Shown here piece after piece: positions 1-64,000 of a stretch of DNA of 64,000 nucleotides. Positions within the stretch are counted from its first letter, which is position 1. Each line of letters opens with the position of its first letter. A program made the position numbers and the translations under genes. Below the pieces are notes generated by a model. That model was not told the DNA's origin. It saw only the letters and a list, made by a program, of their open reading frames with translations, and ran no database searches. The stretch is from positions 57,830-121,829 of IMG/VR virus record IMGVR_UViG_2822641076_000001; one strand, given 5' to 3'. The stretch is from a virus. Lineage: Duplodnaviria > Heunggongvirae > Uroviricota > Caudoviricetes.

Positions 1-53
1 AAAAGAATTAATGGACAAGGAATACTAATTAAGTATTCTTTATCCATTCAAAA

Positions 54-73
54 TAAATGCAAAAAATAATGAA
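54..73 (+). promoter_or_regulatory. degenerate copy of the 21-bp phage motif (aaatgcaaaaaataatgaa)
   Basis: 16 of 19 positions match the AGTGTAAAAAATAATGAA core. A similar variant recurs at 1014-1036. Confidence 0.3.
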
Positions 74-157
74 AAATGTATTGAATGAAGTCTAATGTGA
101 TGATAGGATTATAGAGTCAATTAAGAATACAAAGAATGTTAATATAGAGGTGGAACA

Positions 158-760
158 ATGAAAGACAACATCATTCCTCTGTTCAAGATACAAGAAGAGG
201 AAATAAGTGAAGTAGAACAAGCACAGAAAGTAATGCAAGAAGAAGCAGTAAAGCATAAATGGGAAACTGAACCCGACTTCAAACTTATCCATGAAGGAAA
301 CGGATTCCACGTTTTTGTTTTCAGAAACATGCAAATGGGTAACTTAAATGGATATGTAGGTGTAGATAGAACACATCCTTGGTTCGCTGAGGCAATGGAT
401 GGTAAAGCATCTAACCTTAGAGTTCATGGCGGTATCACTTTTGCAAGTAAAGGTGGATGGCACGAACATTTCAAAAAGAAATACTGGTACTTCGGATTCG
501 ATACGGCTCACTTCATGGACTTAGTACCTGCAATGGATGCTATGAGAAGAAACGTAACGTTTGCATTTGATAGTTTCATGCAACACGGAGAGTACAGAGA
601 CATGGAATACGTAACGGATGAAGTTAATAGCTTACTAGTACAATTAGAAGCTATTAAAGAGCGAAATAAGGGCTATAAACATAATTTCGTGAGAGAATAT
701 CGTAAGTTGAGCCGAGAGAAGAAGCGAAAACAGAATCTACATTCTAGTTTTGCTAAATAA
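158..760 (+). CDS. hypothetical protein (200 aa)
   Basis: Long ORF with a GAGGTGG SD 7 nt upstream of the ATG. No recognisable catalytic motifs. Confidence 0.55.
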   Translation: MKDNIIPLFKIQEEEISEVEQAQKVMQEEAVKHKWETEPDFKLIHEGNGFHVFVFRNMQMGNLNGYVGVDRTHPWFAEAMDGKASNLRVHGGITFASKGGWHEHFKKKYWYFGFDTAHFMDLVPAMDAMRRNVTFAFDSFMQHGEYRDMEYVTDEVNSLLVQLEAIKERNKGYKHNFVREYRKLSREKKRKQNLHSSFAK

Positions 761-781
761 CTAAAACGGGAGGAATTTAAT

Positions 782-964
782 ATGGATTATATGAAAGCCG
801 ATGAATTAAACAAGAAATGGAAAGAGGAGAACCCTAATAAAGAGTGTCCGCATCCTAGCTTCCAAAAAGAAGTCTTATTCGGTACAAGTACTGGTGACAA
901 GATTTGTAATGAATGCTATGAGGTTTTCAGTCCTAATAGATTAGCCGAACTAAGAGGCAAGTAA
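782..964 (+). CDS. small Cys-containing hypothetical protein (60 aa)
   Basis: ORF with a GGGAGG SD. Contains CPHP...CNEC, possibly a zinc-binding pair. Confidence 0.45.
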   Translation: MDYMKADELNKKWKEENPNKECPHPSFQKEVLFGTSTGDKICNECYEVFSPNRLAELRGK

Positions 965-1013
965 GTTACTAGAGTATCTGATTAATTCAGATGCTCTTTT
1001 CTTTTATATCAAC

Positions 1014-1036
1014 AAATAAATGCAAAAAATATTGAA
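1014..1036 (+). promoter_or_regulatory. degenerate motif copy (aaataaatgcaaaaaatattgaa) placed about 8 bp upstream of a sigma-A -35 box
   Basis: Same variant as at 54-73. Sits in the UP-element position relative to the promoter at 1045-1073. Confidence 0.3.
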
Positions 1037-1044
1037 TAAGTACA

Positions 1045-1073
1045 TTGACAGTGGATTATATTACTGGTATACT
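1045..1073 (+). promoter_or_regulatory. sigma-A-type promoter TTGACA-17-TATACT (early promoter family CATTGACAGTG...TATACT)
   Basis: Perfect -35 box with 17-bp spacer and TATACT -10. An almost identical sequence recurs at 3629-3657 and 6411-6440. Confidence 0.6.
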
Positions 1074-1103
1074 AAGAGTATCCTAAAGAGAGGAGGTAAT
1101 AGA

Positions 1104-1253
1104 GTGACTAAAGTTGCTATAATACTAGGGATTATTGCTACTGCTCTTACGATTATCGAAAAGAGCATGACAATAATCGAAAAAGTAAAAAAGCCCAAAA
1201 TCAATGCTACCGACCGCCAAGACGAGAGCCAAGACGTTAATAAACGTCAGTGA
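1104..1253 (+). CDS. small membrane protein (49 aa, GTG start)
   Basis: AGAGGAGG SD 7 nt before the GTG, in frame with track ORF 1020..1253. The upstream part of that ORF contains the promoter, so the true start is probably here. One predicted TM helix. Confidence 0.5.
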   Translation: MTKVAIILGIIATALTIIEKSMTIIEKVKKPKINATDRQDESQDVNKRQ

Positions 1254-1263
1254 TTTTGAGCCG

Positions 1264-1290
1264 AGGGGAGTTTACCTCCCCTTGTTTATA
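1264..1290 (+). terminator. rho-independent terminator (aggggag/ctcccct stem followed by gtttat)
   Basis: 7-bp GC-rich stem, 5-nt loop and a short T-rich tail immediately after the stop at 1253. Confidence 0.5.
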
Positions 1291-1322
1291 CAAGTATAGC
1301 AACTTATCACTCAAGATACAAT

Positions 1323-1517
1323 ATGAAGACTTTCAAGAGGTATTCAGATGCATTGTTAACATCGTTTATTCTTTCTTACTTCTTGTTTTTCGAGAAGTTC
1401 TTTCAAGATGACTGGTTAAAAACAGTACTCAATATAGGATTAATTATTGTCTTGGTGCTAATCATCATAAATACTCTAATCAGCATTTATAAAGGAACAG
1501 GGAACTTTAAGCGATGA
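1323..1517 (+). CDS. small membrane protein (64 aa)
   Basis: ORF with two hydrophobic segments. Weak SD. Confidence 0.4.
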   Translation: MKTFKRYSDALLTSFILSYFLFFEKFFQDDWLKTVLNIGLIIVLVLIIINTLISIYKGTGNFKR

Positions 1518-1634
1518 GAGTTTTTAATTGGATGTCTCAGGGCATTTCCTGCTCTGAGGTATCCAAATTTCAATCAACCTGTTAAATAAAATGGGGATTT
1601 TAAATCATGGAAGTGGTTAAAAATGGTGAATCTA

Positions 1635-1680
1635 GTATTATATAATATTATATAATGTAATATAATTTTATATTATATAA
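1635..1680 (+). repeat. array of TATAAT-containing decamers with 10-bp periodicity (tattatataa x2, tgtaatataa, ttttatatta, tataa)
   Basis: TATAAT occurs at 1641, 1651 and 1661, exactly one helical turn apart. The array is internally palindromic (ttatataa) and abuts the -35 box of the promoter of the actin-like gene. Candidate centromere or operator. Confidence 0.5.
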
Positions 1681-1687
1681 AAATCTA

Positions 1688-1715
1688 TTGACTATGCACT
1701 CTAGTTTGATATAAT
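1688..1715 (+). promoter_or_regulatory. sigma-A-type promoter TTGACT-16-TATAAT driving the actin-like operon
   Basis: Consensus -35 and -10 boxes 40 bp upstream of the 1757 start. Confidence 0.6.
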
Positions 1716-1756
1716 TGGAGTTGTAGTTAACACATATACATAGGAGATGTTTAAAA

Positions 1757-2968
1757 ATGGTGAAAATGTTATTTAAGGTTTCAAACGACAATGGTAATAG
1801 TGAGCAAGCATTAAAAGTAAATGGTGAGTTATTCACTCAACCAAATATCTATTCTATCGACCGTCCAAAAACAGTAGTTGAAGGAGACCCTTCATTATTC
1901 ATTCCTGCTTTAATGGACAACTTATACGTAACAATCACATCAAGTGCAATTGACCGCAATGGAGATTACTTCATTGGGAAACGTGCTTACAACTCAGATT
2001 ACGCACATTCTTTAACAATCACGAAGAGTGAAAAACATACATCAGATTTACCTATCATCAATACACTGGGCTTCCTAGCAGGCTTAGCAGTTAAGCAACG
2101 ATATGAAGAGAAGCAAGCACTTCCTAAGAGTATTGAACTTAACGTAGACATGGTAACAGCTCTACCTATTAAAGAATACGACGCAACTACGGCAAAAGCC
2201 TTTGAAGAGCGTTTTATGAATAATACACACGAAGTAATGGTTCACGTTGGTACAACATTCGTAAAAGTATCAATCACTTTCGAATTTGTTTATGCATTAC
2301 AAGAGGGTGCATGTGCAAACTACGCACTTATTCTTGATAACAAAGGTGGATGGAGAAACGATGATATTTTCGAAGAGTTAAAATGGGAATATCAATTAGA
2401 AAGCTTCACAGGTGAAGATGTGTTCAATATGAAAATGACTTGTGGAACTGATATCGGAGAGGGAACAACTGACGTTGGAATCCTAAAAGGATATAAACAA
2501 ATTGATGATTTAAGTGGTGGAGATGATTTAGGAGTTGGCTATGCAATCACTAAAGCTCTTCCAGTATTCAAGAAGGCAATGAGATTCCCTGCTTTAACAC
2601 GACATGAATACATGGAAATCGTAAAAGATTCAGATGATGCATTCCATGTAGAAGCAGTTGCTACACTGAAAGACAATTCATCAGACCAAGCAACGCTAAT
2701 TCATAAATTTGTTGAGCAATTAGTTGTTCATGGAGCTAGAAAACAACCTCGATTAATCTCTGTATTCGGTGGTGGTTCTATCACGCTGAAAGACAAGCTA
2801 TATAGCCCACTTAAAGCAGTTGCAGATGATTGCCGTGGTAAAATCTTATGGATTCCTGAGAAGTATGCTACAACAATCAACGTAGAAGGTATGGATGTAT
2901 TCTTAAATGTATTACTTCCACAACTTAAAGAACAACACATGGCTAAGAAAGAGAAGCAGAAGGCGTAA
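1757..2968 (+). CDS. actin-like ATPase of the ParM/Alp family (403 aa)
   Basis: Phosphate-1 motif SNDNGNSEQALK (DxGxxxxK), phosphate-2 motif GTDIGEGTTDVGI (DxGxGTTD) and adenosine motif VFGGGS. Size and motif order match the actin/ParM fold. Confidence 0.7.
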   Translation: MVKMLFKVSNDNGNSEQALKVNGELFTQPNIYSIDRPKTVVEGDPSLFIPALMDNLYVTITSSAIDRNGDYFIGKRAYNSDYAHSLTITKSEKHTSDLPIINTLGFLAGLAVKQRYEEKQALPKSIELNVDMVTALPIKEYDATTAKAFEERFMNNTHEVMVHVGTTFVKVSITFEFVYALQEGACANYALILDNKGGWRNDDIFEELKWEYQLESFTGEDVFNMKMTCGTDIGEGTTDVGILKGYKQIDDLSGGDDLGVGYAITKALPVFKKAMRFPALTRHEYMEIVKDSDDAFHVEAVATLKDNSSDQATLIHKFVEQLVVHGARKQPRLISVFGGGSITLKDKLYSPLKAVADDCRGKILWIPEKYATTINVEGMDVFLNVLLPQLKEQHMAKKEKQKA

Positions 2969-3010
2969 ATTACGTCTTTTGCTTTTGACTAACAGGAGGG
3001 TATTACAATT

Positions 3011-3586
3011 ATGAGTGCAACTAAAAAGGATAAACAAGTCGGTTCAACTATCATCTATAAGTTCGGAGTAGACGACCAAAAATTCGTTGATTGGTACAAT
3101 AACCAAGATAACTTCTCAGATTCATTCCGATTTGTTTTAGATTATTTCATGCAAAAGTTCGGGGATATAGACGTTAAAAAACTTAAACTTATGATAGAGA
3201 TGGGAATGGTCGATTTGGACAATCCTACACCTGTGCAAATACCAACTCCTGTCGCAAAAACACAAGTAACACCAGTACAAACACAATCTGAACCTGCTCA
3301 AGAGGTTGTAGAAGAAATAGCCTCAACAATTGAAGCAAAGACTGTGGAAGTTACAGAACCACCTCAAGAGCCTGTACAAGAGCCTGTACAAGAGGTTGCA
3401 GAGGAAGTTACAGAAGTAGAAGAAGAGAAGGTTAGCAGTTTAGATGTGCCAAAAGTTATTAAAGAGAAGCGTCAAGATGCTCAACCTAAACGAATAATTG
3501 TAGAAGAAAAACCAGTTGAAGTGAAGAAAGAAGCACCAGTAAGTAAGCCTGCTGTAATGCCTTCACTTGGTGATTTGAATAGATAA
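3011..3586 (+). CDS. acidic repeat protein, candidate DNA-binding adaptor of the actin-like system (191 aa)
   Basis: Immediately downstream of the actin-like gene, with a GGAGGG SD. About 70 aa of N-terminal globular sequence, then PVQ/EPVQE acidic repeats. The adaptor role is inference from alp7A/alp7R-type operon organisation. Confidence 0.35.
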   Translation: MSATKKDKQVGSTIIYKFGVDDQKFVDWYNNQDNFSDSFRFVLDYFMQKFGDIDVKKLKLMIEMGMVDLDNPTPVQIPTPVAKTQVTPVQTQSEPAQEVVEEIASTIEAKTVEVTEPPQEPVQEPVQEVAEEVTEVEEEKVSSLDVPKVIKEKRQDAQPKRIIVEEKPVEVKKEAPVSKPAVMPSLGDLNR

Positions 3587-3588
3587 AG

Positions 3589-3618
3589 GGGAGATTATTA
3601 TAATCTCTCTTTTTTTAT
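3589..3618 (+). terminator. rho-independent terminator (gggagatta...taatctct, then 7 T)
   Basis: 8-bp stem followed by a run of seven T immediately after the stop codon. Confidence 0.7.
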
Positions 3619-3628
3619 CCATAATCCA

Positions 3629-3657
3629 TTGACAGTGGATTATGGGATTGCTATACT
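3629..3657 (+). promoter_or_regulatory. sigma-A-type promoter TTGACA-17-TATACT (second copy of the early promoter family)
   Basis: ccattgacagtggattat...tatact is nearly identical to the copy at 1045-1073. Confidence 0.6.
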
Positions 3658-3732
3658 ATGAAAGTGCTAGAGATACGATTTGACAGGTAAAATCAAATGG
3701 TTACAAATTTCATTATGATTCTACAAATCTTC

Positions 3733-3757
3733 TGTTGCACAAATGTAATAAATAATG
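3733..3757 (+). promoter_or_regulatory. degenerate motif copy (acaaatgtaataaataatgtaaa)
   Basis: Matches the 21-bp motif at about 17 of 21 positions. Lies upstream of a weak TTGATT-18-TTATAA promoter. Confidence 0.3.
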
Positions 3758-3826
3758 TAAACTTGATTCAAGGCTTATTTTTTAATTTATAATGTGAACG
3801 ATATGCACATTAGAGGTGGTGAGAAC

Positions 3827-4084
3827 ATGACACATGTAGCGAACAGCATCATGCAAATGAAGGAATTGAACGCTAATGAAAAGCTGATTCTATTAGCTTT
3901 ATGTGTAGAAGGTAATGGTACTAAAGTATCAGTGGCACAAGACATCATAGCTGAAAGGTGTTCATTGACTCGTCGCAGTGTTATTAAATTCATCCAATCA
4001 TTAGAGGACAAGGGGTTCTTAAAGGTTTCACGCTCTGAATATAAGCGTGAGGGAAACATATATGAGCTTCACGTAGCACTATGA
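3827..4084 (+). CDS. winged-helix DNA-binding protein (85 aa)
   Basis: GAGGTGGTGA SD, then ATG at 3827 (internal to track ORF 3794..4084). The pattern LILLALC...VSVAQDIIAERCSLTRRSVIKFIQSLEDKGFLK is typical of MarR/DnaD-like wHTH domains. Confidence 0.5.
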   Translation: MTHVANSIMQMKELNANEKLILLALCVEGNGTKVSVAQDIIAERCSLTRRSVIKFIQSLEDKGFLKVSRSEYKREGNIYELHVAL

Positions 4085-4331
4085 TTGATGTGAGGAGCAA
4101 AAAAGACCATGAAAAAACCCATTCTCAAAGTTGAAATGGCGACCAACCAAAACTTTATGAATGGGTATTGGAGAGAGTTGTTTCTACGAAGCATCCCAAA
4201 AATGGAGCTTCACTCAAATGAGTAGATACAACACTCGTTAGCATTAGATTTGTATGTTTATAATATCATAAACAATGGGATAAGTAAATATGAGTGAAGC
4301 TCCTAGACAGCACATTTAGGAGGAAACACAG

Positions 4332-5339
4332 ATGGAAAATAACAAAGATTTATATGCAGGATATAAAAACGAACGATATCTCCACTACAGAGAGGTTCAT
4401 ACAGGACAATTCACAACTCAAAATACTAGAAATGGCTCAAGACGTGTACCAATTAGAGAGCAACGTATTGTAGAGTTCGAAGAGATTAAAGCATTGAATC
4501 TTAACTCAATTGGTGAATGTGTTCCTACATTAGATGCAGAAGACTTCACTATGATTCAAAACTATCTGTTAGACTTTTGGGGAGCTGTATTAGGTGCAGA
4601 TTGCATTCAAGTGTATATCCATCTAAGACGTCATGCTTACGGCAAAAAAGACTTCTGCTTCCCTGACATAGACACTATTGCATTGAAGATGAAGAAGAGT
4701 AAGAACTTTGTAAAAGGATGTCTAAAGACTCTAGAAGAGCATAACTTCATTGTCATCTTTAACAGACGTGATACAAAGGATAACAATCGCTCTGTGAGTC
4801 CTCTATTCAAGATTAGAAGGTTTGTTCCTTTATTAACCAATGAACTTTATGAAGAATTGCCTGCTAAACTAAAAAAAGACCATGATACATATATGGAAGA
4901 TTATAAGGATATTGACATTGCGACTAATGAGCTAAAAAACAGTAAAGTAATCGAAGGGTTAATTGAAAACGCTGAGTTATTTAGAAGCAAATCTCAGATT
5001 CGTGAAGCCAAAGAAAAGATTGCAGAAGAAAATAAAGCAACATACATAAGAGAAAAAATTGCTCCTGAGTACATCGAAGCAGGAGAGCAGATTCTCACAT
5101 CTCTTCAAAGCAGAATTTCTAAACCATCATTCGATGTTTGGTTTAAGGATGCTGTACTTGCATTAGATTCAGAGAAAAAATCAGTCTACGTGTTATGCGC
5201 CCATGACTTTGCTAAAACACACGTTCAAGATAAGTTTAAGACAATTATCGCTGAAGAAGTTGGAAAGCAAATCGGATTCAACGTAGAAGATACAACATAC
5301 ATATTCAAAACACACGATGAATATATCGTAGAAATTTAA
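4332..5339 (+). CDS. putative replication initiator or replisome organiser (wHTH, DnaD-like N-terminal region; 335 aa)
   Basis: TAGGAGG SD. The central segment YIHLRRHAYGKKDFCFPDIDTIALKMKKSKNFVKGCLKTLEEHNFIVIF resembles the wHTH of DnaD/phage replisome-organiser N-domains. It lies directly upstream of the iteron and DnaA-box array. Confidence 0.4.
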   Translation: MENNKDLYAGYKNERYLHYREVHTGQFTTQNTRNGSRRVPIREQRIVEFEEIKALNLNSIGECVPTLDAEDFTMIQNYLLDFWGAVLGADCIQVYIHLRRHAYGKKDFCFPDIDTIALKMKKSKNFVKGCLKTLEEHNFIVIFNRRDTKDNNRSVSPLFKIRRFVPLLTNELYEELPAKLKKDHDTYMEDYKDIDIATNELKNSKVIEGLIENAELFRSKSQIREAKEKIAEENKATYIREKIAPEYIEAGEQILTSLQSRISKPSFDVWFKDAVLALDSEKKSVYVLCAHDFAKTHVQDKFKTIIAEEVGKQIGFNVEDTTYIFKTHDEYIVEI

Positions 5340-5367
5340 GCAAGGGGATTTTCCTCTTGCTTTTTTA
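5340..5367 (+). terminator. rho-independent terminator (gcaagggg/tcctcttgc, then 6 T)
   Basis: 8-bp stem with one G-U pair, loop attttt and a T-tract, right after the stop at 5339. Confidence 0.65.
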
Positions 5368-5394
5368 TTTTTTCAGAAAAATAATTCTTCCGCA

Positions 5395-5650
5395 TATCAC
5401 AGCATGATACACTGCCTATCACCACATGATACACGAAACGATTTCCGCCTATCACCGTGTGATACACTGCCTATCACAGTATGATAGGCGACGCATATCA
5501 CCACATGATAGGCGACTTATCCACAGATTTTTTAAAATTATCCACGTTTTTCGCCTATCAGGAGATGATACACGAAATTTCCGCCTATCACAGCATGATA
5601 GTACCCACCTATCACCACATGATACACGACCGCCTATCACACGGTGATAG
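5395..5650. repeat. iteron array: nine copies of the 16-bp palindrome TATCAC-N4-(G/A)TGATA
   Basis: Copies at 5395, 5417, 5450, 5472, 5496, 5555, 5586, 5610 and 5635, mostly preceded by gCC. Spacing between copies is irregular (22-59 bp). The repeats generate the spurious His/Arg-rich ORFs 5426..5702. Confidence 0.8.
5517..5546 (+). promoter_or_regulatory. two direct DnaA boxes (TTATCCACA at 5517-5525 and TTATCCACG at 5538-5546) flanking attttttaaaa
   Basis: The first is an exact match to the bacterial DnaA-box 9-mer and the second matches 8 of 9. They sit in the gap between iteron copies 5 and 6. Confidence 0.55.
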
Positions 5651-5794
5651 TATAATAAGACAATATTCTTTTAAAAAAACAAATCTTTTAAAAAGACCTT
5701 AATAATTAATTAATATATAGGCTTCGCCTGCATTTAAAAATCATCTTCAAATCATCCATTCAAAACCAATACATTGAATATACAATTACTCAGA

Positions 5795-5824
5795 TTGACC
5801 ATAGACTTTATTGATTGTTATAAT
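5795..5824 (+). promoter_or_regulatory. sigma-A-type promoter TTGACC-18-TATAAT
   Basis: Good -35 and -10 boxes 40 bp upstream of the 5866 start. Confidence 0.5.
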
Positions 5825-5865
5825 GTATTTAACAAATATTACATTACAGCAGGAGAATTAAATTA

Positions 5866-6201
5866 ATGAAGAGATACTTACACTTTATATTTATAGCAAT
5901 CGGAGTTATTTCATGCCTAATAATGATGAATGTTGGAAATGCCAATTTAAACGTAGCAGATGAGATGAAAGAATCTTATTATGAGTTAGAGTTCTATAAC
6001 GAAGTATATAAAGGAATAGCAAGGTCATATAGCTTATATGGATATACAATGATATTCTCAGGATTGCTTGTAGGAGCATTATTCTTGGCTCTAGGACTTA
6101 TTCTAAAGAAATTAAATGAAATTATAGCCTTTAAAAAAATGGACGCTCAAATAGCCTCTCAGACACCTCAAACAGAAACAGCATCTAACTCTCAAAAATA
6201 G
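5866..6201 (+). CDS. membrane protein (111 aa, 2 TM)
   Basis: AGGAG SD. Two hydrophobic helices and a polar C-terminal tail. Confidence 0.55.
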   Translation: MKRYLHFIFIAIGVISCLIMMNVGNANLNVADEMKESYYELEFYNEVYKGIARSYSLYGYTMIFSGLLVGALFLALGLILKKLNEIIAFKKMDAQIASQTPQTETASNSQK

Positions 6202-6243
6202 GTTAATATTTACTAATATATTTCATATGTAAAGGCAATTATT

Positions 6244-6273
6244 AAGACAGTATTACACTGTCTTATTTTTTTG
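6244..6273 (+). terminator. rho-independent terminator (aagacagt/actgtctt, then 7 T)
   Basis: Perfect 8-bp stem, 5-nt loop and seven T. Confidence 0.75.
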
Positions 6274-6410
6274 TTACTTTAAATTTTTATTACTTGAATG
6301 CGAAGGTCTCATGTGATATATATATCTAAGTCGGTAATATAAAAAATAATTAAAATCAAACATATAGTGTAAATAATAATAAATTAACATCAAAAACCGA
6401 CGATAATGCA

Positions 6411-6440
6411 TTGACAGTGTACATATTATAAATGTATACT
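6411..6440 (+). promoter_or_regulatory. sigma-A-type promoter TTGACA-18-TATACT (third copy of the cattgacagtg family)
   Basis: gcattgacagtgtacat...tatact. A motif variant (agtgtaaataataataaa) lies 25 bp upstream at 6364-6385. Confidence 0.55.
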
Positions 6441-6588
6441 ATTTATAGACGTAAAAACATAGGATGTTAAAGCAACACACACAATCTATATCGCTAAATT
6501 AACATCTATAATATATCTTGAATACACATTCAGTGTATAAATCTACTGTTAATATCTTGACAAATGGAAAAAATAAGGAAACTTGGTA

Positions 6589-6617
6589 TTGGCAATGGAT
6601 TTTAGATATGGTATAAT
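6589..6617 (+). promoter_or_regulatory. sigma-A promoter TTGGCA-17-TGgTATAAT with extended -10
   Basis: 5 of 6 match in the -35 box, 17-bp spacer, TGn extension and a perfect TATAAT. Confidence 0.65.
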
Positions 6618-6625
6618 TTAACTGT

Positions 6626-6637
6626 TGACTAGAGTCA
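6626..6637. promoter_or_regulatory. palindromic operator-like site TGACTAGAGTCA at the predicted transcription start
   Basis: Perfect 5-2-5 inverted repeat 9 bp downstream of the -10 box. Followed by a CA-rich tract (acacacacatacatacat). Confidence 0.35.
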
Positions 6638-6766
6638 GCGAACATACACACACACATACATACATAGACTACGAAGATAGTCAGCTTAGACCAACTCAAA
6701 CAGTTGAGTCACAAGCAAGATAAGGAACATAAAAGTTACAAAGCTATAAAGGAGAAGTGGTACGAA

Positions 6767-7771
6767 ATGGATGAGCTAAAGAATGGTGAAAATGTAAAAG
6801 ACTTATTTTTAACTAATTATAATAACGATACAACTAAATCATACTACAATAGAATCTTCACTAAAGCCGAAATAATGGAAGAAACTTTAAATAAAGATTT
6901 ATATGATTTTACACTAGAAGAAATTGAAGAGCTTTTAATTCAATTACGTGGAAGCGCACAAGCAACAGAAGTTTACGGTCGTGTTATTTCAGCGTATATG
7001 AAGTGGGCAGTAGAAAATAACTACAAACAAACTAAAAATCCTCTATTAGATGTTAGCGCTAAATGGTTTGAAAATATCAGTGAAAATGTAAAGAACTTAT
7101 ATATAACTAAAAAACAATTATTAAAAATCGAATCAGATTGTTATAACTATCAAGACTCAGCAATAATTAGGTTATTATTTGAAGGAATTTGTGGAGAAAA
7201 AGCTATTGAAATTAGAGAACTAAAAAAGTCAGACGTAGAACAGGCTTTAGAGTTTATGCAAGAAAAGGGTCTTAATAGTGATATAGAAGATACAAAAGTA
7301 CCTTTAAATATTGGCGGAGCTTTCACAGAAGTTGATGCTCGTACTATACTCATGTTAGAACAAGCTATGCAAGAGAAGAGATATTGGAAGAAAAACGGAG
7401 ATATGGAACAAAGAGAGAATATCCGTGCTGTTACTGAATTAGTTGATAATGAATATGTATTCCGTCCTTCTATAACAAGAACAGGAAGTTATCATCAAGC
7501 TATTAAAGAATCTGTTATTTATAGACGTGTTAATTTAATTGGTGAAGTTCTAGGATATCCTCAATTAAAAACTAAAAGTATAATAAAAAGTGGTCAATTA
7601 TATATGGCTAAGAAAATTATGGAAGAAAAAGGCGAGTACTACCTAAGCACAGAAGATTATAAAAATATAGCGATTAGATTTGATATTAATAATTTCTATC
7701 CAATGAAAAAATATTGTAATGTTAAAAACATAAAAGAATTATATGGTGACTTTTTAGGACAAGACAAGTAA
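6767..7771 (+). CDS. hypothetical protein (334 aa; the track frame starts at 6704 with TTG)
   Basis: First ATG with an AAGGAG SD (long 12-nt spacing) is at 6767. The TTG at 6704 has no SD. No confident domain call. Confidence 0.45.
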   Translation: MDELKNGENVKDLFLTNYNNDTTKSYYNRIFTKAEIMEETLNKDLYDFTLEEIEELLIQLRGSAQATEVYGRVISAYMKWAVENNYKQTKNPLLDVSAKWFENISENVKNLYITKKQLLKIESDCYNYQDSAIIRLLFEGICGEKAIEIRELKKSDVEQALEFMQEKGLNSDIEDTKVPLNIGGAFTEVDARTILMLEQAMQEKRYWKKNGDMEQRENIRAVTELVDNEYVFRPSITRTGSYHQAIKESVIYRRVNLIGEVLGYPQLKTKSIIKSGQLYMAKKIMEEKGEYYLSTEDYKNIAIRFDINNFYPMKKYCNVKNIKELYGDFLGQDK

Positions 7772-7786
7772 GGAGCGATTCGAATA

Positions 7787-8059
7787 ATGGGTTATAAAGT
7801 TGAACATAAACTCGAAGCAAGGATGAATAAAGATAAATTCAAAATGTATTTAGAAAGAAAAAATATGAATGCAAAGCAATTGTGGGAGAAAATTGTTGAT
7901 GAGTATGGCATTCATATCAAATACAGGGGATTCATTGCTCTAATTAATAAACAAAACCTGTGGAAGTTAACCTATGCATATGTAATCTGCGAAGCCTTAG
8001 AGATAGATATTAAAGATATCTTCGAATTAAAGCCGACAGCGGAGGAAGGTGAAGAATGA
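7787..8059 (+). CDS. putative HTH transcriptional regulator (XRE-like; 90 aa)
   Basis: Segment KNMNAKQLWEKIVDEYGIHIKYRGFIALIN resembles a Cro/C1-type HTH. Confidence 0.35.
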   Translation: MGYKVEHKLEARMNKDKFKMYLERKNMNAKQLWEKIVDEYGIHIKYRGFIALINKQNLWKLTYAYVICEALEIDIKDIFELKPTAEEGEE

Positions 8060-8091
8060 TGGAGCAACCATGTCGAACCGCTGTTATTGCT

Positions 8092-8128
8092 GAGACACCT
8101 TTAGCAAAAGTATAGCTAAAGGTGTCTC
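8092..8128. other. perfect 14-bp stem-loop (gagacacctttagc aaaagtata gctaaaggtgtctc) with no flanking T-tract
   Basis: Seen directly in the sequence, 33 bp after the stop at 8059. No U-run on either strand. Confidence 0.6.
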
Positions 8129-8460
8129 GTCTTACAACAGAAGTTATAAATAATGAAAAAGTATTTAACAAATGGATAAAATATGCATAAAATCGTTGCA
8201 AAATCCTTCATTGAATGTTAATATCATTAAGGTCTATATAAGGTTTTTAACAAATGTTGTTATATTTGGTTGATGTCGGACGTCGCTCATCTCAGTTTCA
8301 AAGGAACGGTGAATGCATCTATATGCCAAATTACATAATTTTGGCTGTTGGGTTACAGCCATGAAAATTGTTATACGTACATATTAGGTAATAATGTTTT
8401 ATTATTCGACTAATTAAACGTAGTGGTCAGAAAATTTAATAATGGAAGGAAGTCGATACA

Positions 8461-8850
8461 ATGCAGGATTTGAAAGAATTTTCGCTCATCTTAGGACTAA
8501 CTCACACAGAGGAGAAAGATTTTTCAGTCTTGTTTGATGACGAAGACGATATAAAATATTTCACCAGTGAAGTATTGGATATCGAAAAACAGAAATGGGA
8601 ACATCTCTTCGACATGCGAATGTATAAACTACGCAACGCAAGCATTTCTTTCGAGGATTTTGAAGTCCTCTATGGTGAAGACCCTCACATCTCTCTAGTA
8701 AAATTATTCCGATTTGACTTGAATGCAGATGATTTCGCTTTGTTCCAAAGTATTGTAAAGAAGAATAACTTATCTCCAAAGGATATCTTCTTATTACATA
8801 AGAAAGACGTTCATGCGAGAGCAATGAAATTGGCAAAAATGTTGCCGTAA
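8461..8850 (+). CDS. hypothetical protein (129 aa)
   Basis: ORF with a weak GGAAGG SD. Acidic protein. Confidence 0.45.
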   Translation: MQDLKEFSLILGLTHTEEKDFSVLFDDEDDIKYFTSEVLDIEKQKWEHLFDMRMYKLRNASISFEDFEVLYGEDPHISLVKLFRFDLNADDFALFQSIVKKNNLSPKDIFLLHKKDVHARAMKLAKMLP

Positions 8851-8972
8851 GATAAAAGCCAATTTGACAATGCTTACAAATGAATGATATAATGAATGCA
8901 GTTGTTAAGGAAAAGCCCTTTAAACGTAATAAATAATGAAAAGTTATTTATTGTGTGGAGGGCTTCTTTCAA

Positions 8973-9003
8973 CCTCTAATATAAATTAGAGGTTTTTGTT
9001 TTC
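8973..9003 (+). terminator. rho-independent terminator (cctctaat/attagagg, then tttttgtttt)
   Basis: 8-bp stem, 4-nt loop and a T-run. Separates the early block from the first canonical motif copy. Confidence 0.7.
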
Positions 9004-9006
9004 TTT

Positions 9007-9027
9007 ACAAGTGTAAAAAATAATGAA
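9007..9027 (+). promoter_or_regulatory. canonical 21-bp phage motif ACAAGTGTAAAAAATAATGAA (putative phage-specific promoter)
   Basis: Exact copy 9 bp upstream of the SD of the SSB-like gene. Confidence 0.5.
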
Positions 9028-9035
9028 TTTAAGGA

Positions 9036-10106
9036 GTGCAGTATATGGCGAAGAAGAAAGAAGAAGTAGTATTAGAACAAACTAAGAGTGCAATCAAATT
9101 ACAAGGGGTTGTATCTCGTATGGATAGCGACCATGCTTTCAAAGAAGGAGAAACAGGCTCAGGAAAGCCTTACAAGAGCTTACGTTTTACAGTAATCACA
9201 AAAGATGCTGAGGGCGAAAAGAATGAAGTACCTGTTGAATTATTCGGTATGGAGCAAGATGAAGTATACGCTTACAATATGAAGAAGAAAGAAGGAAAGC
9301 GCTTCCCATTTGAAAGCCGTGACAACTTACCTGACGGTTATCACTTATTCGGTGTTCGAGTTGGCTTACAACGTGACGAAGATGGAAAGGTTATTGCTGA
9401 AAATCTACATCCTTATGATGCAGTTGAAGAAATCTTCAATGAGCTTCAAGATGGAATGCACATCTACTTGAACGGTGAGATTGAAATCTCTGAGTACGAG
9501 AAAGATGGCGAGAAGAAAGAGCAAAAACGTTTTGTCATGAAATCTCTAGGATTACTAAAGAAAGACATTGATTTCGAGGCAGAAAATTTCGAAGAGACAG
9601 CAGTATTTGAGCAAGAAATGGTATTCGTGGACATGGAAGTTGACCGTGAAACGAAGAAGGCTAAGGTAATTGGTCGTACAATCGGATATGGCGGTAAGTT
9701 TGCTAATGGTTCATTCATCATTGATGGCAATGACAAGGACTTAGAAGGTCTTATCAAAGCGTTTAAGAAGCTTAAATTCGGTGCATTCATGAAAGTTTAC
9801 GGTAAAGTAGTAAACCGAGTGGAGTTCGTAGAGGCTGAGGAAACAGATGCAAAACCAGTAGATAAGAAGAACCCGTTTGCTACAGTAGGTAAAGAGAAGC
9901 ATAAATCTCTTGAGAAACGTACTTCACGAGAGTACACAAACGAACTTCAAATCGAAGGTGTAGAAGCTGAATCATTTGTTACTGCAAAATACAAAGAAGA
10001 AGACTTCGTTCTACCAGTAGAAGAAGAAAAAGCTGAGGAAGCTAACGATGACAATCCATTTGCTGACACTGGCGATGACAAAGAAGACGGAGACGACCTG
10101 TGGTAA
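9036..10106 (+). CDS. putative single-stranded DNA-binding protein with acidic C-terminal tail (356 aa)
   Basis: Two OB-fold-like segments and the C-terminal ...DDNPFADTGDDKEDGDDLW, reminiscent of SSB acidic tails. It precedes a RecA-fold ATPase, as in SSB-Sak4 modules. Confidence 0.35.
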   Translation: MQYMAKKKEEVVLEQTKSAIKLQGVVSRMDSDHAFKEGETGSGKPYKSLRFTVITKDAEGEKNEVPVELFGMEQDEVYAYNMKKKEGKRFPFESRDNLPDGYHLFGVRVGLQRDEDGKVIAENLHPYDAVEEIFNELQDGMHIYLNGEIEISEYEKDGEKKEQKRFVMKSLGLLKKDIDFEAENFEETAVFEQEMVFVDMEVDRETKKAKVIGRTIGYGGKFANGSFIIDGNDKDLEGLIKAFKKLKFGAFMKVYGKVVNRVEFVEAEETDAKPVDKKNPFATVGKEKHKSLEKRTSREYTNELQIEGVEAESFVTAKYKEEDFVLPVEEEKAEEANDDNPFADTGDDKEDGDDLW

Positions 10107-10123
10107 GCCGTTAACTTATACTT

Positions 10124-10144
10124 ACAAGTGTAAAAAATAATGAA
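10124..10144 (+). promoter_or_regulatory. canonical motif copy
   Basis: cttACAAGTGTAAAAAATAATGAA, followed by a 7-bp hairpin (10160-10184) and a second degenerate copy (10185-10206). Confidence 0.5.
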
Positions 10145-10222
10145 TTACATACGTGGAGGGGAGAAGTATGTCCTTTTCTTCTCCACAAATATAAAAAATA
10201 ATTGAAAAGAGAGCGTGATTGA

Positions 10223-11338
10223 ATGTCATTTTTACATGCATTAAACCCGAATAAAGTCAAAGCAGAATTAGAACAATATCTCATGTGTTTGTTTGCACCA
10301 AGTAAGTTTGGTAAAACAACATTTCTATATGATTTAGCTAAGAAGTATTACGGTGGAGATTTAAGTAAGATGTTACTACTTGGTACAGAAGTAGGTTATA
10401 AAGCTTTAAATGGAATCCATGCACTTCCAATCTCTGTTTTCGAGTATGTAGATGAAGTAGATGAAGATGAGGACGAAGAAACAAAAGAAGAGAAGACTGA
10501 CAATGATGCAAGGGGATTCGTTGAGGTTATTGATGAGTTAATTGAGAACCGTAAGACAATTCCGTACAAGCTAATTGTTATTGATACAATTACAGCTCTT
10601 GAGGACTTAGCGGAAAAGCATATCATCAAAAGACAGAAGATTAAGTCTACTGCGAAAATTGAGGATATTTCTGATATCGCATACGGTAAGGGCTACAACT
10701 TAGTTGCAGATGCAATTTATGAGCAAATCGACCGTTTAAAGAAAGCAGGATTCGGAGTATTCATCATCGGTCACAGTAAAACAAAGAAAGTCGAGCAACG
10801 TGATGGTTCTTCTTATGATTTAACTACACTTAACTGTTTAGGTAAAACATCAGACATTATCCTTCGTGAAAGTGACTTAATCATCTATGGTGACTTAGTA
10901 ACAACAGCTAAGAAAGGTATCGCTAAATCAGACCGTTACTTACGATTCCGTTCAGAAGGTAATGTAATCTGTGGTTCACGTTTCCGTCATATGCCTGACA
11001 AAATCAATAACAGCGTTGATGAGTTCTTAGAAGCATTTGAGAATGCAGTTCTAAAGGAATATGATAACGATGAAAAAGCTGTAGAGAAAGCAAAAGTTGA
11101 GCAACAAGCGGAGACTGAGCGCCAAGCTGAGAAGTTCGCTAAAACTCAAAAGGCTGAAATGACAGCAGAAGAAATGCACGCTTGGTTGAAAGAGAGCATT
11201 GGTACTTTGAAACCAGTTCAAAAGCGTAAATTAAAAGGAATCTTTGAGAAGACTCTAGGTACTACTGACTACACAAGTGTAGAAGATGTAGACGTATTAA
11301 AACAAGGTGTGGAAGCTGTTAAGGAATTAATCGGCTGA
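10223..11338 (+). CDS. RecA-fold ATPase, AAA_24/Sak4-like (371 aa)
   Basis: Walker A APSKFGKTTF and Walker B LIVIDTITALED. The size and motif layout fit phage Sak4-type recombination ATPases. Confidence 0.45.
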   Translation: MSFLHALNPNKVKAELEQYLMCLFAPSKFGKTTFLYDLAKKYYGGDLSKMLLLGTEVGYKALNGIHALPISVFEYVDEVDEDEDEETKEEKTDNDARGFVEVIDELIENRKTIPYKLIVIDTITALEDLAEKHIIKRQKIKSTAKIEDISDIAYGKGYNLVADAIYEQIDRLKKAGFGVFIIGHSKTKKVEQRDGSSYDLTTLNCLGKTSDIILRESDLIIYGDLVTTAKKGIAKSDRYLRFRSEGNVICGSRFRHMPDKINNSVDEFLEAFENAVLKEYDNDEKAVEKAKVEQQAETERQAEKFAKTQKAEMTAEEMHAWLKESIGTLKPVQKRKLKGIFEKTLGTTDYTSVEDVDVLKQGVEAVKELIG

Positions 11339-11340
11339 TA

Positions 11341-12150
11341 ATGCCCACCTTTAGCAAGAAAAAGCTCTTTATTATTTTAACTACTCTGCTAGCGGTTGTC
11401 GTAATTGGCACTGCTAGCAAACTTTCATATGATTATTATAATTCCACACAGCAACAGATTCAATCATATCAAGAGAAGTTAACTGAGAGTGATTCCAAAA
11501 TTCAAAAAATCGAGGGAGAACTATCGTCTTCAAAAGAGAAGGTTGAAGGGTTAGAGAAGGAAAAAACAGACTTAGACAACATGAAGAATGACTTAGAACA
11601 GCAAAAGTCTAACCTTGAAGAAGAAATCAAGCAAAGAGATGCTAAGATTTCTGAACTCGAATCGGACAAGCAAAAATTACAGGATAAAGTTAGCTCACTA
11701 GAAAAAGTGAGCTATACTCCTATTCAGAATAAATCCGAAGAGAAACCCAAAGAAGTAAAGAAACAAGAGCCTGCACAAGCTCCCGTAATGCAGTCAGCTC
11801 CAACACCTCAAAAAGAAGAGAGTGAGTCTAGTGGTAATTGGATGAATTTTGTTATCACAGCTTACACAAATCATCCGTCAGAGAACGGTGGGACATATGG
11901 TGGTAAAGTATTGACGAAAAGCGGTCACGACATCACGAATACGATTCATCACAATGGACAACGAATCATTGCTGTAGACCCATCTGTAATTCCGTTAGGT
12001 TCAACTGTAGAAATAGAAGGATATGGACGTTTCATTGCGATTGATACAGGCGGAGCTATTAAAGGGAATAGGATTGATATTCTAGTCGGTAGTGCAAGTG
12101 AAATGAACAGCATCGGTAAACGTGGTGCGAAGGTTCGTATTATTAAATAG
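11341..12150 (+). CDS. membrane-anchored coiled-coil protein with C-terminal 3D (MltA/YocH-like) domain (269 aa)
   Basis: N-terminal TM helix, a long heptad-rich region, and a C-terminal segment ITAYTNHPSENGGTYGGKV...IAVDPSVIPLGSTVEIEGYGRFIAIDTGGAIKGNRIDIL that is typical of the 3D domain. Confidence 0.55.
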   Translation: MPTFSKKKLFIILTTLLAVVVIGTASKLSYDYYNSTQQQIQSYQEKLTESDSKIQKIEGELSSSKEKVEGLEKEKTDLDNMKNDLEQQKSNLEEEIKQRDAKISELESDKQKLQDKVSSLEKVSYTPIQNKSEEKPKEVKKQEPAQAPVMQSAPTPQKEESESSGNWMNFVITAYTNHPSENGGTYGGKVLTKSGHDITNTIHHNGQRIIAVDPSVIPLGSTVEIEGYGRFIAIDTGGAIKGNRIDILVGSASEMNSIGKRGAKVRIIK

Positions 12151-12168
12151 AAGAAAAGGGGAATACAT

Positions 12169-12693
12169 ATGCTTATTATTTTGGAGGGGAATGAGCTAAA
12201 TTTTAAAACAACCATTGCTGAGAAGCTAGCTGAGAGGCTTAAATATGGCGTTGTTAAAGGGAACTCATTCTTAATTGCACAGCTTCCTGCTCAGGATTTA
12301 TTCCAGTATGTAAAAGGAATTGCTGACCACGCTGACAATCTAATTGTTGATAGATATTACATGTCAAATCTCGTATACACAGAGTTGTATGATGGCTACT
12401 CACGATTAGGTGAAAAGGAAGTTAAATACCTTGAAGAACAACTGAAAGAGAAGGCTCTAGTGGTTTACCTTCATGCAAGCCCCGAAACGCTTATTAAGCG
12501 AAAACAGGAGCGTGAAGAGAAGGAAATAGCGGACAATATGTTTGATACGATTAACAAAGGATTTGAGCGTATTATCGTAGGTTCTGAGTTAGATGTATTG
12601 AGTCTAAGCACGGAAGAGCTTACAAGTGATTTTATTGTAGATATCATTATCACAAATATTCGCCACAAAGAGGCGTACCAACTGAATAAATAA
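12169..12693 (+). CDS. thymidylate-kinase-like protein with degenerate P-loop (174 aa)
   Basis: ILEGNELNFKTT stands where TMK has IxxEGxDGxGKTT. The TMK DRY motif DRYYMSNLVY is present, but the P-loop glycines are missing. Confidence 0.4.
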   Translation: MLIILEGNELNFKTTIAEKLAERLKYGVVKGNSFLIAQLPAQDLFQYVKGIADHADNLIVDRYYMSNLVYTELYDGYSRLGEKEVKYLEEQLKEKALVVYLHASPETLIKRKQEREEKEIADNMFDTINKGFERIIVGSELDVLSLSTEELTSDFIVDIIITNIRHKEAYQLNK

Positions 12694-12703
12694 TAAGTAC
12701 CAA

Positions 12704-12744
12704 GGAGATAAGTGTAAAAAATAATGAACTTATCTCCTTTTTCT
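12704..12744 (+). terminator. rho-independent terminator whose 14-nt loop is the core of the phage motif (ggagataagt [gtaaaaaataatga] acttatctcc, then tttttc)
   Basis: Perfect 10-bp stem and a T-tract directly after the stop at 12693. The loop sequence is the motif core. Confidence 0.65.
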
Positions 12745-12756
12745 ATGCATTGGTAG

Positions 12757-12785
12757 TTGACATGCATTTTCCTATTTGATATGAT
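12757..12785 (+). promoter_or_regulatory. sigma-A promoter TTGACA-17-TATGAT upstream of the sigma-factor gene
   Basis: Perfect -35 box and a TATGAT -10 box. It is immediately followed by a canonical motif copy. Confidence 0.55.
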
Positions 12786-12806
12786 ACAAGTGTAAAAAAT
12801 AATGAA
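12786..12806 (+). promoter_or_regulatory. canonical motif copy abutting the sigma-A promoter
   Basis: ACAAGTGTAAAAAATAATGAA, 10 bp before the start of the sigma gene. Confidence 0.5.
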
Positions 12807-12815
12807 TAGAGGAAA

Positions 12816-13550
12816 ATGACAGTGCAAATAGATGAACTACAAGTTATAGAAGAACAAGATTTAACATTACCCGAAAATGGATATAAATTAGTAGCTGAAA
12901 CGATACATAAATATTTTACTTACTATCCTTATTACGAGAAGACACATGGATACACATTCGATGATTTAATGCAATTTGGAATCATTGGGTGGATGAAATC
13001 ATTAGATGCTCATGACGAATCAAAAGGTAAACTTTCAACAATAGCTGTTAGATATATTCGAACTGAAATCTATAATGCAGTGCGAAGTACATATAAAGGT
13101 GTTCGAGTGAGTTACGAGGTTACACGGATTGCGAAATATATGCGTAAGCATCGGGGGAAGAAAACCCTGCAAGAAGTTCAGAAGAAATTTGATGCGTCGG
13201 ATGAAGTTATGAAAAGAGCTTTGTCATTTATGGATATGACAGTGATGAGCCTTGAAATAAAAGTGGGCGAGAGCAATAGAGGAGAGAGTAGAAAGTTAAT
13301 TGACATGATTAGTGATGAGAACGCTCATCATGATATGGAATTAGCAGGTCTCAAAACAGGACTCTCCAAGCGATTAGCTGTCGTATCTGAAACTCAAAGA
13401 ACTTGCATCTTACTTCGGTTACAAGGGTACACCCCAACGGAGATTGGGAAGATGTTGGGAAAGAGTACTGCAACTGTATCAATGCAAATTCATCATGGTA
13501 CAACAAAAATTAATAAAGTGTTCAATCACTCGATTGAAAATGTCGCATAA
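12816..13550 (+). CDS. sigma-70 family sigma factor (244 aa)
   Basis: Region-2-like segment FGIIGWMKSLDAHDESKGKLSTIAVRYIRTEIYNAVRS, and a region-4 HTH in ETQRTCILLRLQGYTPTEIGKMLGKSTATVSMQIHHGTTKI. Confidence 0.75.
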   Translation: MTVQIDELQVIEEQDLTLPENGYKLVAETIHKYFTYYPYYEKTHGYTFDDLMQFGIIGWMKSLDAHDESKGKLSTIAVRYIRTEIYNAVRSTYKGVRVSYEVTRIAKYMRKHRGKKTLQEVQKKFDASDEVMKRALSFMDMTVMSLEIKVGESNRGESRKLIDMISDENAHHDMELAGLKTGLSKRLAVVSETQRTCILLRLQGYTPTEIGKMLGKSTATVSMQIHHGTTKINKVFNHSIENVA

Positions 13551-13563
13551 AGAGGTGAAATAA

Positions 13564-13752
13564 ATGCAAGTAAAAATAGAAATGGAGAACTGTGAACAGT
13601 GTCCCTTTGCTCAGGTATCGAAGGTGTACACACGAGATTCATGGGAGAACGTTAGAAAGGTGCATTGCACAAAACTAAATAAGGATGTACATGAATATCT
13701 AGATTGGTACGATAAATCACCAATTCCAAATGAGTGTCCTATCAAATGTTAG
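13564..13752 (+). CDS. small Cys-rich protein (62 aa)
   Basis: AGAGGTG SD. Contains CEQCPF...HC...ECPIKC, a putative zinc ribbon. Confidence 0.5.
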   Translation: MQVKIEMENCEQCPFAQVSKVYTRDSWENVRKVHCTKLNKDVHEYLDWYDKSPIPNECPIKC

Positions 13753-13937
13753 TCTCGTTAAAGAAGAGCGCTATGGAAGAGAAATTAAAGGATATAAATT
13801 TAGATATAGTCATCCTAGAGTCTGACCTAGCCAATGTGTGTCAGGATGATGTTGTAGAGTTTATAGAATCTAAATTAGCGACACTGTATCTAAAGAAGGC
13901 TGAACTAGAACTAAAATTAAGAACAGACACTAAATGA
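13734..13937 (+). CDS. hypothetical protein (67 aa, GTG start; internal ATGs are possible)
   Basis: Track ORF. The start is uncertain. Confidence 0.35.
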   Translation: MSYQMLVSLKKSAMEEKLKDINLDIVILESDLANVCQDDVVEFIESKLATLYLKKAELELKLRTDTK

Positions 13938-13949
13938 GGAGTGTTAAAA

Positions 13950-14132
13950 ATGAAATTAAAAGTAAATGATGAAGTTGTAATTATAGATGAGAATGGAAAC
14001 AAACTAGCAGAAGGAGTAATTGCGAATATTAATGATTTTCGTGAGCCTAGCATGAAATATGCAGTTGACGTTGATGGATATGAAGATGTGTTATTTTTCG
14101 GAGAATCGCAATTAACACCAATCAATAAATAA
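13950..14132 (+). CDS. hypothetical protein (60 aa)
   Basis: GAGGAG SD 10 nt before the ATG at 13950 (internal to track ORF 13941..14132). Confidence 0.45.
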   Translation: MKLKVNDEVVIIDENGNKLAEGVIANINDFREPSMKYAVDVDGYEDVLFFGESQLTPINK

Positions 14133-14160
14133 AATTACCCTTTATGAAGGAGAAATAACA

Positions 14161-14583
14161 TTGGAACAATTTAAGATTATAGATGAACATGACAAGGTTT
14201 TAGCTGTAGGTATTACGCTGAAATCAAACATCACATTGTTGGAGTGGACTAGCGCCATAAAGACATTATCATTCTATGACAATATCGAACAAGTAAAAGA
14301 ATTTGTTTGCAATAGAGATAAAGGTACAAAGTTAGTGCCATTAAAAGCAAAAGGCAAGGATAGATTGCGAGAATACTATCTGCAAAGAAATGAAGATTTC
14401 AGTGGAGTCAGTGGTACTGGAATTGTAGCGGAAGGTGTTGTTATGCCTAGTGGCAAGTGTATTCATGAGTGGTCACAGTCATATGTCGTCTCTCATAACA
14501 TTTATCCAAATGTGCAGTCAGTACAGCATATTCATGGTCATGAAGGTAGGACAATAGTTAAATTCGTTGGAGAGGAAGAATGA
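14161..14583 (+). CDS. hypothetical protein (140 aa, TTG start)
   Basis: GAAGGAG SD 8 nt before the TTG. Confidence 0.5.
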   Translation: MEQFKIIDEHDKVLAVGITLKSNITLLEWTSAIKTLSFYDNIEQVKEFVCNRDKGTKLVPLKAKGKDRLREYYLQRNEDFSGVSGTGIVAEGVVMPSGKCIHEWSQSYVVSHNIYPNVQSVQHIHGHEGRTIVKFVGEEE

Positions 14584-14587
14584 TTAT

Positions 14588-14743
14588 ATGGAACACTTTA
14601 TTAATCAATGGCACTGTGACGAAGAGGCTTGCAATAGGATTTTCTATACCGATTTAGAGGAGTCTCCTGAGAATTGTCCTTTCTGTCAGAGTTGCGATTT
14701 ATCAGACTCCAAAGTGTTGAAAGCAGAGACTCTAGTTAAATAA
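14588..14743 (+). CDS. small zinc-ribbon protein (51 aa; below the ORF-track cutoff)
   Basis: MEHFINQWHCDEEACN...ENCPFCQSCD has two CxxC pairs. The gene is tightly packed after 14583. Confidence 0.4.
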   Translation: MEHFINQWHCDEEACNRIFYTDLEESPENCPFCQSCDLSDSKVLKAETLVK

Positions 14744-14824
14744 AAGAGATATTTTACTTAATAAATCGGGAAAAATCAGATCCAAAAATAGCAGTAAATC
14801 AAAGGCTTTTGAGGGGTGTCCAAT

Positions 14825-14914
14825 ATGAATATTTTCGGTTTTATCAATTTTTCCTTATTAATCGTCCTTATCGTTTTGATAGTGAAATTATTCAAGGAGA
14901 ATCGAGATGCGTAA
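14825..14914 (+). CDS. tiny hydrophobic peptide (29 aa)
   Basis: GAGGGG SD. Sequence MNIFGFINFSLLIVLIVLIVKLFKENRDA. Confidence 0.35.
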   Translation: MNIFGFINFSLLIVLIVLIVKLFKENRDA

Positions 14915-15047
14915 GAAAGATATTCTATTTAAATTAAAGAAGGAAATCAAAAAGGCTGAGGAAAGACAGTTACCTAATGCCAAGAAGGATAGTGGGCATA
15001 TCAGAGGTTTAAAGAATGCTATCAGGATAATTCAAGAACATAAATAG
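14907..15047 (+). CDS. small basic protein (46 aa)
   Basis: AAGGAG SD 7 nt before the ATG. Overlaps the previous ORF. Confidence 0.4.
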   Translation: MRKKDILFKLKKEIKKAEERQLPNAKKDSGHIRGLKNAIRIIQEHK

Positions 15048-15060
15048 GAGAGATGGATAA

Positions 15061-15210
15061 GTGTTGATACCATATACTCTTGTAGCAATTATAGCAATCT
15101 CAGGCTCTTTATGGTTGGGTATGTTTGCACACCTTATGTACATTGCTTTCAAGGAAACGAAAGAAATGGAGTACAGAATCAGTCAATGGATAAATAAACA
15201 AGCGGAGTGA
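15061..15210 (+). CDS. small membrane protein (49 aa, GTG start)
   Basis: AGGAGAG SD. One TM helix. Confidence 0.35.
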   Translation: MLIPYTLVAIIAISGSLWLGMFAHLMYIAFKETKEMEYRISQWINKQAE

Positions 15211-15216
15211 TTGATA

Positions 15217-15384
15217 ATGTTTGAAAATTTAACAACAAGACAAACTTGGATGTTAATTAATGATAAACAGGCGATAGTACACACCTTTAGTAACTTTAAT
15301 CTATTGGAAATGCTTGAAATAAAAAAGGTTAAAGAATCAGAAAGAAAAGAAAAACTAGAATTATTTATGCGAGTGAAATTATGA
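15217..15384 (+). CDS. small protein (55 aa)
   Basis: ORF ending in an ATGA overlap with 15381. Confidence 0.35.
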   Translation: MFENLTTRQTWMLINDKQAIVHTFSNFNLLEMLEIKKVKESERKEKLELFMRVKL

Positions 15385-15587
15385 ATAGGGAATTGATAGT
15401 TGAGTATGCAGTAAAGATTTTAAATGAACATACAGAAGACATTAACTTCACTGTCAAAGACGCTGTATTTCAATCCCTAACAAAAAATATTCCGAACTAT
15501 AAAATCACAAGTGATAGAGAATTTTTCGAACTTGTAAATGAAGTATGTGCAAAATTTGTGGGTGACAAGGAGAAGAAAAGAACATGA
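15381..15587 (+). CDS. hypothetical protein (68 aa)
   Basis: Track ORF with an ATGA overlap on both sides. Confidence 0.5.
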   Translation: MNRELIVEYAVKILNEHTEDINFTVKDAVFQSLTKNIPNYKITSDREFFELVNEVCAKFVGDKEKKRT

Positions 15588-15883
15588 AACGATTATATGC
15601 AGAAGAGTTTTATACATCAACATCAGAAGATGCAGTAAATCGAATTAAATGGCTACGTGAAAAGCAAGAAGGATTAGATGAAGAAAAGGCTCTTCAACTA
15701 CAGAAGATTGTATATAATGCTATCCGCTTAGAGTTAGGGACTACGAAGTTGATTGGTGCTTTATTACATAAGGATGGAAATGAAATTGGCATTCCAGTGT
15801 ACAATGTAGAAGCTACAGGAGATAATGCATACACTCATCATTTTGATGAAGAACGTCAAGAGTTTTATATCGAAGTAGAATAA
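15584..15883 (+). CDS. hypothetical protein (99 aa)
   Basis: Track ORF with an ATGA overlap with 15381..15587. Confidence 0.5.
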   Translation: MKRLYAEEFYTSTSEDAVNRIKWLREKQEGLDEEKALQLQKIVYNAIRLELGTTKLIGALLHKDGNEIGIPVYNVEATGDNAYTHHFDEERQEFYIEVE

Positions 15884-15908
15884 CAAATAACATAACAAGG
15901 TGGACACT

Positions 15909-16067
15909 ATGACAATTAAAAATAACGAATCATACAAATGTAAAGAATGTGGGAAGGACTTCACGCTTGAAAATTTGGTGAAACATAGTTGCGTACCATT
16001 AAACGAAATGCCTTCATATGAAGATATAAAGGATGATATTAAAATAGAAACATACCGTAAGAAATAG
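15909..16067 (+). CDS. small C2H2-like zinc-finger protein (52 aa)
   Basis: YKCKECGKDFTLENLVKHSC matches the C-x2-C...H-x-C spacing of classical zinc fingers. SD GGTGGA. Confidence 0.4.
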   Translation: MTIKNNESYKCKECGKDFTLENLVKHSCVPLNEMPSYEDIKDDIKIETYRKK

Positions 16068-16075
16068 GTGAGAAT

Positions 16076-16486
16076 ATGGAAATCATAGCAAGCGTCAAGG
16101 TTAAGCTAAGTGAATATTCAAGAGGAAGCTGTGTAAGAGTAACAATACGTTTCATCAATCCATTAAAGAGACGATTCATACCTTTAGAGCTTAAACAAAC
16201 ACTTAGCGAGATATTCTATCCGTCTCTGCCTCCTAGTTTTATATTAGGAGAAGAAGAATTGTTATATGTAATAGGGAGAGAGTTTGGAGAAACCGAAACA
16301 AAGTTTTTTGATAGAGTTGCGGAATGTCTGAAAACAAAACATCTGAACAGGATTGTAGAAAATGAAATTCGTAATTATATGGGTGATTACATGGAGAAGC
16401 ATAAGCTAGAACTGATTATGAAAGAAATTAATCAAGGATGCAAGGTCGTCGTAACCATAAAAGATGAGAAGGAGAAAGTGTCCTAA
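16076..16486 (+). CDS. hypothetical protein (136 aa)
   Basis: AGGTGAG SD. No motifs. Confidence 0.5.
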   Translation: MEIIASVKVKLSEYSRGSCVRVTIRFINPLKRRFIPLELKQTLSEIFYPSLPPSFILGEEELLYVIGREFGETETKFFDRVAECLKTKHLNRIVENEIRNYMGDYMEKHKLELIMKEINQGCKVVVTIKDEKEKVS

Positions 16487-16833
16487 TGAATACAGTCAAA
16501 ATTAAAGTACGAATAAAGCGTATGAAGCTCGATTATGGTACTGAATGGCTTCGTATCAGAATGTGGTTCATCAACCCATTTGAATCCAATATATTTAAAA
16601 GAGTTACTATGTTAGAGACATCATTTAATAGCTATGATTACAGCAGTAATTTTGAGGAGAAAGCCATGATATATCTTAAAGAAAAGATGGTAAATTCGGT
16701 GAAAGTTAAGGTAATGGAGTACTTAAAGAAAAGTCACAAGCAGAACAACCTTGACGGTCTAATTTTAGATTTGAACCGAAGCTTAAAAATTGAAATCACT
16801 TCAAAGGAAATGAAGGAGTATATGGATGCTTAA
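16486..16833 (+). CDS. hypothetical protein (115 aa)
   Basis: ATGA overlap with the upstream gene. Confidence 0.5.
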   Translation: MNTVKIKVRIKRMKLDYGTEWLRIRMWFINPFESNIFKRVTMLETSFNSYDYSSNFEEKAMIYLKEKMVNSVKVKVMEYLKKSHKQNNLDGLILDLNRSLKIEITSKEMKEYMDA

Positions 16834-17089
16834 AACATACGAATATCATTCAAGTATAGATGATACCGTCATAGCAAAGGGGCTATGTCATTTTGAGAAT
16901 CAAGAACAAGCAGAAGAATATGCATTCCAATTAGCTTGCCTAGAGTATGCTGAGAAGGCGAGTGACGGGAAGTATCCTACGATATTTGACTTCTATAAGC
17001 AAGGATATACGCCTAGTGAAGCTATTGATAAATACTATGAGGAACAATTAAATCACATTAAATTTAATGTAAAATTGCTTTCCCTATAA
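16826..17089 (+). CDS. hypothetical protein (87 aa)
   Basis: Overlapping start. Acidic protein. Confidence 0.45.
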   Translation: MLKTYEYHSSIDDTVIAKGLCHFENQEQAEEYAFQLACLEYAEKASDGKYPTIFDFYKQGYTPSEAIDKYYEEQLNHIKFNVKLLSL

Positions 17090-17107
17090 GTGTAAAAAAT
17101 AATGTAA
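17086..17107 (+). promoter_or_regulatory. motif copy (ataAGTGTAAAAAATAATGtaa)
   Basis: Copy with one substitution, overlapping the stop of 16826..17089. Confidence 0.45.
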
Positions 17108-17171
17108 AATACATAAATCAGTGGATGTTTATTATGGTGAGATAGCATCCACTGCAAAGAGGAGGAATAGT

Positions 17172-17768
17172 ATGGCAAGACCGTTGATGTGTCAGATTTG
17201 TAAAGAAAAGTCACCGAGAGAAGAAATGGAAGTGGATGAAAAGATATCTCCAAAGTCGGGTAAGGTTTCCCGAAAGTACTACCACAAAGGAGAGTGTTGG
17301 GAGACGTTCCAAGAACAGAGAGCATTCACCGATAAGGAGAATGAAGAATGGGATTATCTTTGGAATGTATTCGAAGAGGTTTATGGATTCCCAGTACCAT
17401 CGAGATTCGTTCCATTCTTACAAGATTTACGAAACGGCACTATCCGAGTAGGAAAAGTGAGACGTCGTACTAAGCGTGGTTATCCATTCAAATTGATTGC
17501 TGAGACATACAAAGCTTGTGAATCAGATATTGAGTGGGCAAAGAAGACCAAGGATTTCAAAGGAACTCTACAAGAGTGTCAGTATGGATTAGCAATTGTT
17601 GCTAACAACATCGTAAAGGTGAGAAGCAAAGCCGAGCGTGAGAAACGACAAAGAAAAGCAATCCAAGAGCAAGTAAAAGAAGAAATGCAATCTGAGACCT
17701 TCTTTACGAGTGTTAAATACGATAAGAGCAAGCAAACGAAGAGAGTAGATATCTCAGATTTGTTGTAA
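17172..17768 (+). CDS. hypothetical Cys-containing protein (198 aa)
   Basis: AAGAGGAGG SD before the ATG at 17172 (internal to the track ORF from 17121). N-terminal CQICKEK...GECWE. Confidence 0.5.
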   Translation: MARPLMCQICKEKSPREEMEVDEKISPKSGKVSRKYYHKGECWETFQEQRAFTDKENEEWDYLWNVFEEVYGFPVPSRFVPFLQDLRNGTIRVGKVRRRTKRGYPFKLIAETYKACESDIEWAKKTKDFKGTLQECQYGLAIVANNIVKVRSKAEREKRQRKAIQEQVKEEMQSETFFTSVKYDKSKQTKRVDISDLL

Positions 17769-17789
17769 TTAGAAATGGAGTTGTAGCGA

Positions 17790-19334
17790 TTGACGAAAAA
17801 GAGTACCACAGAAGAAGTCATAAAAAAGTTGGCTAAAGAAGCCGAAATTTCCGAAGCTCTGTTGACGGGTTTGTTTTGGCAAAACCCCGAAGAGTATTAC
17901 AATTTATACAGCAAAGAAAAACTGAATCATTCCACATTCAGAAATCCACACTGGGGATTCTTTTTTGAGTTAGGAAGAACAATGTTCGATGCGGATATCC
18001 GTGTATTTGATGATATCGCAACTCAAAAAACATTGAATGATTTAAGTAAAAAGCACGTAAAACTCTACGATAGCTATGGTGGATTCGATACGATGAAACA
18101 GGTCATGGTAGAGGTAAAACAGCGTGCAGAGAACTTTGAAGCCTATTATGAGGAAGTTCAAAAGTACAACACAGTCAAAGAATTATACGACCTATTTGGT
18201 GAGAAAGTCGTTACTAAAGATGGGAACTACGACTACAAATTACTAGACAGTGAGACTATTTGGAATTACTGGGTAGACAAAGTTAGTAACGTACAAACCA
18301 CACAAGGTGAGAAGTTCGATGAATGTAGTTTATTAGAGGGAATGGATGAAGCAATTGATATTTGGGATAAGAATGTCGATGCAGGAATGCCTTTCTATCG
18401 TAGTCCACAATTAACAAAGATATTCAGTGGATTTGCACGAGGAACTACTTACATATTAGCTAACTATTCGGGTGGTGGTAAAACATCTTTCACTATCAGC
18501 AAAGTTATTATGTCTCATATTGAACAGAAAGAGAAACTACTTATCATTGCGAATGAGCAGGATGAAATGGAATGGAAGAAGATGCTACTCATTACGGCGA
18601 TGGGACAGAGTGGTAATATAATTGACCGTCAAAGGTTAAATGAGGGTGAATTTACAGCAGAAGAAAAGCAGAAACTTAAAAATGCTTCTGCATGGTTGAA
18701 GCAATTCACAGAGGGTGACGATAAGCTTATTACTCTTGTATTCTTAGAGAACTACACAACAAAAAATGTTGAACGTGTAATGCGTAGACATGCTCGAAGA
18801 GGGACGGGAAGTGTCATTGTCGATACGGCTAAGCCACCCGATGATGATATGTATTCTTCACGTTGGGAAAGTTTCTACGAATCTATCAAGAAGATGTATC
18901 AGCTTTCTCGTAAAAATGCAGGAGGATTAAATCTGAGATGTTGGATTAACGTACAGCTTGGAGATAACACGATTGGTCGCAGATACCTAGATGAAACGTG
19001 TCTTGGTGAATCTAAGAAAATTAAGAACGAAGCAGGTCAACTTTTATTGGCTCGTTGGGCTTATCAATCTGAGTACAGAGAAGGTAAGAATGAATTGCTG
19101 TGCTACCATTATGTAAAAGATGAAAATAATCCTTTCGCTAAAAATGGATGGGTAAAAGAAGAGTTCACCTTAGACCCTAAGAGGAAATATCAGATTCTAT
19201 TTGTTCCTAAGAACCGACGAGGGAAAGCAAATAACACAGGCTTGAATATGTTGGTATTTGAAGTCAATATGGCAACAAATACATGGATTGAAAGAGGGTT
19301 CACAATGGTAGAAGATGATAGAAACAGTAAGTAG
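17790..19334 (+). CDS. DnaB-family replicative DNA helicase (514 aa, TTG start)
   Basis: RecA-like core with Walker A YSGGGKTSF and Walker B LLIIANEQD. The N-terminal helical domain and 500-aa size fit a phage DnaB or T7 gp4-like helicase. Confidence 0.55.
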   Translation: MTKKSTTEEVIKKLAKEAEISEALLTGLFWQNPEEYYNLYSKEKLNHSTFRNPHWGFFFELGRTMFDADIRVFDDIATQKTLNDLSKKHVKLYDSYGGFDTMKQVMVEVKQRAENFEAYYEEVQKYNTVKELYDLFGEKVVTKDGNYDYKLLDSETIWNYWVDKVSNVQTTQGEKFDECSLLEGMDEAIDIWDKNVDAGMPFYRSPQLTKIFSGFARGTTYILANYSGGGKTSFTISKVIMSHIEQKEKLLIIANEQDEMEWKKMLLITAMGQSGNIIDRQRLNEGEFTAEEKQKLKNASAWLKQFTEGDDKLITLVFLENYTTKNVERVMRRHARRGTGSVIVDTAKPPDDDMYSSRWESFYESIKKMYQLSRKNAGGLNLRCWINVQLGDNTIGRRYLDETCLGESKKIKNEAGQLLLARWAYQSEYREGKNELLCYHYVKDENNPFAKNGWVKEEFTLDPKRKYQILFVPKNRRGKANNTGLNMLVFEVNMATNTWIERGFTMVEDDRNSK

Positions 19335-19349
19335 GAAGTTGGTATTGCG

Positions 19350-20408
19350 GTGTCTGATTTAAAGAAGATTAAACAATTTATCTTAGAAAAAGAAAAGATA
19401 GATTTCGTCCTTGAGGAGCTTGGATGTAGTCATATTGAATTACGAAACAACCGCTATGAGGCTCAATTACCTGATAAGTTTAATAGTAACAATAGGCGTA
19501 GTGTTCAAGTGCGTATCAATGACAATTTATCTGCTCATATACGCTCAAGAGGCATGACAGGAGATATCTATTCACTAGTATCCTACATCAAACACGACTG
19601 TAAAACAGAAGATGAGATGCAAAATGACCTCTACAGAGCAAAAGAATGGTTAGTCGATATTCTTGATTGTCATCACTTGTTGAGCAAAGACAAGAAAAAG
19701 AAGAAAGACTTGTTACATTGGTTGAAACCAATCAAGAAGAAACGTACAAGAGTCGTAGACTTAGCTGAGATAACGCCTAATGATGTATTGGATGAAGAAG
19801 AAACCTATAAATACTATGACATGTGTCCTGCTCAATGGTGGATAGATGAAGGGTTATCATGGGAAACACAATGTGAATTTGAGGTCGGATTCGATATCTT
19901 GAGTGAACGGATTGTGTTTGCTATCAGAGATGTAAGAGGAGAATTGGTTGGAGTCAAAGGAAGAACAGTCGTGAATGACTCAAGGAAATACCTTTATTTA
20001 CATCCATGTAATAAGAGTATTGAGCTGTTCAACCTGTATCGTGCAACACCAATAATCAAAGACATTAAGAGAGTTATCATCTTTGAATCTGAGAAGAGTG
20101 TAATGTTTGCTCATCAATATGGATACGGAGAGTGTATAGCAATCTGTGGTGATGAATTAAGTGATGTACAGGCTCAATTAATTAAGAATCTTGGTCACGA
20201 TGTACAAATAATCTTTGCGATGGATAAAGATAAGGATGCTGAATTTGTATACAGCCAAGCTGAGAAGATTACTAATCGTGAAATACATGCGATTTTTGAT
20301 GTAGAAGGCTTGCTAGAAGGAAAGGAAGCACCAGTAGATAAAGGACAAGAAGTCTTTGAGAAACTACTTGAAGAGAACTGTTTCTTTGTACGTGGAAGAG
20401 AGCTATAG
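19350..20408 (+). CDS. DNA primase (TOPRIM domain; 352 aa, GTG start)
   Basis: TOPRIM signature: Glu in RVIIFESEKS and the DxD motif in FAMDKDKDAE. Confidence 0.55.
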   Translation: MSDLKKIKQFILEKEKIDFVLEELGCSHIELRNNRYEAQLPDKFNSNNRRSVQVRINDNLSAHIRSRGMTGDIYSLVSYIKHDCKTEDEMQNDLYRAKEWLVDILDCHHLLSKDKKKKKDLLHWLKPIKKKRTRVVDLAEITPNDVLDEEETYKYYDMCPAQWWIDEGLSWETQCEFEVGFDILSERIVFAIRDVRGELVGVKGRTVVNDSRKYLYLHPCNKSIELFNLYRATPIIKDIKRVIIFESEKSVMFAHQYGYGECIAICGDELSDVQAQLIKNLGHDVQIIFAMDKDKDAEFVYSQAEKITNREIHAIFDVEGLLEGKEAPVDKGQEVFEKLLEENCFFVRGREL

Positions 20409-20425
20409 GCTCTAATAAATGCGTT

Positions 20426-20446
20426 ACAAGTATAAAAAATAATGAA
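20426..20446 (+). promoter_or_regulatory. motif copy (ACAAGTaTAAAAAATAATGAA) followed by a UUCG-tetraloop hairpin at 20449-20466
   Basis: One substitution. The hairpin gcgagc-ttcg-gctcgt lies between the motif and the SD of recJ. Confidence 0.45.
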
Positions 20447-20487
20447 TAGGCGAGCTTCGGCTCGTCTTTAAATAAGGAGAGTGTTTG

Positions 20488-22104
20488 ATGGATTGGATTA
20501 AAAGAAAACCAACTAAGAGAATCTTGAAAGCGGATTCACTTATGAAGAAGATAGCAAAGATAAGAGGTATTGAGAACATTGAGGAGTTTCTAAACCCACC
20601 AATAAATGTTTTGCATGACCCATATCTGCTGAACAACATTCGTGAAGTTGCTGAGCGAATTAAAGAGGCTGTATTAAAAGGAGAAAGAATTGCGGTCAGT
20701 GCTGACGTAGATGCCGATGGCGTAACATCCACTGCAATCCTCGTCGATTATCTTTCACAGTTCACAGACAATGTATACTACGTTTACCATCAACGTGCAG
20801 AAGGTCACGGTGTTGAGTATCAAGTAGATAAGATTGATGATGAGACAAAGCTAGTTGTCGTATTAGATTCATCTACAAACTCAGTACAAGGATGTAAACA
20901 GCTTGTAGAACGTGGTATGGACGTACTTGTCATTGACCACCATGATTTCGAAGTAGAAAATCCATATGCAACGATTGTAAATCCGCAAATGGATGATTAC
21001 CCAAACAAAGCAATCAGTGGTGCAGGAGTTACATATAAAGTAGTTCAAGTGCTTGATGATAGTTTTGGCACTGGAATGGTTGAAGATTACCTAGATTTAG
21101 TTGCAGTTGGTATTGTAGCCGATGTAATGAATCTATCTGTAATGGAAAATCGTCGATTAATTATGGATGGTATCACAAACATTCAAAATGAAGGACTTAA
21201 AGCTATCTTGGACAATGCCAATGTAAAATTTGATGAAGTATCATCTACTACTATTGGATTCAGCATTGCGCCTCTAATTAACGGTGTAGCTCGAATGGAT
21301 AAGATTGAATTAGCAATTGAACTTCTATTAGAGCGTGACCCATTAGAGTGCAAGAAGATTGTCAAACAGATGGTTAAGCTGAATGATGACCGTAAGAAGA
21401 AAGAAATCGAGCTTATGAAGATGTACGAAGAGCAAGTTAATCCAAATGACAAGATTATCATTGCGATTGGTAATGACCCGTCAAAATCATTTAATGGATT
21501 AGTAGCCAATAAGATTGCTCAGAAATATAAGCGACCTGCTATTGTAGCTCGTGATTTTGGAGATAAGATTGCAGGAAGTTTCCGAAGTATGGGAGATTTC
21601 AACATGAACAGCTACCTAAAACGAACTGGACTTGTAAAGAAATCTGTTGGTCATCCATTTGCAGGCGGTGTGGAAGTTGTAGCTGAGAATGTAGAAGAGC
21701 TACGAGAATACTTCAATGAACACATTAATATGGATATCTTCCTTGACGACATCGAATACGACTTAGAAATCAAAGGTCGAGATGTAACGATGGGATTCGT
21801 AGAGGAATTGCAAGAGATTAACCGTATTGCAGGTAATGGCTTCGAGAAAGTCAAAGTCCGAGTAACTGATTTGATGGTTGATGAGCGCAAAGTAATGGGC
21901 AAAAACAAAGACACAGTTAAGCTTGTTACCAACTGTTTAGATGCGATTCGATTCCGTGAGAACAGTGAGTATGCTAATGATGTAGATACGTTCGACAATA
22001 TTGAGATTGTTGGAGAGCTGAACATCAATGAGTTCTTCCACTGGGGATATCGTAAAAACATCGTTACGATTCAAGTAATCTTAGACGATTACCGACATAT
22101 GTAA
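20488..22104 (+). CDS. recJ: RecJ-like DHH/DHHA1 single-strand-specific exonuclease (538 aa)
   Basis: DHH motifs IAVSADVDADGVTS, VVLDSSTN and LVIDHHD, and DHHA1 motif GHPFAGGVEV. AAGGAGAG SD before the ATG at 20488. Confidence 0.75.
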   Translation: MDWIKRKPTKRILKADSLMKKIAKIRGIENIEEFLNPPINVLHDPYLLNNIREVAERIKEAVLKGERIAVSADVDADGVTSTAILVDYLSQFTDNVYYVYHQRAEGHGVEYQVDKIDDETKLVVVLDSSTNSVQGCKQLVERGMDVLVIDHHDFEVENPYATIVNPQMDDYPNKAISGAGVTYKVVQVLDDSFGTGMVEDYLDLVAVGIVADVMNLSVMENRRLIMDGITNIQNEGLKAILDNANVKFDEVSSTTIGFSIAPLINGVARMDKIELAIELLLERDPLECKKIVKQMVKLNDDRKKKEIELMKMYEEQVNPNDKIIIAIGNDPSKSFNGLVANKIAQKYKRPAIVARDFGDKIAGSFRSMGDFNMNSYLKRTGLVKKSVGHPFAGGVEVVAENVEELREYFNEHINMDIFLDDIEYDLEIKGRDVTMGFVEELQEINRIAGNGFEKVKVRVTDLMVDERKVMGKNKDTVKLVTNCLDAIRFRENSEYANDVDTFDNIEIVGELNINEFFHWGYRKNIVTIQVILDDYRHM

Positions 22105-22133
22105 GATTTGCCGAACAAGGGTTAACAGTAGGC

Positions 22134-22211
22134 GAGCTATAAACCTGTAACCCCGAAAGACCCACAGCCTCATATGAGGTGGTTGAAGCAGTTAGATAGC
22201 TCAGTTTTTTT
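22134..22211 (+). terminator. long structured element (gagctat...atagctc) enclosing a cctcatatgagg hairpin and ending in 7 T
   Basis: Inverted 7-mers about 55 nt apart, an inner palindrome at 22168-22179, and a T7 run at 22205-22211. Probable terminator of the replication operon. Confidence 0.4.
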
Positions 22212-22248
22212 GAAAAGGAAGGCGATTAAAATCGAGGGTTTAGTAGGT

Positions 22249-22464
22249 ATGAATGAATTGTTTTCTAAGATTGATAAGGTTCAAGAAGGTCAAGATTTAA
22301 CTTGCAGTTGTACAGAATGTTATTGGAATTTATATTTTCCTAATCGTTCTGACTCTAAAGTGTGTGTTTCTGAAAGTTTAGCTGATTTTAAAATGACACC
22401 CAGTTCAACAGAGTGTAGAGGCTATTGGAGTTATGAAGAGGCATGTGGTCATCCAAAGAGATAG
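22249..22464 (+). CDS. Cys-rich hypothetical protein (71 aa)
   Basis: The ATG at 22249 lies downstream of the terminator (the track ORF begins at 22174, inside it). Contains CSCTECYW...C. Confidence 0.4.
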   Translation: MNELFSKIDKVQEGQDLTCSCTECYWNLYFPNRSDSKVCVSESLADFKMTPSSTECRGYWSYEEACGHPKR

Positions 22465-22475
22465 GAGGGAATGCT

Positions 22476-22709
22476 TTGCATTGGAATAGTCATACAAACA
22501 TGTTTTGGTTTGGAGCAAATGGCAATGAATATATGGCATGGAAAGGCTCACATCAAATTTTTATTTATCCATGCGATAAGTACCCAAACCCTCCAAGTGG
22601 GGTAATTCAACATAATAAACGAATTGAAACATTAAAAGATTTTGAAGATGCACTGAATACAGGACATGAATTTGATTGTGTCTATGTTAAAAGTGGCATT
22701 CTTGAATAG
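22476..22709 (+). CDS. hypothetical protein (77 aa, TTG start; an ATG at 22500 is an alternative)
   Basis: AGGAGGG SD 6 nt before the TTG. The track ORF starts upstream at 22443. Confidence 0.35.
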   Translation: MHWNSHTNMFWFGANGNEYMAWKGSHQIFIYPCDKYPNPPSGVIQHNKRIETLKDFEDALNTGHEFDCVYVKSGILE

Positions 22710-22725
22710 AGAGGAGATTAATATT

Positions 22726-22929
22726 ATGAAAGAACAATTGAAAAATAACTTTACACATCACCCACCGAAAGAGGGACAAGTAGAGAAGTATGTAGATATT
22801 AGAAATGAAGCTTTACATTTTGCTAACTTAATTGATAGCTTATGTCCTAACAGCCGTGAGAAGTCATTAGCTATCACGAAGATTGAAGAAGCTGTATTTT
22901 GGGCTAACGCATCAATCGCACGTAATTAA
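22726..22929 (+). CDS. hypothetical protein (67 aa)
   Basis: GAGAGGAG SD before the ATG at 22726 (internal to track ORF 22666..22929). Confidence 0.45.
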   Translation: MKEQLKNNFTHHPPKEGQVEKYVDIRNEALHFANLIDSLCPNSREKSLAITKIEEAVFWANASIARN

Positions 22930-22947
22930 TAGAGAGGAGAAAGAGAT

Positions 22948-23262
22948 ATGTATCAATTTTTAACGTATGAAATCTTTGGAATGCAATGGTGGTTATTCCT
23001 GTTATGGATTGTCTATGTGATTTTCACATTAGTAAATGCATTTGGATTATATAGCAAGTACCATTACTACACGAAGCGACAACCGTTCCCAATGACAAAT
23101 GCAATTAGACAGACGTTCTTTGAGCGTGAATACTTTACTTTGTATGATTTACTTCGTACACCGCTTGTATTACCTGCAATTGTATTAGGTGTATTTGTAC
23201 TGTTCTTGCAAGGATGTTTGAAGAAGTTCTTGAAGGTAAAACTATTTAAGTTTAAGAGTTAG
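22948..23262 (+). CDS. membrane protein (104 aa, 3 TM)
   Basis: GAGGAGA SD. Three hydrophobic helices. Confidence 0.5.
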   Translation: MYQFLTYEIFGMQWWLFLLWIVYVIFTLVNAFGLYSKYHYYTKRQPFPMTNAIRQTFFEREYFTLYDLLRTPLVLPAIVLGVFVLFLQGCLKKFLKVKLFKFKS

Positions 23263-23274
23263 GAGAGGGAAAGA

Positions 23275-23490
23275 ATGCTTAGAACTAAGATTGTAACAGC
23301 TAATACAGATTTGCGATTAGAGAGCAACTTAAATGAAGTACTGGAAACATTAGGAGACAAAGTGGTCAAAGTAAGCTATCAAATGTCTTCTAATGGGAAA
23401 TTTAGTGCGATGGTCTTGTACAATCACACGATGACATACGGAGAGGCAATCAGGAAGATGGAGAGAGAGAATTTACTGTACGCTCATTAA
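23275..23490 (+). CDS. hypothetical protein (71 aa)
   Basis: AGGAGAGGG SD. Confidence 0.5.
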   Translation: MLRTKIVTANTDLRLESNLNEVLETLGDKVVKVSYQMSSNGKFSAMVLYNHTMTYGEAIRKMERENLLYAH

Positions 23491-23517
23491 TGTAAAAAAT
23501 AATTAATTTTAGGGTTT

Positions 23518-23540
23518 ACAAGTGTTTAAAATAATGATAA
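23518..23540 (+). promoter_or_regulatory. motif variant (ACAAGTGTttAAAATAATGAtaa); a second, weaker copy lies at 23487-23506
   Basis: Starts the roughly 500-bp noncoding region 23491-23985. Confidence 0.4.
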
Positions 23541-23730
23541 TATATATCTTGTAAGCAAAACAAATCAAAGCTTACACAGAACATAAGTTGAATTACTTTT
23601 TTATACTATTTCCTATTATTTTTTCGAGTTTGGGTTTTTAAAAGTTTGTCTCATGAAGTAAAGAAATTACTACCAACTAACTACAACACACACAACAAAA
23701 CACCTGCTAGTGGCGTTAGCAGATGAGGAA

Positions 23731-23760
23731 GAGGGCTTTGCGAAAGCGAAGCTCTTTTTC
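23731..23760 (+). terminator. terminator with GAAA tetraloop (gctttgc-gaaa-gcgaagc, then tcttttt)
   Basis: 7-bp stem extendable by G-U pairs, a GNRA loop and a T5 run. Confidence 0.55.
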
Positions 23761-23765
23761 GTTAT

Positions 23766-23794
23766 TTGACGTAATATTATATCAAAGGTATAAT
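23766..23794 (+). promoter_or_regulatory. sigma-A promoter TTGACG-17-TATAAT inside the noncoding region
   Basis: Near-consensus. The only thing downstream before the next terminator is about 65 nt of noncoding sequence. Confidence 0.55.
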
Positions 23795-23800
23795 AAGAAA

Positions 23801-23865
23801 TCATAGGCGTGTATTGCAAAATACACAGAAGAAGAACCTTCCAGTCGGAGGGTTCTTTTTTGTTT
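23801..23865 (+). ncRNA. candidate ~65-nt small RNA (promoter, then hairpin gtgtat-tgcaaa-atacac, then terminator)
   Basis: Bounded by the promoter at 23766-23794 and a strong terminator (gaaccttcc agtc ggagggttc, then T6) at 23834-23862. No ORF or SD. Confidence 0.35.
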
Positions 23866-23899
23866 AAAAGATGAGTTTTATACAAATATAATGTTTTAA

Positions 23900-23919
23900 T
23901 AAGTGTAAAAAATAATGAA
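23900..23919 (+). promoter_or_regulatory. motif copy (tAAGTGTAAAAAATAATGAA) 8 bp upstream of a sigma-A -35 box
   Basis: Motif and sigma-A promoter in tandem. Confidence 0.5.
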
Positions 23920-23927
23920 ATTTATTG

Positions 23928-23956
23928 TTGACTTATGCTCATATGTGAAATATAAT
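23928..23956 (+). promoter_or_regulatory. sigma-A promoter TTGACT-17-TATAAT
   Basis: Consensus boxes 30 bp upstream of the 23986 start. Confidence 0.6.
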
Positions 23957-23985
23957 GAACATATACCTTTTAGGAGGGAATAAAT

Positions 23986-24129
23986 ATGTGCTTAGTAATC
24001 GTAGGAATCATACTTACTATGGCTCTTCTACTTGGTATCTTAGGCATGTTCATCGGAAGTGGTTGGGGAGTTATTACTCTCACATTACTAGTCGTATGTG
24101 CATACTATGTATTCTTTAAAAAATACTGA
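23986..24129 (+). CDS. small membrane protein (47 aa)
   Basis: TAGGAGGG SD. Two TM segments. Below the ORF-track cutoff. Confidence 0.5.
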
Positions 24130-24152
24130 GGGATGAGTCATTGTCCTTCATT

Positions 24153-24173
24153 ACAAGTGTAAAAAATAATGAA
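24153..24173 (+). promoter_or_regulatory. canonical motif copy
   Basis: ttACAAGTGTAAAAAATAATGAA, 15 bp before the 24188 start. Confidence 0.5.
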
Positions 24174-24187
24174 ACGAGGGATAAACA

Positions 24188-24769
24188 ATGAACGTAACAA
24201 AACATTTCAAAAGACGATATGCTCAGCGTATCAAGAACATCAAAGGGAAAGAAGAAATCAGCTTATTCGTAACTACGAATCAAGACAAGATTTCCGAGGA
24301 CGCCAAAAAGATGATGGAACATGCCATCTTCATTTGGAAGGGACAGTTGGGTGAATCAAATATCACTCGAAATTTCTATATTAACGGTGACATCATTTTA
24401 GTAGCTGACACAGACAACACAGCGTTAGTTACATTATATAAAACGGATTACGGTTATCCTGACAAAACAAACCGCAAGATTGCAAAAGATTTACTTGAGA
24501 ATATTCAAGGTTTAAATGCAGAACTAGAAGTTGCTGAATTAGCAATGCAAGAGGAATTAAATAAGGTGGATATTGAGATTGATAGTTTAGATGTTCAATT
24601 GAAATCTTTAAAAGCTCAAGCAGAGTTAGTGGAAAGCCGAAAGAAAGCGAAAGTAAGTGAGCGCAAGTCATTATTCACTAAAACTCGTACTGTGAAGGAA
24701 GAGATTGAGAAGTTCGCCAAGATGCTATGCAACTCAATTGAGTACAAAGTTGACGTAAAAGAGATGTAA
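24188..24769 (+). CDS. hypothetical coiled-coil protein (193 aa)
   Basis: GAGGGA SD. The C-terminal half is heptad-rich. Confidence 0.5.
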   Translation: MNVTKHFKRRYAQRIKNIKGKEEISLFVTTNQDKISEDAKKMMEHAIFIWKGQLGESNITRNFYINGDIILVADTDNTALVTLYKTDYGYPDKTNRKIAKDLLENIQGLNAELEVAELAMQEELNKVDIEIDSLDVQLKSLKAQAELVESRKKAKVSERKSLFTKTRTVKEEIEKFAKMLCNSIEYKVDVKEM

Positions 24770-24773
24770 TTGG

Positions 24774-24998
24774 ATGTTTAAGTGGCTTAGATGGCTTAAA
24801 AGCTGTGAACACGATTGGAAGCGTCTCGATGAAGAAAGAGAATTAGTTTGGACAGGATACACTCACAAAAGTGAGATAAAGATTATATGCTTTTGTCCTA
24901 AGTGCAAAGACACTATGAAGGTGAGTACTAGGAAATGGATGCAGTATCTAAGAAAGCGTGAAATTATAGAGGAATATAAAAAACAGAATAAAGAATAG
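24774..24998 (+). CDS. small zinc-ribbon protein (74 aa)
   Basis: CEHDW...CFCPKC cysteine pairs. Confidence 0.45.
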   Translation: MFKWLRWLKSCEHDWKRLDEERELVWTGYTHKSEIKIICFCPKCKDTMKVSTRKWMQYLRKREIIEEYKKQNKE

Positions 24999-25008
24999 AG
25001 GTGTTCGA

Positions 25009-26145
25009 ATGCAGTTCACTTTAGCAGATTATAAGAAGTTTCAACTTGAAAAAGAAGAGGGCTACATTACTGAGAAACGACATCCTTGGTTTAAGAATCT
25101 AGTAATTCTCAATTACACGAACCGAGCAGTTGTTGACCGTCGATGGAACAACGAAACGATGATGGCACGAGGATTAATCCTTGATACGAATACATTAGAG
25201 GTAGTTGCTAAGCCGTTTCCAAAGTTCTTTAATATGGATGAGAATTTAGAGTATCAGCGTGATATTCCACGATGTGACTGTAATCCACCAACGCTAACCG
25301 TGAAGCAGGATGGTTCACTAGGTATCAGTTACATGATGGGTAATGCTTTATTTTGGGCTACTAGAGGTTCTTTTGAATCCAAACAGGCATTTATTGCGAA
25401 TGAGATTTGGGATAGAAAATATGCTACCAAAATCATTAAGGATGAAAAGCTCCGTGAAACGCTACGAGGAATCACTTTATTAGTTGAAATCATTGACCCT
25501 AAGACACGAATTGTCGTGGATTACGAAGGAATGTCTGACTTAATTCTTATTGGAGCTGTTGACATTCGAGGTAAGTTCCCGATTGATTTAACAATGGATT
25601 CGTTAAAAGCTATTGGTCAAATGTTAGATATGCCTGTGACCGAGCAAGTAGATTTAACAATAGATGAAGCAATCAAAATGAAGAGTGAAATTCCTGCTAA
25701 TGAAGAAGGTTGGGTATTGCAGTGGGATAATGGCAAGCGATTGAAAGTAAAGGGCGATGATTATATGGCTGTACACCGTGTAGCTTATGGATTATCACTC
25801 AAGCGAAAACTAGAGGCTTGGCACACTGGCAAAATGAAAGAATTAATCGAGCAAGTTCCCGAAGAGTTCCGTAAAGAAGTAGAAGCATTCCAAGATAATT
25901 GGGACGCACTTGCTATGACAATTACTGAAAACCTTCAATACATATTAGATGAGTGTCTTGCTAATGCAGAGACTCGTAAAGATTTTGCTACAAATGTAAA
26001 AAATAATGAATCTCTAGAGAAAAGATATCAATCTCTAATCTTCACTGGTTATGACACGAAGAAGATTAACATTGATGTAATCAAGATGTATATCTACAAA
26101 AACTACAGAGATTTCATCGAAGAGGGAGAAGAAGAAGATGCTTAA
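25009..26145 (+). CDS. ATP-dependent RNA ligase, T4 Rnl1 (RnlA)-like (378 aa)
   Basis: Motif I [10 protein letters not shown] aligns with T4 Rnl1 KEDGSLVSTY. Upstream ARGLILD...[15 protein letters not shown] matches [43 protein letters not shown] matches KGSIKSEQALMAN. Motif IV/V is [16 protein letters not shown]. Size matches Rnl1. Confidence 0.8.
   Translation: [378 protein letters not shown]
25990..26010 (+). promoter_or_regulatory. intragenic motif copy (ACAAaTGTAAAAAATAATGAA) inside the RNA ligase CDS, 128 bp before the kinase/HD gene
   Basis: The element is encoded within ...[13 protein letters not shown]... A possible internal promoter. Confidence 0.4.
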
Positions 26146-27142
26146 ATTCATGATGATGGTAGGCATCCCTGCAAGCGGAAAATCAACGTTCGCAGAGCTT
26201 CTAGCGGAACAAGATGACGCAATTCTACTTTCCTCTGACGTTGTTGGTAAAGAGTTACATGGTGAAGACAATGAACGCAATAACGAAGAGGTGTTTGCTC
26301 TAATGTTTGAGCGAACCGTAGAAGCTCTAATGCAAGGGAAGAGTGTTGTATATGATGCAACAAATATCAATCGTAACCGTAGAATCGGATTACTTCAACG
26401 ACTTAACCGTACTTTCAAAGCAACTGGTGCTATGAAGTTTGTATACTACATTAATACGGCTGTTGAGGTAGCTCTTTTAGATAATGGATTAAGAGGAAAA
26501 CCAGTACCACCTTTCGTGATTGAGCGCTCGTACAAGAGTTTAAATGTGCCAATCAAAGAGGAAGGTTGGGATGATGTATATATCATTCAGCGCCAAGAAG
26601 GTGTGTTTGATATTGAAGACCGCAAAGACATTATGAAGATTGTTCAAAGTGGCGGAACTCATGAGGAAATCATGACAGGTCTTATGGGGTATTTCCCTGA
26701 GTTCCTAGCCATGTATAACATGCCACAGGACTCGAAATATCATTCATTCTCTGTGAGTCGTCATGTATACCATGTATACAAATATGTCTTTGACAACTTT
26801 GATAATGGGAGTGAATATGACCGATTAGTGATGCTGTGGACTGCACTGCTTCATGATATCGGCAAACCATACTGTAAGAATTTTGAGAGCCGTGACGGTG
26901 AGGAAACACGCTATGCAAACTTCATCTCACATGAGAACGTAGGAGCGCAAATAGCTAGCTCAATTCTTGCTAAAGCAGTACATAATGATGATTTTATCCT
27001 TCAAGTTACTAAGCTGATTCAGTTCCATATGGTTCTGTTGAATGCAGGTGAAAAAGGAAAGAATCGACTAAGACGATTAGTTGGAGATAAAACATATGAG
27101 ATGCTAGAAATCTTGCGAGATGCAGATACTCTAGCACACTAA
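26138..27142 (+). CDS. polynucleotide 5'-kinase (P-loop) fused to an HD-domain phosphohydrolase (334 aa)
   Basis: N-terminal Walker A GIPASGKST (compare T4 Pnk GCPGSGKST). C-terminal HD signature WTALLHDIGKP with downstream His/Asp residues. Confidence 0.6.
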   Translation: MLKFMMMVGIPASGKSTFAELLAEQDDAILLSSDVVGKELHGEDNERNNEEVFALMFERTVEALMQGKSVVYDATNINRNRRIGLLQRLNRTFKATGAMKFVYYINTAVEVALLDNGLRGKPVPPFVIERSYKSLNVPIKEEGWDDVYIIQRQEGVFDIEDRKDIMKIVQSGGTHEEIMTGLMGYFPEFLAMYNMPQDSKYHSFSVSRHVYHVYKYVFDNFDNGSEYDRLVMLWTALLHDIGKPYCKNFESRDGEETRYANFISHENVGAQIASSILAKAVHNDDFILQVTKLIQFHMVLLNAGEKGKNRLRRLVGDKTYEMLEILRDADTLAH

Positions 27143-27154
27143 GGAGCGATTTAG

Positions 27155-27514
27155 ATGGGAAGTATTACATTTAACGGAAACACGTATTACGGTAATAGCA
27201 TCCACATCAGTAACGGAACAGTCATCATTGATGGTGTTGTTCAAGCTCAAGGACTAAAGGGACACTTAGACATTAAGGTTGAAGGAGATATCCGTGACTT
27301 AACAACGGATGCTCCAACAACTATTGATGGAAATGTATTAGGAAACCTACGAAGCAGAGGCTCTGTTACTTGTCGCAATGTACAGGGTTATGTAGATGCA
27401 GGCGGTAGCGTAACAGCTCATGACGTGGGTGGAGATATTGATGCAGGTGGCTCAGTTCGATGTGGTAGAGTCGGAGGTTCTATAGACGCAGGAGGAAGCG
27501 TCAGACACGGTTAG
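27155..27514 (+). CDS. bactofilin-like Gly-rich beta-helical repeat protein (119 aa)
   Basis: Repeats of x-G-x-V/I-x-G-x-I/V-D-A-G-G-S-V (GSVTAHDVGGDIDAGGSVRCGRVGGSIDAGGSVRHG) resemble the bactofilin/DUF583 fold. Confidence 0.4.
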   Translation: MGSITFNGNTYYGNSIHISNGTVIIDGVVQAQGLKGHLDIKVEGDIRDLTTDAPTTIDGNVLGNLRSRGSVTCRNVQGYVDAGGSVTAHDVGGDIDAGGSVRCGRVGGSIDAGGSVRHG

Positions 27515-27525
27515 GAGGAAAAACA

Positions 27526-27636
27526 ATGGGTTTTGTAATGGGATTCATTATAATCACAGGATGGTTAGCTGTTCTTGGATGTGGAATAGGTTATTTCATC
27601 CATTGGATGGAAACTAAGAATAGGAAGAGAAGATAA
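27526..27636 (+). CDS. tiny membrane peptide (36 aa), paralog of 27650..27778
   Basis: TAGGAGG SD. MGFVMGFIIITGWLAVLGCG... differs from the next ORF's MGFVGGFVVITGWLALIG... by only a few residues. Confidence 0.45.
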   Translation: MGFVMGFIIITGWLAVLGCGIGYFIHWMETKNRKRR

Positions 27637-27649
27637 CAGGAGGATTCAA

Positions 27650-27778
27650 ATGGGATTCGTAGGCGGATTTGTTGTAATCACAGGATGGCTAGCTCTCATT
27701 GGAACATCAGTGGTTTGTGCCATTAAATACTTTTGGGAATGGTGCGACGAGCGTTTTTTAGGAGAGTGTACTAAATGA
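27650..27778 (+). CDS. tiny membrane peptide (42 aa), paralog of 27526..27636
   Basis: CAGGAGG SD. Same N-terminal 18 aa pattern. Confidence 0.45.
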   Translation: MGFVGGFVVITGWLALIGTSVVCAIKYFWEWCDERFLGECTK

Positions 27779-27957
27779 AGTTTATCAAGTTTTTAAAAAG
27801 AAATCGCACTTTCATGATTGCTCTATGCGTTTGCAATTTCATGATAGGATTTGTAACGAGTTTTGATATGGTTTACTCCATTTTTTCAACTATATTTTCA
27901 ATGAGTTTTACATTAGCGGTTTTATATTTCATTGATAGAAAGGTTTTTGCGAAATGA
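27775..27957 (+). CDS. small membrane protein (60 aa)
   Basis: ATGA overlap. Two TM helices. Confidence 0.45.
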   Translation: MKFIKFLKRNRTFMIALCVCNFMIGFVTSFDMVYSIFSTIFSMSFTLAVLYFIDRKVFAK

Positions 27958-28151
27958 AGCTTATAAATTATATGGAGAAGAACATCTTCACTATCCTTGC
28001 AGTGGGCATCCTTAGCTTTGGCACAGGTTTAGCAGATAGCGGTGATGTACTTGCTTCAATTGCATCAACTTCTGTCTCATTAGGTGTAACAATACTAATT
28101 ATGTATGCAGTAGAGAATGCGGTTAAATCTTGGATGAGCAAGAAGCAATGA
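27954..28151 (+). CDS. small membrane protein (65 aa)
   Basis: ATGA overlap. Two TM helices. Confidence 0.45.
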   Translation: MKLINYMEKNIFTILAVGILSFGTGLADSGDVLASIASTSVSLGVTILIMYAVENAVKSWMSKKQ

Positions 28152-28291
28152 GGAAGATTGAACCAATGATAATAACCGAGGAGCAAGCAGAGTGGCTTCA
28201 ACGGTATTTAGAGAAGCCTTCTGATAGTCCTAGAGTGAAAGAAGTTAGAAAGAAACTAAAAAATTACTTGAAACAAAAAGAAGGTGAGTAA
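28148..28291 (+). CDS. small hydrophilic protein (47 aa)
   Basis: ATGA overlap. Basic/acidic helical peptide. Confidence 0.35.
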   Translation: MRKIEPMIITEEQAEWLQRYLEKPSDSPRVKEVRKKLKNYLKQKEGE

Positions 28292-29296
28292 GTGTTACTA
28301 CCAAAGAAAGTAACCTTCTATTGTAAATCTGAGAGTACAGATGGTGTTCTTCATGCGTTCCCTGTTGATTCAGAGGCGACTAATCATGATACAGCAGAGA
28401 AGTGGGCTACTGAGAATAAGTTTGATTACAATTATGAAACTCATAAACGAGAAAATGAGCGGACTATTCCACCGACTGTGTTCGAATTAGAAAACAAAGG
28501 TTTTGATAATGTTGTTATCACAGACCTCAAGCAACGTGGAAACGGTGGAAGAGCTTATCAAGTAGTTTTAGACCTTGGAGAACATAAGGTACGTGTAGAT
28601 TTACGTGAGAAGGCGTTAATGGATGTAATTAATAATGCAGGTATTCTAGCAGGTGGAAAACTTAGTGGGACTTTCTGCTTCATTAAAGATGGCGCACAGA
28701 CCAACCTTGTACGAGAAGGTTCGAAAGACCATCAAGAAGCTGTTAAAGATACTAATAAGAAGAAGACCTTCACAAAGAATATCAAGAAGAGTGACTTGAA
28801 GGTCGGCTATGAATATGAAACTTTAAGTGGAAGTAAAAGTGTTTTCTTAGGATTCGTATACACTGCTGACGTGGATATTCATACAGGAGAGTTATCTAAG
28901 CCGTACAAAGCCATGTTATTTGTGAGAAGTGGTCACAACTTCGAAGAGATGAGCAAAGATTTGAGAAGCGATGACAAAGATGCTCTAGCGAGGAAAGAAA
29001 ATCTGTATTTATGGGATTTTAAAATATCGAAAACTCATTCATTTAAAATCGAGAATGAGAGACGCATAGATATCGAGACAAGTGAAGTGCTAGAGAAGAT
29101 AAATGCTTTCGGTGAAGCTAAACGTCAAAGATATCTCAAGACGACATACTTTGGTGACGCTCTTGAAGGTCATAGATTAGGATGTCTCGTCGCTGACAAG
29201 AAAGACATGAATATAGATAATGATGGTCTGTCGGAAGTTGTTAAGGCACAACGAGATTACGAAGATAGACGCAGGCATTATTGGAGTAGATGGTAA
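28292..29296 (+). CDS. hypothetical protein (334 aa, GTG start)
   Basis: GAAGGTGAG SD. No recognisable motif. Confidence 0.5.
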   Translation: MLLPKKVTFYCKSESTDGVLHAFPVDSEATNHDTAEKWATENKFDYNYETHKRENERTIPPTVFELENKGFDNVVITDLKQRGNGGRAYQVVLDLGEHKVRVDLREKALMDVINNAGILAGGKLSGTFCFIKDGAQTNLVREGSKDHQEAVKDTNKKKTFTKNIKKSDLKVGYEYETLSGSKSVFLGFVYTADVDIHTGELSKPYKAMLFVRSGHNFEEMSKDLRSDDKDALARKENLYLWDFKISKTHSFKIENERRIDIETSEVLEKINAFGEAKRQRYLKTTYFGDALEGHRLGCLVADKKDMNIDNDGLSEVVKAQRDYEDRRRHYWSRW

Positions 29297-29481
29297 TGTT
29301 AAAAGAGGAAGAGTCTATTATAAATAAGACAGCAGAGATATGGAATGAGTTTACAGCATTAGAACAGACTCATCCGTCGGATGTAGATGACATGGCTAAA
29401 GCTATTCATCAGATTCAGCATATAATCTCTATTAGAATGGCTCGACGAACTCATCCAAATATCTTCGTAACTATTAAATAA
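29290..29481 (+). CDS. hypothetical protein (63 aa)
   Basis: Overlapping start with GGAG upstream. Confidence 0.45.
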   Translation: MVMLKEEESIINKTAEIWNEFTALEQTHPSDVDDMAKAIHQIQHIISIRMARRTHPNIFVTIK

Positions 29482-29511
29482 AAGGATGTTTTTATTTGAG
29501 GAGTGACAAAT

Positions 29512-29715
29512 ATGGAAAGACCATTATATTTGGAATCTCTAAGCATAAAATGCTTTAGACACGGAGCAGAGAATCCGAGGGTAATTGGGCTTGTAAACTT
29601 TACACCAAAAGGGTATGAAGAAAGACCGTGTTTCAAGGTAATGTATGATAGTGATGGATACATAGATTATATCCCGTATAGCGAAATTGCAGACAATGTT
29701 TGGAGATTGATTTAG
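29512..29715 (+). CDS. hypothetical protein (67 aa)
   Basis: GAGGAG SD 8 nt before the ATG at 29512 (the track starts at the GTG at 29503). Confidence 0.45.
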   Translation: MERPLYLESLSIKCFRHGAENPRVIGLVNFTPKGYEERPCFKVMYDSDGYIDYIPYSEIADNVWRLI

Positions 29716-29751
29716 TAAATCAGCACCTTTCTTGAAGGAGGTGAGTAAGAC

Positions 29752-30030
29752 GTGGAAAAGTTATTACTAGAATTATTGCCGATTATTGCAACAGTATTCT
29801 TATCAATCTGTTATATCCCTCAGATTGTTAAAAACTATAAGACTAAAGATGTTAGTAGCATCTCATTATGGTTTTGGGTATTGTTAAACATTGCATTAAC
29901 TCTTATGTTCACAAATGCATTTATGATTTATAACAAATTTGGAACATATGGCTATCTGATTACAGAGACGTTTAACTTAGGGCTAGCTATGATAGTACTT
30001 ATTCAAGTGTTGATTTATCGAAAGAAATAA
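29752..30030 (+). CDS. membrane protein (92 aa, GTG start)
   Basis: GAAGGAGGTG SD. Three TM helices. Confidence 0.5.
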   Translation: MEKLLLELLPIIATVFLSICYIPQIVKNYKTKDVSSISLWFWVLLNIALTLMFTNAFMIYNKFGTYGYLITETFNLGLAMIVLIQVLIYRKK

Positions 30031-30042
30031 ATCATTTTAATT

Positions 30043-30086
30043 ACAGGTGTAAAAAATATTTTAAATACAAGTGTGAAAAATAATTA
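30043..30086 (+). promoter_or_regulatory. two tandem motif variants (ACAgGTGTAAAAAATAttttaa and ACAAGTGTgAAAAATAATtaaa)
   Basis: Two copies 24 bp apart, immediately upstream of the sigma-A promoter at 30095. Confidence 0.45.
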
Positions 30087-30094
30087 AAAAGGTA

Positions 30095-30123
30095 TTGCTA
30101 AAGTCGTTTTTCTAGTGTACAAT
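30095..30123 (+). promoter_or_regulatory. sigma-A promoter TTGCTA-17-TACAAT
   Basis: aaaaaggtattgcta...tacaat, almost identical to the promoter at 41271-41299. Confidence 0.5.
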
Positions 30124-30230
30124 AACTATTGTAAGTGAGTTAAGACATGACAGACAAAGGTTACAAGTGAGAAAAATAATAACAACACAACTTACTTATA
30201 ACATTACGAACATAGGGATGGTATCACAAA

Positions 30231-31307
30231 ATGGAAAAACAAATTATAGAATCAGCAAAACAAAACATTATAAAAATAGTAGACTCTTTAGAAGTTTCAA
30301 ATATAGACCAAGTTTACAGTGATGTTGTGAAATACTTAGACTTTGCAAAGGCTTATAGCCAACTACCTCATATCATCAATGGGTTAAATGAAGTGAGTGA
30401 AGAAGCGAATGAGCCTAATCAATCAAATGTCGTTAATTTAAGTGGAGATACAATTCAGCTACATACGGAGAACAAAATTGAGGGTTACGAGTTTAAGAGA
30501 AACATCAAAGGTGGCTATTTAGATGGAACGGATATATATGTTCCCGAAAAGTTCATCAGAGAACTTGGACTACAGCATGGAGACATTGTTAAAGCCGATA
30601 AGATTGGTGAAAAGCGATATAAATATACTGTGTTAGATGATTGTGGTTGTGATAGTTTATCCGATGTAATTTCGATTAAGATGGCTGTCGTAGAATACGA
30701 CCCTTCAAGTAATCGCTATACAGCTAGTAAGGATTGGATGGATAATCCTATTATGATTAACGGTCATAAAGCAGAGATTATTATCTCAGACAATGACTTT
30801 AGAAACTTTAGCATCATGACAGGGGATATTATTGATATCAGCGTAGATAAAAATGACCTTGATTTCAGTCGTGTTGTTTGGAAACATGCAACAACGGATG
30901 AATACAATAGACAGTATACATCAAGTATTAAAAGAGAACCTAAGAAGCCTATCATAGAGAAGAAGAAGCATGAGCAATTCTTCGCAGGTAAAAAGATTGT
31001 TATGGTTGGATTTGATGTAGAGAAAGCTAGTTTCAGAGATGCAGTTGAAAGACATGGTGGACAATTTGAATGTCTTCACGGAATGGAAGATGAATCAAGA
31101 TTTGAGGCAACTATGAAGGATGCAGATGCAGTTGTGCTAATGCTGAGCTTCGTTAAACATAGAGCTACTATCTTAGCAAATCAACTATGTAAAGATAATG
31201 GTATTCCATGTGATTCTTTACACACCAAGGGTAAAAGTGGATTTGTAAGAATGGCAAAAGAACTAATAGATAAGAAAGCAAAAGAGGTACATGTTACCTT
31301 AAAATAA
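30231..31307 (+). CDS. hypothetical protein (358 aa)
   Basis: Long ORF. The C-terminal region (KKIVMVGFDVEKASFRDAVERHGG...) is possibly Rossmann-like, but no confident call. Confidence 0.5.
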   Translation: MEKQIIESAKQNIIKIVDSLEVSNIDQVYSDVVKYLDFAKAYSQLPHIINGLNEVSEEANEPNQSNVVNLSGDTIQLHTENKIEGYEFKRNIKGGYLDGTDIYVPEKFIRELGLQHGDIVKADKIGEKRYKYTVLDDCGCDSLSDVISIKMAVVEYDPSSNRYTASKDWMDNPIMINGHKAEIIISDNDFRNFSIMTGDIIDISVDKNDLDFSRVVWKHATTDEYNRQYTSSIKREPKKPIIEKKKHEQFFAGKKIVMVGFDVEKASFRDAVERHGGQFECLHGMEDESRFEATMKDADAVVLMLSFVKHRATILANQLCKDNGIPCDSLHTKGKSGFVRMAKELIDKKAKEVHVTLK

Positions 31308-31312
31308 TTATC

Positions 31313-31354
31313 ACAAGTGTAAATAATAATAAATAATGCAATAAATAATGAAAA
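31313..31354 (+). promoter_or_regulatory. expanded motif copy (ACAAGTGTAAATAATAATAAATAATGCAATAAATAATGAAAA)
   Basis: The motif with its AATAAT unit reiterated, followed by a 16-bp hairpin at 31361-31425 and another variant at 31423-31442. Confidence 0.4.
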
Positions 31355-31360
31355 CTTGTA

Positions 31361-31425
31361 GTGTTGGTGGTTAGAAGATGCTTTGCTTCTATCGTAAGGA
31401 AGGTGTCTTCTAATCACCAACCACA
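31361..31425. other. long hairpin: 18-nt arms (gtgttggtggttagaaga / tcttctaatcaccaaccaca) with a 27-nt loop containing aaggaaggtg
   Basis: 16 Watson-Crick pairs and one mismatch. No T-tract. Sits between two motif copies. Confidence 0.55.
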
Positions 31426-31461
31426 GGTGTTAAAAATAATGGTTTGAGGTAGGTGTTTAAA

Positions 31462-31614
31462 TTGCCTGTAGTTGCAGGTTTCATCTTAATTGGCGTTGCT
31501 CTTATATCTATTGCAATGGTTCTTGGAAAGTTAGGAATCTTAGACAAGATTGAGAAGACGTCAGGAAAAGCAAAGAACACATTAAAAAAAGAAGAGAAAA
31601 AGGAGAGTATTTAA
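31462..31614 (+). CDS. small membrane protein (50 aa, TTG start), candidate partner of the SPFH protein
   Basis: GGTAGGTG SD. One TM helix then a K/E-rich tail. Ends 2 nt before the SPFH gene. Confidence 0.35.
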   Translation: MPVVAGFILIGVALISIAMVLGKLGILDKIEKTSGKAKNTLKKEEKKESI

Positions 31615-31616
31615 CA

Positions 31617-32450
31617 ATGGCAATGAAAAAAGGTGCAGTAATTTTCTTAGCAGGTAGTATTTTTGTAGGCGGTATTGTGGGTATGTGTACAACTAAAATT
31701 TCGCAAGGTCAAGCAGGTGTTGTTTACAGTGCAAGCGGTGGAGTTAAAGGTGAAACATTATCTCAAGGTTGGCAAACAGTATCTCCATTTAGCCGAGTTA
31801 CAGAGTATCCGATTTCTACATCTACAGTTAACTACAAGGATTTAGCAATCGCTACGAAAGACGGTAAGCCGTTAACAATGGAGATTACATACGACTACTT
31901 CAATGATGTAGAGAAATTACCTCATATCTTCAACAAGTTCAAAGGTGCAAAGCCTGAGGCAATTGAAGATTCATGGTTAAAATCACGTCTAAAAGAGAGT
32001 GCTTTATCTGTAACATCTAAGTACACGATTCTAGAAGTATTCCAAAACCGTGAAAATATCCGTACTGAAATCCAAAAGAGATTCCAAGAGGATGTTAAGA
32101 AGCATGGATTCATTGTTGAGAATGTAACTTTAGGTAATCCAAAAGCTGACGGTCAAACTGAGCAAGCATTACAGAAAGTAATTGACCGACAACAAGAATT
32201 AGAAGCTTTAGAGATTGAGAAGAAGCAAGCTGTTGTTAAAGCTGAGAAGAAGATTGAAGAAGCAAAAGGTGAAGCTGAGTCTAAGCGTATTCAATCAGAA
32301 GCAGAAGCAAAAGCCAATGAAACTGTTAAGCAATCATTATCTCCTGAGATTGTGAACTACGAATCAATCAAGAAGTGGGATGGTAAATTACCAAGCGTTA
32401 CAGGCGGAGCAACACCAATGGTAACAATTCCTCAAGGTGAAAATAAGTAA
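31617..32450 (+). CDS. SPFH/band-7 (stomatin/HflC-like) membrane protein (277 aa)
   Basis: N-terminal TM helix AVIFLAGSIFVGGIVGMC followed by an SPFH core (QGQAGVVYS...GWQTVSPFSRVTEYPISTSTVNYKDLAIATKDGKPLTMEITYDY) and a C-terminal coiled coil. Confidence 0.6.
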   Translation: MAMKKGAVIFLAGSIFVGGIVGMCTTKISQGQAGVVYSASGGVKGETLSQGWQTVSPFSRVTEYPISTSTVNYKDLAIATKDGKPLTMEITYDYFNDVEKLPHIFNKFKGAKPEAIEDSWLKSRLKESALSVTSKYTILEVFQNRENIRTEIQKRFQEDVKKHGFIVENVTLGNPKADGQTEQALQKVIDRQQELEALEIEKKQAVVKAEKKIEEAKGEAESKRIQSEAEAKANETVKQSLSPEIVNYESIKKWDGKLPSVTGGATPMVTIPQGENK

Positions 32451-32512
32451 TTAACCTACTATGGAGCGGAATCTTCTGCTCCATAGTTTAATGAATAAAA
32501 AGGAGTGTTGAA

Positions 32513-33337
32513 ATGAAGAAGAAGTTAATCAGCGCAACTTTAGCAGGCTTAATTATTGGCGGTGGTATCAGTGGAGCTGTAGTTCATCAAGCTTTCCCAA
32601 AGGAAGTTGTGAAGACTGAGGTTAAAACTGAACAGGTTGGTTCATTGGCTAAGCAAAATGCTATGGCTACCCTATGGACTCAATCATCTGCTGAGGCAAA
32701 CGCATTGCGTTTACAAGCGTATAACGTTGCTAAAGAGCGTGTAGATGAAGCTGTGAAAAATGGAATCGTTCATAAGGCTGTAGTACTCGATATTGATGAA
32801 ACAATTATCAACAATATGGACTACATGGCGTGGGCTGTAAAGAATGAGAAGAAATTCCCTGACCAATGGTCTGAGTGGATTAAATCTGCTCAAGGTGAAG
32901 AGATTGCAGGAGCAGTTGATTTCATTAAACATGCACAAGCAAATGGTGTAGAAGTATTCTTAGTTTCTAACCGAGACAAGAGCGAGATGGAAGGTACTCT
33001 AGAGAATCTGAAAAAGATTGGTTTAGGAGATATCGACCGTGAGCATATCATGCTAAAAGACAAGAGCTCTAGTAAGCAAGAACGCATGGATATGGTAGAA
33101 GTCAATCACAATGTATTACTGTACATTGGAGACAATCTAGCTGACCATAGCGATGATTTTTACAAGAAGAATGTCTCAGAGCGTGCAGAAGCACTGAAAG
33201 CTCATAAGGATGACTTCGGTACTAAATATATCATTCTTCCAAACTCTGCATATGGCGAGTGGGAAGGAACTATCTATAATCATGATTACAGCAAAGACCA
33301 AAATAAAGCACGAATGGATGCTTTAAAAGGATTCTAA
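32513..33337 (+). CDS. secreted or membrane-anchored HAD-IIIB acid phosphatase, 5'-nucleotidase e(P4)/class-B family (274 aa)
   Basis: Signal/TM segment, then motif I VVLDIDETIINN (DxDET), motif III FLVSNRD and motif IV IGDNLADHSDDF. Confidence 0.6.
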   Translation: MKKKLISATLAGLIIGGGISGAVVHQAFPKEVVKTEVKTEQVGSLAKQNAMATLWTQSSAEANALRLQAYNVAKERVDEAVKNGIVHKAVVLDIDETIINNMDYMAWAVKNEKKFPDQWSEWIKSAQGEEIAGAVDFIKHAQANGVEVFLVSNRDKSEMEGTLENLKKIGLGDIDREHIMLKDKSSSKQERMDMVEVNHNVLLYIGDNLADHSDDFYKKNVSERAEALKAHKDDFGTKYIILPNSAYGEWEGTIYNHDYSKDQNKARMDALKGF

Positions 33338-33357
33338 CAAGTGTAAAAAATAATGAA
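33337..33357 (+). promoter_or_regulatory. canonical motif copy directly upstream of nrdI
   Basis: ACAAGTGTAAAAAATAATGAA ends 16 nt before the nrdI start. Head of the nucleotide-metabolism operon. Confidence 0.5.
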
Positions 33358-33372
33358 TTGGAGTTGGCTGAA

Positions 33373-33750
33373 TTGCTTATTGTGTATGACTCAAAGACGA
33401 AGAACGTTGAGAGATTTGTGCAAAAGCTAGACATGCCCAACACAAAGATTCATAGAGACTTAGTGGTTAGTGAGAAGTTCGTCCTGATTACATATACGAC
33501 GGGCTTCGGAGCTGTCCCTAAGTCTACTATTGATTTTTTGAGAAATAACCCCAAGCACGCTGAAAACATCGTAGGTGTTTGTGCTAGTGGCAACAAAAAT
33601 TGGGGCATGAGATTCGCTTTTAGTGCCGACAGAATCTCAGAGGAGTTTGAAGTAAATATATTGCACAAATTCGAGATGTCGGGGCTAGACAGCGACGTTG
33701 AAAAAGTTAAATCAGAGGTGAAGCGAATTTGGCAAAATATTACGAACTGA
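33373..33750 (+). CDS. nrdI: NrdI flavodoxin-like protein (125 aa, TTG start)
   Basis: MLIVYDSKTKNVERFVQKL... is typical of the NrdI N-terminus. GGAG SD 8 nt before the TTG at 33373 (the track starts at the TTG at 33358). The 3' end overlaps nrdE. Confidence 0.7.
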   Translation: MLIVYDSKTKNVERFVQKLDMPNTKIHRDLVVSEKFVLITYTTGFGAVPKSTIDFLRNNPKHAENIVGVCASGNKNWGMRFAFSADRISEEFEVNILHKFEMSGLDSDVEKVKSEVKRIWQNITN

Positions 33751-35837
33751 ATAATGAAGTAAAAATTGAGAAAGATGGAAGATTCCAATTCGAGAAAGAC
33801 TTGGAAGCAGTAAAGAGTTACTTTGTAGACCATGTTAACCAAAACATGCAATACTTCCATACTCTCAATGAACAATTAGAGTACATGTTTGGTGATAATT
33901 CAACCGAATCAATCTACTATGACAAGAAAATCTTTGACATGTATAAATTCGAAGAGGTAGAAGAAATCTTCAAATATGTATACGATAAGGAATTTAGATT
34001 TGCATCATTCATGTCGGCATTTAAATTCTACAACAATTACTCGTTGAAGACAGATGATGGTACACGATACCTAGAGCGATATGAAGACCGAGTAGCTGTA
34101 AATGCATTGTTCTTTGGTAAAGGTGATGTGGAGAAGGCTAAGAGGTTTGCAACTGTATTAATCCAACAAGATTATCAGCCTGCAACGCCCACGTTCTTGA
34201 ATGTAGGAAGATATCGTGGTGGTAAATATGTATCATGTTTCCTTTTAGATACACAGGATACAACAGAAAGTATCTTCTATGCTCTGCAATCAGCAGGTCA
34301 CTTGTCACGTATGGGTGGAGGAGTTGCAATCAACTTATCTAAATTACGTAGTGCAGGAGAAGATATTAGTGGAACTGAGAATGCCTCTAAGAGTGTTGTT
34401 GGCGTAGCTAAATTATTTGAAGGTGTATTCAATCAGTTCGACCAAAAAGGTCAACGTAAAGGTGCAGGAGCGGTTTACTTAAACATCTTCCATCCTGATA
34501 TTATCGAGTTCTTGTCTACGAAAAAGATTAATGCCGATGAGAATATTCGATTAAAAACACTTTCTCTTGGTCTTATTATTCCAAACAAGTTCTATGAGCT
34601 TGCTGAGAAGAATGAACCGTACTTTACATTCTATCCTAATAGTGTCCGTAAAGAGTATGGAATTTATTTAGATGACATGGACATGGATGAATGGTATGAG
34701 AAGTTGCTTAATAACCCACGAGTACGTAAGAAGCAAATGCTTCCTGCTCGTAAGATGCTTACAGATATCGCTAAAACTCAAATTGAGAGTGGTTATCCAT
34801 ACCTAATCAATATTGATAATGCGAATGAGCAACACACGCTTAAAGGGTTGGGAAAAGTCAAAATGTCTAATTTGTGTGTGGAAATTTTCCAACTGCAAAC
34901 TGAGTCTGATATCCAAGGATACAAGGGTGAAGATAAGTTTGGATACGATGTTAACTGTAATCTAGGTTCTATCAACATCGTAAATGTTATGGAAAATAAG
35001 AATATTAAAGAAGCTGTACGATTAGCAGTTAACGCTTTGACGACAGTATCTATTGAATCTGCAATTGATGAAGTACCAACTGTTAAGAAAGCAAATGAAG
35101 CACTTCATTCTGTTGGTCTTGGAGCTATGAACCTACATGGATATTTAGCTAAGAATAAAATCCTGTACAGTAGCGAATATGCACGAGACTTTGCGAACAC
35201 ATTCTTTATGATGATGCGTTTCTATGCATTAGAAGAGAGTAATGACATAGCTAAAGAACTGGGCGAAACATTTACAGGATTTGAGAAGAGTGAGTACGCA
35301 AACGGAAATGCTCTCAAGAAATACTTGGAAAAGAGTTTTGCTCCGAAGACTGAGAAAGTACAGAAATTGTTTGAGGGAATTTATATTCCAACTCAAGAGG
35401 ACTGGGCTGAATTAAATGAAAAGATTTTGAAGCACGGACTGTTTAATGCTTATAACATGGCAATCGCTCCGACTCAATCCATCTCATATGTTCAGAACGC
35501 TACTCAAAGTGTACTTCCTGTCATCGAACCAATCGAGACTCGTACATACGAAGATAGTACAACGCATTATCCAATGCCGTACATCTCAAATGAGAATTTC
35601 TTCTTCTACCAATCAGCATATGACGTTGATATGTATAAGCTGATTGACTTAATGGCGGTAATTCAAGGTCACGTTGACCAAGGAATTTCAACAACATTAT
35701 ATGTAGATGGAATGACAACGACGACACGAGATTTAGCTAGATACTTTATCTATGCACAGAAAAAAGGACTGAAATCTCTGTACTATACACGTACAAAGAA
35801 ATCAGATATCAGCGAATGTAGTTCATGTTCAGTTTAA
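33729..35837 (+). CDS. nrdE: ribonucleotide reductase class Ib large subunit (702 aa, TTG start)
   Basis: Active-site NLCVEI, C-terminal CSSCSV thiol pair and overall NrdE length. Continuous ORF with no intein or intron gap. Confidence 0.9.
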   Translation: MAKYYELNNEVKIEKDGRFQFEKDLEAVKSYFVDHVNQNMQYFHTLNEQLEYMFGDNSTESIYYDKKIFDMYKFEEVEEIFKYVYDKEFRFASFMSAFKFYNNYSLKTDDGTRYLERYEDRVAVNALFFGKGDVEKAKRFATVLIQQDYQPATPTFLNVGRYRGGKYVSCFLLDTQDTTESIFYALQSAGHLSRMGGGVAINLSKLRSAGEDISGTENASKSVVGVAKLFEGVFNQFDQKGQRKGAGAVYLNIFHPDIIEFLSTKKINADENIRLKTLSLGLIIPNKFYELAEKNEPYFTFYPNSVRKEYGIYLDDMDMDEWYEKLLNNPRVRKKQMLPARKMLTDIAKTQIESGYPYLINIDNANEQHTLKGLGKVKMSNLCVEIFQLQTESDIQGYKGEDKFGYDVNCNLGSINIVNVMENKNIKEAVRLAVNALTTVSIESAIDEVPTVKKANEALHSVGLGAMNLHGYLAKNKILYSSEYARDFANTFFMMMRFYALEESNDIAKELGETFTGFEKSEYANGNALKKYLEKSFAPKTEKVQKLFEGIYIPTQEDWAELNEKILKHGLFNAYNMAIAPTQSISYVQNATQSVLPVIEPIETRTYEDSTTHYPMPYISNENFFFYQSAYDVDMYKLIDLMAVIQGHVDQGISTTLYVDGMTTTTRDLARYFIYAQKKGLKSLYYTRTKKSDISECSSCSV

Positions 35838-35881
35838 CGGGTTTCCGTTAGGCTGAACTTATATTAAACAGAGGTGAATTT

Positions 35882-36856
35882 ATGCATAAAGCAGTTAACT
35901 GGAACATTGAAGAAGATAGTTTTACACAGATGTTTTGGCAACAAAACGTTGCTCAATTTTGGCTAGATACGGAAATTCCTATTTCCAATGATTCAAAGTC
36001 TTGGAGATTACTATCTCCCGAACAACAAGAGACTTATAAGAAAGTATTAGGTGGTTTAACACTACTAGATACCAAGCAATCTATCGCAGGGATGCCTAAG
36101 ATTTCTGAACATATTCCCGATTTACAGCGTAAAGCAGTTCTATCATTCATGGGAACTATGGAAGCAGTACATGCAAAATCTTATTCTACTATTTTTACAA
36201 CACTTATCAGTCCACAAGAAATCGACGAAGTGTTTGAGTGGGTAAACGAACATCCACGACTGCAACAAAAAGCAGACCGCATTGATAGTTTATATCAGAA
36301 TATCAATGATGAGTTAAGCCTTTATATGGCTATGGTAGCAAGTGTATTCCTAGAAAGTTACTTATTCTATAGTGGATTCTTCTATCCTCTGTATCTTGCA
36401 GGTCAAGGAAAGATGGTTGCTAGTGGTGAGATTATCAATCTAATTTTACGTGATGAAAGTATTCACGGGGTTTATGTTGGTCTTCTAGCTCAGGAAGTAT
36501 TCGAAGAGCTAACAGAAGAAGAGAAACAACATGCACACAATATGGTAATCGAGTTATTAGAAGAATTGATGGAAATTGAGTTCCGCTACACTGAGGAAAT
36601 CTATGCTCCAATTGGTTTAGACCACGAAGTAAAGAATTTCTTACAGTACAACGCTAATAAAGCGATGATGAATCTAGGTCTTGAGCCAATTTATGAAGAG
36701 AAGAAGATTAATCCTATCGTTGAGAATGGGTTGAAGACTGATACGAAGAACCATGATTTCTTCTCAACTAAAGGTAATGGCTATTTAAAAGCTATTTACG
36801 AAGATTTAAATGATGATGATTTCCACTTCCCACAATTGGAAGCTGAAAATAAATAA
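35882..36856 (+). CDS. nrdF: ribonucleotide reductase class Ib small subunit (324 aa)
   Basis: Di-metal ligand motifs EAVHAKSYS and DESIHG. Correct size. Confidence 0.9.
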   Translation: MHKAVNWNIEEDSFTQMFWQQNVAQFWLDTEIPISNDSKSWRLLSPEQQETYKKVLGGLTLLDTKQSIAGMPKISEHIPDLQRKAVLSFMGTMEAVHAKSYSTIFTTLISPQEIDEVFEWVNEHPRLQQKADRIDSLYQNINDELSLYMAMVASVFLESYLFYSGFFYPLYLAGQGKMVASGEIINLILRDESIHGVYVGLLAQEVFEELTEEEKQHAHNMVIELLEELMEIEFRYTEEIYAPIGLDHEVKNFLQYNANKAMMNLGLEPIYEEKKINPIVENGLKTDTKNHDFFSTKGNGYLKAIYEDLNDDDFHFPQLEAENK

Positions 36857-36879
36857 ACAAAACGAAAGGAAGTATAGCA

Positions 36880-37137
36880 ATGAAAGTAATTAAGTTTTAC
36901 CAAACACCATGTACACCATGTAACATGCTTGTTGACACTATGGGACGTTTAGGTGTGAAAGCAGATGAGGAGTACAACGTAAAAGAAGAAAAAGGTATGG
37001 AAATGGCAGGAGAGTTTGGAGTTGTAAAAACACCAGTACTAATTCTGTTAGATGATACTGGCGCAGAAGTACAGCGTTATCAAGGCGTAGGTCAATCAAA
37101 AGTGACTGAAATCTTTACAAAACGTGGATTGCTGTAA
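36880..37137 (+). CDS. nrdH: NrdH/glutaredoxin-like thioredoxin-fold protein (85 aa)
   Basis: CTPC redox motif near the N-terminus (KFYQTPCTPCNML). Positioned after nrdF. Confidence 0.55.
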   Translation: MKVIKFYQTPCTPCNMLVDTMGRLGVKADEEYNVKEEKGMEMAGEFGVVKTPVLILLDDTGAEVQRYQGVGQSKVTEIFTKRGLL

Positions 37138-37304
37138 GTAGTGATTGATGTACGAGAGAATGAAGAACTCAAGAAGTTGATAGAGAACAATCCTGACTGT
37201 GAGATTGTACCGTTCAGTGAAGATACAGTACTTATTCTTCCACGTCAAGAGAAGATGATAAAGGTTGTTTTTGAACCACCTGACATTAGCGATTGGAGGA
37301 TATT

Positions 37305-37493
37305 ATGATTAGCGAATTTGGTTTTAATTGGCGTGAAATTAGTGTTGATTACGTTAAGAAGTGTGTAGGCAAAGAGGATTTGATGTGTAAGCACGGCAAA
37401 GAGTTCTTTTTCATTGAAAAGACAGATGTTCCACCCGATTATATCAGATTCGACTTTCTAATCAGGGGTTCTTGGTTCATCCGAGTGCAGTAA
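37305..37493 (+). CDS. hypothetical protein (62 aa)
   Basis: GGAGG SD 7 nt before the ATG at 37305 (the track starts at the TTG at 37293). Confidence 0.4.
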   Translation: MISEFGFNWREISVDYVKKCVGKEDLMCKHGKEFFFIEKTDVPPDYIRFDFLIRGSWFIRVQ

Positions 37494-37524
37494 AATGACA
37501 ATTTTATTTAAGGGAGGGAGCATC

Positions 37525-37683
37525 ATGAACATCAAAAAAGAGCTTAAAAAGACTCTACAAGAGCTTGATGTTAGATTGCAAAACTATTGGTCACGAGAAG
37601 AACGTGCGATGCTGTATATTGCCAAAAGCAATACCTTAATGGCTCTACAAAAATACGAAACTAGCGAGGAGAAAGCAGAATGA
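37525..37683 (+). CDS. hypothetical protein (52 aa)
   Basis: GGAGGGAG SD before the ATG at 37525 (internal to track ORF 37495..37683). Confidence 0.4.
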   Translation: MNIKKELKKTLQELDVRLQNYWSREERAMLYIAKSNTLMALQKYETSEEKAE

Positions 37684-37985
37684 GCAAATACAGTTTAACT
37701 AAGAGACCTGCTGTTGAAGGGTTTAAAGTGACAATTGTCGCAGATTCAAATGATGCGGACTACATCACAACAATCAATACATACACAAAGAGTGAATTTG
37801 AAGATGGTATTATTGATGAACTAATTGATTTACAAGAAAACCATAGTGGTCACTATGAGCTTGAGAAATTCCATTATGACCACCTACAAATTCCATATGG
37901 TGACATGGACATCTGTCACACACTATCGAGTATTGATGTAGAGTACACGGACGCAGAAGGAAATGTGTGGGACGTAGTATTTTAA
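37680..37985 (+). CDS. hypothetical acidic protein (101 aa)
   Basis: ATGA overlap. GAGGAG SD. Confidence 0.5.
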   Translation: MSKYSLTKRPAVEGFKVTIVADSNDADYITTINTYTKSEFEDGIIDELIDLQENHSGHYELEKFHYDHLQIPYGDMDICHTLSSIDVEYTDAEGNVWDVVF

Positions 37986-37993
37986 AAAACACC

Positions 37994-38014
37994 ACAAGTG
38001 TAAAAAATAATGAA
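37994..38014 (+). promoter_or_regulatory. canonical motif copy followed by a cccctc-gtaat-gagggg hairpin (38020-38036)
   Basis: Same motif-then-hairpin-then-SD arrangement as at recJ. Confidence 0.5.
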
Positions 38015-38054
38015 TTTATCCCCTCGTAATGAGGGGAAGCGGAGGGAAAACACA

Positions 38055-38777
38055 ATGACAAAATTAAAGAAAAAGAAAAACTATTACAAAGCAGGCGAGT
38101 TAGTAACTCTAAAGGAAACTAAGGAGACTGTGAAAGTTAAAGATGTAAATCTTACTAGCTATGAAGCTACTGTTACATTCAAGGATGGCAAAGAGAAAGT
38201 TGTTAAGTTATGGGACATCCGTAAGTTGCCAATTCGCAAAGATTCTCACAAGGACACTGTGTTATTTGCACGAGTTCGTGAGGATGCAATTATCCCAACT
38301 AAGCGTGATGAAGATGCAGGATTTGATTTATATGCGAACCTAGAGACTGCACGAGTGGTTCAAGAAGGGGAAGAGCAAGTTCATGTACGTGAGCTATTGC
38401 TTCCAAAAGGTAGACCGACGTTAGTACCAACAGGTATTGCAACATCTATGCTTCCTAAGTACTACATGAATCTTAAACACGAACGTGGTTCTACTGGGAA
38501 AGTAGGCATGAACATTTTAAGTGGTGTCGTGGATAGTGGATACCGTGGAGAAATCTTCATCAATATCGTTCCTCTTTACAAGGATATCGTTCTTACATCT
38601 GCCGTAACAGAAGTTGAAGAGCATGAGAATATGATTCTTTACCCATACAACAAGGCTATTGCTCAAGCAACAATTGAGTATGTGCCACCAGTACGAGTGA
38701 AGGAAATTTCATTTGAAGAATTAAAAGCAATTCCGTCTGAACGTGGTGAAGGCAAGTTAGGTTCAAGCGGTAAATAA
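38055..38777 (+). CDS. dut: dUTPase with about 60 aa of N-terminal extension (240 aa)
   Basis: All five dUTPase motifs: AGFDLYA, ERGSTGKVG, GVVDSGYRGE, AIAQATIE and ERGEGKLGSSGK. GGAGGGAAAA SD before the ATG at 38055. Confidence 0.85.
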   Translation: MTKLKKKKNYYKAGELVTLKETKETVKVKDVNLTSYEATVTFKDGKEKVVKLWDIRKLPIRKDSHKDTVLFARVREDAIIPTKRDEDAGFDLYANLETARVVQEGEEQVHVRELLLPKGRPTLVPTGIATSMLPKYYMNLKHERGSTGKVGMNILSGVVDSGYRGEIFINIVPLYKDIVLTSAVTEVEEHENMILYPYNKAIAQATIEYVPPVRVKEISFEELKAIPSERGEGKLGSSGK

Positions 38778-38797
38778 AACTAGAGGAGCAATTACAT

Positions 38798-39253
38798 ATG
38801 GCATACGAAAATACAGGCGCAAAGAAGATTTATTTAGCATCACCTTTCTTCTGTGAGGAAGAAATTGAAAGAGTAGCATTCATGGAGAAGTTGTTACGTG
38901 AACAAGGATTCGATGTATTCTCTCCACGAGAAAATCAATTCGACCAGTACGAACTTTTCTCAAAAGAGTGGCGTGAAGCAGTTTACTTAAATGATATGAA
39001 ACACCTAATGGAAGCTGATATGGTAGTAGCTATTTATGATGGTGAAGGCGAAGGTTCTGACCAAGGAACAATCTTTGAAGTTGGAGCAGGTATCGTAGCA
39101 GGTAAATTTGTGATTGTATTCACAGAGAAGCATGATGGCATCAACTTAATGCTTACTGACTCTTGTCACGCATTCCTAAAAGGTCGTCAAGAAGCTCTAG
39201 ATTATGACTGGAAGAACCTACCGACTAACTACTGGCATGGCGGAGTTCGCTAA
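38798..39253 (+). CDS. nucleoside 2-deoxyribosyltransferase (151 aa)
   Basis: KIYLASPFF (NDT N-terminal motif) and the catalytic-Glu region DQGTIFEVGAG. Confidence 0.65.
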   Translation: MAYENTGAKKIYLASPFFCEEEIERVAFMEKLLREQGFDVFSPRENQFDQYELFSKEWREAVYLNDMKHLMEADMVVAIYDGEGEGSDQGTIFEVGAGIVAGKFVIVFTEKHDGINLMLTDSCHAFLKGRQEALDYDWKNLPTNYWHGGVR

Positions 39254-39321
39254 TTACTGTTAATTGCTGTGGGGCTTTATGCTCCACGGCTAATAAATAA
39301 CTAACATTAAGGAAGTGGGCG

Positions 39322-39993
39322 ATGGCTATTATCTGTGTAGGTGGAATGATTTCTTTAGGGAAATCTAGCATGGCTAAATTATTAGGTGAAACATTAGAAA
39401 GTGAAGTGTTCTACGAATCAGTAGACAACAACCCTGTATTGGAGCGATTCTATACAGCAAGCAAAGAGGAAGCAGAAGCAGAGCGCTTAACATTCCTATT
39501 ACAACTATGGTTCTTGAATACGAGATTTGATTCTATCAAGAAAGCCTTGATACATTCTCATAACGTATTAGACCGCAGTATCTATGAAGATATCTATTTC
39601 ATGAAGCGTAATCAGCAATATGGACGATTAATTGGAGAAAACCGCATTACTGATTTAGAGGAAACAATCTACATGGGACTCTTTGAGAACATGATGGAAG
39701 AGCTTGAGGAGTTACCAAAGAAATCTCCTGACCTTATGGTCTACCTAAAAGGAAGCTTTGAAACAGTATTATATAGAATCAAGCAACGTGGACGTGAGTT
39801 TGAATTAGATGAAAAGCTAATCGAGTACTACAGATTCCTATGGGAAGAATACGACGAGTGGGTAATGAAACACTACAAAGCTAGCGAAGTCTTAATCATT
39901 GATGTAGACAATCTAGATTATGTTCACAACGAAAAGGACAAAGAGTATGTAGTGAAGCTTGTAAAAGAGAAATTAGAAGAATTAGGTATCTAG
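39322..39993 (+). CDS. deoxynucleoside kinase (dAK/dGK family; 223 aa)
   Basis: P-loop ICVGGMISLGKSS, the DRS motif LDRSIYEDIYF, and the lid region RIKQRGRE. Confidence 0.7.
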   Translation: MAIICVGGMISLGKSSMAKLLGETLESEVFYESVDNNPVLERFYTASKEEAEAERLTFLLQLWFLNTRFDSIKKALIHSHNVLDRSIYEDIYFMKRNQQYGRLIGENRITDLEETIYMGLFENMMEELEELPKKSPDLMVYLKGSFETVLYRIKQRGREFELDEKLIEYYRFLWEEYDEWVMKHYKASEVLIIDVDNLDYVHNEKDKEYVVKLVKEKLEELGI

Positions 39994-40006
39994 GAGGAAA
40001 ATAGAA

Positions 40007-41197
40007 GTGCAGATTTTAATGTCAGTATTAGGTCTTATTGGTCTAATAGGATTAGCATTCTTGCTATCTGAAAATAAGAAGAAAATTAAGTGGCGAACAA
40101 TTGGAACGGCTTTAGCTATGCAATTCCTATTAGCCTACCTGCTAGTAACAAGTGCAGGTCAACAAGCAATGAAATGGTTATCGGATGGCTATACAAAAAT
40201 CTCAAGCTATGCAACAGATGGAATCATGTTTGTATTTGGCGGATTCTTTAATGAGCATACAACATTTGTATTTGCAATCAATGTATTGATGGTAATCGTA
40301 TTCTTTGGAGCGTTATTCGCTGTGTTATTCTATCTGAATGTCATTCAGTTCTTTGTTAAATATGTGGGCGGTGCATTATCTAAACTACTTGGTACTACAC
40401 GAGTAGAAACATTTAGTGCAGTTATGAATATCTTTGCCTCACAAAACGAAGTTCCGACATTCATTAAACCATATCTGAAACATCTGACGAAAGCAGAACT
40501 GTTCGCAGTAATGGTTGCAGGAACAGGCTCTATGGCAGGTTCAATCTTAATTGGATACAGCTTAATGGGTATCCCGTTAGAATGGTTGCTTGTAGCATGT
40601 TTCATGGTTACAGGTTCTAGTTTATTAGTGGCAAAACTAATTGTTCCCGAAACAGAGGAGAGCCAAACGAACGGCAAGATTGAGCTTGACCGTAAGCAAG
40701 GTTCAGCTAATATTTTTGAAGCAATTTCAAATGGTGCAATGAGCGGTATGCAAATTGCTTGTGCTACAGCTACAATGCTAATTGCTTTCGTAGCATTAAT
40801 TGCATTAGTAAATGGTATCTTAGGAAACTTTGGCGTATCACTTGAGCAGTTGCTTGGATACTTATTCTATCCACTTGCATTCCTAATGAATGTAAGCCAT
40901 GACCAAGTAATGACAGCAAGTCAATTATTAGGTCAGAAGTTCGCAACGAATGAGTTTATTGCTTATTCTGCAATGGCAAAAGAGATGTCACAGATGGATA
41001 CTCGTACAATTGCTATGTTAACTATTGGTATCGGTGGCTTCGCTAACTTCTCATCTATTGGTATTTTACTGGGAAGCATTGGTGTTCTTGTTCCTGAGAA
41101 ACGAGGTATTGTTGCTAAGTACGGACTTCGTGCGATTGTAGCAGGACTTTTAGCAAATTTAATCAGTGCAACTATCGTTGGTATTTGGTTGCTGTAA
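40007..41197 (+). CDS. nupC: concentrative nucleoside transporter, NupC family (396 aa, GTG start)
   Basis: At least nine predicted TM helices. CNT signature GQKFATNEFIAYSAMA (NEF[IV]AY). AGGAGG SD. Confidence 0.75.
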   Translation: MQILMSVLGLIGLIGLAFLLSENKKKIKWRTIGTALAMQFLLAYLLVTSAGQQAMKWLSDGYTKISSYATDGIMFVFGGFFNEHTTFVFAINVLMVIVFFGALFAVLFYLNVIQFFVKYVGGALSKLLGTTRVETFSAVMNIFASQNEVPTFIKPYLKHLTKAELFAVMVAGTGSMAGSILIGYSLMGIPLEWLLVACFMVTGSSLLVAKLIVPETEESQTNGKIELDRKQGSANIFEAISNGAMSGMQIACATATMLIAFVALIALVNGILGNFGVSLEQLLGYLFYPLAFLMNVSHDQVMTASQLLGQKFATNEFIAYSAMAKEMSQMDTRTIAMLTIGIGGFANFSSIGILLGSIGVLVPEKRGIVAKYGLRAIVAGLLANLISATIVGIWLL

Positions 41198-41201
41198 CAT
41201 G

Positions 41202-41235
41202 GAGAGAGGGGAGAAATCCTCTCTCTTTTTATTTG
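41202..41235 (+). terminator. rho-independent terminator (gagagagg/cctctctc, then ttttt a tttg)
   Basis: 8-bp stem and T-run directly after the nupC stop. End of the nucleotide operon. Confidence 0.7.
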
Positions 41236-41242
41236 TTTAAAT

Positions 41243-41264
41243 ACAGATGTAAAAAATAATAAAA
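41243..41264 (+). promoter_or_regulatory. motif variant (ACAgaTGTAAAAAATAATaaaa) 6 bp upstream of a sigma-A -35 box
   Basis: Tandem arrangement identical to 30067-30123. Confidence 0.45.
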
Positions 41265-41270
41265 AAGGTA

Positions 41271-41299
41271 TTGCAAGTGCATAAAATAGATGATACAAT
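41271..41299 (+). promoter_or_regulatory. sigma-A promoter TTGCAA-17-TACAAT
   Basis: aaaaaggtattgcaa...tacaat. Paralog of the promoter at 30095. Confidence 0.5.
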
Positions 41300-41332
41300 G
41301 TGTATACAAGGTTGAGGGAAGGAGTGAAATGG

Positions 41333-41863
41333 TTGAATCAAAAGCTCTTAAAGCTTTACAAGTATGGTTGGAGCTTGAGAGATATATCAGACGAGTTCGG
41401 TATTACCGAATCGGAGATTAAAGCAGAATTGTTACGTTACAAAAGTTCTAGTAGGGTTATCGGGAAGAAGTTAAGTGATGACTTCAAGATGTTCTTGATG
41501 GAGCGTTTTAACAACACGAATGAAACTTTATCGGCAATCGCAAAGTTGTTTGATATGTCGAACTCAACGATGACCAAGATTAATCGGGAATTTGGTACTG
41601 CTGAATCCAAGAAGGTCGAAGAGAATGAAGATGATGCATTCAAGCCGATTGACTGGGACAGTTGGGATACATGCCCGACATGTAAAGGTTCAAATGTAAA
41701 TCAACTAAACAACACATACATAGAAGAAGATATTGTGGAAGATAACAATATCTATAATTCCTATTGCCTTGACTGTCACACTGAGTGGTTATTGCATGAT
41801 GGAATAGTAAAACAAGTTGTTTGGGAATTGTTAGAGAGTGTAGAAGCTCTCGATGAAAATTAA
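41333..41863 (+). CDS. putative HTH plus C4 zinc-ribbon regulator (176 aa, TTG start)
   Basis: GAAGGAG SD 8 nt before the TTG at 41333. The track GTG at 41300 abuts the -10 box and cannot be the start. HTH-like SLRDISDEFGITESEIKAEL, and C-terminal CPTCKG...CLDCH. Confidence 0.4.
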   Translation: MNQKLLKLYKYGWSLRDISDEFGITESEIKAELLRYKSSSRVIGKKLSDDFKMFLMERFNNTNETLSAIAKLFDMSNSTMTKINREFGTAESKKVEENEDDAFKPIDWDSWDTCPTCKGSNVNQLNNTYIEEDIVEDNNIYNSYCLDCHTEWLLHDGIVKQVVWELLESVEALDEN

Positions 41864-41865
41864 TT

Positions 41866-41886
41866 ATAAGTGTTAAAAATAATGAA
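41866..41886 (+). promoter_or_regulatory. motif copy (AtAAGTGTtAAAAATAATGAA); a second copy lies at 41950-41970 (ACAgaTGTAAAAAATAAcGAA)
   Basis: Two copies in the 120-bp gap before 41984. Confidence 0.45.
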
Positions 41887-41983
41887 TATAAATACACTGA
41901 TTGTCGTTTTATAAATAGTACTCTTAACCAAAGAGTCATTTAAAACTCAACAGATGTAAAAAATAACGAAAGGGATGCTGTGA

Positions 41984-42307
41984 ATGTCACGTGCAACAAC
42001 TACAATGGAAACACGAAAATCTTCATACGATGAAATCAAAGAATCTTTGTCAGAACGTCAGAAAAATGTTTTCAACGAATTGACCAAATACAAAGACGGT
42101 GCAACAGCTAGTGAGTTAGCTATGAATATGTGGAAGAAAGATGTTATTAAAACACCTGACCGCAACAATGTCCATCCTCGTTTAAATGAATTGGTTGAGA
42201 AGGGTGTAGTTACTGTAGAAGGGAAACGTGAATGTTCTGTGACTGGTAAAACGGTTGCTATTTATACAGCTCCTAAGAATGGAGTGTTGGATGAAGGATT
42301 ACATTGA
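41984..42307 (+). CDS. winged-helix DNA-binding protein (107 aa)
   Basis: ATASELAMNMWKKDVIKTPDRNNVHPRLNELVEKGVV resembles a MarR/ArsR-type wHTH. Confidence 0.4.
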   Translation: MSRATTTMETRKSSYDEIKESLSERQKNVFNELTKYKDGATASELAMNMWKKDVIKTPDRNNVHPRLNELVEKGVVTVEGKRECSVTGKTVAIYTAPKNGVLDEGLH

Positions 42308-42770
42308 CGTATGGACTGACGGCTCATGTGACAACAAGAACAACGAGTTTGGTGGCGTTGGCATTGTCATGAATTATAAGAGCCATAATAGAGAAATTTC
42401 TAAAGCGTTTGGTGGAGGACAAACCAATAACACGATGGAAATGATGGCTGTCGTAGTAGCTCTAGAAAATATCGCAACAACAAACATTCCTATAAAAATC
42501 CACAGCGACAGCGCTTATGTTGTCAACTGCTTCTTGCAAAAGTGGTATGTGAACTGGCGTAAGAACGGTTGGAAAAACAGCAAAAAGAAAGCTGTCGAGA
42601 ACAAGGACATATGGGAACGGATGATTGAATTGGTTGAGAAGCAGAAAGATGTAGAGTTCGTAAAGGTTAAAGGACATATAGGTATTCCTCTGAACGAACG
42701 CTGTGACCAATTGGCGAAATCAGCAGTAAAGAAAGCGAGAGAAAAGAAATATGGCAAAGAAGCGAGTTAA
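42291..42770 (+). CDS. rnhA: ribonuclease HI (159 aa)
   Basis: DEDD residues in VWTDGSC, EMMAV, HSDS and HIGIPLNERCDQLA. The ATG at 42291 overlaps the upstream gene (the track ORF starts at 42255). Confidence 0.85.
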   Translation: MKDYIDVWTDGSCDNKNNEFGGVGIVMNYKSHNREISKAFGGGQTNNTMEMMAVVVALENIATTNIPIKIHSDSAYVVNCFLQKWYVNWRKNGWKNSKKKAVENKDIWERMIELVEKQKDVEFVKVKGHIGIPLNERCDQLAKSAVKKAREKKYGKEAS

Positions 42771-43164
42771 CAAACAAATAGAGAGCAAACCACCTTTAAA
42801 ACGACCAGTAGAAGATAACCTACTGACAGTTGCAGAAAATAAGATGATTGAAATGTTGGACAGCAAGAAATACAAAGAGGTGGATGAGTTCTACAAGTTT
42901 GAAGCTTCGTTTATAGATACACGAACAGGTACAGCAAGACCATCACATGCCAAGATGGATAAAACACGAACTGAGGTTGTGGAGATTAGTAGGATTGCGA
43001 GTAAAGGAGAATTTTATGGTTGTAAAATTTCATATACCGTATTGAAAAAACGTCATAAAGAACCAACAACCGTAACTATGCTAGTAGCATTCCGCACCGA
43101 AGACATGGAAGTGTTAGATGAACCTGTGAAAGAACCGATAGAAGAACAACTAAGCATGTTTTAA
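42751..43164 (+). CDS. hypothetical protein (137 aa)
   Basis: Track ORF overlapping the rnhA end. Basic N-terminus. Confidence 0.45.
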   Translation: MAKKRVNKQIESKPPLKRPVEDNLLTVAENKMIEMLDSKKYKEVDEFYKFEASFIDTRTGTARPSHAKMDKTRTEVVEISRIASKGEFYGCKISYTVLKKRHKEPTTVTMLVAFRTEDMEVLDEPVKEPIEEQLSMF

Positions 43165-43178
43165 AGGAGAAAGCAACG

Positions 43179-43559
43179 ATGAGTGAAGCAATTAAAATGA
43201 TTCCGATTGAGATAATGGCTCAAGGAGAACAAGAGGTTGAAGATTTCAAACGTATCTTTGGTGCATTTCTTTCAAAAGGGAAAGAGCGAGAAGGGCTTAT
43301 AGCTCAATTCAAGAGTAAGCAAATGTTTATCGTTAAGAAAATGTTTGACTACAACCAATTAAAGTCATTGAAAAAAGATACTACATTCGATATTTATATT
43401 CACGATTTCACTAAGGATTGTGACGTGAAAGATATTTGGACAATGCAGGAAACAATGAAATCTCTTATGGATACAAAGCTTGATATGAAGCGCTTAGAGA
43501 CAGAGATTAAAGAATTGCAAGACGAAATCATTAAGCGTGGTTGGATGCGTTATTGGTAG
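43179..43559 (+). CDS. hypothetical protein (126 aa)
   Basis: AAGGAGAAAG SD. Confidence 0.5.
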   Translation: MSEAIKMIPIEIMAQGEQEVEDFKRIFGAFLSKGKEREGLIAQFKSKQMFIVKKMFDYNQLKSLKKDTTFDIYIHDFTKDCDVKDIWTMQETMKSLMDTKLDMKRLETEIKELQDEIIKRGWMRYW

Positions 43560-43568
43560 GAGGTTTAC

Positions 43569-43748
43569 ATGCAAGCTTTAACATACGGAGCAATCATTAT
43601 GGGCTTCATGTTCACCTTCGGATTTGTTGACATAGCGTTAATAGTTAAGAAATCAAAATTTATTGACTTCCTAGTGGTGATGGTGTTCGCAATTATTTAT
43701 GCCATCATCATGATTGGATGTATCAAAGAATATTGGGTGTTGTATTGA
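43569..43748 (+). CDS. small membrane protein (59 aa)
   Basis: Strong AGGAGG SD 7 nt before the ATG. Two TM helices. Below the track cutoff. Confidence 0.5.
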   Translation: MQALTYGAIIMGFMFTFGFVDIALIVKKSKFIDFLVVMVFAIIYAIIMIGCIKEYWVLY

Positions 43749-43749
43749 T

Positions 43750-43908
43750 ATGGAGCAATTACAAGGATGTATATTCGGATTAATTATATTTATCTGTTCC
43801 TTCATTCTCATAGTTGGAATACTCATTGGTAAGTATGGATTTGTAGGTGTTATTTACGCATTAGCCATAACAGGATTCTTATGGTTAATTTCAAAAATCT
43901 TTATCTAG
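43750..43908 (+). CDS. small membrane protein (52 aa)
   Basis: The ATG at 43750 follows the previous stop (the track ORF starts at 43714, overlapping). Two TM helices. Confidence 0.4.
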   Translation: MEQLQGCIFGLIIFICSFILIVGILIGKYGFVGVIYALAITGFLWLISKIFI

Positions 43909-43921
43909 GATGGTGTAAACG

Positions 43922-44173
43922 ATGTGTTGTTTTGGAGCAGGTCATATCAGAACTCATAGAGCAAGTAAGACAGGCGAGAAATCTCTTTCTAAGATGCAAG
44001 GTGAGTTATGTGCTGAGATTAGTAAAACGATTGCTAGATTCTGTGAAGAGAATGGTGTTCATGCTCGTGAGGGCGCTAGCTACACTCACTGGGGCAAAGG
44101 TGATGAAGAAAAGATTAGTGTTAATGTCACATTGTCTACAAATGAATTTCAAGTAATGAAAATAGGAGAGTAA
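43922..44173 (+). CDS. hypothetical protein (83 aa; start uncertain, possibly the ATG at 43994)
   Basis: Preferred over the overlapping frame 43881..44156, whose product is low-complexity and basic. Confidence 0.3.
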   Translation: MCCFGAGHIRTHRASKTGEKSLSKMQGELCAEISKTIARFCEENGVHAREGASYTHWGKGDEEKISVNVTLSTNEFQVMKIGE

Positions 44174-44179
44174 TTCACT

Positions 44180-44368
44180 ATGAAATCTAGAGAACGTTTA
44201 GAGGTTGTAGGAAATTTTCAAAAGAAGACAACATGGTCTCATAGCAATGGATTTAAACAGAAATTATTCTTGAATGGTTTAGAGGTTGAGAACTACTTTA
44301 ACGGATTCGCAGGAAAAACGGTTAAGGTGACAGTCGAAGTCATAGATAGCCTTTCAAAGAATGATTGA
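44180..44368 (+). CDS. hypothetical protein (62 aa)
   Basis: TAGGAGAG SD. Confidence 0.45.
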   Translation: MKSRERLEVVGNFQKKTTWSHSNGFKQKLFLNGLEVENYFNGFAGKTVKVTVEVIDSLSKND

Positions 44369-44408
44369 AGAAAAGTACGATTTTATCCAACAAAGGAGCG
44401 AAACATCA

Positions 44409-45131
44409 ATGGTGAGTTTAATTGATTTAAGCAAGAAAGCACAGATAGTTTTAGAGAAAAAGGAAATCTTCGGTGAAAAGGCTCAAGTTGCAGTAGTCGA
44501 TGATATCTCTATTTCTATGGAAACACTCTACATGAACGGCACAATGCAAGAGCTAAACGATAGATTGCTAAGTATCGGTATGAATCTAGACGTCGATAAG
44601 AGCATTGATGTATTTGCGTTCGGTAAGCATTCACATGAGATTGGCACTGTAACAGAAGGGAATTATCAAGGGTTCATTAACAATGTTCTGCTACGAAAAG
44701 TGTCACTTGAAAGCTATACATACTACGCAGGAGTCATGGATAGAATCGTGAAGAAGTATGGTCAACCTGTGCAGAAACAAGGATTCCTTTCACGGCTAAT
44801 TGGAAGTAAACCTGCTGAAAAACCAACTGTGCCTACATTAGTATTCTTTGTAACAGACGGTGATAACTTTGACAAAGATGAAGCTGAAAAAATTATCCGT
44901 GAATCATCAAATCAAGCAATCTTTTGGCAGTTTATCGGAATTGGAAGAGCGAAATTTGAGTTCTTGGATAAGCTTAATAAAATGTCAGGAAGATTTCTAG
45001 ATAATGCAAACTTCTTCCACGTTAATGACTTACGTCAAATCAGTGATGAAGAGTTTATGAATAGAGTGCTAAATGAATTTCCACAGTGGATTAAAGAGGC
45101 ACGAAATAAAGGTGTGCTACAGGAGGGCTAA
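44409..45131 (+). CDS. von Willebrand factor A (vWA)-like protein (240 aa)
   Basis: MIDAS-like DxSxS in AVVDDISISMETL, plus a downstream TDGD motif. AAGGAG SD before the ATG at 44409 (the track starts at 44361). Confidence 0.4.
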   Translation: MVSLIDLSKKAQIVLEKKEIFGEKAQVAVVDDISISMETLYMNGTMQELNDRLLSIGMNLDVDKSIDVFAFGKHSHEIGTVTEGNYQGFINNVLLRKVSLESYTYYAGVMDRIVKKYGQPVQKQGFLSRLIGSKPAEKPTVPTLVFFVTDGDNFDKDEAEKIIRESSNQAIFWQFIGIGRAKFEFLDKLNKMSGRFLDNANFFHVNDLRQISDEEFMNRVLNEFPQWIKEARNKGVLQEG

Positions 45132-45133
45132 AA

Positions 45134-45349
45134 GTGAACGAGCTACTAGCTGAATACAAGCATCTTATTGATTTCAAAGATAAGATGCAGAAAAACAATT
45201 TCAAGTTTGTTGAGAAATATCTGAGTTATGAAAAGCGAAAGAATCGTGACGGATGGGAAGAGGGTTGCATTGCGTTTCTGAAAGGTGCAATTTCTGTCCA
45301 AAAGGAATTAATCAAGGTCATTCAACAGAACAGAGTGTTGTTCGGCTAA
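45134..45349 (+). CDS. hypothetical protein (71 aa, GTG start)
   Basis: AGGAGGG SD. Confidence 0.45.
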   Translation: MNELLAEYKHLIDFKDKMQKNNFKFVEKYLSYEKRKNRDGWEEGCIAFLKGAISVQKELIKVIQQNRVLFG

Positions 45350-45366
45350 AACGGGAGGTTGATGAT

Positions 45367-45543
45367 ATGAAGCAAGAGAAGTTTGATATATGCGTGGATG
45401 ACGATAAAGTGGAGATTTTAGATTGGATTCAATCACACTTCTACAATGGAAATTCACATAAACTTTTTGAAGCTACTGTCACATTACGTGAGGTTGATTA
45501 TGTGGAAGAAAACGATGATTTAAAGCGTGTGTACATTGATTAG
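45367..45543 (+). CDS. hypothetical protein (58 aa)
   Basis: GGAGG SD 9 nt before the ATG at 45367 (internal to track ORF 45253..45543). Confidence 0.4.
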   Translation: MKQEKFDICVDDDKVEILDWIQSHFYNGNSHKLFEATVTLREVDYVEENDDLKRVYID

Positions 45544-45566
45544 AAGTTAAACAGGAGGCTTAAACA

Positions 45567-45833
45567 ATGAACGTAGTAGTAGATGGTCAAACAAAGAGAA
45601 AAGTAGTAGCAGGAGATGTTATTGAATACGAACATACGAGTCACAGAAATCATGGATTCTATATGATTTGCGAGTCTAAGATGGACGGATTCTTCATTAT
45701 CAGTCTCACAGGTCAGAAGAGTAAATTGAAATTCTATGACTCTGCTGAGGAATTACTAGAGGCTCAAAGAGGTATCGCACGTATTTATCCAAAGAAAGAA
45801 TGGGAAATGCGTCTAACGAAACTTCCACAGTAA
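45567..45833 (+). CDS. hypothetical protein (88 aa)
   Basis: CAGGAGG SD. Confidence 0.5.
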   Translation: MNVVVDGQTKRKVVAGDVIEYEHTSHRNHGFYMICESKMDGFFIISLTGQKSKLKFYDSAEELLEAQRGIARIYPKKEWEMRLTKLPQ

Positions 45834-45879
45834 GTAAAACTTATCTCAAACAAAACAAACAACAAGGAGCGAATTAATC

Positions 45880-47937
45880 ATGACAAACTACCAACAAATT
45901 ATCAATAATCCTTTTGGAGCATACGACGACAGAAAAGATAAATATCCTGAGTTTGAAGACAGCTTGAAAGTATCTTTCGAGGAAGCAATTCATGGAGGAC
46001 AGAAGCTATTCACTACTAATGTAGAGGATTTATACGAAGTGTATTTAAACCATCTTCCACAGGAATCTCGTCAGAATTATAGCTGTAACGAGTGCCGACG
46101 ATTTATCAATCGCTTTGGCGGTCTAGTGACAATTGACGTAGAAGGCAATGCTCATTCTGTAATGTGGGATGTAGAAGCTGTACCACCATTCTTCAAGAAA
46201 GCAGTTCAAGCTATGCAGAATGCAGTATTAGATGCAAAAGTAACTGGCGTGTTCTTAACTGAGGAGCGACGATTAGGGACTCCAAAGACTGGGAAATGGA
46301 CTCATCTTTCCGTAGACCTTCCAAGTCATATGCAATTCCATGACATGCTGAAAACAGCAGGACAAGCTATGGCTCAGAAGCGTGAAGAGTACAACATGTT
46401 AATTAATGCACTATCAAGCTACACTCTTGAGAATGTTGAGCAAGCACTAGCATTAATTCAATCAGAAACACTATATCGTTCAGATAAAGTCTATGACACT
46501 GCTAGATGGTTCAAGAAGGTAATCGAGAAACGTGAAAGCCGTTTAACTTCTGAGCAAAAGCGAAATATCGTGTGGCAAGCTGTTGCGACTGCACCTACAG
46601 GATTTACTCATATCCGAAGCGGTATGCTTGGAACATTACTTGACGATATCCAAGATGGATTATCAGCACGAGTTATTTCGGCTCGATTCGCTGAAAAGAT
46701 GAACCCTGAGAATCACATGCGTTCACAATCTGCTCCAACTGCAAACGCAATTCTTGAAGCAGAAAAGATTGTTGCAAAGTTAGGTATTGAAAGTTCTCTA
46801 CAGAGACGATATGCAATGTTTGGAGAGTTACCACACTTCCTATGGAAGAACAAGGCAACGAAAGCAATTCAAACGACAGCAGTTGGTGGAGTGTTTGGTC
46901 ACTTGACACCACGAGGTAAAACGCAATCAAATGTAATGACATTGCCAACATCAGTGATGACATGGGAGAAATTCCAACGCACTGTGATGCCAACAGCCGA
47001 TAAGATGGAAGTCCTCGTGGACAATCCAAATCGTTTAATGGCATTAGTTACAGCAATGGATGCGACAGCTCCAAATATCTTACGATGGGATAACACATTT
47101 AGTTGGTACTATCACGGTGGTATCGACGGAGAAATGAAGCGTCGTGTAGAAGAAGCAGGCGGACGATATGAGAACAATGAAATCCGATGCTCACTATTAT
47201 GGGAAGGTTTAACTGACCTTGACTTGCATTGCATTACTCCATCGGGAGAGCATATCAAATACAATCATAAACGAGGTCGTTGTGGTGGTTATTTAGACCT
47301 AGATATGAATGGTTTAGATGAGAGCAGTGAGAAACCAGTTGAAAACCTGAGATGGTCTCAAAATGCACCTGAGGGTAGATACCGCATCTATGTTCACAAT
47401 TTCACTGAGAGAGTGAATCATCGTCAAGGTACTCCATTCAAATTAGAATTAGAGATTAACGGTCAAGTTTATCGTCATGAAGGAGAACCGTTAAAAGAGA
47501 AGCAAAGTGTCACAGTGTTTGAGTTTGATTATGTACGAGGACAACAACCAACTATCCGAGGAAACTCTCATTCTACTGAAAGTGCATGGTCTATTGGAAC
47601 AGGTGAATTTGTGAAAGTAAATGGTATCACGACTTCTCCTAACCTATGGGAAGAGAAGAAAGTTATCGGAGCAGGGACACATGTATTCTTCCTACTAGAT
47701 GGAATGAAGGATATGTCAGAAGGTAAAGGTCGAGGCTTCTTTAACGAGATGTTGAAATCTGATTTACGACAAATCCGTAAGACATTAGAAGCATTCACTG
47801 CTAACACTCCAATCGAGGGTGGCGATAAAGCTGACGCATGTGGAGTTGGTTATTCTAAAGACACTGAGTGGAACTTGACTGTGAAAGTAACTACAGGTAA
47901 TTCTACTCGAATCATCAAGATTGATAGATGGGATTGA
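45880..47937 (+). CDS. large hypothetical protein (685 aa)
   Basis: AAGGAG SD. No motif I can name. Follows the vWA gene. Confidence 0.55.
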   Translation: MTNYQQIINNPFGAYDDRKDKYPEFEDSLKVSFEEAIHGGQKLFTTNVEDLYEVYLNHLPQESRQNYSCNECRRFINRFGGLVTIDVEGNAHSVMWDVEAVPPFFKKAVQAMQNAVLDAKVTGVFLTEERRLGTPKTGKWTHLSVDLPSHMQFHDMLKTAGQAMAQKREEYNMLINALSSYTLENVEQALALIQSETLYRSDKVYDTARWFKKVIEKRESRLTSEQKRNIVWQAVATAPTGFTHIRSGMLGTLLDDIQDGLSARVISARFAEKMNPENHMRSQSAPTANAILEAEKIVAKLGIESSLQRRYAMFGELPHFLWKNKATKAIQTTAVGGVFGHLTPRGKTQSNVMTLPTSVMTWEKFQRTVMPTADKMEVLVDNPNRLMALVTAMDATAPNILRWDNTFSWYYHGGIDGEMKRRVEEAGGRYENNEIRCSLLWEGLTDLDLHCITPSGEHIKYNHKRGRCGGYLDLDMNGLDESSEKPVENLRWSQNAPEGRYRIYVHNFTERVNHRQGTPFKLELEINGQVYRHEGEPLKEKQSVTVFEFDYVRGQQPTIRGNSHSTESAWSIGTGEFVKVNGITTSPNLWEEKKVIGAGTHVFFLLDGMKDMSEGKGRGFFNEMLKSDLRQIRKTLEAFTANTPIEGGDKADACGVGYSKDTEWNLTVKVTTGNSTRIIKIDRWD

Positions 47938-48010
47938 TGATATAAAGTTAAAGGCTTTGTGTTCCTGCTTATCAGAGTGGGAACACAGTCCTTAATAATG
48001 AGGTGAAAAA

Positions 48011-48289
48011 GTGAAGATTGTACAGTTAAAAGAAGCAATTCAAATTTTTGGTAATTTCAAATTAAGCGAAATTATTAAAATGCAAGACAGACCTTATGAA
48101 TGTCCAAAGTGCAAAGGAGAGGGTAGTTTACAGGCTAAATACGATGCTTATCCAAAGGGTCTTCCTGATAGCGGTTGGGCGCAGGATATAAAAACCAAAA
48201 TTGTAGAATGCGAGATTTGTCAAGGTCATGGATATACAAAGAAACAAATGAGACCAATAGTTAAAACTGAAATACTAGGGTATGAGTAA
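48011..48289 (+). CDS. small zinc-finger protein with DnaJ-type CxxCxGxG repeats (92 aa, GTG start)
   Basis: CPKCKGEGS and CEICQGHGY, each matching CxxCxGxG. Confidence 0.45.
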   Translation: MKIVQLKEAIQIFGNFKLSEIIKMQDRPYECPKCKGEGSLQAKYDAYPKGLPDSGWAQDIKTKIVECEICQGHGYTKKQMRPIVKTEILGYE

Positions 48290-48292
48290 GTT

Positions 48293-48457
48293 ATGTTGTT
48301 ACTTTGGAAAAAATGCGACTTGTGTACTAAGTATTTTAGTAAGAGAGACATGATTCACAACATAAGAATTGGAATGCATTACCCTTGGTCATTTTGCCAA
48401 AAGTGCAATAAAGAGTTTTTCGAGGAGTGGTACGATGCAATGGGGCAATACAAATAA
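48293..48457 (+). CDS. small zinc-ribbon protein (54 aa)
   Basis: CDLC...CQKC. Overlaps the next ORF by 23 nt. Below the track cutoff. Confidence 0.3.
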   Translation: MLLLWKKCDLCTKYFSKRDMIHNIRIGMHYPWSFCQKCNKEFFEEWYDAMGQYK

Positions 48458-48620
48458 ACCAAAATATCTCAGTTTCGTATTTGGAAGGGAATGGGATAAA
48501 GAAGATTTCAAGTTTTTCTCATTCAGAAAAACTCCTCTAGGTTGGGCAATGAATATTTGGCGGTTTGCAATTGACTATGATAATTATGCAAATGTGAAGC
48601 CACGTCGATATAGAGGATGA
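48435..48620 (+). CDS. hypothetical protein (61 aa)
   Basis: GAGGAG SD 7 nt before the ATG at 48435 (internal to track ORF 48369..48620). Confidence 0.4.
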   Translation: MQWGNTNKPKYLSFVFGREWDKEDFKFFSFRKTPLGWAMNIWRFAIDYDNYANVKPRRYRG

Positions 48621-48628
48621 TTATTGAC

Positions 48629-48850
48629 ATGACAGTAAAAATAGAAGAGATTATGAAGAAAATTAATTATGAACTTGAGAAGTTAAGGGTATCTCATTAC
48701 CGTGCAGTAGAGCCTAGTCCACATTTGAGTGAAGAATCAGGCTTGAGTGTATGTTTGACGGTTTTAAGACATCATAAAAATCAGGTGATAATTGAAATGG
48801 AGAAACTAGAGGATGATTTGATAGAGAGAATTAATCGAATATCTAAATAA
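48629..48850 (+). CDS. hypothetical protein (73 aa; alternative start 48617)
   Basis: Track ORF. Two candidate ATGs. Confidence 0.4.
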   Translation: MTVKIEEIMKKINYELEKLRVSHYRAVEPSPHLSEESGLSVCLTVLRHHKNQVIIEMEKLEDDLIERINRISK

Positions 48851-48875
48851 AATCATTCTTTGATTTAAGGAGAAT

Positions 48876-49121
48876 ATGAAGATGAAAGCTTATTTTGTAC
48901 GATTTGACACAGCAGGAACGTCAGGGTTTGCAGAAGTGTTACTTGTAAACGATGAGAAAGATTTAGAGACAGCTTTAGAAGCGAAGTCGTCAAAGGACTT
49001 TAAAGCGACATGTAGTTATTCAAAAATCACTTATAAGAAAGAGATTCCTCTTAGCCGAGTGAAGATTCAAGACTTGTCTGTTGTTGAGTTTCTTCAAATA
49101 CAGAATATGACAAATGAATAA
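48876..49121 (+). CDS. hypothetical protein (81 aa)
   Basis: AAGGAGAA SD. Confidence 0.5.
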   Translation: MKMKAYFVRFDTAGTSGFAEVLLVNDEKDLETALEAKSSKDFKATCSYSKITYKKEIPLSRVKIQDLSVVEFLQIQNMTNE

Positions 49122-49287
49122 AGCAATGTTGAAGGAAGCAATATACCAAGAATATCAACGCTGTTATAGTCATCTGTGCGAAAAGCTAGGTAAAGAAAGA
49201 GTTGATACAGTATTTGCATTATTTGATGAAGCACTAGAAGAAGCTTTAAAACACCAGTTTGATAATTTTGCAAAACATAAAGAGTGA
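49114..49287 (+). CDS. small protein (57 aa)
   Basis: Overlapping start. Below the track cutoff. Confidence 0.35.
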   Translation: MNKAMLKEAIYQEYQRCYSHLCEKLGKERVDTVFALFDEALEEALKHQFDNFAKHKE

Positions 49288-49321
49288 ATAGAAAGATGAT
49301 TTGATTTAAGGAGCGAAACGA

Positions 49322-49606
49322 ATGACGAAAAGAGTATTTTTATTAGTCAGTGGTGATGGAGATTTTGATGCTATGAATTTTGAAAAGAAATTCGATAAGC
49401 AAGAAGTCTATGAAAACATGCTGAAAGATGGTGTGACAAGAACGGTTGTCTTTAATGAAGAAGAGTGGGGCGTTGATAACATATATGTATCTATTCATGA
49501 GTTTGATGTAATAGATTCAGAGTTTATCGGATTCATGGTAACGGAGTTCCTAGATTACGATTATCTAAAAGCAAAGAACTTCTATGAAGTTGAAGTAAGG
49601 AGTTAA
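49322..49606 (+). CDS. hypothetical protein (94 aa)
   Basis: AAGGAG SD. Confidence 0.5.
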   Translation: MTKRVFLLVSGDGDFDAMNFEKKFDKQEVYENMLKDGVTRTVVFNEEEWGVDNIYVSIHEFDVIDSEFIGFMVTEFLDYDYLKAKNFYEVEVRS

Positions 49607-49610
49607 TAGA

Positions 49611-49802
49611 ATGAAAGTTATCGGCACAGCTACAGTTAGATTTTGTGTTGAAATTGATGCAGAAGATATCTCAACTAATTCAATGAGTATAGCGGAGTCG
49701 GACGAGCTTATTGCAGAAGCCGTATTTTTAAAGTATGGACTCCACGTAAATTTAAATAGAGATATAACCGTTGAAAAAGTAGTGAGAGGAAATGAAGATT
49801 AG
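49611..49802 (+). CDS. hypothetical protein (63 aa)
   Basis: AAGGAG SD. Confidence 0.5.
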   Translation: MKVIGTATVRFCVEIDAEDISTNSMSIAESDELIAEAVFLKYGLHVNLNRDITVEKVVRGNED

Positions 49803-50026
49803 TGTTTTATGAAGAGCAGTTAATGATTGAAAAAGTAATTAATTCTTTTGCCAAGGTAGATAAAGTTAAGGGTGAAAGATGTCAGATTAAAGTTAGTAAT
49901 TTTGAAAGTATGAAGGATGATTTCGACTACGGATTTCTCGTTGTCGGTTTACATAGAGAGGGATATATCGTCAGCCTACTAAGGGAAGGCGGAGAGCTGG
50001 CATTAACAGTAACTTTAATAGCATAG
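49802..50026 (+). CDS. hypothetical protein (74 aa, GTG start)
   Basis: GAGGAAA SD. Confidence 0.4.
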   Translation: MFYEEQLMIEKVINSFAKVDKVKGERCQIKVSNFESMKDDFDYGFLVVGLHREGYIVSLLREGGELALTVTLIA

Positions 50027-50037
50027 GAGGATTAACA

Positions 50038-50268
50038 ATGGTTTGGATTGCATTAATTATGGTTGTATTACTTTTAGCGCTTATTGCAATGGCATCATCA
50101 GTATCAAGTGGCTCATCAAGTAAAAAACGTCGAAATGGTTCAAGTGGTGGAAGCAGTTATCACGATAATTCTTCATTCTTTGCTTTTAGCGATGGAGATG
50201 GTGGAGGTTCAACTTGTGGAGACGGTGGAAGTTTCTCAGGTGGCGGAGGCTCAGCCTCTTGTGACTAA
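50038..50268 (+). CDS. membrane-anchored Gly/Ser-rich protein (76 aa)
   Basis: TAGGAGG SD. One TM helix, then SSGSSSKKRRNGSSGGSS...GDGGGSTCGDGGSFSGGGGSASCD. Confidence 0.5.
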   Translation: MVWIALIMVVLLLALIAMASSVSSGSSSKKRRNGSSGGSSYHDNSSFFAFSDGDGGGSTCGDGGSFSGGGGSASCD

Positions 50269-50287
50269 GCGAAAGGCTTTGATATAG

Positions 50288-50434
50288 ATGTTAGTATTTG
50301 GGATTATTATGTTATGTTTATCCGTGCTGTTTGCACTTTATTATATATGGGATAAATCTACTGGGAAGGATTTCTTTATCCTAGAGATTATCTGTGAAAT
50401 TATTGTAGCTATTTTGGAAGGGATGATAGGGTGA
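50288..50434 (+). CDS. small membrane protein (48 aa)
   Basis: Below the track cutoff. Two hydrophobic segments. Confidence 0.35.
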   Translation: MLVFGIIMLCLSVLFALYYIWDKSTGKDFFILEIICEIIVAILEGMIG

Positions 50435-50766
50435 TGTATGATAAGCTTCTTATTACTGTAATCACAGATGGCGAAGAAGAACATCAAAAGTATTTTAAGT
50501 TACTCACTCATCTGTTAAAAGGTAAAATTCTCAAGATGAAATACATCAGTCGAGCATGTTCGGCATTGATTGAAGGAGAAGATTTTATCATTAGATTCGT
50601 CAAGAAAGATGGTAGTATCCGTGGTATGAGACATCATTTTGTTTTTAATATGACTCAAGATAAAGAATTTGACGATTTATGTGTAAAACCACAATCACAT
50701 ATTTATAGTTATTTAAAAGACGACCCGAAATGGTCAAAACTATTCGGAGGCGAAAAGGATGAATAA
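50431..50766 (+). CDS. hypothetical protein (111 aa; GTG at 50431 or ATG at 50434)
   Basis: GGAAGGG SD. Confidence 0.5.
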   Translation: MMYDKLLITVITDGEEEHQKYFKLLTHLLKGKILKMKYISRACSALIEGEDFIIRFVKKDGSIRGMRHHFVFNMTQDKEFDDLCVKPQSHIYSYLKDDPKWSKLFGGEKDE

Positions 50767-51019
50767 AAGACAGAAGAAAAAGCAAGCAAAAAAGCAAGAG
50801 ATGAAAGCGTACAAAGAGTTTGTGGGAAATTTAGGTGACAATCAAGGGGTTATCACAGGCAATGATTCAGACAGCCTTCATCATTACTACCCAATGGATA
50901 CAATCGTAAATGTTAGTGGTAAAGATAAGACAGGGAATTACGAATGTGTGAGTGTAGATGATGGACTTCTACAGTTTGTGAATCCAAGTGATATCACACT
51001 AAAAAGCCAAATGGGGTGA
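50759..51019 (+). CDS. hypothetical protein (86 aa)
   Basis: GGAGG SD. Basic N-terminus. Confidence 0.5.
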   Translation: MNKRQKKKQAKKQEMKAYKEFVGNLGDNQGVITGNDSDSLHHYYPMDTIVNVSGKDKTGNYECVSVDDGLLQFVNPSDITLKSQMG

Positions 51020-51023
51020 GTAA

Positions 51024-51443
51024 ATGATTTACCAACATTATAAAGGTGGCTATTACAATGTACTGCAAAAGCCCGTAAGTGTCCGTGAAACATATCTAGG
51101 AGAACAATTCGGGAGAGAGCAAGTTTTCGTTGCTAAGCACACTGAGACAGAAGAAGAGATTCCCGTTTATCTAACCAAATGGTCAGAAGGATACGGACTA
51201 AATTTCTACTCAGTAGACAAGCAGTATGTCATGGAAAAGCCGTTGATTCTATATGAAGGTATCAAAGGTGAAAAATGGTTACGACCATTAAGCATGTTCC
51301 TTGAGCATGTGGAATTTGAAGGCAGATATGTTGAAAGATTTAAAAGGCTTAAAGATGAAGAAGTCTATGACATCATCCGAGAGCTTCAAAAAAATAATAC
51401 AAGTATAAAAAATAATGAAAATGAGAACGTAGAAAATGACTAA
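51024..51443 (+). CDS. hypothetical protein (139 aa)
   Basis: Track ORF. Its 3' end encodes a motif copy at 51399-51419. Confidence 0.5.
   Translation: MIYQHYKGGYYNVLQKPVSVRETYLGEQFGREQVFVAKHTETEEEIPVYLTKWSEGYGLNFYSVDKQYVMEKPLILYEGIKGEKWLRPLSMFLEHVEFEGRYVERFKRLKDEEVYDIIRELQKNNTSIKNNENENVEND
51399..51419 (+). promoter_or_regulatory. intragenic motif copy (ACAAGTaTAAAAAATAATGAA) inside the 3' end of 51024..51443
   Basis: Encodes ...NNTSIKNNENE... 17 bp before the 51436 start. Confidence 0.4.
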
Positions 51444-51618
51444 ACCAACAGTGTTTCTGTTTGGAATTTTAATAGGGATGGCATTAACAATTGCTATCCC
51501 AGTTCTCATCATCGGAGGTTCACCAGTGTTAGGTTTCGCATGTGTAATTGCACTTGTTGGTTCTATTATAGTTCCAATATTGATGTCTAGCACAGCCAAT
51601 AGTAGCAGGAGGGGTTAA
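51436..51618 (+). CDS. small membrane protein (60 aa)
   Basis: Two TM helices. Confidence 0.45.
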   Translation: MTKPTVFLFGILIGMALTIAIPVLIIGGSPVLGFACVIALVGSIIVPILMSSTANSSRRG

Positions 51619-52920
51619 ATGGAAAATGTAATTGAAATTCTAGAGCGAATCAAAGCGGACTCTAGTAGAACTGTTAAGGAAACAATCTTGAAGCAACATA
51701 AGGATAATGAGGAGTTACGATATGTATTGGACTTCCTTTACAATCCATATGTTATTACAGGATTAAGCAAAAAGAAGGTTAATAAGAAGTTAAGCACAGA
51801 ACGATTTCTAGAGTTGCCTACTGAGCATAAATTTGAAAATGGATTAGATGTACTTGAATATTTAAAAGCTCACAATAGCGGTCGTGATAGCGACATTGCT
51901 GTAGTTCAATATTTCTTAGGTACATTAATGATTCCAAGTGAAATTGTATTCTTCAAGGAGCTGTTCACGAAGTCATTCAAGAGCGGTATCACTGCAAAGA
52001 CTATTAATAAAGCATTTGGAGAGAAATTCATTCCTGAGTTCAATGTACAGCTAGCTAAAGCTTACTCAGATGAGGCACGCAAGTTAACTGGTGAATTTGC
52101 TGTTACAGAGAAATTAGATGGAAACCGAGTGGTATGTGTTAAGGAGAATGGAACGATTAAATTCTTCACACGACAAGGGCAACCAGTACTAGATTTAGTT
52201 GAAATTACAGCAGAGATTGCACTGCTACCCGAAGGTTTTGTGTATGATGGAGAACTACTTCTTAAAAATGAAGAGGGATTATCAAGCGATGACCTATTCC
52301 GAGCTACGCAAAAGGTTGTTAGAAAAGACGGAGAGAAACTTGGTTTAACGTTCCATATCTTTGATATCTTAACAGCAGGTGAGTTCCATGAGGGACGTTC
52401 AAAGGTAATTTACAAGAAGCGTCGTAAGAAACTAATGGAAATCTTCAAATCTACATTTGTGCAGTTTAAGCATCTAGAACTAGTTCCACTGCTTTATGTT
52501 GGCTCAGATAAAGAGATGATTGCTCATTACCTCGACCAAATGATTGCAGAAAACAAAGAAGGTGTCATGGTAAACCGAGTAGATGGAGTTTACGAATGTA
52601 AGCGTACAAGTAATCTATTGAAAGTTAAGAAGATGCACACAGTTGACCTTACAATTCTTCGTATAGAAGAAGGAGATGGTAAGAACAAGGGTAAGCTAGG
52701 TGCAATGGTTGTTGATTATAAAGGATTTGAAGTCGGTGTAGGCTCAGGATTTACAGATGCAGAGCGAGTAGATTTTTGGTTCAATCAAGAAGACTATATC
52801 GGGAAAATTGCAGAGGTTCAGTTCTTTGAGGAGAGTACAAATCAGGATGGTGGAATTTCATTACGATTCCCAGTGTTCCGCACGATTCGTACAGACAAAG
52901 ACGAGCCAAGTTATATTTGA
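51619..52920 (+). CDS. ATP-dependent DNA ligase (433 aa)
   Basis: Motif I TEKLDGNRV (KxDG), motif III FVYDGELL, and motifs IV/V EGVMVNRVDGVYECKRTSNLLKVKK. A C-terminal OB-like region follows. Confidence 0.85.
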   Translation: MENVIEILERIKADSSRTVKETILKQHKDNEELRYVLDFLYNPYVITGLSKKKVNKKLSTERFLELPTEHKFENGLDVLEYLKAHNSGRDSDIAVVQYFLGTLMIPSEIVFFKELFTKSFKSGITAKTINKAFGEKFIPEFNVQLAKAYSDEARKLTGEFAVTEKLDGNRVVCVKENGTIKFFTRQGQPVLDLVEITAEIALLPEGFVYDGELLLKNEEGLSSDDLFRATQKVVRKDGEKLGLTFHIFDILTAGEFHEGRSKVIYKKRRKKLMEIFKSTFVQFKHLELVPLLYVGSDKEMIAHYLDQMIAENKEGVMVNRVDGVYECKRTSNLLKVKKMHTVDLTILRIEEGDGKNKGKLGAMVVDYKGFEVGVGSGFTDAERVDFWFNQEDYIGKIAEVQFFEESTNQDGGISLRFPVFRTIRTDKDEPSYI

Positions 52921-52941
52921 ACAAGTGTAAAAAATAATGAA
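52921..52941 (+). promoter_or_regulatory. canonical motif copy starting right after the ligase stop codon
   Basis: Exact 21-mer. Confidence 0.5.
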
Positions 52942-52959
52942 TTAAGGGAGAGGGAAACA

Positions 52960-53298
52960 ATGCGAGTATTAGAACCACAAACACAACAAGAAGAGTCATT
53001 TCCACGAATTGAACTAGGAGACATGTTAGTAACAAACAAAGACACATATCTTTGTATTGAGACAACAGGACTTTTCCGCTTTCATTCTATGTCAGGAAAG
53101 GGCGCTTATAACGGTGCTTACAAGTCATTAGAGAATTTAACACAGTCTGTCAAAGTAAATATTCTTCGTGGAGCGCAGAAGCTTTACCGTGCAAGCGAAT
53201 ATGATATGCAACTTATTCCACGACCAAAGCAATTCAATGGAGTGGTTGGAGTAGTAACAGTGAAGCAAGTACAAGAAGCAGGCGATTTGTGGGATTAA
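52960..53298 (+). CDS. hypothetical protein (112 aa)
   Basis: AAGGGAGAGGG SD. Confidence 0.5.
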   Translation: MRVLEPQTQQEESFPRIELGDMLVTNKDTYLCIETTGLFRFHSMSGKGAYNGAYKSLENLTQSVKVNILRGAQKLYRASEYDMQLIPRPKQFNGVVGVVTVKQVQEAGDLWD

Positions 53299-53329
53299 TT
53301 CTCACAAATCAATTACAGGAGGGGAAACA

Positions 53330-53569
53330 ATGACATACACATTAGTAAACTTTAAATCAAATAACAACTCAAGCAATTGGCAACAAGATTATATTGGACA
53401 GAAATTCACTGTACAAGGAGCAGAAATTGGACTATATGGAGTCTTTGCATTGGTGGATGGTAGCGGATATCTTCGTACTTCTATGGTTGTGGACGTAGCA
53501 AGAAATCAAGAAGGTGGAATGATTGTGGCTACACGTAATTCTACATATGAATTTGAGGCTGTGAAGTAA
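53330..53569 (+). CDS. hypothetical protein (79 aa)
   Basis: CAGGAGGGG SD. Confidence 0.5.
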   Translation: MTYTLVNFKSNNNSSNWQQDYIGQKFTVQGAEIGLYGVFALVDGSGYLRTSMVVDVARNQEGGMIVATRNSTYEFEAVK

Positions 53570-53862
53570 TGAAATTCTTATTAGAAGACTTGCAAGATAC
53601 AGTTCTAAGTGGATGGAGTCATGGTGCGAGTGATTTATATGAAATTGAATCACCTAAATGGACTCAAGGTGAACACGATAGCCATCAAGAGCGAACAGTA
53701 ATCTTTATGCATGGTGGTAAGCATTATGCATGTAAAGGAAAGCGTATTGAGCGTTCTTACGGATGGGAAGAGCAATATGTAACCGATTCAGATGGATACA
53801 TTGAATGTGAGGAAGTAGAGAAAGTTGAAGTAGTATCTCATATATGGAAGGCTGTGAAATAA
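53569..53862 (+). CDS. hypothetical protein (97 aa)
   Basis: Overlapping start. Confidence 0.45.
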   Translation: MKFLLEDLQDTVLSGWSHGASDLYEIESPKWTQGEHDSHQERTVIFMHGGKHYACKGKRIERSYGWEEQYVTDSDGYIECEEVEKVEVVSHIWKAVK

Positions 53863-54227
53863 TGGTTAGAAAAGGCGAAGAGTTAATCCATGCTGTATTC
53901 GGTCGTGCCGTATTTGAAGGAGAATTTGGTGGAGATATTCAATCTCTTCTTGAGTGTCACGAGGATGTCGAATATCACCAAGAAACGGATTCGGTTGACG
54001 AATGGTATGAACACGGTCGCTATGTAATCGAGTATAAAGGACGAAAGTTTGAAATGGATTACCGTGACCATACATCGGACAATGTTTGTGATTTTACGCT
54101 AAACGTTGACTCATTCCGTGAGAAGGAAGCAGATGATACAGAGCTTCTAGAACATGCTTTAAGATTATTAGATATGACAAAAGAGGAAATTAAAGTTTCA
54201 CTATTTAATCGAACGATTTCAGAGTGA
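53862..54227 (+). CDS. hypothetical acidic protein (121 aa; the track starts at 53844)
   Basis: The ATG at 53862 gives a TAATG overlap with the previous stop. Confidence 0.4.
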   Translation: MVRKGEELIHAVFGRAVFEGEFGGDIQSLLECHEDVEYHQETDSVDEWYEHGRYVIEYKGRKFEMDYRDHTSDNVCDFTLNVDSFREKEADDTELLEHALRLLDMTKEEIKVSLFNRTISE

Positions 54228-54234
54228 TAGTTTG

Positions 54235-54262
54235 AAGGCAGTGATTAATTTTACTGCCTTTT
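54235..54262 (+). terminator. terminator-like hairpin (aaggcagt/actgcctt) with a short T-tail
   Basis: 8-bp stem and 10-nt loop. The tail is only ttt(t)a. Confidence 0.45.
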
Positions 54263-54291
54263 AGCATGATTAATAATGAATCAAACACTTT

Positions 54292-54314
54292 ACAAGTGTA
54301 ATAAATAATGATAA
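54292..54314 (+). promoter_or_regulatory. motif variant (ACAAGTGTAAtAAATAATGAtaa)
   Basis: 22 bp before the thymidine kinase start. Confidence 0.45.
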
Positions 54315-54335
54315 TATAATGAGGAGAGATTTAGA

Positions 54336-54917
54336 ATGGCTGAATTGCAGTATATTCACACAACAATGAACGGTCGAAAATCAGCAGAGCTTATCATGCG
54401 AGTTTTCAGCTTACAAGGACAACAGAAAGAGGTTCTTGTATTCAAGCCAAAGTTAGATACACGAGATGGAGATGCAGTTAAATCACGAGCATTGGACACT
54501 GAAATTCCTGCAACATTAGTTGGTGGAGAAGAAAAAGGCAAGATGTTTGAATTAGCGAAGAAGCATCGTCCGCTTTACATCTTTGTTGATGAAGCTCAGT
54601 TCTTAACAACAGAGCAAGTACTAGAATTAGTAAGCATTGTTGATGAATTGAAGATTGATGTGTACAGTTATGGACTGCTAGTTGATTTCAGAGGAGTTCT
54701 ATTTGAAGGCTCTAAAGCATTAATTGAGAATGCTGATACAATCTCCGATATGCCTAACGTGTGCATCTATTGTACAAATAAAGCAATCCGCAACATGCGA
54801 TTACTTAATAGTAGACCAGTGTTCCACGGAGAAGTGGTTCAAGTCGGTTTCGAAGAGAGTTATCGTAGCATTTGTCGTGAATGCTATAACTCTTTCCAAG
54901 CTACCTCTCAAATGTAA
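54336..54917 (+). CDS. tdk: thymidine kinase with atypical P-loop and C-terminal zinc ribbon (193 aa)
   Basis: TK framework: LVFKPKLDTRDG, FVDEAQFL, GLLVDFRG and CxxC...CRECYNSF. The P-loop reads TTMNGRKSAELI where TK has GPMFSGKSTELI. Confidence 0.65.
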   Translation: MAELQYIHTTMNGRKSAELIMRVFSLQGQQKEVLVFKPKLDTRDGDAVKSRALDTEIPATLVGGEEKGKMFELAKKHRPLYIFVDEAQFLTTEQVLELVSIVDELKIDVYSYGLLVDFRGVLFEGSKALIENADTISDMPNVCIYCTNKAIRNMRLLNSRPVFHGEVVQVGFEESYRSICRECYNSFQATSQM

Positions 54918-54928
54918 AAAATAATGAA
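54909..54928 (+). promoter_or_regulatory. motif copy whose TAA (54915-54917) is the stop codon of the thymidine kinase gene
   Basis: caaATGTAAAAAATAATGAA. Confidence 0.45.
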
Positions 54929-54945
54929 ACTAGAGGTGTTTAAAA

Positions 54946-55143
54946 ATGTTAAAGTTTCAAAAAGGTGATAAGGTAAATTTAATCGGTGATACTTTTAAGA
55001 TTCCTTATGAAATTGAAAGTATCACGATTAAAGGCGAGGCAACATTTTATTTGAAATCTACTCAAAAGCATTCATTTGCTAACGGGCTATTTGATTATAT
55101 TAGGATTACTGCTTTATCGGGAGAGATTAGTCACGCCTCTTAA
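54946..55143 (+). CDS. hypothetical protein (65 aa)
   Basis: AGAGGTG SD. Confidence 0.5.
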   Translation: MLKFQKGDKVNLIGDTFKIPYEIESITIKGEATFYLKSTQKHSFANGLFDYIRITALSGEISHAS

Positions 55144-55174
55144 TCACCTACACAAGTAGGAGAGGTTAACAGCA

Positions 55175-55378
55175 ATGATTACAAAGCAACAATATGAGGA
55201 ATTACGTGGTTTAAAAGGATATTCAATTAAGAATATTCTTAAAGACCCAAATATAAATATTAGCAAAGAAGAATTACGATACTTGAGATGCATGTGGTAT
55301 GGAGATTTAAGCAGAGACCCGTTCTTTGTTCCGTATTACATGCGACAGGTCGTTAGTTACGTTGCTAAACAAGTGTAA
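55175..55378 (+). CDS. hypothetical protein (67 aa)
   Basis: AGGAGAGG SD. Its stop codon lies inside the next motif copy. Confidence 0.5.
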   Translation: MITKQQYEELRGLKGYSIKNILKDPNINISKEELRYLRCMWYGDLSRDPFFVPYYMRQVVSYVAKQV

Positions 55379-55389
55379 AAAATAATGAA
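55369..55389 (+). promoter_or_regulatory. canonical motif copy ending 3 nt before the GTG/ATG start of the DNA polymerase gene
   Basis: Exact 21-mer. Contains the TAA stop of 55175..55378. Confidence 0.5.
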
Positions 55390-55392
55390 AGA

Positions 55393-58300
55393 GTGATGCT
55401 AGTGAGACTTGTGGAACATAGAAATGTCCTTACAAATTTCGATATTAGATATGAGAACTGGCACAAACACACTCACTACAGCAACATCTTTACGGTTGAT
55501 TGTATTATCAAGCCCGAAGATATTGCTAAGCGTGCAGTGGAGCTAGGACACAAAACACTATCTACTGTTGAACATGGATATGCAGGAAATATTTTTGAGT
55601 ACTATGATGTAGCTAAGAAATACGGATTAAAATACATCTTTGGAATCGAGTTCTATTACGTTAAGAACCGCTTCGAGAAAGATAAAACGAATACCCATCT
55701 ATTAGTTATGGCTCGTAATGAACGAGGTATGAAGCAGTTGATAAGTATTATGTCAGAAGCAAATAAGACAGGCTATTACTACAAGCCACGTATTGATGAG
55801 GAGTTATTATTCTCATTGAATCCGAAAGATGTAGTTGTCACGTCAACATGTGTGGCGAGTCCAGTTAATAAGTACGACAGTGAATATGCTGACTGTTTCA
55901 TTTGCAAATGTCATAAGTACTTCGGTGATAATTTCTATCTGGAGATTCAACCTCACGTTCACCCAGTACAGAAAGCATATAACCAAAAGATTCTAGCATT
56001 CCACGAGAAATATAATATCCCATTAGTTCATGCTAATGATACACATTATATCTATCCCGAAGATGCTCAGTATCGTGATTTACTCCTACAGGGTAAAGGA
56101 ATCTTCTATGATGATGAAGATGGATTCATTTTAGATTATCCAAGCTCAGAGACGTTGTATGAGCGTTATGATGCACAAGGTGTATTCACACAGGAACAAG
56201 TCACACAAGCATTGCAGAATACATGTATTGTAGATGACTTTGAAGAGATTGTACTGAATAAGGACATTAAGATGCCTACGATTTACCCTCACTTATCACA
56301 TAAGGAGAAGGTAAATAAGCTCAAGAAGATTGTTCAGAAAGAGTGGAATAAGGATAAGCAACACATCCCAGTTAGTCGTCATGCAGAATACATTGAAGCG
56401 ATTAAGTTTGAGATGGATATCATTGAAACTACGAAAATGGAAGATTACTTCCTACTGAACTATAAAGGAATCAAACGAGCAAAAGAAAAAGGTGGAGTCT
56501 TAACACGTACAGGTCGTGGTTCTGCTCCAAGTTTCTACATAAATAAGTTGCTTGGATTCACAGAGATTGATAGAGTGGATGCCCCTGTTACATTGTATCC
56601 AACACGATTCATGTCTAAATCACGTATTCTTGAGACGAAATCTTTGCCCGATGTGGATTTCAATACTGCTGACGCAACACCATTCGCAGAGGCATGTAGA
56701 GAATTTCTTGGAGAAGATAATGTTTATTACATGACTGCATTCGGAACAATGAAGCGTCCATCTGCATTCCGTAACTTATGTCGTTCAAGAGGAATGAAAA
56801 TGAGTGAATACAACGATGTAGCGAAGAATCTTGAGGACTACGAGAATCATCCACAATGGAGGAGCTTAATTGAAGAAGCTAACCGATTCGTTGGAGTAAT
56901 TGACTCTGTATCACCTCATCCATGTGCATTCTTGTTACTAGATAAGCCAATTTCAGAAGAGGTTGGAGTTATCAAAGTTGGAGATGAGATGTGTGCAGTC
57001 ATAGATTCATACACGTCAGATGTATGGAAATTTCTTAAAAATGATTTTCTTGTAGTTACGGTTTGGCGGATTATTGCAGAAACATTTGAATTAATTGGTG
57101 CGCCAATTCCCGATATCCGTGAACTAACTAAATTAGTAGAAAATAACCCCAAAGTATGGGAGTTATATGAGCAAGGATTAACCGCCACACTGAACCAAGC
57201 AGGAACAGATAGTGGAACACCTCAAGTTAAGCGATATATGCCGAAGAGTATCCGAGAATTATCTGCATGGGTATCAGCGATTCGACCATCGTTTGCATCT
57301 ATGAAAGATGTGTTCTTAAATCGACAGCCGTTCTCATATGGGATACCTGCTTTTGATGAAATCCTTAAAGAGAGTGATAACTTTGTACTCTATCAGGAGA
57401 ACATCATGTCAGCACTGGTATTCGCAGGCTTTAGTGAGGACGTCACCTATGGACTCCTAAAAGCCATTTCCAAGAAGGTAGAAGGCGTAATTGAGCCTAT
57501 CCATGACAAGTTCATCAATGGATTCGTTGAGAAAACAGGTAGCCATGAACAAGCTCTAAAGGTGTGGAAAATCATTGAGGATGCAGTTGGATATGGATTT
57601 AATGCATCACATGCCTTATCAGTAGCACTAGACTCAATCTATGGAGCTTACTTGAAAGCAGAATATCCGCTTGAATATTACACGGTTGTACTGAATCTAT
57701 ATCAAGATAATACAGAGATGACAGCTAAGATTATGAAAGAGCTTGACTGTTTTGGAATCAAGGTTGCACCGATTCATTTCGGTAAGTCTTTAAGTTCTTA
57801 TTCACCTGATAAGGATACGAACACAATCTATAAAGGATTAAAATCTATTAAATACTTGAATGAGCGAGTTGCAAATGAATTATATGACATCGCTCACCAA
57901 GAAGATACAAAGACTATTCTAGTAGGCGATGAGGTATTAACAGTTGATGAGCCAATTCTAAAGCTATTCATCGACATCATGGAGAGAACATCTGTTAACT
58001 CAAAACAGCTCAACATCCTGATTCGATTGAACTTCTTTAGTGATTATGGAACACCTGAAGAGTTATTAAAGATTGCGGAATTAATCCATAAAGGAAAGAA
58101 CCGATACAGCAAGACTCACAAGGCTAATACGAAGATGAAACGTATTGGATTGCTAACCGAAGAGATTCAAATCATTAAATCTCAAGAGTTACCACCTTTA
58201 GATTTATTCGAACAGATTAGTTTTGAGAAAGAGTACTTAGGATACTCAACATTTAAGAAGCCGAATGTGAAGCCTTCATTCTATGTTGTAGTAGAGGTTA

Positions 58301-58542
58301 ATACGAAATACACACCAGTTATTACTTTATACCAAGTGAAAACTGGACAAGAAGTACCTATGAAGATGAAGAAGGTTCACTACTTCGATTCTATGGGTAA
58401 TCCTGCTCTAGAAGTAGGAGATACTATTAAACTTTTAGACACAGAGATGCGTCAGAAGAGCCGTAAAGTAGATGGCAAATGGGTGAAGATTGATGAGTAC
58501 GACTCATACATCACTCACTGTAAGAAACTTGTAAGGGATTAA
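55393..58542 (+). CDS. dnaE: DNA polymerase III alpha subunit (DnaE-like, PHP + polymerase core; 1049 aa)
   Basis: N-terminal PHP motifs (HTHYSNIFTVDC, STVEHGYAG). Polymerase-core signatures LPDVDFNTAD and YGFNASHALSVAL (compare DnaE PDxDxDF and YGFNKSHA). The size fits. Confidence 0.85.
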   Translation: MMLVRLVEHRNVLTNFDIRYENWHKHTHYSNIFTVDCIIKPEDIAKRAVELGHKTLSTVEHGYAGNIFEYYDVAKKYGLKYIFGIEFYYVKNRFEKDKTNTHLLVMARNERGMKQLISIMSEANKTGYYYKPRIDEELLFSLNPKDVVVTSTCVASPVNKYDSEYADCFICKCHKYFGDNFYLEIQPHVHPVQKAYNQKILAFHEKYNIPLVHANDTHYIYPEDAQYRDLLLQGKGIFYDDEDGFILDYPSSETLYERYDAQGVFTQEQVTQALQNTCIVDDFEEIVLNKDIKMPTIYPHLSHKEKVNKLKKIVQKEWNKDKQHIPVSRHAEYIEAIKFEMDIIETTKMEDYFLLNYKGIKRAKEKGGVLTRTGRGSAPSFYINKLLGFTEIDRVDAPVTLYPTRFMSKSRILETKSLPDVDFNTADATPFAEACREFLGEDNVYYMTAFGTMKRPSAFRNLCRSRGMKMSEYNDVAKNLEDYENHPQWRSLIEEANRFVGVIDSVSPHPCAFLLLDKPISEEVGVIKVGDEMCAVIDSYTSDVWKFLKNDFLVVTVWRIIAETFELIGAPIPDIRELTKLVENNPKVWELYEQGLTATLNQAGTDSGTPQVKRYMPKSIRELSAWVSAIRPSFASMKDVFLNRQPFSYGIPAFDEILKESDNFVLYQENIMSALVFAGFSEDVTYGLLKAISKKVEGVIEPIHDKFINGFVEKTGSHEQALKVWKIIEDAVGYGFNASHALSVALDSIYGAYLKAEYPLEYYTVVLNLYQDNTEMTAKIMKELDCFGIKVAPIHFGKSLSSYSPDKDTNTIYKGLKSIKYLNERVANELYDIAHQEDTKTILVGDEVLTVDEPILKLFIDIMERTSVNSKQLNILIRLNFFSDYGTPEELLKIAELIHKGKNRYSKTHKANTKMKRIGLLTEEIQIIKSQELPPLDLFEQISFEKEYLGYSTFKKPNVKPSFYVVVEVNTKYTPVITLYQVKTGQEVPMKMKKVHYFDSMGNPALEVGDTIKLLDTEMRQKSRKVDGKWVKIDEYDSYITHCKKLVRD

Positions 58543-58558
58543 TCTAATTCCTTACAAG
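58528..58558 (+). other. 9-bp inverted repeat (cttgtaagg ... ccttacaag) spanning the polymerase stop and the 5' edge of the next motif copy
   Basis: Perfect stem with a 13-nt loop. Confidence 0.4.
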
Positions 58559-58574
58559 TGTAAAAAATAATGAA
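58554..58574 (+). promoter_or_regulatory. canonical motif copy
   Basis: Exact 21-mer, 17 bp before the 58592 start. Confidence 0.5.
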
Positions 58575-58591
58575 TTGAAAGGAAGAGATTT

Positions 58592-59026
58592 ATGGGAGTA
58601 GATTATTATGTTTGTAAGAGTTGCGAGGACACATTCTCTGATTGCGGATACTTTGTAAGTTGTATTTGCGGATATCGTTGGTGTTGTGACGAATGTGCAG
58701 AGAATGATGGAGTTGTAGCCGAGTTTGATGAGAAGACTGGGGAGAAGCTTGATGAAAGTGAGACTTGTAAATTCTGTAGAAATGAAGATTTCACTGACTG
58801 GGAACTGTTCAAGTTTGCACGAGCATTACTAGGCAAGAGTCGTGAGGAGGTAGTCGAGCTTTATAAAGAGATGGGTAAAACTGAGCCTAAGACAGTAACC
58901 ATCTCAAAAGGAGAATATGAAGGATTACTAGAGAGCCAACACTTCTTAAATTGTCTAGAAGCAATGGGAGTAGACAATTGGGGCGGTTATGGTGATGCTT
59001 GCGAGATGTCTGAAAGGGAGGAATAA
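58592..59026 (+). CDS. Cys-rich hypothetical protein (144 aa)
   Basis: GGAAGAG SD. Many CxxC pairs (CKSCED...CICGYRWCCDECAEND...CKFC). Confidence 0.5.
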   Translation: MGVDYYVCKSCEDTFSDCGYFVSCICGYRWCCDECAENDGVVAEFDEKTGEKLDESETCKFCRNEDFTDWELFKFARALLGKSREEVVELYKEMGKTEPKTVTISKGEYEGLLESQHFLNCLEAMGVDNWGGYGDACEMSEREE

Positions 59027-59029
59027 GTA

Positions 59030-59329
59030 ATGAGTGAGACTCATAACTTAGAAGATTATAAGAATGATATCCTTCTCTTTGCTAAAGAGTTATGTGGTGC
59101 AGAAGTGAAAGGTTATCAGAAAGATATTTTACGAGGATTCATGATTAATAAAGCAAGTGAGAGTAAGAGCCTTGTATTATTCCCTAATTTAAAAGCCCCT
59201 AATAAACGGTATGAGGATGTTCTATGCATCATTGTATTCTATGGATATTTTATGAAATGCTATGATGAGTATGTGAAGGATATGAATCTATTTAAAAAAC
59301 AAGTAGAAGATGAGTTATATAAACTCTAA
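59030..59329 (+). CDS. hypothetical protein (99 aa)
   Basis: GGGAGGAA SD. Confidence 0.5.
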   Translation: MSETHNLEDYKNDILLFAKELCGAEVKGYQKDILRGFMINKASESKSLVLFPNLKAPNKRYEDVLCIIVFYGYFMKCYDEYVKDMNLFKKQVEDELYKL

Positions 59330-59525
59330 TCATTACGATGACTACAAGACAGATACGCCCGATAATGCATTGAGGCGTTTTTGTCGTTGTGCTTCATGCG
59401 ATGAAGACATCAGTTATGGTGAGTACTGCATCCTCGTGTTGGACGAGGCATACGTGCATGAGGACTGTCTCATGGATTATTTAAAAGGGGAATTTTATTT
59501 AAGATATCTATATGCAGGAGAGTGA
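59310..59525 (+). CDS. Cys-rich hypothetical protein (71 aa)
   Basis: Track ORF overlapping the previous gene. CRCASCDED...CILV...HEDC. Confidence 0.4.
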   Translation: MSYINSNHYDDYKTDTPDNALRRFCRCASCDEDISYGEYCILVLDEAYVHEDCLMDYLKGEFYLRYLYAGE

Positions 59526-59560
59526 GATAAGCCTAGTGTTTATCTCACTTTTTTTGTTTT
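59521..59560 (+). terminator. rho-independent terminator (agtgagataa/ttatctcact, then ttttttg)
   Basis: Perfect 10-bp stem, 9-nt loop and T6. The 5' arm overlaps the stop codon. Confidence 0.8.
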
Positions 59561-59580
59561 AAAAACTTTCAACTAAAGCA

Positions 59581-59613
59581 TTGACAGTTGATACAAGTGT
59601 AATATATAATGAA
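59581..59613 (+). promoter_or_regulatory. composite element: sigma-A -35 box TTGACA (59581-59586) 18 bp from TATAAT (59605-59610), the -10 lying inside a motif variant ACAAGTGTAAtAtATAATGAA (59593-59613)
   Basis: The motif's AATAAT is replaced by a perfect TATAAT with a proper -35 box upstream. Confidence 0.45.
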
Positions 59614-59666
59614 TATATCAGATGAGGGAAGGGGAGCGAAATGCTTAATTCTCTCAGAAGATGTTG

Positions 59667-59689
59667 ACAAGTGTAAAAATTAATGATAA
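59667..59689 (+). promoter_or_regulatory. motif variant (ACAAGTGTAAAAAtTAATGAtaa) preceded by TTGACA
   Basis: Second of three copies in the 200-bp gap 59560-59755. Confidence 0.4.
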
Positions 59690-59730
59690 TATAAAGGAGT
59701 TCACAAGCGAGTGGACTTTGAAATTTACTT

Positions 59731-59752
59731 ACAAGTGTAAAAAATAATAAAA
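59731..59752 (+). promoter_or_regulatory. motif copy (ACAAGTGTAAAAAATAATaaaa)
   Basis: Third copy, 3 bp before the SD of the 59755 gene. Confidence 0.45.
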
Positions 59753-59754
59753 GG

Positions 59755-60042
59755 ATGTATGAAATGGCGACCAACCATAAGGATAAAGACCAACCTTTTA
59801 GAATCACCGTCACTGGTGGAGATAAGCTTGAGTGTGTTAAACGTGTTATTGAGCTAGAAGGAAGAGGATATGAATGCATTAGACCAATCTTCGAAGTAGC
59901 CAATAGCGGTAAGATATACAGTTTTAAAGAAGATGGACTCAAACCAACTAGACTCAAGATGAGGAGCGGAGAAGGTGCGATGTTCAATCAAAAATGGATT
60001 GCAGTGATGCAAAAAGTTGAAGAGGTAAGTGAGGCAAGCTAA
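59755..60042 (+). CDS. hypothetical protein (95 aa; alternative ATG at 59764)
   Basis: AAAGGA SD. Confidence 0.5.
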   Translation: MYEMATNHKDKDQPFRITVTGGDKLECVKRVIELEGRGYECIRPIFEVANSGKIYSFKEDGLKPTRLKMRSGEGAMFNQKWIAVMQKVEEVSEAS

Positions 60043-60185
60043 TGACTGAATGTGATGATTTGAAGCGGAAATTAATAGAAGCTCTAGAGAGTTTAGACAC
60101 AAATAACCCGTTTCACCAAATGACAATCGGTTCACTAGCAGATGCTTTTAAATTATATGGATTGATAGATAGAAAGGATGACTAA
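60042..60185 (+). CDS. small protein (47 aa)
   Basis: TAATG overlap. Below the track cutoff. Confidence 0.35.
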   Translation: MTECDDLKRKLIEALESLDTNNPFHQMTIGSLADAFKLYGLIDRKDD

Positions 60186-60624
60186 CACAATGGATGCATT
60201 AAGTATTTGCAATGAGACAGTAAATCATCAAGTAGCAACTGAGGTTCTTGGATGGGAATTTAATTCAGAAGAAGGTTGTTATTATGAGGTTACATGTGGA
60301 GCTAAGTCACGAGTTATGGAAAAGCATGACTGGAATCCTATGATGAATATGAGTCAAGCTTGGAAAGTTATCGAGCGCCTTACAGCAAACGGCTTTGATT
60401 ACAGTATGGCTAGTGTCACAGAGGAAATGGCTGAGTTTCTTGAACTCGAAATGGCACAAGTAGGAGATACAATCTGTCGCATATACAAAGACACGAACTC
60501 CTTCTTTGTCACTGATTTGCAGGAAATCATAGCAAAGACTCCAATGGAATCCATTTGTGTAATGGGAATCAAATTAGCAAAAGGAGAGTCTTCTTGTGAA
60601 ACCATATGTAGACAAGGCTCTTGA
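60178..60624 (+). CDS. hypothetical protein (148 aa; alternative ATG at 60190)
   Basis: Track ORF. Confidence 0.45.
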   Translation: MTNTMDALSICNETVNHQVATEVLGWEFNSEEGCYYEVTCGAKSRVMEKHDWNPMMNMSQAWKVIERLTANGFDYSMASVTEEMAEFLELEMAQVGDTICRIYKDTNSFFVTDLQEIIAKTPMESICVMGIKLAKGESSCETICRQGS

Positions 60625-60826
60625 AATATTAGAGAACAAATTACAGGTAATCGAATACTCTCTTATTAGAGTCGAAACTGTGTATAATGCGTTTAAGGAT
60701 AACGAAGAAATTGAGAAGCAGGATTTTGAAGAAATTGAAAGACGCTATTTGTCTCTCAAGAACTCAAAAGGTGATTTACAAAATGCTCTTCGAATCTTAT
60801 ATGAGCAAGGAGTAACAAGGGTTTAA
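60596..60826 (+). CDS. hypothetical protein (76 aa, GTG start)
   Basis: AAGGAG SD 9 nt before the GTG. Confidence 0.45.
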   Translation: MKPYVDKALEILENKLQVIEYSLIRVETVYNAFKDNEEIEKQDFEEIERRYLSLKNSKGDLQNALRILYEQGVTRV

Positions 60827-60835
60827 TTTTTTACA

Positions 60836-60856
60836 ACAAGTGTAAAAAATAATGAA
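60836..60856 (+). promoter_or_regulatory. canonical motif copy upstream of the Prs-like gene
   Basis: Exact 21-mer abutting the SD (GAAGGAGAGGG). Confidence 0.5.
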
Positions 60857-60870
60857 GGAGAGGGAATGAA

Positions 60871-61680
60871 ATGATTAAGATTAATGGTGCAAGACTTGAT
60901 TTCTCAGAGTTTCCAAATGGTGAAACTAAAGTGGATGCAAAACTTATTAAAGCCAATGCTCATCCTACTAAGAATACCATCATGTTCAAATATGAAACAG
61001 ATGGAGATTTAATCAAATTAATGTTTGTTAAGAACTACCTAGACAATATGGGCTTAGATGCAGAATTGAAGATTATGTACATGCCTTACAGTCGTATGGA
61101 CAGAGTTGAAGGTGTTTCTGCATTTACTCTAAAGGATGTTGCAAACTTCATTAACAAGATGAAATTCAAGAAGGTCTATGTTTATGAAGCTCATTCAGAT
61201 GTAACACCTGCTCTATTAGACCGATGCGAGGTCATTGATTACTCTGAGCAAATTTTAGAGGATGTAATTGAAATCGTTGGGTTTGATGAGAAAAGAGATT
61301 ATGTTTTCTTCCCCGATGCAGGTGCATCTAAACGTTACAAGTCCGCTAAAAAGTATCGCCACCTTGTAGGTCACAAACAACGTGATTTCGATAGCGGAAA
61401 TATCGAAAGTCTTGAAGTGATGGGTGAAGTTGATGGCGCAGGATTCACAGCAATTATTGTGGACGACCTTTGCTCATTTGGTGGCACATTCTTTCGAAGC
61501 GCTACAGAGTTAAAGAAATTAGGAGCTTCTAGAATCTATCTAGTAGTCACTCACTGTGAAAACTCTATTTACAAAGGTGAGTTATTAAAGACTGATTTGA
61601 TTGATGGAATTTTTACAACTGACAGCATCTTGAATGAAGAAGAGTATGACGACAGATTGTGGGTGCGTCCATTACTATGA
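60871..61680 (+). CDS. prs: ribose-phosphate pyrophosphokinase (PRPP synthetase) family protein (269 aa)
   Basis: PRPP/PRTase-binding loop AIIVDDLCSFGGTF (VDDxxxTGGT type). N-terminal Prs-like fold (FSEFPNGETKVD..., KIMYMPYSRMDR resembling PYfgYaRQDR). Somewhat shorter than canonical Prs. Confidence 0.65.
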   Translation: MIKINGARLDFSEFPNGETKVDAKLIKANAHPTKNTIMFKYETDGDLIKLMFVKNYLDNMGLDAELKIMYMPYSRMDRVEGVSAFTLKDVANFINKMKFKKVYVYEAHSDVTPALLDRCEVIDYSEQILEDVIEIVGFDEKRDYVFFPDAGASKRYKSAKKYRHLVGHKQRDFDSGNIESLEVMGEVDGAGFTAIIVDDLCSFGGTFFRSATELKKLGASRIYLVVTHCENSIYKGELLKTDLIDGIFTTDSILNEEEYDDRLWVRPLL

Positions 61681-62159
61681 TTGAAATTGTAGAAGGCAAC
61701 TTATTAGATGCAACAGAGGATGCTATCGTACAGCAAGTGAATTGCCAAGGTGTGATGGGGAGTGGATTAGCTAAGCAGATTAGAGCTAAACATCCCGAAG
61801 TATACAAAATGTATCAAGCACATTGTGATGGTAAGAATCCACAGGCATTACTGGGAGATATTCAAGCTATATATCTTCGAGACGAAAACAGCAAACCTCA
61901 AGATGAGTATGAGTTCGTTGTGAATATCTTTGGTCAATTAAACTATGGACGAGAAAATGTTTTATATACAAATTATGATGCATTGCGTAAAGGCTTAGTG
62001 ACGCTCAGAGATGATGCTAGCGAATTAGGAGTATCAATTGCTATTCCATATAATCTAGGATGCGGTCTAGCTAACGGTGACTGGGATAATGTTGTTTATC
62101 CAATGATTCAAGAGATTTTCAAAGATTATGGTGTAACAATCTATAAATATAAAGGTTAA
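61677..62159 (+). CDS. macro-domain (ADP-ribose-binding) protein (160 aa)
   Basis: MIEIVEGNLLDATEDAIVQQVNCQGVMGSGLAKQI matches the macro-domain N-terminal consensus (G-D-I-T...IVNAAN...GGGV). ATGA overlap with the Prs-like gene. Confidence 0.7.
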   Translation: MIEIVEGNLLDATEDAIVQQVNCQGVMGSGLAKQIRAKHPEVYKMYQAHCDGKNPQALLGDIQAIYLRDENSKPQDEYEFVVNIFGQLNYGRENVLYTNYDALRKGLVTLRDDASELGVSIAIPYNLGCGLANGDWDNVVYPMIQEIFKDYGVTIYKYKG

Positions 62160-62174
62160 AAGGGGCTAATAATT

Positions 62175-63923
62175 ATGACAGACTTTATTCATTCAACTGA
62201 AATGGAAAACTTTCTTCCACCAACTTTACTGTGCGATTTCTACAAACTATCTCATCGCCCACAGTATCCGAAAGGTACAGAGGTAATCTATTCAACTATG
62301 ACACCACGTTCAAACAAACATATGCCTACGATTGATAAGGTAGTAGTATTTGAGATTCAATCATTCATCAAGGAGTTCTTAATTGGTTACTTTAACAAAT
62401 ACTTCTTTGCACGTAAGAAAGAAGTTGTCTTAGCAGAGTACGCACGAGTTATCAAATTCTGCTTAGGTGAAGAGAATCCTGACACAACTCATATTGCTGA
62501 GCTTCATGATTTAGGATATTTACCAGTACGAATCAAAGCTTTAAAAGAAGGTACGCTAGCACCAATGAAAGTTCCAGTGATGACTATCGAAAATACGATG
62601 CCAAAGTTCTTTTGGATTACTAATTACTTAGAAACATTACTTAGCACTGAGATTTGGCAAGGGATGACTTCTGCTTCAATTGCGTTGCAGTACCGTAAGA
62701 TTTTAAATGAGTACGCTATGAAGACAACTGGAAGCACTGACGGTGTTGTATTCCAAGGACACGATTTCTCAATGCGTGGAATGAGTTCTCTGCAATCAGC
62801 ACAGAAAAGTGGAGCAGGTCACCTATTATCATTCGTAGGAACGGATACTGTCCCTGCAATCTTATACTTAGAGCAGTTCTACAATGCAAACATCGAGAAA
62901 GAGCTTGTAGGAACGAGTATTCCTGCTACAGAGCATTCGGTAATGTGTGCGAATGGTCAAAATGAGTATGAAGTATTCAAGCGTATGATTACAGAGGTTT
63001 ACCCAAAAGGCTTTGTATCTATTGTTTCTGACACATGGGACTTTTGGAACATTGTCGGTGAGATTATTCCACGACTGAAAGAAGTAATTGAAAACCGTGA
63101 TGGTAAAGTTGTTATCCGTCCTGACAGTGGTATTCCTGAGGATATTCTTTGTGGCACTCATATCCCTGACCTTACAGGATTGAAATATGTAGATAACTTA
63201 GAAGATGCTAAAGAGTACTTCTATGAATATCTAATGGAAGAATTACGTGAAGATACTCCGCATGGTGAACATGGAGATACTGAAACGTCAGGGCAATTTA
63301 AGTTTGAAGGCAAATACTATGAATTAGACATCGAAGTTGAGTATGACCGTCATGACAAGCGATTCTACTACATTTGTGACGACAGAGTAAAACGTTTTGA
63401 AGAGTTCACTCCAAGTGTTGCAGATTTAGGATTAATTGAGGCACTTTGGAACATTTTCGGTGGAACTATCACAGAGCAAGGATACAAAGTATTAGCACCT
63501 TGTATCGGAGCAATTTATGGAGATGCAATCACATTAGAGCGTTGTAAAACAATTTGTCATCGTCTTGCAGAAAAAGGTTTCGCATCTACTAACGTAGTGT
63601 TCGGTATTGGTTCATACACATACCAGTTCAACACACGAGATACGTTCGGATTTGCTATGAAAGCTACATATGCAGTGATTAATGGCGAAGAAAAATTAAT
63701 CTACAAAGACCCGAAAACAGATGATGGTACGAAAAAATCTCAAAAAGGTCGAGTAGTAGTAATTGAAGAAGATGGCGAACTGAAATTAATTGATGGATTA
63801 AATAAAGAAGAGCAAGTAAGTTACTTTGGCAAAGACCAATTAGAGCAAGTATTCTTCAATGGTCAACTGCACCGTGACGAAAGCCTACAAGAGATTCGTG
63901 AACGAGTTGCAATGAACTTTTAA
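62175..63923 (+). CDS. nadV: nicotinamide phosphoribosyltransferase (Nampt/NadV family) (582 aa)
   Basis: Nampt signature GHDFSMRGMSS (DFGxRG type). The size and N-terminal FLPPTLLCDFYKLSH fit Nampt. Confidence 0.7.
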   Translation: MTDFIHSTEMENFLPPTLLCDFYKLSHRPQYPKGTEVIYSTMTPRSNKHMPTIDKVVVFEIQSFIKEFLIGYFNKYFFARKKEVVLAEYARVIKFCLGEENPDTTHIAELHDLGYLPVRIKALKEGTLAPMKVPVMTIENTMPKFFWITNYLETLLSTEIWQGMTSASIALQYRKILNEYAMKTTGSTDGVVFQGHDFSMRGMSSLQSAQKSGAGHLLSFVGTDTVPAILYLEQFYNANIEKELVGTSIPATEHSVMCANGQNEYEVFKRMITEVYPKGFVSIVSDTWDFWNIVGEIIPRLKEVIENRDGKVVIRPDSGIPEDILCGTHIPDLTGLKYVDNLEDAKEYFYEYLMEELREDTPHGEHGDTETSGQFKFEGKYYELDIEVEYDRHDKRFYYICDDRVKRFEEFTPSVADLGLIEALWNIFGGTITEQGYKVLAPCIGAIYGDAITLERCKTICHRLAEKGFASTNVVFGIGSYTYQFNTRDTFGFAMKATYAVINGEEKLIYKDPKTDDGTKKSQKGRVVVIEEDGELKLIDGLNKEEQVSYFGKDQLEQVFFNGQLHRDESLQEIRERVAMNF

Positions 63924-63932
63924 TTTTTAATA

Positions 63933-63953
63933 ACAAGTGTAAAAAATAATGAA
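63933..63953 (+). promoter_or_regulatory. canonical motif copy after the nadV stop
   Basis: Exact 21-mer at the window's 3' edge. Confidence 0.5.
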
Positions 63954-64000
63954 TTTACAGAGGTGTCCAAGTGATGCTTCTGTAAATAATAACAGAATGG

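Follow-up and report, generated by a model that had tools for sequence, protein, structure and literature searches.

The locus considered here raises the question of what a tailed phage does with an actin-like gene of its own, preceded by a short array of phased repeats and followed by a gene for an acidic protein. A first-pass annotation had proposed a phage DNA segregation or positioning system. The window, that is, the whole stretch of DNA analysed, comprises 64,000 nucleotides of IMG/VR record IMGVR_UViG_2822641076_000001 (Caudoviricetes), and all coordinates refer to it. The reading favoured here, with a probability of roughly 0.7, is that positions 1636-3619 are a type II (ParMRC-like) partition cassette of a temperate Bacillus cereus-group phage of ~153 kb, which is kept as an extrachromosomal plasmid prophage. 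The cassette and its 5' flank comprise the following elements:

1528-1566, + strand: terminator-like hairpin at the end of the upstream gene, which sets the 5' limit of the cassette (inverted repeat with 17-nt arms; RNA fold -23.7 kcal/mol, z = -5.5 relative to shuffles)
1636-1680, no strand: candidate centromere and operator made of tandem palindromic decamers (Tandem Repeats Finder, shuffles, palindromy, conservation)
1688-1715, + strand: predicted sigma-A-type promoter of the operon, with TTGACT, a 16-bp spacer and a TG-extended TATAAT (11/12 consensus positions)
1742-1746, + strand: ribosome-binding site AGGAG, 10 nt 5' of the ATG at 1757 (read from the sequence)
1757-2968, + strand: ParM/Alp-type actin-like NTPase of 403 aa, the motor of the system (PHROG, profile, AF2 and Foldseek evidence)
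2994-2999, + strand: ribosome-binding site AGGAGG of the second gene (read from the sequence)
3011-3586, + strand: gene for an acidic 191-aa protein with QEPV repeats, the adaptor
3582-3619, + strand: terminator-like hairpin and T-run at the end of the two-gene operon (RNA fold -13.4 kcal/mol, z = -3.1; UUUUUUU next)

Array, promoter, motor gene and adaptor gene follow one another in this order between the two hairpins. Both open reading frames are intact and have good ribosome-binding sites, and they are separated by a gap of 42 bp and share one promoter. Its boxes (TTGACT at 1688-1693; TATAAT at 1710-1715, with TG just before it) are without change in 7/7 aligned elements, and its prediction rests on the match to consensus, which by itself is no proof of activity. 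The pair of motor and adaptor genes was found in every relative examined. The claimed layout of a partition operon corresponds to that of type II par loci such as alp7AR/alp7C, and it recurs with different repeats in diverged relatives.

The product of 1757-2968 has an actin/ParM fold. The reading frame and the three actin-fold motifs attributed to it earlier are all present at the positions given, as DNGNSEQALK (residues 11-20), DIGEGTTD (232-239) and FGGGS (337-341). Among 29 homologues, there is no variation at D11, G13, N14, E183, G234, G236, G338 and G339 and hardly any at T237 and S341; E183 is taken as the catalytic acidic residue, and the nucleotide motifs D11-x-G13-N14, D232-x-G234-x-G236-T237 and G338-G339-x-S341 vary little or not at all in 8-29 homologues. 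The protein matches PHROG 691, 'partition protein' (1.9e-19), and a profile of its family retrieved BtParM (Bacillus thuringiensis ParM; 8.9e-9) and Alp7A (4.5e-7) from the PDB. A phmmer search of the PDB with the single sequence returned noise only, with no ParM or Alp; thus, the family profile is needed to detect the relation to ParM. The AF2 model (pLDDT 93.7, pTM 0.91) was placed by Foldseek nearest to Alp7A (1.2e-19), followed by BtParM, Ta0583, pSK41 ParM, pCBH ParM and R1 ParM. The probability was 1.00 for the ParM/Alp set, with MreB, MamK, Hsp70 and actin ranking below. Profile and structure comparison, on which the claim of an actin fold had been made to depend, therefore both lead to the ParM/Alp group. 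By analogy with that group, the motor may be expected to form filaments.

In Pfam, ALP_N reached 21.3 bits on the motor, below its gathering threshold of 26.3, and MreB-like_C 17.5 against a cut-off of 27.8; an NCBIfam scan gave no match, and PF17989/PF21522 are annotated on many of the homologues. The exact sequence is WP_098640112.1, a 'ParM/StbA family protein' at NCBI, and homologues annotated as ParM/StbA occur in 303 plasmid records of PLSDB, overwhelmingly Bacillales plasmids, of which the best match is 43% identical. Searches of 50,697 phage records with the operon by megablast and tblastn found none at 1e-5; the best tblastn match there was weak, to the partition protein of BMBtp14 (29% over half of the protein, E 8e-5). 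To judge from these records, the ParM clade of the motor appears essentially absent from sequenced phage isolates.

Members of the ParR family combine an N-terminal DNA-binding domain with a C-terminal ParM-binding tail. The gene behind the motor had been described as coding for an acidic protein with PVQ/EPVQE repeats, and the 3011-3586 product is indeed acidic, with QEPV repeats found by Tandem Repeats Finder. It divides into three parts, which in sequence terms are the layout of ParR and Alp7R:

3011-3214, + strand: conserved N-terminal domain, residues 1-68, presumed DNA-binding (conserved in relatives at 20-33% identity)
3215-3544, + strand: acidic, proline-rich linker, residues 69-178, with QEPV repeats and predicted disordered (pLDDT <50, no secondary structure predicted)
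3545-3583, + strand: conserved C-terminal peptide KPAVMPSLGDLNR, presumed ParM-binding tail (motif conservation; analogy to the ParR peptide)

Q32, R40, G51 and D54 of the N-terminal domain are invariant among relatives. The AF2 model of the adaptor, built on a shallow alignment (pLDDT 48.9), has low-confidence helices at residues 22-29, 32-50 and 55-63, and residues 12-50 consist of a short hydrophobic-alternating segment, a helix, a turn and a long helix, an arrangement which is compatible with RHH but no proof of it. The linker, which includes a 12-bp repeat at 3365-3394, varies in length and sequence even among close relatives. The C-terminal motif VMP(S/G)(L/I)GD(L/M), here VMPSLGDL, is kept in three phage clades despite their differing linkers, and is presumed to contact the motor as the C-terminal peptide of ParR does in its complex with R1 ParM (PDB 4a62).

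Homology searches returned little for the adaptor. A Pfam scan of six family members gave no match, nor did NCBIfam or the PDB with the adaptor itself, and Foldseek found 0 matches for its low-confidence model. When all 1.84 billion protein-cluster representatives were scanned with HMMER, seven matched, none of them annotated. Comparison by hhalign with Arc, Mnt, CopG, ParG, omega and R1 ParR and with the ParG-like protein of Izhevsk gave probabilities of at most 2%. WP_098640113.1, at present a 'hypothetical protein', is likely the partition adaptor, and it may bind the repeats as the adaptors of related systems do.

Type II parC sites consist of repeats phased at ~10-11 bp at the promoter, which they also autoregulate. 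Upstream of the motor gene, the first-pass annotation had pointed to decamer repeats in which TATAAT recurs every 10 bp, next to the -35 box of a consensus promoter. TATAAT does occur at 1641, 1651 and 1661, spaced by exactly 10 bp, a triplet for which 0.00 occurrences are expected in dinucleotide-preserving shuffles of the window. The array is composed of two perfect copies of ATTATATAAT, itself a perfect palindrome, then GTAATATAAT and TTTATATTAT, which make four good units (1637-1676), plus a perfect TTATATAA at 1673 that lies 5 bp off the register of the first two. Tandem Repeats Finder reported 1636-1678, with period 10, 4.3 copies and consensus TATTATATAA. At up to one mismatch, ATTATATAAT shows no enrichment elsewhere in the 64 kb (nine matches against 8.7 expected), and a cluster of such matches exists at the array locus only. 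The array is therefore statistically real, palindromic and unique as a cluster in the 64 kb. It is a candidate for a centromere-like site of phased tandem repeats beside the operon promoter. Since it ends 7 bp from the -35 box TTGACT, a complex of array and adaptor would probably repress its own promoter.

The -10 region TTGATATAAT agrees with the repeat unit at 8/10 positions, and TCTAGT precedes both; it was not counted as an additional array site, because half of the unit is matched by any consensus -10 box. With four to five sites the array is short, and as it contains A/T only, some of its regularity could come from A/T tracts of the kind that lie upstream of promoters.

Relatives allow the array to be compared with its adaptor. 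The phage contigs L004 and L005, in which the ParM is 55% identical and the N-terminal domain of the adaptor ~31%, carry TCATATGA/TCATATAA units at 10-11-bp spacing immediately 5' of TTGACA. In L006 (ParM 57%, adaptor ~30%), three CTATATAG-type units at 10-bp spacing stand in the same place, again immediately 5' of TTGACA. Thus, palindromic character, spacing and position are retained, and the sequence changes along with the adaptor. Farther plasmid relatives have AT-rich 10-12-bp arrays or GTACTGA-type repeats 5' of the gene.

These comparisons bear on a different explanation, in which the A/T array is promoter architecture only (a UP-element-like tract, curved DNA, overlapping -10-like hexamers) and either the true centromere is to be sought at another place or the downstream protein does not act as the DNA-binding adaptor. 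The array is pure A/T at exactly the position of a UP element, but the repeats of the relatives are less A/T-pure. TATAAT is the -10 consensus, and single-site matches to the unit occur at chance frequency in this A/T-rich genome; exact 10-bp phasing of a perfect palindrome, however, has an expectation of 0.00 in shuffles. Pfam, AF2, hhalign and Foldseek gave no DNA-binding fold for the adaptor, a point in favour of this explanation. The array is kept in six near-identical elements, and in 3/6 its length differs by one repeat-sized step, an insertion of 10+1 bp between otherwise identical promoters. Palindromy, phasing and the repeat-sized length step are properties of protein-binding iterons rather than of a UP element, and promoter architecture as the whole explanation is quite unlikely.

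As a partition cassette, the locus would work as follows. Adaptor dimers would bind the contiguous palindromic decamers at 1636-1680 through their N-terminal domains and so build a small nucleoprotein 'centromere' complex, from which each adaptor would extend an acidic disordered tether of ~110 residues ending in VMPSLGDL. This peptide would capture the ends of filaments of the actin-like ATPase (1757-2968), and filaments growing between two adaptor-loaded sister episomes would push them apart, leaving the prophage in both daughter cells. The same array-adaptor complex that marks the DNA would then probably also be the repressor of the operon.

Several known systems share parts of this arrangement. 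In alp7AR/alp7C, Alp7R binds nine repeats as RHH dimers (10.1101/098954). This locus of the conjugative Bacillus subtilis plasmid pLS20 resembles that of the ~153 kb phage in having a motor gene and then a small adaptor gene in one operon, with repeats at the promoter region, although nine sites compare with four to five in the phage array. Alp7A (5ec0) is the best structural match to the motor (TM 0.67-0.71), but the two proteins share 17% identity in the structural alignment and only the family profile detects their relation in sequence, so that the motor is, as far as sequence can tell, a distinct subfamily of the same superfamily. The phage adaptor is unrelated to Alp7R in sequence and longer (191 aa), and it has the acidic tether of ~110 residues.

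The three-part logic of motor, adaptor and phased repeats at the promoter is shared with ParM/ParR/parC of R1 and pSK41, whose ParM proteins are 14-16% identical to the phage motor. In pSK41 parC, there is one RHH dimer per ~10 bp, a spacing that would fit contiguous palindromic decamers. The R1 repeats flank the promoter, whereas those of the phage all lie 5' of the -35 box, and no similarity between R1 ParR and the phage adaptor was detected by hhalign.

For Bacillus plasmid prophages, the pairing of a ParM-like protein with a small adaptor has already been described as a hallmark (PMC8026635, PMC6669507, PMC7685451, PMC9703825), and it marks IEBH, B83 and Bp8p-C among them (PMC8026635). The plasmid prophages of the B. 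cereus group (IEBH, vB_BtS_B83/BMBtp14, Bp8p-C, and the Tsamsavirus/'Tyrovirus' phages Izhevsk and Thrax) are likewise temperate Bacillus phages, in which genes for a replication initiator and a recombinase-fold protein accompany a type II par module. Their modules have been interpreted as serving to maintain the plasmid prophage (PMC8026635, PMC6669507, PMC7685451, PMC9703825). Izhevsk differs in having a ParM of 276 aa with a ParG-like adaptor of 94 aa, at another genome position. This difference, together with the near absence of the present ParM clade from phage records, indicates that the cassette was acquired independently and belongs to a different ParM subfamily.

The neighbouring genes bear on the question of segregation or positioning. 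Within 4 kb downstream of the operon, three elements of replication and lysogeny follow:

4332-5339, + strand: plasmid/phage-type replication initiator with HTH_36 and DnaA_N (Pfam; PHROG 26369 'replication initiation protein', 5e-44)
5394-5650, no strand: nine palindromic iterons CTATCAC-N4-TGATA, likely the replication origin (Tandem Repeats Finder, period 24)
6704-7771, + strand: MrpR-family protein with tyrosine-recombinase fold, candidate master repressor of lysogeny (Pfam and PDB matches)

The iteron motif has 24 strand matches in the window against 8.35 expected, and 18/24 fall inside the 260 bp at 5394-5650. The 6704-7771 product matches MrpR_N_CB (2e-19) and MrpR_C_cat (6e-16) in Pfam, and its best PDB sequence match is SPbeta MrpR/YopR (8a0a, 3.5e-24). 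MrpR is the master repressor of SPbeta (PMC10516654). A role for this gene as a multimer-resolution recombinase was considered and dropped, because both the Pfam family name and the best PDB match refer to that repressor.

The operon was found on separate contigs of ~150-154 kb in several isolate assemblies of B. thuringiensis, B. cereus, B. wiedmannii, B. bombysepticus and one labelled B. anthracis. The assemblies differ in their break points and in where the operon stands on the contig, as is expected of a circular or permuted separate replicon. PLSDB holds no closed circular record of the element, and contig sizes and break points are what suggest the episomal state. The window's replication module is syntenic with ORF80-90 of Izhevsk. 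There are no virion genes within the 64-kb window and only small unannotated ORFs in the 10 kb upstream of it, a look-up of the last gene in the window found no record, and scans of IMG/VR based on terminase missed the contig carrying this ParM; phage identity is therefore proposed on replication-module homology, synteny (Tsamsavirus, Geobacillus virus E3) and the IMG/VR listing.

Alternatively, the components may work mainly in lytic growth, positioning or organizing replicating phage DNA, a role that is compatible with partition. The precedent is AlpC/AlpA/alpS of Corynebacterium glutamicum prophage CGP3, in which a phage actin-like protein and a co-transcribed adaptor that binds repeats in the promoter region serve replication and not inheritance (PMC4446434). 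CGP3, however, is an integrated prophage whose system promotes replication after induction, and its alpS comprises 24 degenerate TTAAnnG repeats, the operon being named alpAC. The present operon belongs to a group of early-type genes that share one strand and have strong sigma-A-type promoters, and it precedes the replication machinery of the phage itself (DnaB, DnaG, a DnaE-type polymerase and RNR), as a lytic role would lead one to expect. Yet a TTGACAGTG...TATACT signature common to three neighbouring promoters is absent from the par promoter, which hints at separate control, and the operon adjoins the plasmid-type Rep gene, the iterons and the MrpR-like repressor. Homologues that are overwhelmingly plasmid partition genes and the recovery of the element as a ~153 kb contig of its own in many isolate genomes also argue against a mainly lytic function, which is unlikely. 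Segregation of a plasmid prophage is thus the better supported half of the original proposal, and lytic positioning the less supported one.

A further suggestion, tentative and likewise improbable, is that the adaptor founds an undescribed centromere-binding family, whose DNA-binding domain would not be of the RHH type and whose acidic tether would be unusually long. In that case, the cassette of this 153 kb phage-plasmid, a relative of SPbeta, Tsamsavirus and Geobacillus virus E3, would have a dual role, in plasmid-prophage inheritance and in the positioning of DNA during the lytic phase.

Finally, par cassettes are mobile and are swapped between replicons, and related Tsamsavirus phages have a different, shorter ParM elsewhere in the genome, so the cassette might be an inactive relic of a plasmid-derived insertion, with no present function. 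Such a relic would hardly be expected to keep two intact reading frames with good ribosome-binding sites, invariant catalytic and nucleotide-binding residues and an invariant promoter, and both proteins are 79-100% conserved in many independent isolates and metagenomes. This explanation is very improbable.

The cassette is best read as an ordinary ParM-type partition system, a new example of an arrangement known in Bacillus phages and no new mechanism, through which the prophage is most likely passed on as a plasmid. It offers a well-delimited, compact and readily testable par locus of ~2 kb, with a 45-bp candidate centromere for which there are three natural specificity variants (TTATATAA, TCATATGA and CTATATAG). 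It also supports plasmid persistence of very large Bacillus siphophages (about 150-170 kb), here by a cassette acquired independently of the Tsamsavirus one, and points to a ~153 kb contig, widespread among assemblies of the B. cereus group, as probably being a phage-plasmid.

A second cytoskeletal gene, a bactofilin-like one at 27155, had also been claimed for this phage, and this claim was not borne out. For the 27155-27514 product, Pfam at E <= 0.01 gives only the FapA beta-solenoid, whose 20.4 bits fall short of the cut-off of 31, with no bactofilin (DUF583) domain match and no PDB sequence match. The protein matches PHROG 3163, a family without known function, and its Gly-rich repeats suggest some beta-solenoid.

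The region at 1528-3619 is a self-contained two-gene operon, since terminator-like hairpins bracket a repeat array and both ORFs, which lie in the same orientation within 1500-3700. In the best-supported reading (probability about 0.7), this operon is a type II partition system of a plasmid prophage. The features of the operon and its neighbours are as follows.

Features of the par operon and adjacent genes
1528-1566: terminator-like hairpin 5' of the array (z = -5.5)
1636-1680: tandem palindromic decamers (the array), candidate centromere/operator
1688-1715: operon promoter, -35 TTGACT at 1688, 16-bp spacer, TG-a-TATAAT at 1707-1715 (11/12 consensus positions)
1757-2968: ParM/Alp-type actin-like protein (the motor, 403 aa)
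3011-3586: candidate adaptor (191 aa)
3582-3619: terminator-like hairpin 3' of the second ORF (z = -3.1), followed by a T-run
3794-4084: small winged-helix protein, downstream of the operon
4332-5339: Rep-like replication initiator (HTH_36 + DnaA_N; PHROG 26369 at 5e-44)
5394-5650: nine palindromic iterons (CTATCAC-N4-TGATA), immediately 3' of the Rep-like gene
6704-7771: MrpR-like protein

The motor belongs to the ParM/Alp superfamily but to another subfamily than Alp7A, with which it shares 17% identity in the structural alignment. As a single sequence it had no match in the PDB; no match was found in NCBIfam, and in Pfam both ALP_N and MreB-like_C fell under threshold. The motor matched PHROG 691 ('partition protein') over almost its full length (1.9e-19), and its family profile matched B. 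thuringiensis ParM (BtParM; 8.9e-9) and Alp7A (4.5e-7) in the PDB. An AlphaFold model built on the family alignment (pLDDT 93.7, pTM 0.91) lies closest to Alp7A, BtParM, Ta0583, pSK41 ParM, pCBH ParM and R1 ParM, a set made up of plasmid-partition actins and their archaeal relative, with MreB, MamK, Hsp70 and actin ranking lower. Profile and structure comparison therefore agree with the actin fold proposed in the first-pass annotation. The three motifs it cited, DNGNSEQALK (residues 11-20), DIGEGTTD (232-239) and FGGGS (337-341), are all present and fall on invariant or near-invariant columns; in an alignment of 29 homologues such residues are D11, G13, N14, E183, G234, G236, T237, G338, G339 and S341. 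The sequence is identical to NCBI WP_098640112.1 ('ParM/StbA family protein'), many of the 33 homologues in a large protein collection are likewise named ParM/StbA, and 303 plasmids in PLSDB, mostly from Bacillus and relatives, carry homologues at 35-43% identity. A contig scan also revealed a large ParM-like clade (loci L018-L093, 35-39% identical) in Paenibacillus, Cohnella and Fictibacillus, on large contigs including some complete-chromosome records, most of them not preceded by AT-rich tandem arrays. Such genes may encode chromosomal ParMs that serve a different function, or may reside in integrated elements.

The adaptor has, as judged from its sequence, the three-part layout of ParR-type adaptors. 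Its N-terminal ~68 residues are conserved, with Q32, R40, G51 and D54 invariant among relatives only 20-33% identical; an acidic, proline-rich linker of ~110 residues follows, differing in length and sequence even between near-identical elements; and a conserved peptide, VMP(S/G)(L/I)GD(L/M), ends the protein. No relatives were found in Pfam, NCBIfam or the PDB, and a search of 1.84 billion cluster representatives yielded only seven. AlphaFold gave a poor model (pLDDT 48.9), with helices at 22-29, 32-50 and 55-63. [quoted passage not shown] In one carrier strain, P0041 (104 aa; contig of 152,713 bp) matches adaptor P0042 for ~80 residues before a Ser/Cys-rich tail, and is probably the product of a frameshifted adaptor gene.

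The TATAAT periodicity noticed in the first-pass annotation was confirmed, with starts at 1641, 1651 and 1661 (0.00 expected; none in dinucleotide-preserving shuffles). Tandem Repeats Finder independently placed 4.3 copies of a 10-bp period at 1636-1678. The unit is the perfect palindrome ATTATATAAT, present in two error-free copies followed by two at 8/10, with an additional perfect TTATATAA at 1673. The array does adjoin the consensus promoter, ending 7 bp from TTGACT.

Promoter and array are conserved in six near-identical elements, three of which (L003, L010 and L011) carry a repeat-sized length polymorphism within the array, ATAAAATAAC plus T (10+1 bp; L003 3999-4009; alignment A3 columns 108-117 and 129). 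Their promoter regions are otherwise identical to those of the uninserted elements, apart from a T-to-A change in L010 and L011 that disrupts the second palindrome. Three more distant contigs (L004-L006; ParM 55-57% and adaptor N-terminal domain ~30% identical) keep the order motor, adaptor, small HTH protein and Rep, and the longer L004 also has the MrpR-like gene. Directly 5' of TTGACA these contigs carry palindromes, repeated in tandem every 10-11 bp, whose sequences differ from those of the window (TCATATGA/TCATATAA in L004 and L005, CTATATAG in L006). The array could be read as a mere UP element or curved DNA; however, symmetry, phasing and position persist while the sequence changes, which argues against that reading and is what would be expected of iterons co-evolving with a binding protein. 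In plasmid homologues still further removed, the motor gene is preceded by arrays of other kinds, for instance AT-rich ones of 10-12 bp. In plasmid p02 of B. cereus FRI-35 (L001 5560-5930), the 550 bp that precede a ParM gene of 39% identity are taken up by about a dozen GTACTGA/TCAGTAC repeats in both orientations, a far bigger centromere-like region than that of the window.

A second copy (77% identity) of the start of the ParM gene, comprising its ribosome-binding site and first codons (GGAGATGTTTAAAAATGGTGAAA, 1743-1773), lies at 1609-1639, just 5' of the array, and begins a 10-codon mini-ORF reading into the array. The duplicate is kept in close relatives and missing from the 55-57% ParM clades, and could be a duplication/insertion scar or a leader peptide.

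By analogy with the established ParMRC and Alp7ARC systems, adaptor dimers would occupy the contiguous decamers, and their long flexible tethers would hold the C-terminal peptides out to ParM-like filament ends. The filaments, growing by insertion between paired episomes, would then push these apart, and adaptor occupancy beside the -35 box would repress the promoter. In the Alp7ARC system, RHH dimers of Alp7R bind nine repeats and form clusters on alp7C (10.1101/098954), and a ParM complex with a ParR peptide (PDB 4a62) is among the structural matches listed for the motor.

The iterons, some 1.8 kb away from the par operon, constitute a predicted origin of plasmid type; ORFs listed at 5426-5702 are spurious artefacts of these repeats. 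The MrpR-like product has Pfam MrpR domains and finds its best PDB match in the SPbeta MrpR/YopR crystal structure (3.5e-24). MrpR, the master repressor of SPbeta lysogeny, has a tyrosine-recombinase fold that has lost catalysis (PMC10516654); given this match, the PHROGs label 'integrase' was rejected, and sequence places the product in the MrpR/YopR family. Tsamsa, Izhevsk and the Thrax phages encode homologues (~38% identity) that go by the names XerC or integrase; among their 'three tyrosine recombinases', one may therefore be a lysogeny repressor. Near-consensus promoters at 1045-1073, 3629-3657 and 6411-6440 have a common extended signature, TTGACAGTG-N-A...TATACT (0.00 expected by chance), which the par promoter (1688) lacks; it may represent an operator that the three share and that overlaps the -35 box, e.g. 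for the MrpR-like repressor.

The remaining window is given over to a large module for phage replication and nucleotide metabolism (Sak4-like ATPase, sigma factor, DnaB, DnaG, RecJ, RNA ligase, PNK, RNR, DNA ligase, DnaE-type polymerase and NAMPT). Its polymerase shares 62-64% identity with the enzymes of Geobacillus virus E3 and the Tsamsavirus group, and the order MrpR-like gene, DnaB, DnaG is syntenic with Izhevsk ORF80-90. No virion gene was found within the 64-kb window, so the label 'phage' is indirect, though well supported. Several isolates of B. thuringiensis, B. cereus, B. wiedmannii and B. bombysepticus, and one labelled B. anthracis, have assemblies in which the par operon occurs on a contig of ~150-154 kb; an IMG/VR entry (152,852 bp) has it as well. 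Where on the contig it lies varies from assembly to assembly (~29 kb, ~97 kb, ~113 kb reversed, ~89 kb reversed), in keeping with a separate replicon that is circular or permuted. The chief alternative is a role in the lytic phase, as for AlpC/AlpA/alpS of prophage CGP3 (PMC4446434), which may coexist with partition; however, both the plasmid-type neighbour genes and the stand-alone contigs favour inheritance.

In published work (PMC8026635), B. cereus-group plasmid prophages such as IEBH, B83 and Bp8p-C are marked by a ParM-like protein with a small adaptor, usually of RHH type, alongside Rep and genes of the recombinase fold. The ParM-like protein of Bp8p-C and Bp8p-T is reported to affect lysogeny (as cited in PMC6669507), and a plasmid stage was proposed for the Tsamsavirus/'Tyrovirus' relatives of the present phage from their own ParM and ParG-like genes (PMC7685451; PMC9703825). 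The par operon adds another example to these ParM-type phage-plasmid systems. What is new is the different motor subfamily (403 aa, Alp7A-like fold), an adaptor family without annotation, and a cleanly defined candidate centromere with putative natural specificity variants. No motor counterpart beyond a 29% half-length match was found in 50,697 phage records; the Izhevsk ParM, in contrast, has 276 aa and lies elsewhere in its genome.

The suggestion that the phage carries its own cytoskeletal genes holds for the ParM-like protein and not for the supposed bactofilin-like gene at 27155-27514, whose product gave only a weak sub-threshold FapA match and no bactofilin match in Pfam, and no match among PDB sequences. 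This 119-aa protein (PHROG 3163, unknown function) has Gly-rich repeats (DAGGSV/GGSV) that suggest a beta-solenoid. Between ORFs 29752-30030 and 30231-31307, the intergenic region has a 24-bp tandem repeat at 30029-30089 (AAATATTTTAAATACAAGTGTAAA, 2.5 copies).

Follow-up and report, generated by a model that had tools for sequence, protein, structure and literature searches.

Positions 4332-5720 of the analysed stretch (64,000 bp of phage DNA, called the window in what follows) most likely constitute a theta replicon of the pBS72 type, carried by a ~154-kb SPbeta-like phage of the B. cereus group that is probably a plasmid prophage. The stretch with the initiator gene and the adjoining array of palindromes is very probably a real, plasmid-style replication origin. 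An earlier analysis without database searches (the sequence-only reading) had proposed a theta-type origin here, with iterons, DnaA boxes and an unwinding element next to an initiator gene, and this proposal is well supported by the homology of the initiator to pBS72 RepA and by the recurrence of the same layout in about a dozen elements. The origin is not of a new kind; its kind is already used in Bacillus cloning vectors.

A motif search of the whole 64 kb window with TATCA-N5-TGATA gave exactly nine exact matches, all located inside 5395-5649, where about 0.22 matches were expected by chance in 64 kb, and no shuffled sequence reached nine. With one mismatch allowed only three extra matches appeared, dispersed elsewhere in the window and at about the background level. 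The palindromes form two blocks, in agreement with the sequence-only reading. Block I (5395..5510, no strand assigned) contains five 15-bp palindromes starting at 5395, 5417, 5450, 5472 and 5496, with spacings of 22, 33, 22 and 24 bp, and block II (5556..5649) contains four, starting at 5556, 5586, 5610 and 5635, with spacings of 30, 24 and 25 bp. The copies had been described as nine 16-bp palindromes TATCAC-N4-GTGATA with 5-N6-5 geometry. The number nine holds, but the unit had to be revised to 15 bp, TATCA-N5-TGATA, and the motif matches in the window put the arms at 5-N5-5; the full TATCAC-N3-GTGATA is found in only two of the nine (5450 and 5635), and eight of them start with TATCAC. GCC precedes six of the nine palindromes, in keeping with the earlier remark that most copies follow this triplet.

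When the array was aligned with that of the relative L012, none of the 90 arm positions had changed, compared with 8/45 positions in the centres and 9/134 at other array positions, and the corresponding figures against L003 were 0/90, 19/45 and 57/134. In these alignments it is the palindrome arms that selection acts upon, the arms being invariant among the relatives and the centres and spacers variable. The initiator promoter was searched for a sign of autoregulation, and no iteron copies were found there, even at one mismatch.

The gene preceding the array (4332..5339, plus strand) encodes a protein of 335 aa that was identified as a pBS72 RepA homologue with Pfam, PHROG and BLASTP. Its Pfam matches are HTH_36 and DnaA_N, and its PHROG match is 26369 (‘replication initiation protein’, E 5e-44). 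The BLASTP alignment with pBS72 RepA (33% identity, E 2e-49) extends over residues 17-311 and spans both domains, and RepA itself carries the same HTH_36 plus DnaA_N architecture. The initiator consists of an N-terminal beta-hairpin region, a winged helix-turn-helix at about residues 94-165, a helical linker and a DnaA-domain-I-like module at about residues 252-320. A profile of the initiator family searched against the PDB matched B. subtilis DnaA domain I (4TPS_B, E 3e-11), and the best fold match of the AF2 model (pLDDT 80) was 4tps_D/B with a TM score of 0.76-0.78 and an rmsd of 2.3 Å. By both the profile match and the predicted fold, the C-terminal domain is a DnaA domain I, the likeness to the B. 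subtilis domain (4TPS; PMC10201431) covering the C-terminal ~70 residues. Residues T26, W27 and F49 of B. subtilis DnaA are required for DnaD binding (PMC10201431), and their equivalents in the initiator are V269, W270 and F293, so that the Trp and the Phe are kept and the Thr is replaced by Val. Across 22 family members the three positions carry T in 15, W in 19 and F in 17. In the initiator, unlike in DnaA, this domain follows a winged helix at the C-terminal end of the protein, and AAA+ and DnaA-box-binding domains are absent. The family comprises 77 clusters at 50% identity among 1.84 billion proteins, and homologues are present in 41 plasmid records.

Near-identity DNA searches with positions 3600-6200 against phage and plasmid collections gave no match, and the relatives were therefore reached through the initiator protein. 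About a dozen loci, pBS72 included, share one order of elements: initiator, terminator, a block of palindromes, a DnaA box, a second block and an AT-rich box. Within each locus of 10-64 kb the palindrome is confined to the array, and the spacing pattern is conserved across the loci. In five of them (L005, L007, L014, L015 and L018) the flanking genes differ, with a UvrD-type helicase downstream, and no actin-like, small winged-helix or MrpR gene lies beside the array. In these comparisons the array travels with the initiator and not with the neighbouring genes. The palindrome type also appears to track the recognition helix of the initiator: in all seven loci with TATCA palindromes the helix opens with [ST][KRP]NxVK[GK], and four loci with other palindromes all differ from this motif at the start of the helix, a link that is confounded by phylogeny. 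The other palindromes are TACCG-N5-CGGTA in B. spizizenii and ATTAAAATTTAAT in pBS72 and B. rugosus, and further types occur in Brevibacillus and phage PJN02.

A second protein with a Pfam HTH_36 match, of 85 aa, is encoded upstream of the initiator gene (3827..4084, plus strand), and its product had been named as a possible binder of the palindromes. This is unlikely, since BLASTP detected no significant similarity between it and the initiator, and its gene is missing beside most of the conserved arrays; among the loci compared, gene calling placed it ahead of the initiator gene in the B. cereus-lineage members L003/L004 and L019-L022 alone. We consequently rejected it as an initiator paralogue or second iteron binder, and it is probably a regulator or a partition adaptor. 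A divergent HTH_36 protein of 233 aa in the Priestia locus is no clear initiator paralogue either.

The replicon of pBS72 is the basis of the vectors pMTLBS72, pHT01 and pNDH33. Titok et al. are said to have described it in 2003 and 2006 as a theta replicon with RepA and an iteron-containing origin, and in 2006 reportedly found its replication to need DnaB, DnaC, DnaD, DnaG and DnaI and neither DnaA nor Pol I. Derivatives of pBS72 have been described as theta-replicating vectors (PMC5615212; PMC6331482). The array of pBS72 that is analogous to the one in the window lies at pBS72 nt 1161-1535, and a pHT01-type vector contains nt 1-2200 of pBS72 in intact form, a segment with both repA and the array behind it. 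In both elements a homologous initiator gene is directly followed, behind a terminator, by an array with palindromes in two blocks, a central TTATCCACA box and then the same conserved AACAATCTTTTAA..AAG(A/C)C box, the AT-rich box coming after the last iteron; the central box and AT-rich box as marks of the layout were derived from the present comparison and are not a published definition. The two differ in the iterons, which are of the ATTAAAATTTAAT type in pBS72 and TATCA-N5-TGATA here, and in the host, which here belongs to the B. cereus group. Furthermore, pBS72 is a conjugative plasmid, whereas the replicon described here is situated inside a ~154-kb SPbeta-like phage next to an actin-like partition gene, and this phage encodes a helicase, a primase and a Pol III alpha of its own.

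Two DnaA boxes between the blocks had been reported, and both were recovered. The one at 5517..5525 (plus strand, TTATCCACA) begins 6 bp after the last palindrome of block I and is the sole exact consensus box in the window; the second, TTATCCACG at 5538..5546 (plus strand), deviates from the consensus at one position. With one mismatch allowed, DnaA boxes are not enriched in the window as a whole (15 found, 21 expected), so that the sequence by itself is no proof of function, and it is the comparison with relatives that supplies the evidence. Of 13 loci, 10 carry an exact box in the interval that separates the two blocks, and pBS72 has a box too, and the offset after block I is exactly 6 bp in seven of the seven loci measured, including L007 with its different iteron. 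No exact box was found in L015 or L018 despite clear arrays, and none lies inside the array of pG9842_140. The box at 5538 has a counterpart in L012 (TTATCCACA) and L003 (TTATTCACA) and is absent from more distant loci; it is not conserved past the closest relative, which leaves the one at 5517 as the only conserved box of the two. We also considered whether the DnaA box could be a degenerate half-iteron, an explanation that was dropped because the exact 9-mer is retained in L007, pBS72, Brevibacillus and PJN02, where the iterons are quite different.

The initiator transcript is presumably ended just ahead of the array by an intrinsic-terminator-like element at 5338..5372 (plus strand), a hairpin at 5338-5362 followed by a T run; a terminator between initiator and array had been claimed at this place, and a hairpin occupies the equivalent position in relatives. 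On the other side, the last iteron is adjoined by a conserved AT-rich box (5650..5720, no strand assigned, GC 0.21) reading GTATAAT..ACAAT(A)TTCTTTTAAAAAAACAAATCTTTTAAAAAGACCTTAA, and the alignment (T/C)ATAAT-N-ACAATCTTTTAA-AAGACCTTTAA is common to divergent loci and pBS72. The GC content is 0.47 in the array and drops to 0.21-0.26 over 5650-5850, and the least stable 40-mer within 5300-5900 begins at 5680 and belongs to the top 0.1% of the window, in agreement with the AT-rich tract that had been noticed after the array. Several other intergenic stretches in the window are as AT-rich and unstable as 5650-5760, so that AT-richness alone does not single out this stretch. We regard the box at 5650-5720 as a candidate DNA-unwinding and helicase-entry site. 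Further downstream, a sigma-A-like promoter (5795-5824) lies upstream of the gene at 5866-6201. An Rfam scan of 3500-6800 gave matches at chance level only, meaning that this region holds no known RNA element, and GC skew across the region is uninformative at this scale.

These elements suggest how the replicon might work. Dimers of the initiator would use the winged helix to bind the nine 15-bp palindromes, and as the palindromes are two to three helical turns apart the dimers would form a higher-order complex. A single host DnaA molecule probably occupies the conserved box 6 bp away from palindrome 5, in an auxiliary or regulatory role. The initiator complex would then open the conserved AT-rich box adjoining the last palindrome, and the copy of DnaA domain I, which keeps the Trp and Phe for DnaD, may recruit the helicase-loading pathway, the partners being either host DnaD, DnaB and DnaI-DnaC or the DnaB-like helicase (17790-19334) and the primase of the phage. 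The sequence-only reading had the phage recruiting host DnaA. Conservation of the box and of its 6-bp offset makes this plausible; as an essential step it is probably not correct, given the initiator's own DnaA domain I, and a requirement of the replicon for DnaA is doubtful. A more specific version, which we consider less likely than not, is that the initiator, arrayed on the nine palindromes, is a mimic of the recruiting end of DnaA that captures host DnaD directly or the phage helicase, with the single DnaA molecule next to palindrome 5 pairing with it through domain I-domain I contact. If this is true, the domain I contact would tie replication of the ~154-kb phage-plasmid to host DnaA and to SirA-type cell-cycle and sporulation controls, and the prophage replicon would be switched off during sporulation by SirA and other inhibitors of DnaA domain I.

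Several other classes of origin share features with this one. The likeness to the lambda O protein and ori-lambda lies in several inverted-repeat iterons suited to winged-helix dimers, a one-sided AT-rich tract and a separate C-terminal part for recruitment of the helicase pathway, and the initiator does have weak ‘O-like’ PHROG matches. Ori-lambda, with its four iterons, is embedded in the O gene and lacks a DnaA box, and O, which is without a DnaA domain I, recruits P-DnaB. Here the array lies beyond the stop codon and the terminator, and the initiator gave no Phage_rep_O Pfam match at E values up to 0.01. With the Gram-negative iteron plasmids (P1 oriR, F, pSC101, RK2, pPS10) the replicon has in common iterons, DnaA box(es) and an AT-rich element next to rep. 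Plasmids of this type are low-copy and carry partition systems, and their Rep proteins, with two winged-helix domains, bind as monomers to iterons that are asymmetric direct repeats. In contrast, all repeats of the present array are 5-N5-5 palindromes, and the initiator, which has no Rep_3-type Pfam match, contains in the model a single winged helix plus DnaA domain I.

The array could also have been something other than an origin. It would be a copy-number-control or incompatibility locus if it titrated or handcuffed the initiator and the true start was elsewhere, which we consider quite unlikely. Nine initiator sites downstream of the rep gene, with no iterons found upstream of it, would suit this explanation, and would resemble the nine incA iterons downstream of repA in P1. 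On the other hand, the array has the DnaA box within it and the conserved AT-rich box at its edge, eight loci have no second array in the 5 kb to either side, and the pBS72 vectors have retained the array as their sole iteron cluster, adjoining repA. Control and origin functions could moreover share sites, so that this explanation competes only partly with the origin reading. A strictly host-driven origin, where DnaA at the two boxes melts the DNA and recruits the helicase and the phage protein merely assists, is improbable. It draws on the conserved consensus box with its fixed 6-bp offset and on a report that a pBS72 derivative is ‘thought to’ replicate DnaA-dependently (PMC5615212). Against this, there are just two boxes, of which a single one is conserved and which some relatives do not have at all, and no oriC-like box cluster as needed for DnaA oligomerisation. 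The initiator also brings a DnaA domain I of its own, in which residues for DnaD contact are kept, and DnaA is said to be dispensable for pBS72.

The remaining two explanations assign the array to neighbouring genes, and we find both of them very unlikely. One would make it the centromere (parC-like) of an actin-like system at 1757-2968, with either the small winged-helix protein (3827-4084) or an acidic protein of 191 aa (3011-3586), a small candidate partition adaptor, as the adaptor. The actin-like (ParM/Alp-type) protein (1757..2968, plus strand) matches PHROG 691 ‘partition protein’ at E 2e-19, with Pfam matches to ALP_N and MreB-like_C that are weak and below the cut-off, and it probably acts as partition motor in the maintenance island to which the replicon also belongs. 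The array is preceded by this gene and by the genes of the two small candidate adaptors, at distances of 1.3-3.6 kb, and partition centromeres are frequently repeat arrays. However, the array is located 2.4 kb downstream of the actin-like gene and persists where no motor gene flanks it, being kept in L005, L007, L014, L015, L018 and the pHT01 vector, where neither an actin-like nor a small winged-helix gene adjoins it, and the iteron type changes with the recognition helix of the initiator. Besides, the usual place of parC, directly upstream of the actin-like gene, is taken by separate AT-rich repeats with a ~10-bp period (ATTATATAAT; 1629..1715, no strand assigned), a candidate centromere or promoter for the actin-like system. 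According to the other explanation the array consists of operators for an MrpR-type protein (6704-7771) or the small winged-helix protein, controlling early genes from 5866-6201 onwards. The MrpR homologue is encoded 1 kb downstream, SPbeta MrpR binds a 15-bp repeated element (PMC10516654), and the sigma-A-like promoter is at hand. But the SPbeta sites are dispersed over ten promoter regions (PMC10516654), whereas the palindrome forms one site cluster in 64 kb, a distribution that sets the array apart from SPBRE, the operator set of MrpR in SPbeta, with its 15-bp element in many early promoter regions. The array is also at least 145 bp upstream of the nearest good promoter, and it is kept in pBS72 and other loci where no MrpR gene flanks it.

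The assignment as a pBS72-type replicon gives the large SPbeta-like phages and phage-plasmids of Bacillaceae a concrete candidate origin and initiator; literature searches returned no described replication origin for SPbeta-like phages and nothing relevant on HTH_36/DnaA_N fusion initiators. It also places the replicon of the common B. subtilis vectors (pBS72, pHT01) in a small family that spans conjugative plasmids and phages. The comparison provides a mutation map consisting of the palindrome arms, the box at 6-bp offset, the conserved AT-rich box, W270 and F293, and these targets could help to settle helicase loading by a DnaA-domain-I module on a foreign initiator in Firmicutes and the part, if any, that DnaA plays.

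The phage had been called virulent-looking, a description that does not agree with its gene content. The MrpR-type protein (6704..7771, plus strand; Pfam MrpR_N_CB 2e-19 and MrpR_C_cat 6e-16), which has a tyrosine-recombinase fold and is encoded outside the origin proper, is a homologue of the SPbeta master repressor (PMC10516654), and its presence indicates that the element is SPbeta-like and temperate; to this are added the actin-like partition gene and the plasmid-like relatives. Since the phage encodes its own DnaB-like helicase, primase and Pol III alpha, lytic replication might start elsewhere, and the origin module might serve only maintenance in the plasmid state. Relatives of the phage are found on stand-alone contigs of 115-154 kb or in records deposited as plasmids. 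The locus of phage PJN02 matches, at 100% identity, a record of 165.6 kb that was submitted as a plasmid, two contigs of near-equal length with different start points represent a single Priestia element, and the exact initiator protein of the window sits on a stand-alone contig of 153,905 bp.

We found nine exact matches to the palindrome TATCA-N5-TGATA when the whole 64 kb was scanned, all of them within 5395-5649, while the chance expectation in 64 kb is about 0.22 and no shuffle reached nine. The array is real and far beyond chance, and a search of the window with one mismatch allowed added merely three scattered matches, which is background. The palindromes start at 5395, 5417, 5450, 5472 and 5496 (block I) and at 5556, 5586, 5610 and 5635 (block II), with start-to-start distances of 22, 33, 22 and 24 bp, then 60 bp between the blocks, then 30, 24 and 25 bp. 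The sequence-only reading was right about nine copies in two blocks, but the unit is 15 bp (5-N5-5) and not the 16-bp TATCAC-N4-GTGATA, and the “5-N6-5” geometry it gave is one base off the exact matches. The other elements it described could all be located: a terminator-like hairpin (5338-5362) that ends the upstream initiator gene, two DnaA boxes between the blocks (TTATCCACA at 5517, the sole exact consensus in the window, and TTATCCACG at 5538), and an AT-rich stretch where the GC content falls to 0.21-0.26 across 5650-5850. The DnaA boxes alone are not significant, since 9-mers with one mismatch allowed show no enrichment across the window (15 observed versus 21 expected). The region's least stable 40-mer, beginning at 5680, is among the 0.1% least stable in the window, with other intergenic stretches comparable.

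Bacillaceae isolates carry homologues of the initiator with 30-97% identity, most of them on contigs of 115-154 kb that stand alone, and remoter ones occur in the phages PJN02, FADO, PK-3 and 2S-4; the family is small, with 77 clusters counted at an E-value cut-off of 1e-30. About a dozen loci share the same order 3' of the initiator gene, with a terminator, 3-6 palindromes, a DnaA box (an exact TTATCCACA, found in 10 of 13 loci), 3-5 palindromes and a conserved (T/C)ATAAT-ACAATCTTTTAA-AAGACCTTTAA box within an AT-rich tract. The palindrome motif is confined to the array in eight loci, with 10-64 kb scanned per locus. Spacing is kept as well (21-22, 33-35, 22 and 23-24 bp, a gap of 50-74 bp, then 29-30 and 23-24 bp), and the DnaA box starts exactly 6 bp past the last block-I palindrome in all loci measured, also in the B. 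spizizenii locus where the palindrome is TACCG-N5-CGGTA. Compared with the 97%-identical relative, the window has changes at 0 of 90 positions in the arms, 8 of 45 in the centres and 9 of the remaining 134 in the array, and compared with the 60%-identical relative at 0/90, 19/45 and 57/134, respectively. The box at 5517 is invariant; the box at 5538 drifts between relatives and is gone from more distant loci.

Three loci deserve separate mention. The 140-kb B. cereus G9842 element pG9842_140, deposited as a plasmid and carrying Pol III alpha and amidase genes, has a 30%-identical initiator and the same TATCA-N5-TGATA palindromes (8525-8650); approximately 540 bp separate the gene from this downstream array, inside which no consensus DnaA box was seen. 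On the Brevibacillus laterosporus chromosome a family member (L016/L017), with a TTATCCACA box still downstream, lies between phage tail and host flagellin genes; unlike the stand-alone contigs, this copy is integrated or a remnant. The origin-like array of PJN02 is directly followed by an apparent tRNA-gene cluster at 7520-8000 (five GGTTCGAATCC T-arm motifs spaced by 75, 82, 81 and 155 bp), of which there is no equivalent beside the window's array.

The initiator ORF (4332-5339, 335 aa) contains Pfam HTH_36 and a C-terminal DnaA_N domain, and matches a PHROG replication-initiation family (5e-44). A profile built from 22 homologues hits domain I of B. subtilis DnaA (4TPS_B, E 3e-11), which is also the best solved match of the AlphaFold model (mean pLDDT 80; TM 0.76-0.78, rmsd 2.3 Å), while the middle domain of the model is like MarR/TFE-type winged helices. 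DnaD binding and delivery of DnaD to oriC need Thr26, Trp27 and Phe49 of B. subtilis DnaA (PMC10201431); the counterparts in the initiator are V269, W270 and F293, and in the family T is found in 15/22, W in 19/22 and F in 17/22. The recognition helix starts with [ST][KRP]NxVK[GK] in 7/7 TATCA-type loci, and 4/4 loci with other palindromes deviate there, which fits the initiator as the binder of the palindromes, although this match is confounded by phylogeny. A long-range hairpin with 16-nt arms (94% complementary) occupies the leader just 5' of the initiator ribosome-binding site (4204-4303; predicted RNA fold of -33.6 kcal/mol, z = -3.9); it is retained in the 97% relative, not clearly in the 60% relative, and may regulate initiator expression.

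A protein search of a plasmid collection with the initiator returned 41 records, including B. subtilis pBS72 and a pHT01-type vector. The homologue is the first gene of pBS72, and its product RepA shares 33% identity with the window's initiator across both domains (E 2e-49) and has the same Pfam architecture. Nucleotides 1161-1535 of pBS72, intact in the pHT01-type vector, are laid out as in the window, with ATTAAAATTTAAT-type palindromes, TTATCCACA at 1387 and then AAAACAATCTTTTAAGAAAAGC. Derivatives of pBS72 serve as low-copy theta vectors (PMC5615212) and are functional after removal of two upstream ORFs (PMC6331482). The proposal of an origin is essentially right, as a pBS72 RepA homologue, the array, the DnaA box and the AT-rich box recur together in relatives, and judged from these comparisons the region is very likely a pBS72-type theta replicon harboured by a phage-plasmid that is SPbeta-like and belongs to the B. 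cereus group. This kind of replicon is already known and in use in vectors; added here, so far as our searches go, is its detailed anatomy, with palindrome arms that do not vary, a DnaA box always 6 bp from block I, conservation of the AT-rich box, and DnaD-contact residues retained in the DnaA-like domain of the initiator.

Alternatively, the array could be a partition centromere, or a set of operators for the MrpR-type protein (6704-7771) or the 85-aa small wHTH protein (3827-4084). We disfavour these readings because the array tracks the initiator, staying beside it in loci and vectors that do not have those genes as neighbours, because the motif is not dispersed as SPbeta MrpR sites are, and because initiator and small wHTH protein are not related, for which reason the small protein was also rejected as iteron binder. 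A pure copy-control locus like incA of P1 is unlikely, since the DnaA box and the conserved AT-rich box are present and no second array was found in eight loci scanned for 5 kb to either side.

We regard strict dependence on DnaA as improbable given the pattern of box conservation, where 5517 is invariant yet 5538 is not, and the comparison with pBS72. According to Titok et al. 2006, pBS72 reportedly requires RepA, an iteron-containing origin and host DnaB, DnaC, DnaD, DnaG, DnaI, DnaE and PolC, while DnaA, PriA and Pol I are said to be dispensable; a RepA domain is also said to be homologous to the helicase-binding domain of DnaA. In contrast, the replicon has elsewhere been described as “thought to” be DnaA-dependent (PMC5615212).

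The window codes for SPbeta-type early and replication functions, namely an AAA_24 protein, DnaB-like helicase, primase, RecJ-like nuclease, ribonucleotide reductase, ligase, Pol III alpha, a sigma-like factor and the MrpR-type protein, MrpR being the SPbeta master repressor family (PMC10516654). An actin-like partition-type gene is located at 1757-2968, and the Pfam families YorF, YomU and YonG are present in relatives. A plasmid state is indicated because a 165.6-kb record submitted as a plasmid matches the PJN02 locus at 100% identity, two assemblies of one Priestia element have near-equal lengths and different start points, and an initiator identical to the window's is found on its own 153,905-bp contig. 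With this gene content and these observations the description of the phage as “virulent-looking” is unsupported, and temperate phage-plasmid is the better one. Directly 5' of the actin-like gene, AT-rich repeats with a period of about 10 bp (ATTATATAAT and variants, 1629-1715) are a candidate centromere or promoter of the partition system. Between the actin-like and small wHTH genes, 3011-3586 encodes a 191-aa protein with acidic, proline-rich repeats (EPVQEPVQE...), which had no match in family searches and could be a partition adaptor.

Promoter-like motifs were also seen. A near-consensus promoter (TTGACA-17-TATACT, 3619-3657) lies 5' of the small wHTH gene within a 13-bp inverted repeat (CCATAATCCATTG/CAGTGGATTATGG), and CATTGACAGTG-like cores occur at three further places (1040, 6406 and 59576); these sites may represent early promoters combined with an operator, perhaps one for the MrpR-like repressor. 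A motif of approximately 21 bp, ACAAGTGTAAAAAATAATGAA(T), has more than 20 copies on the + strand between 8999 and 63962 (for example at 8999, 10116, 12778, 20418, 24145, 33329, 37986, 52913, 58546 and 63925). The copies checked are just 5' of ORF starts, and the motif resembles a middle or late promoter specific to the phage, in whose recognition the sigma-like protein encoded at 12816-13550 may take part. The window also holds three unusual auxiliary genes, encoding a Na+-dependent nucleoside transporter homologue, a nicotinamide/nicotinate phosphoribosyltransferase-like product and a protein with a Rho RNA-binding domain and DUF2325, for which the coordinates listed are 40007-41197, 62175-63923 and 30231-31307.
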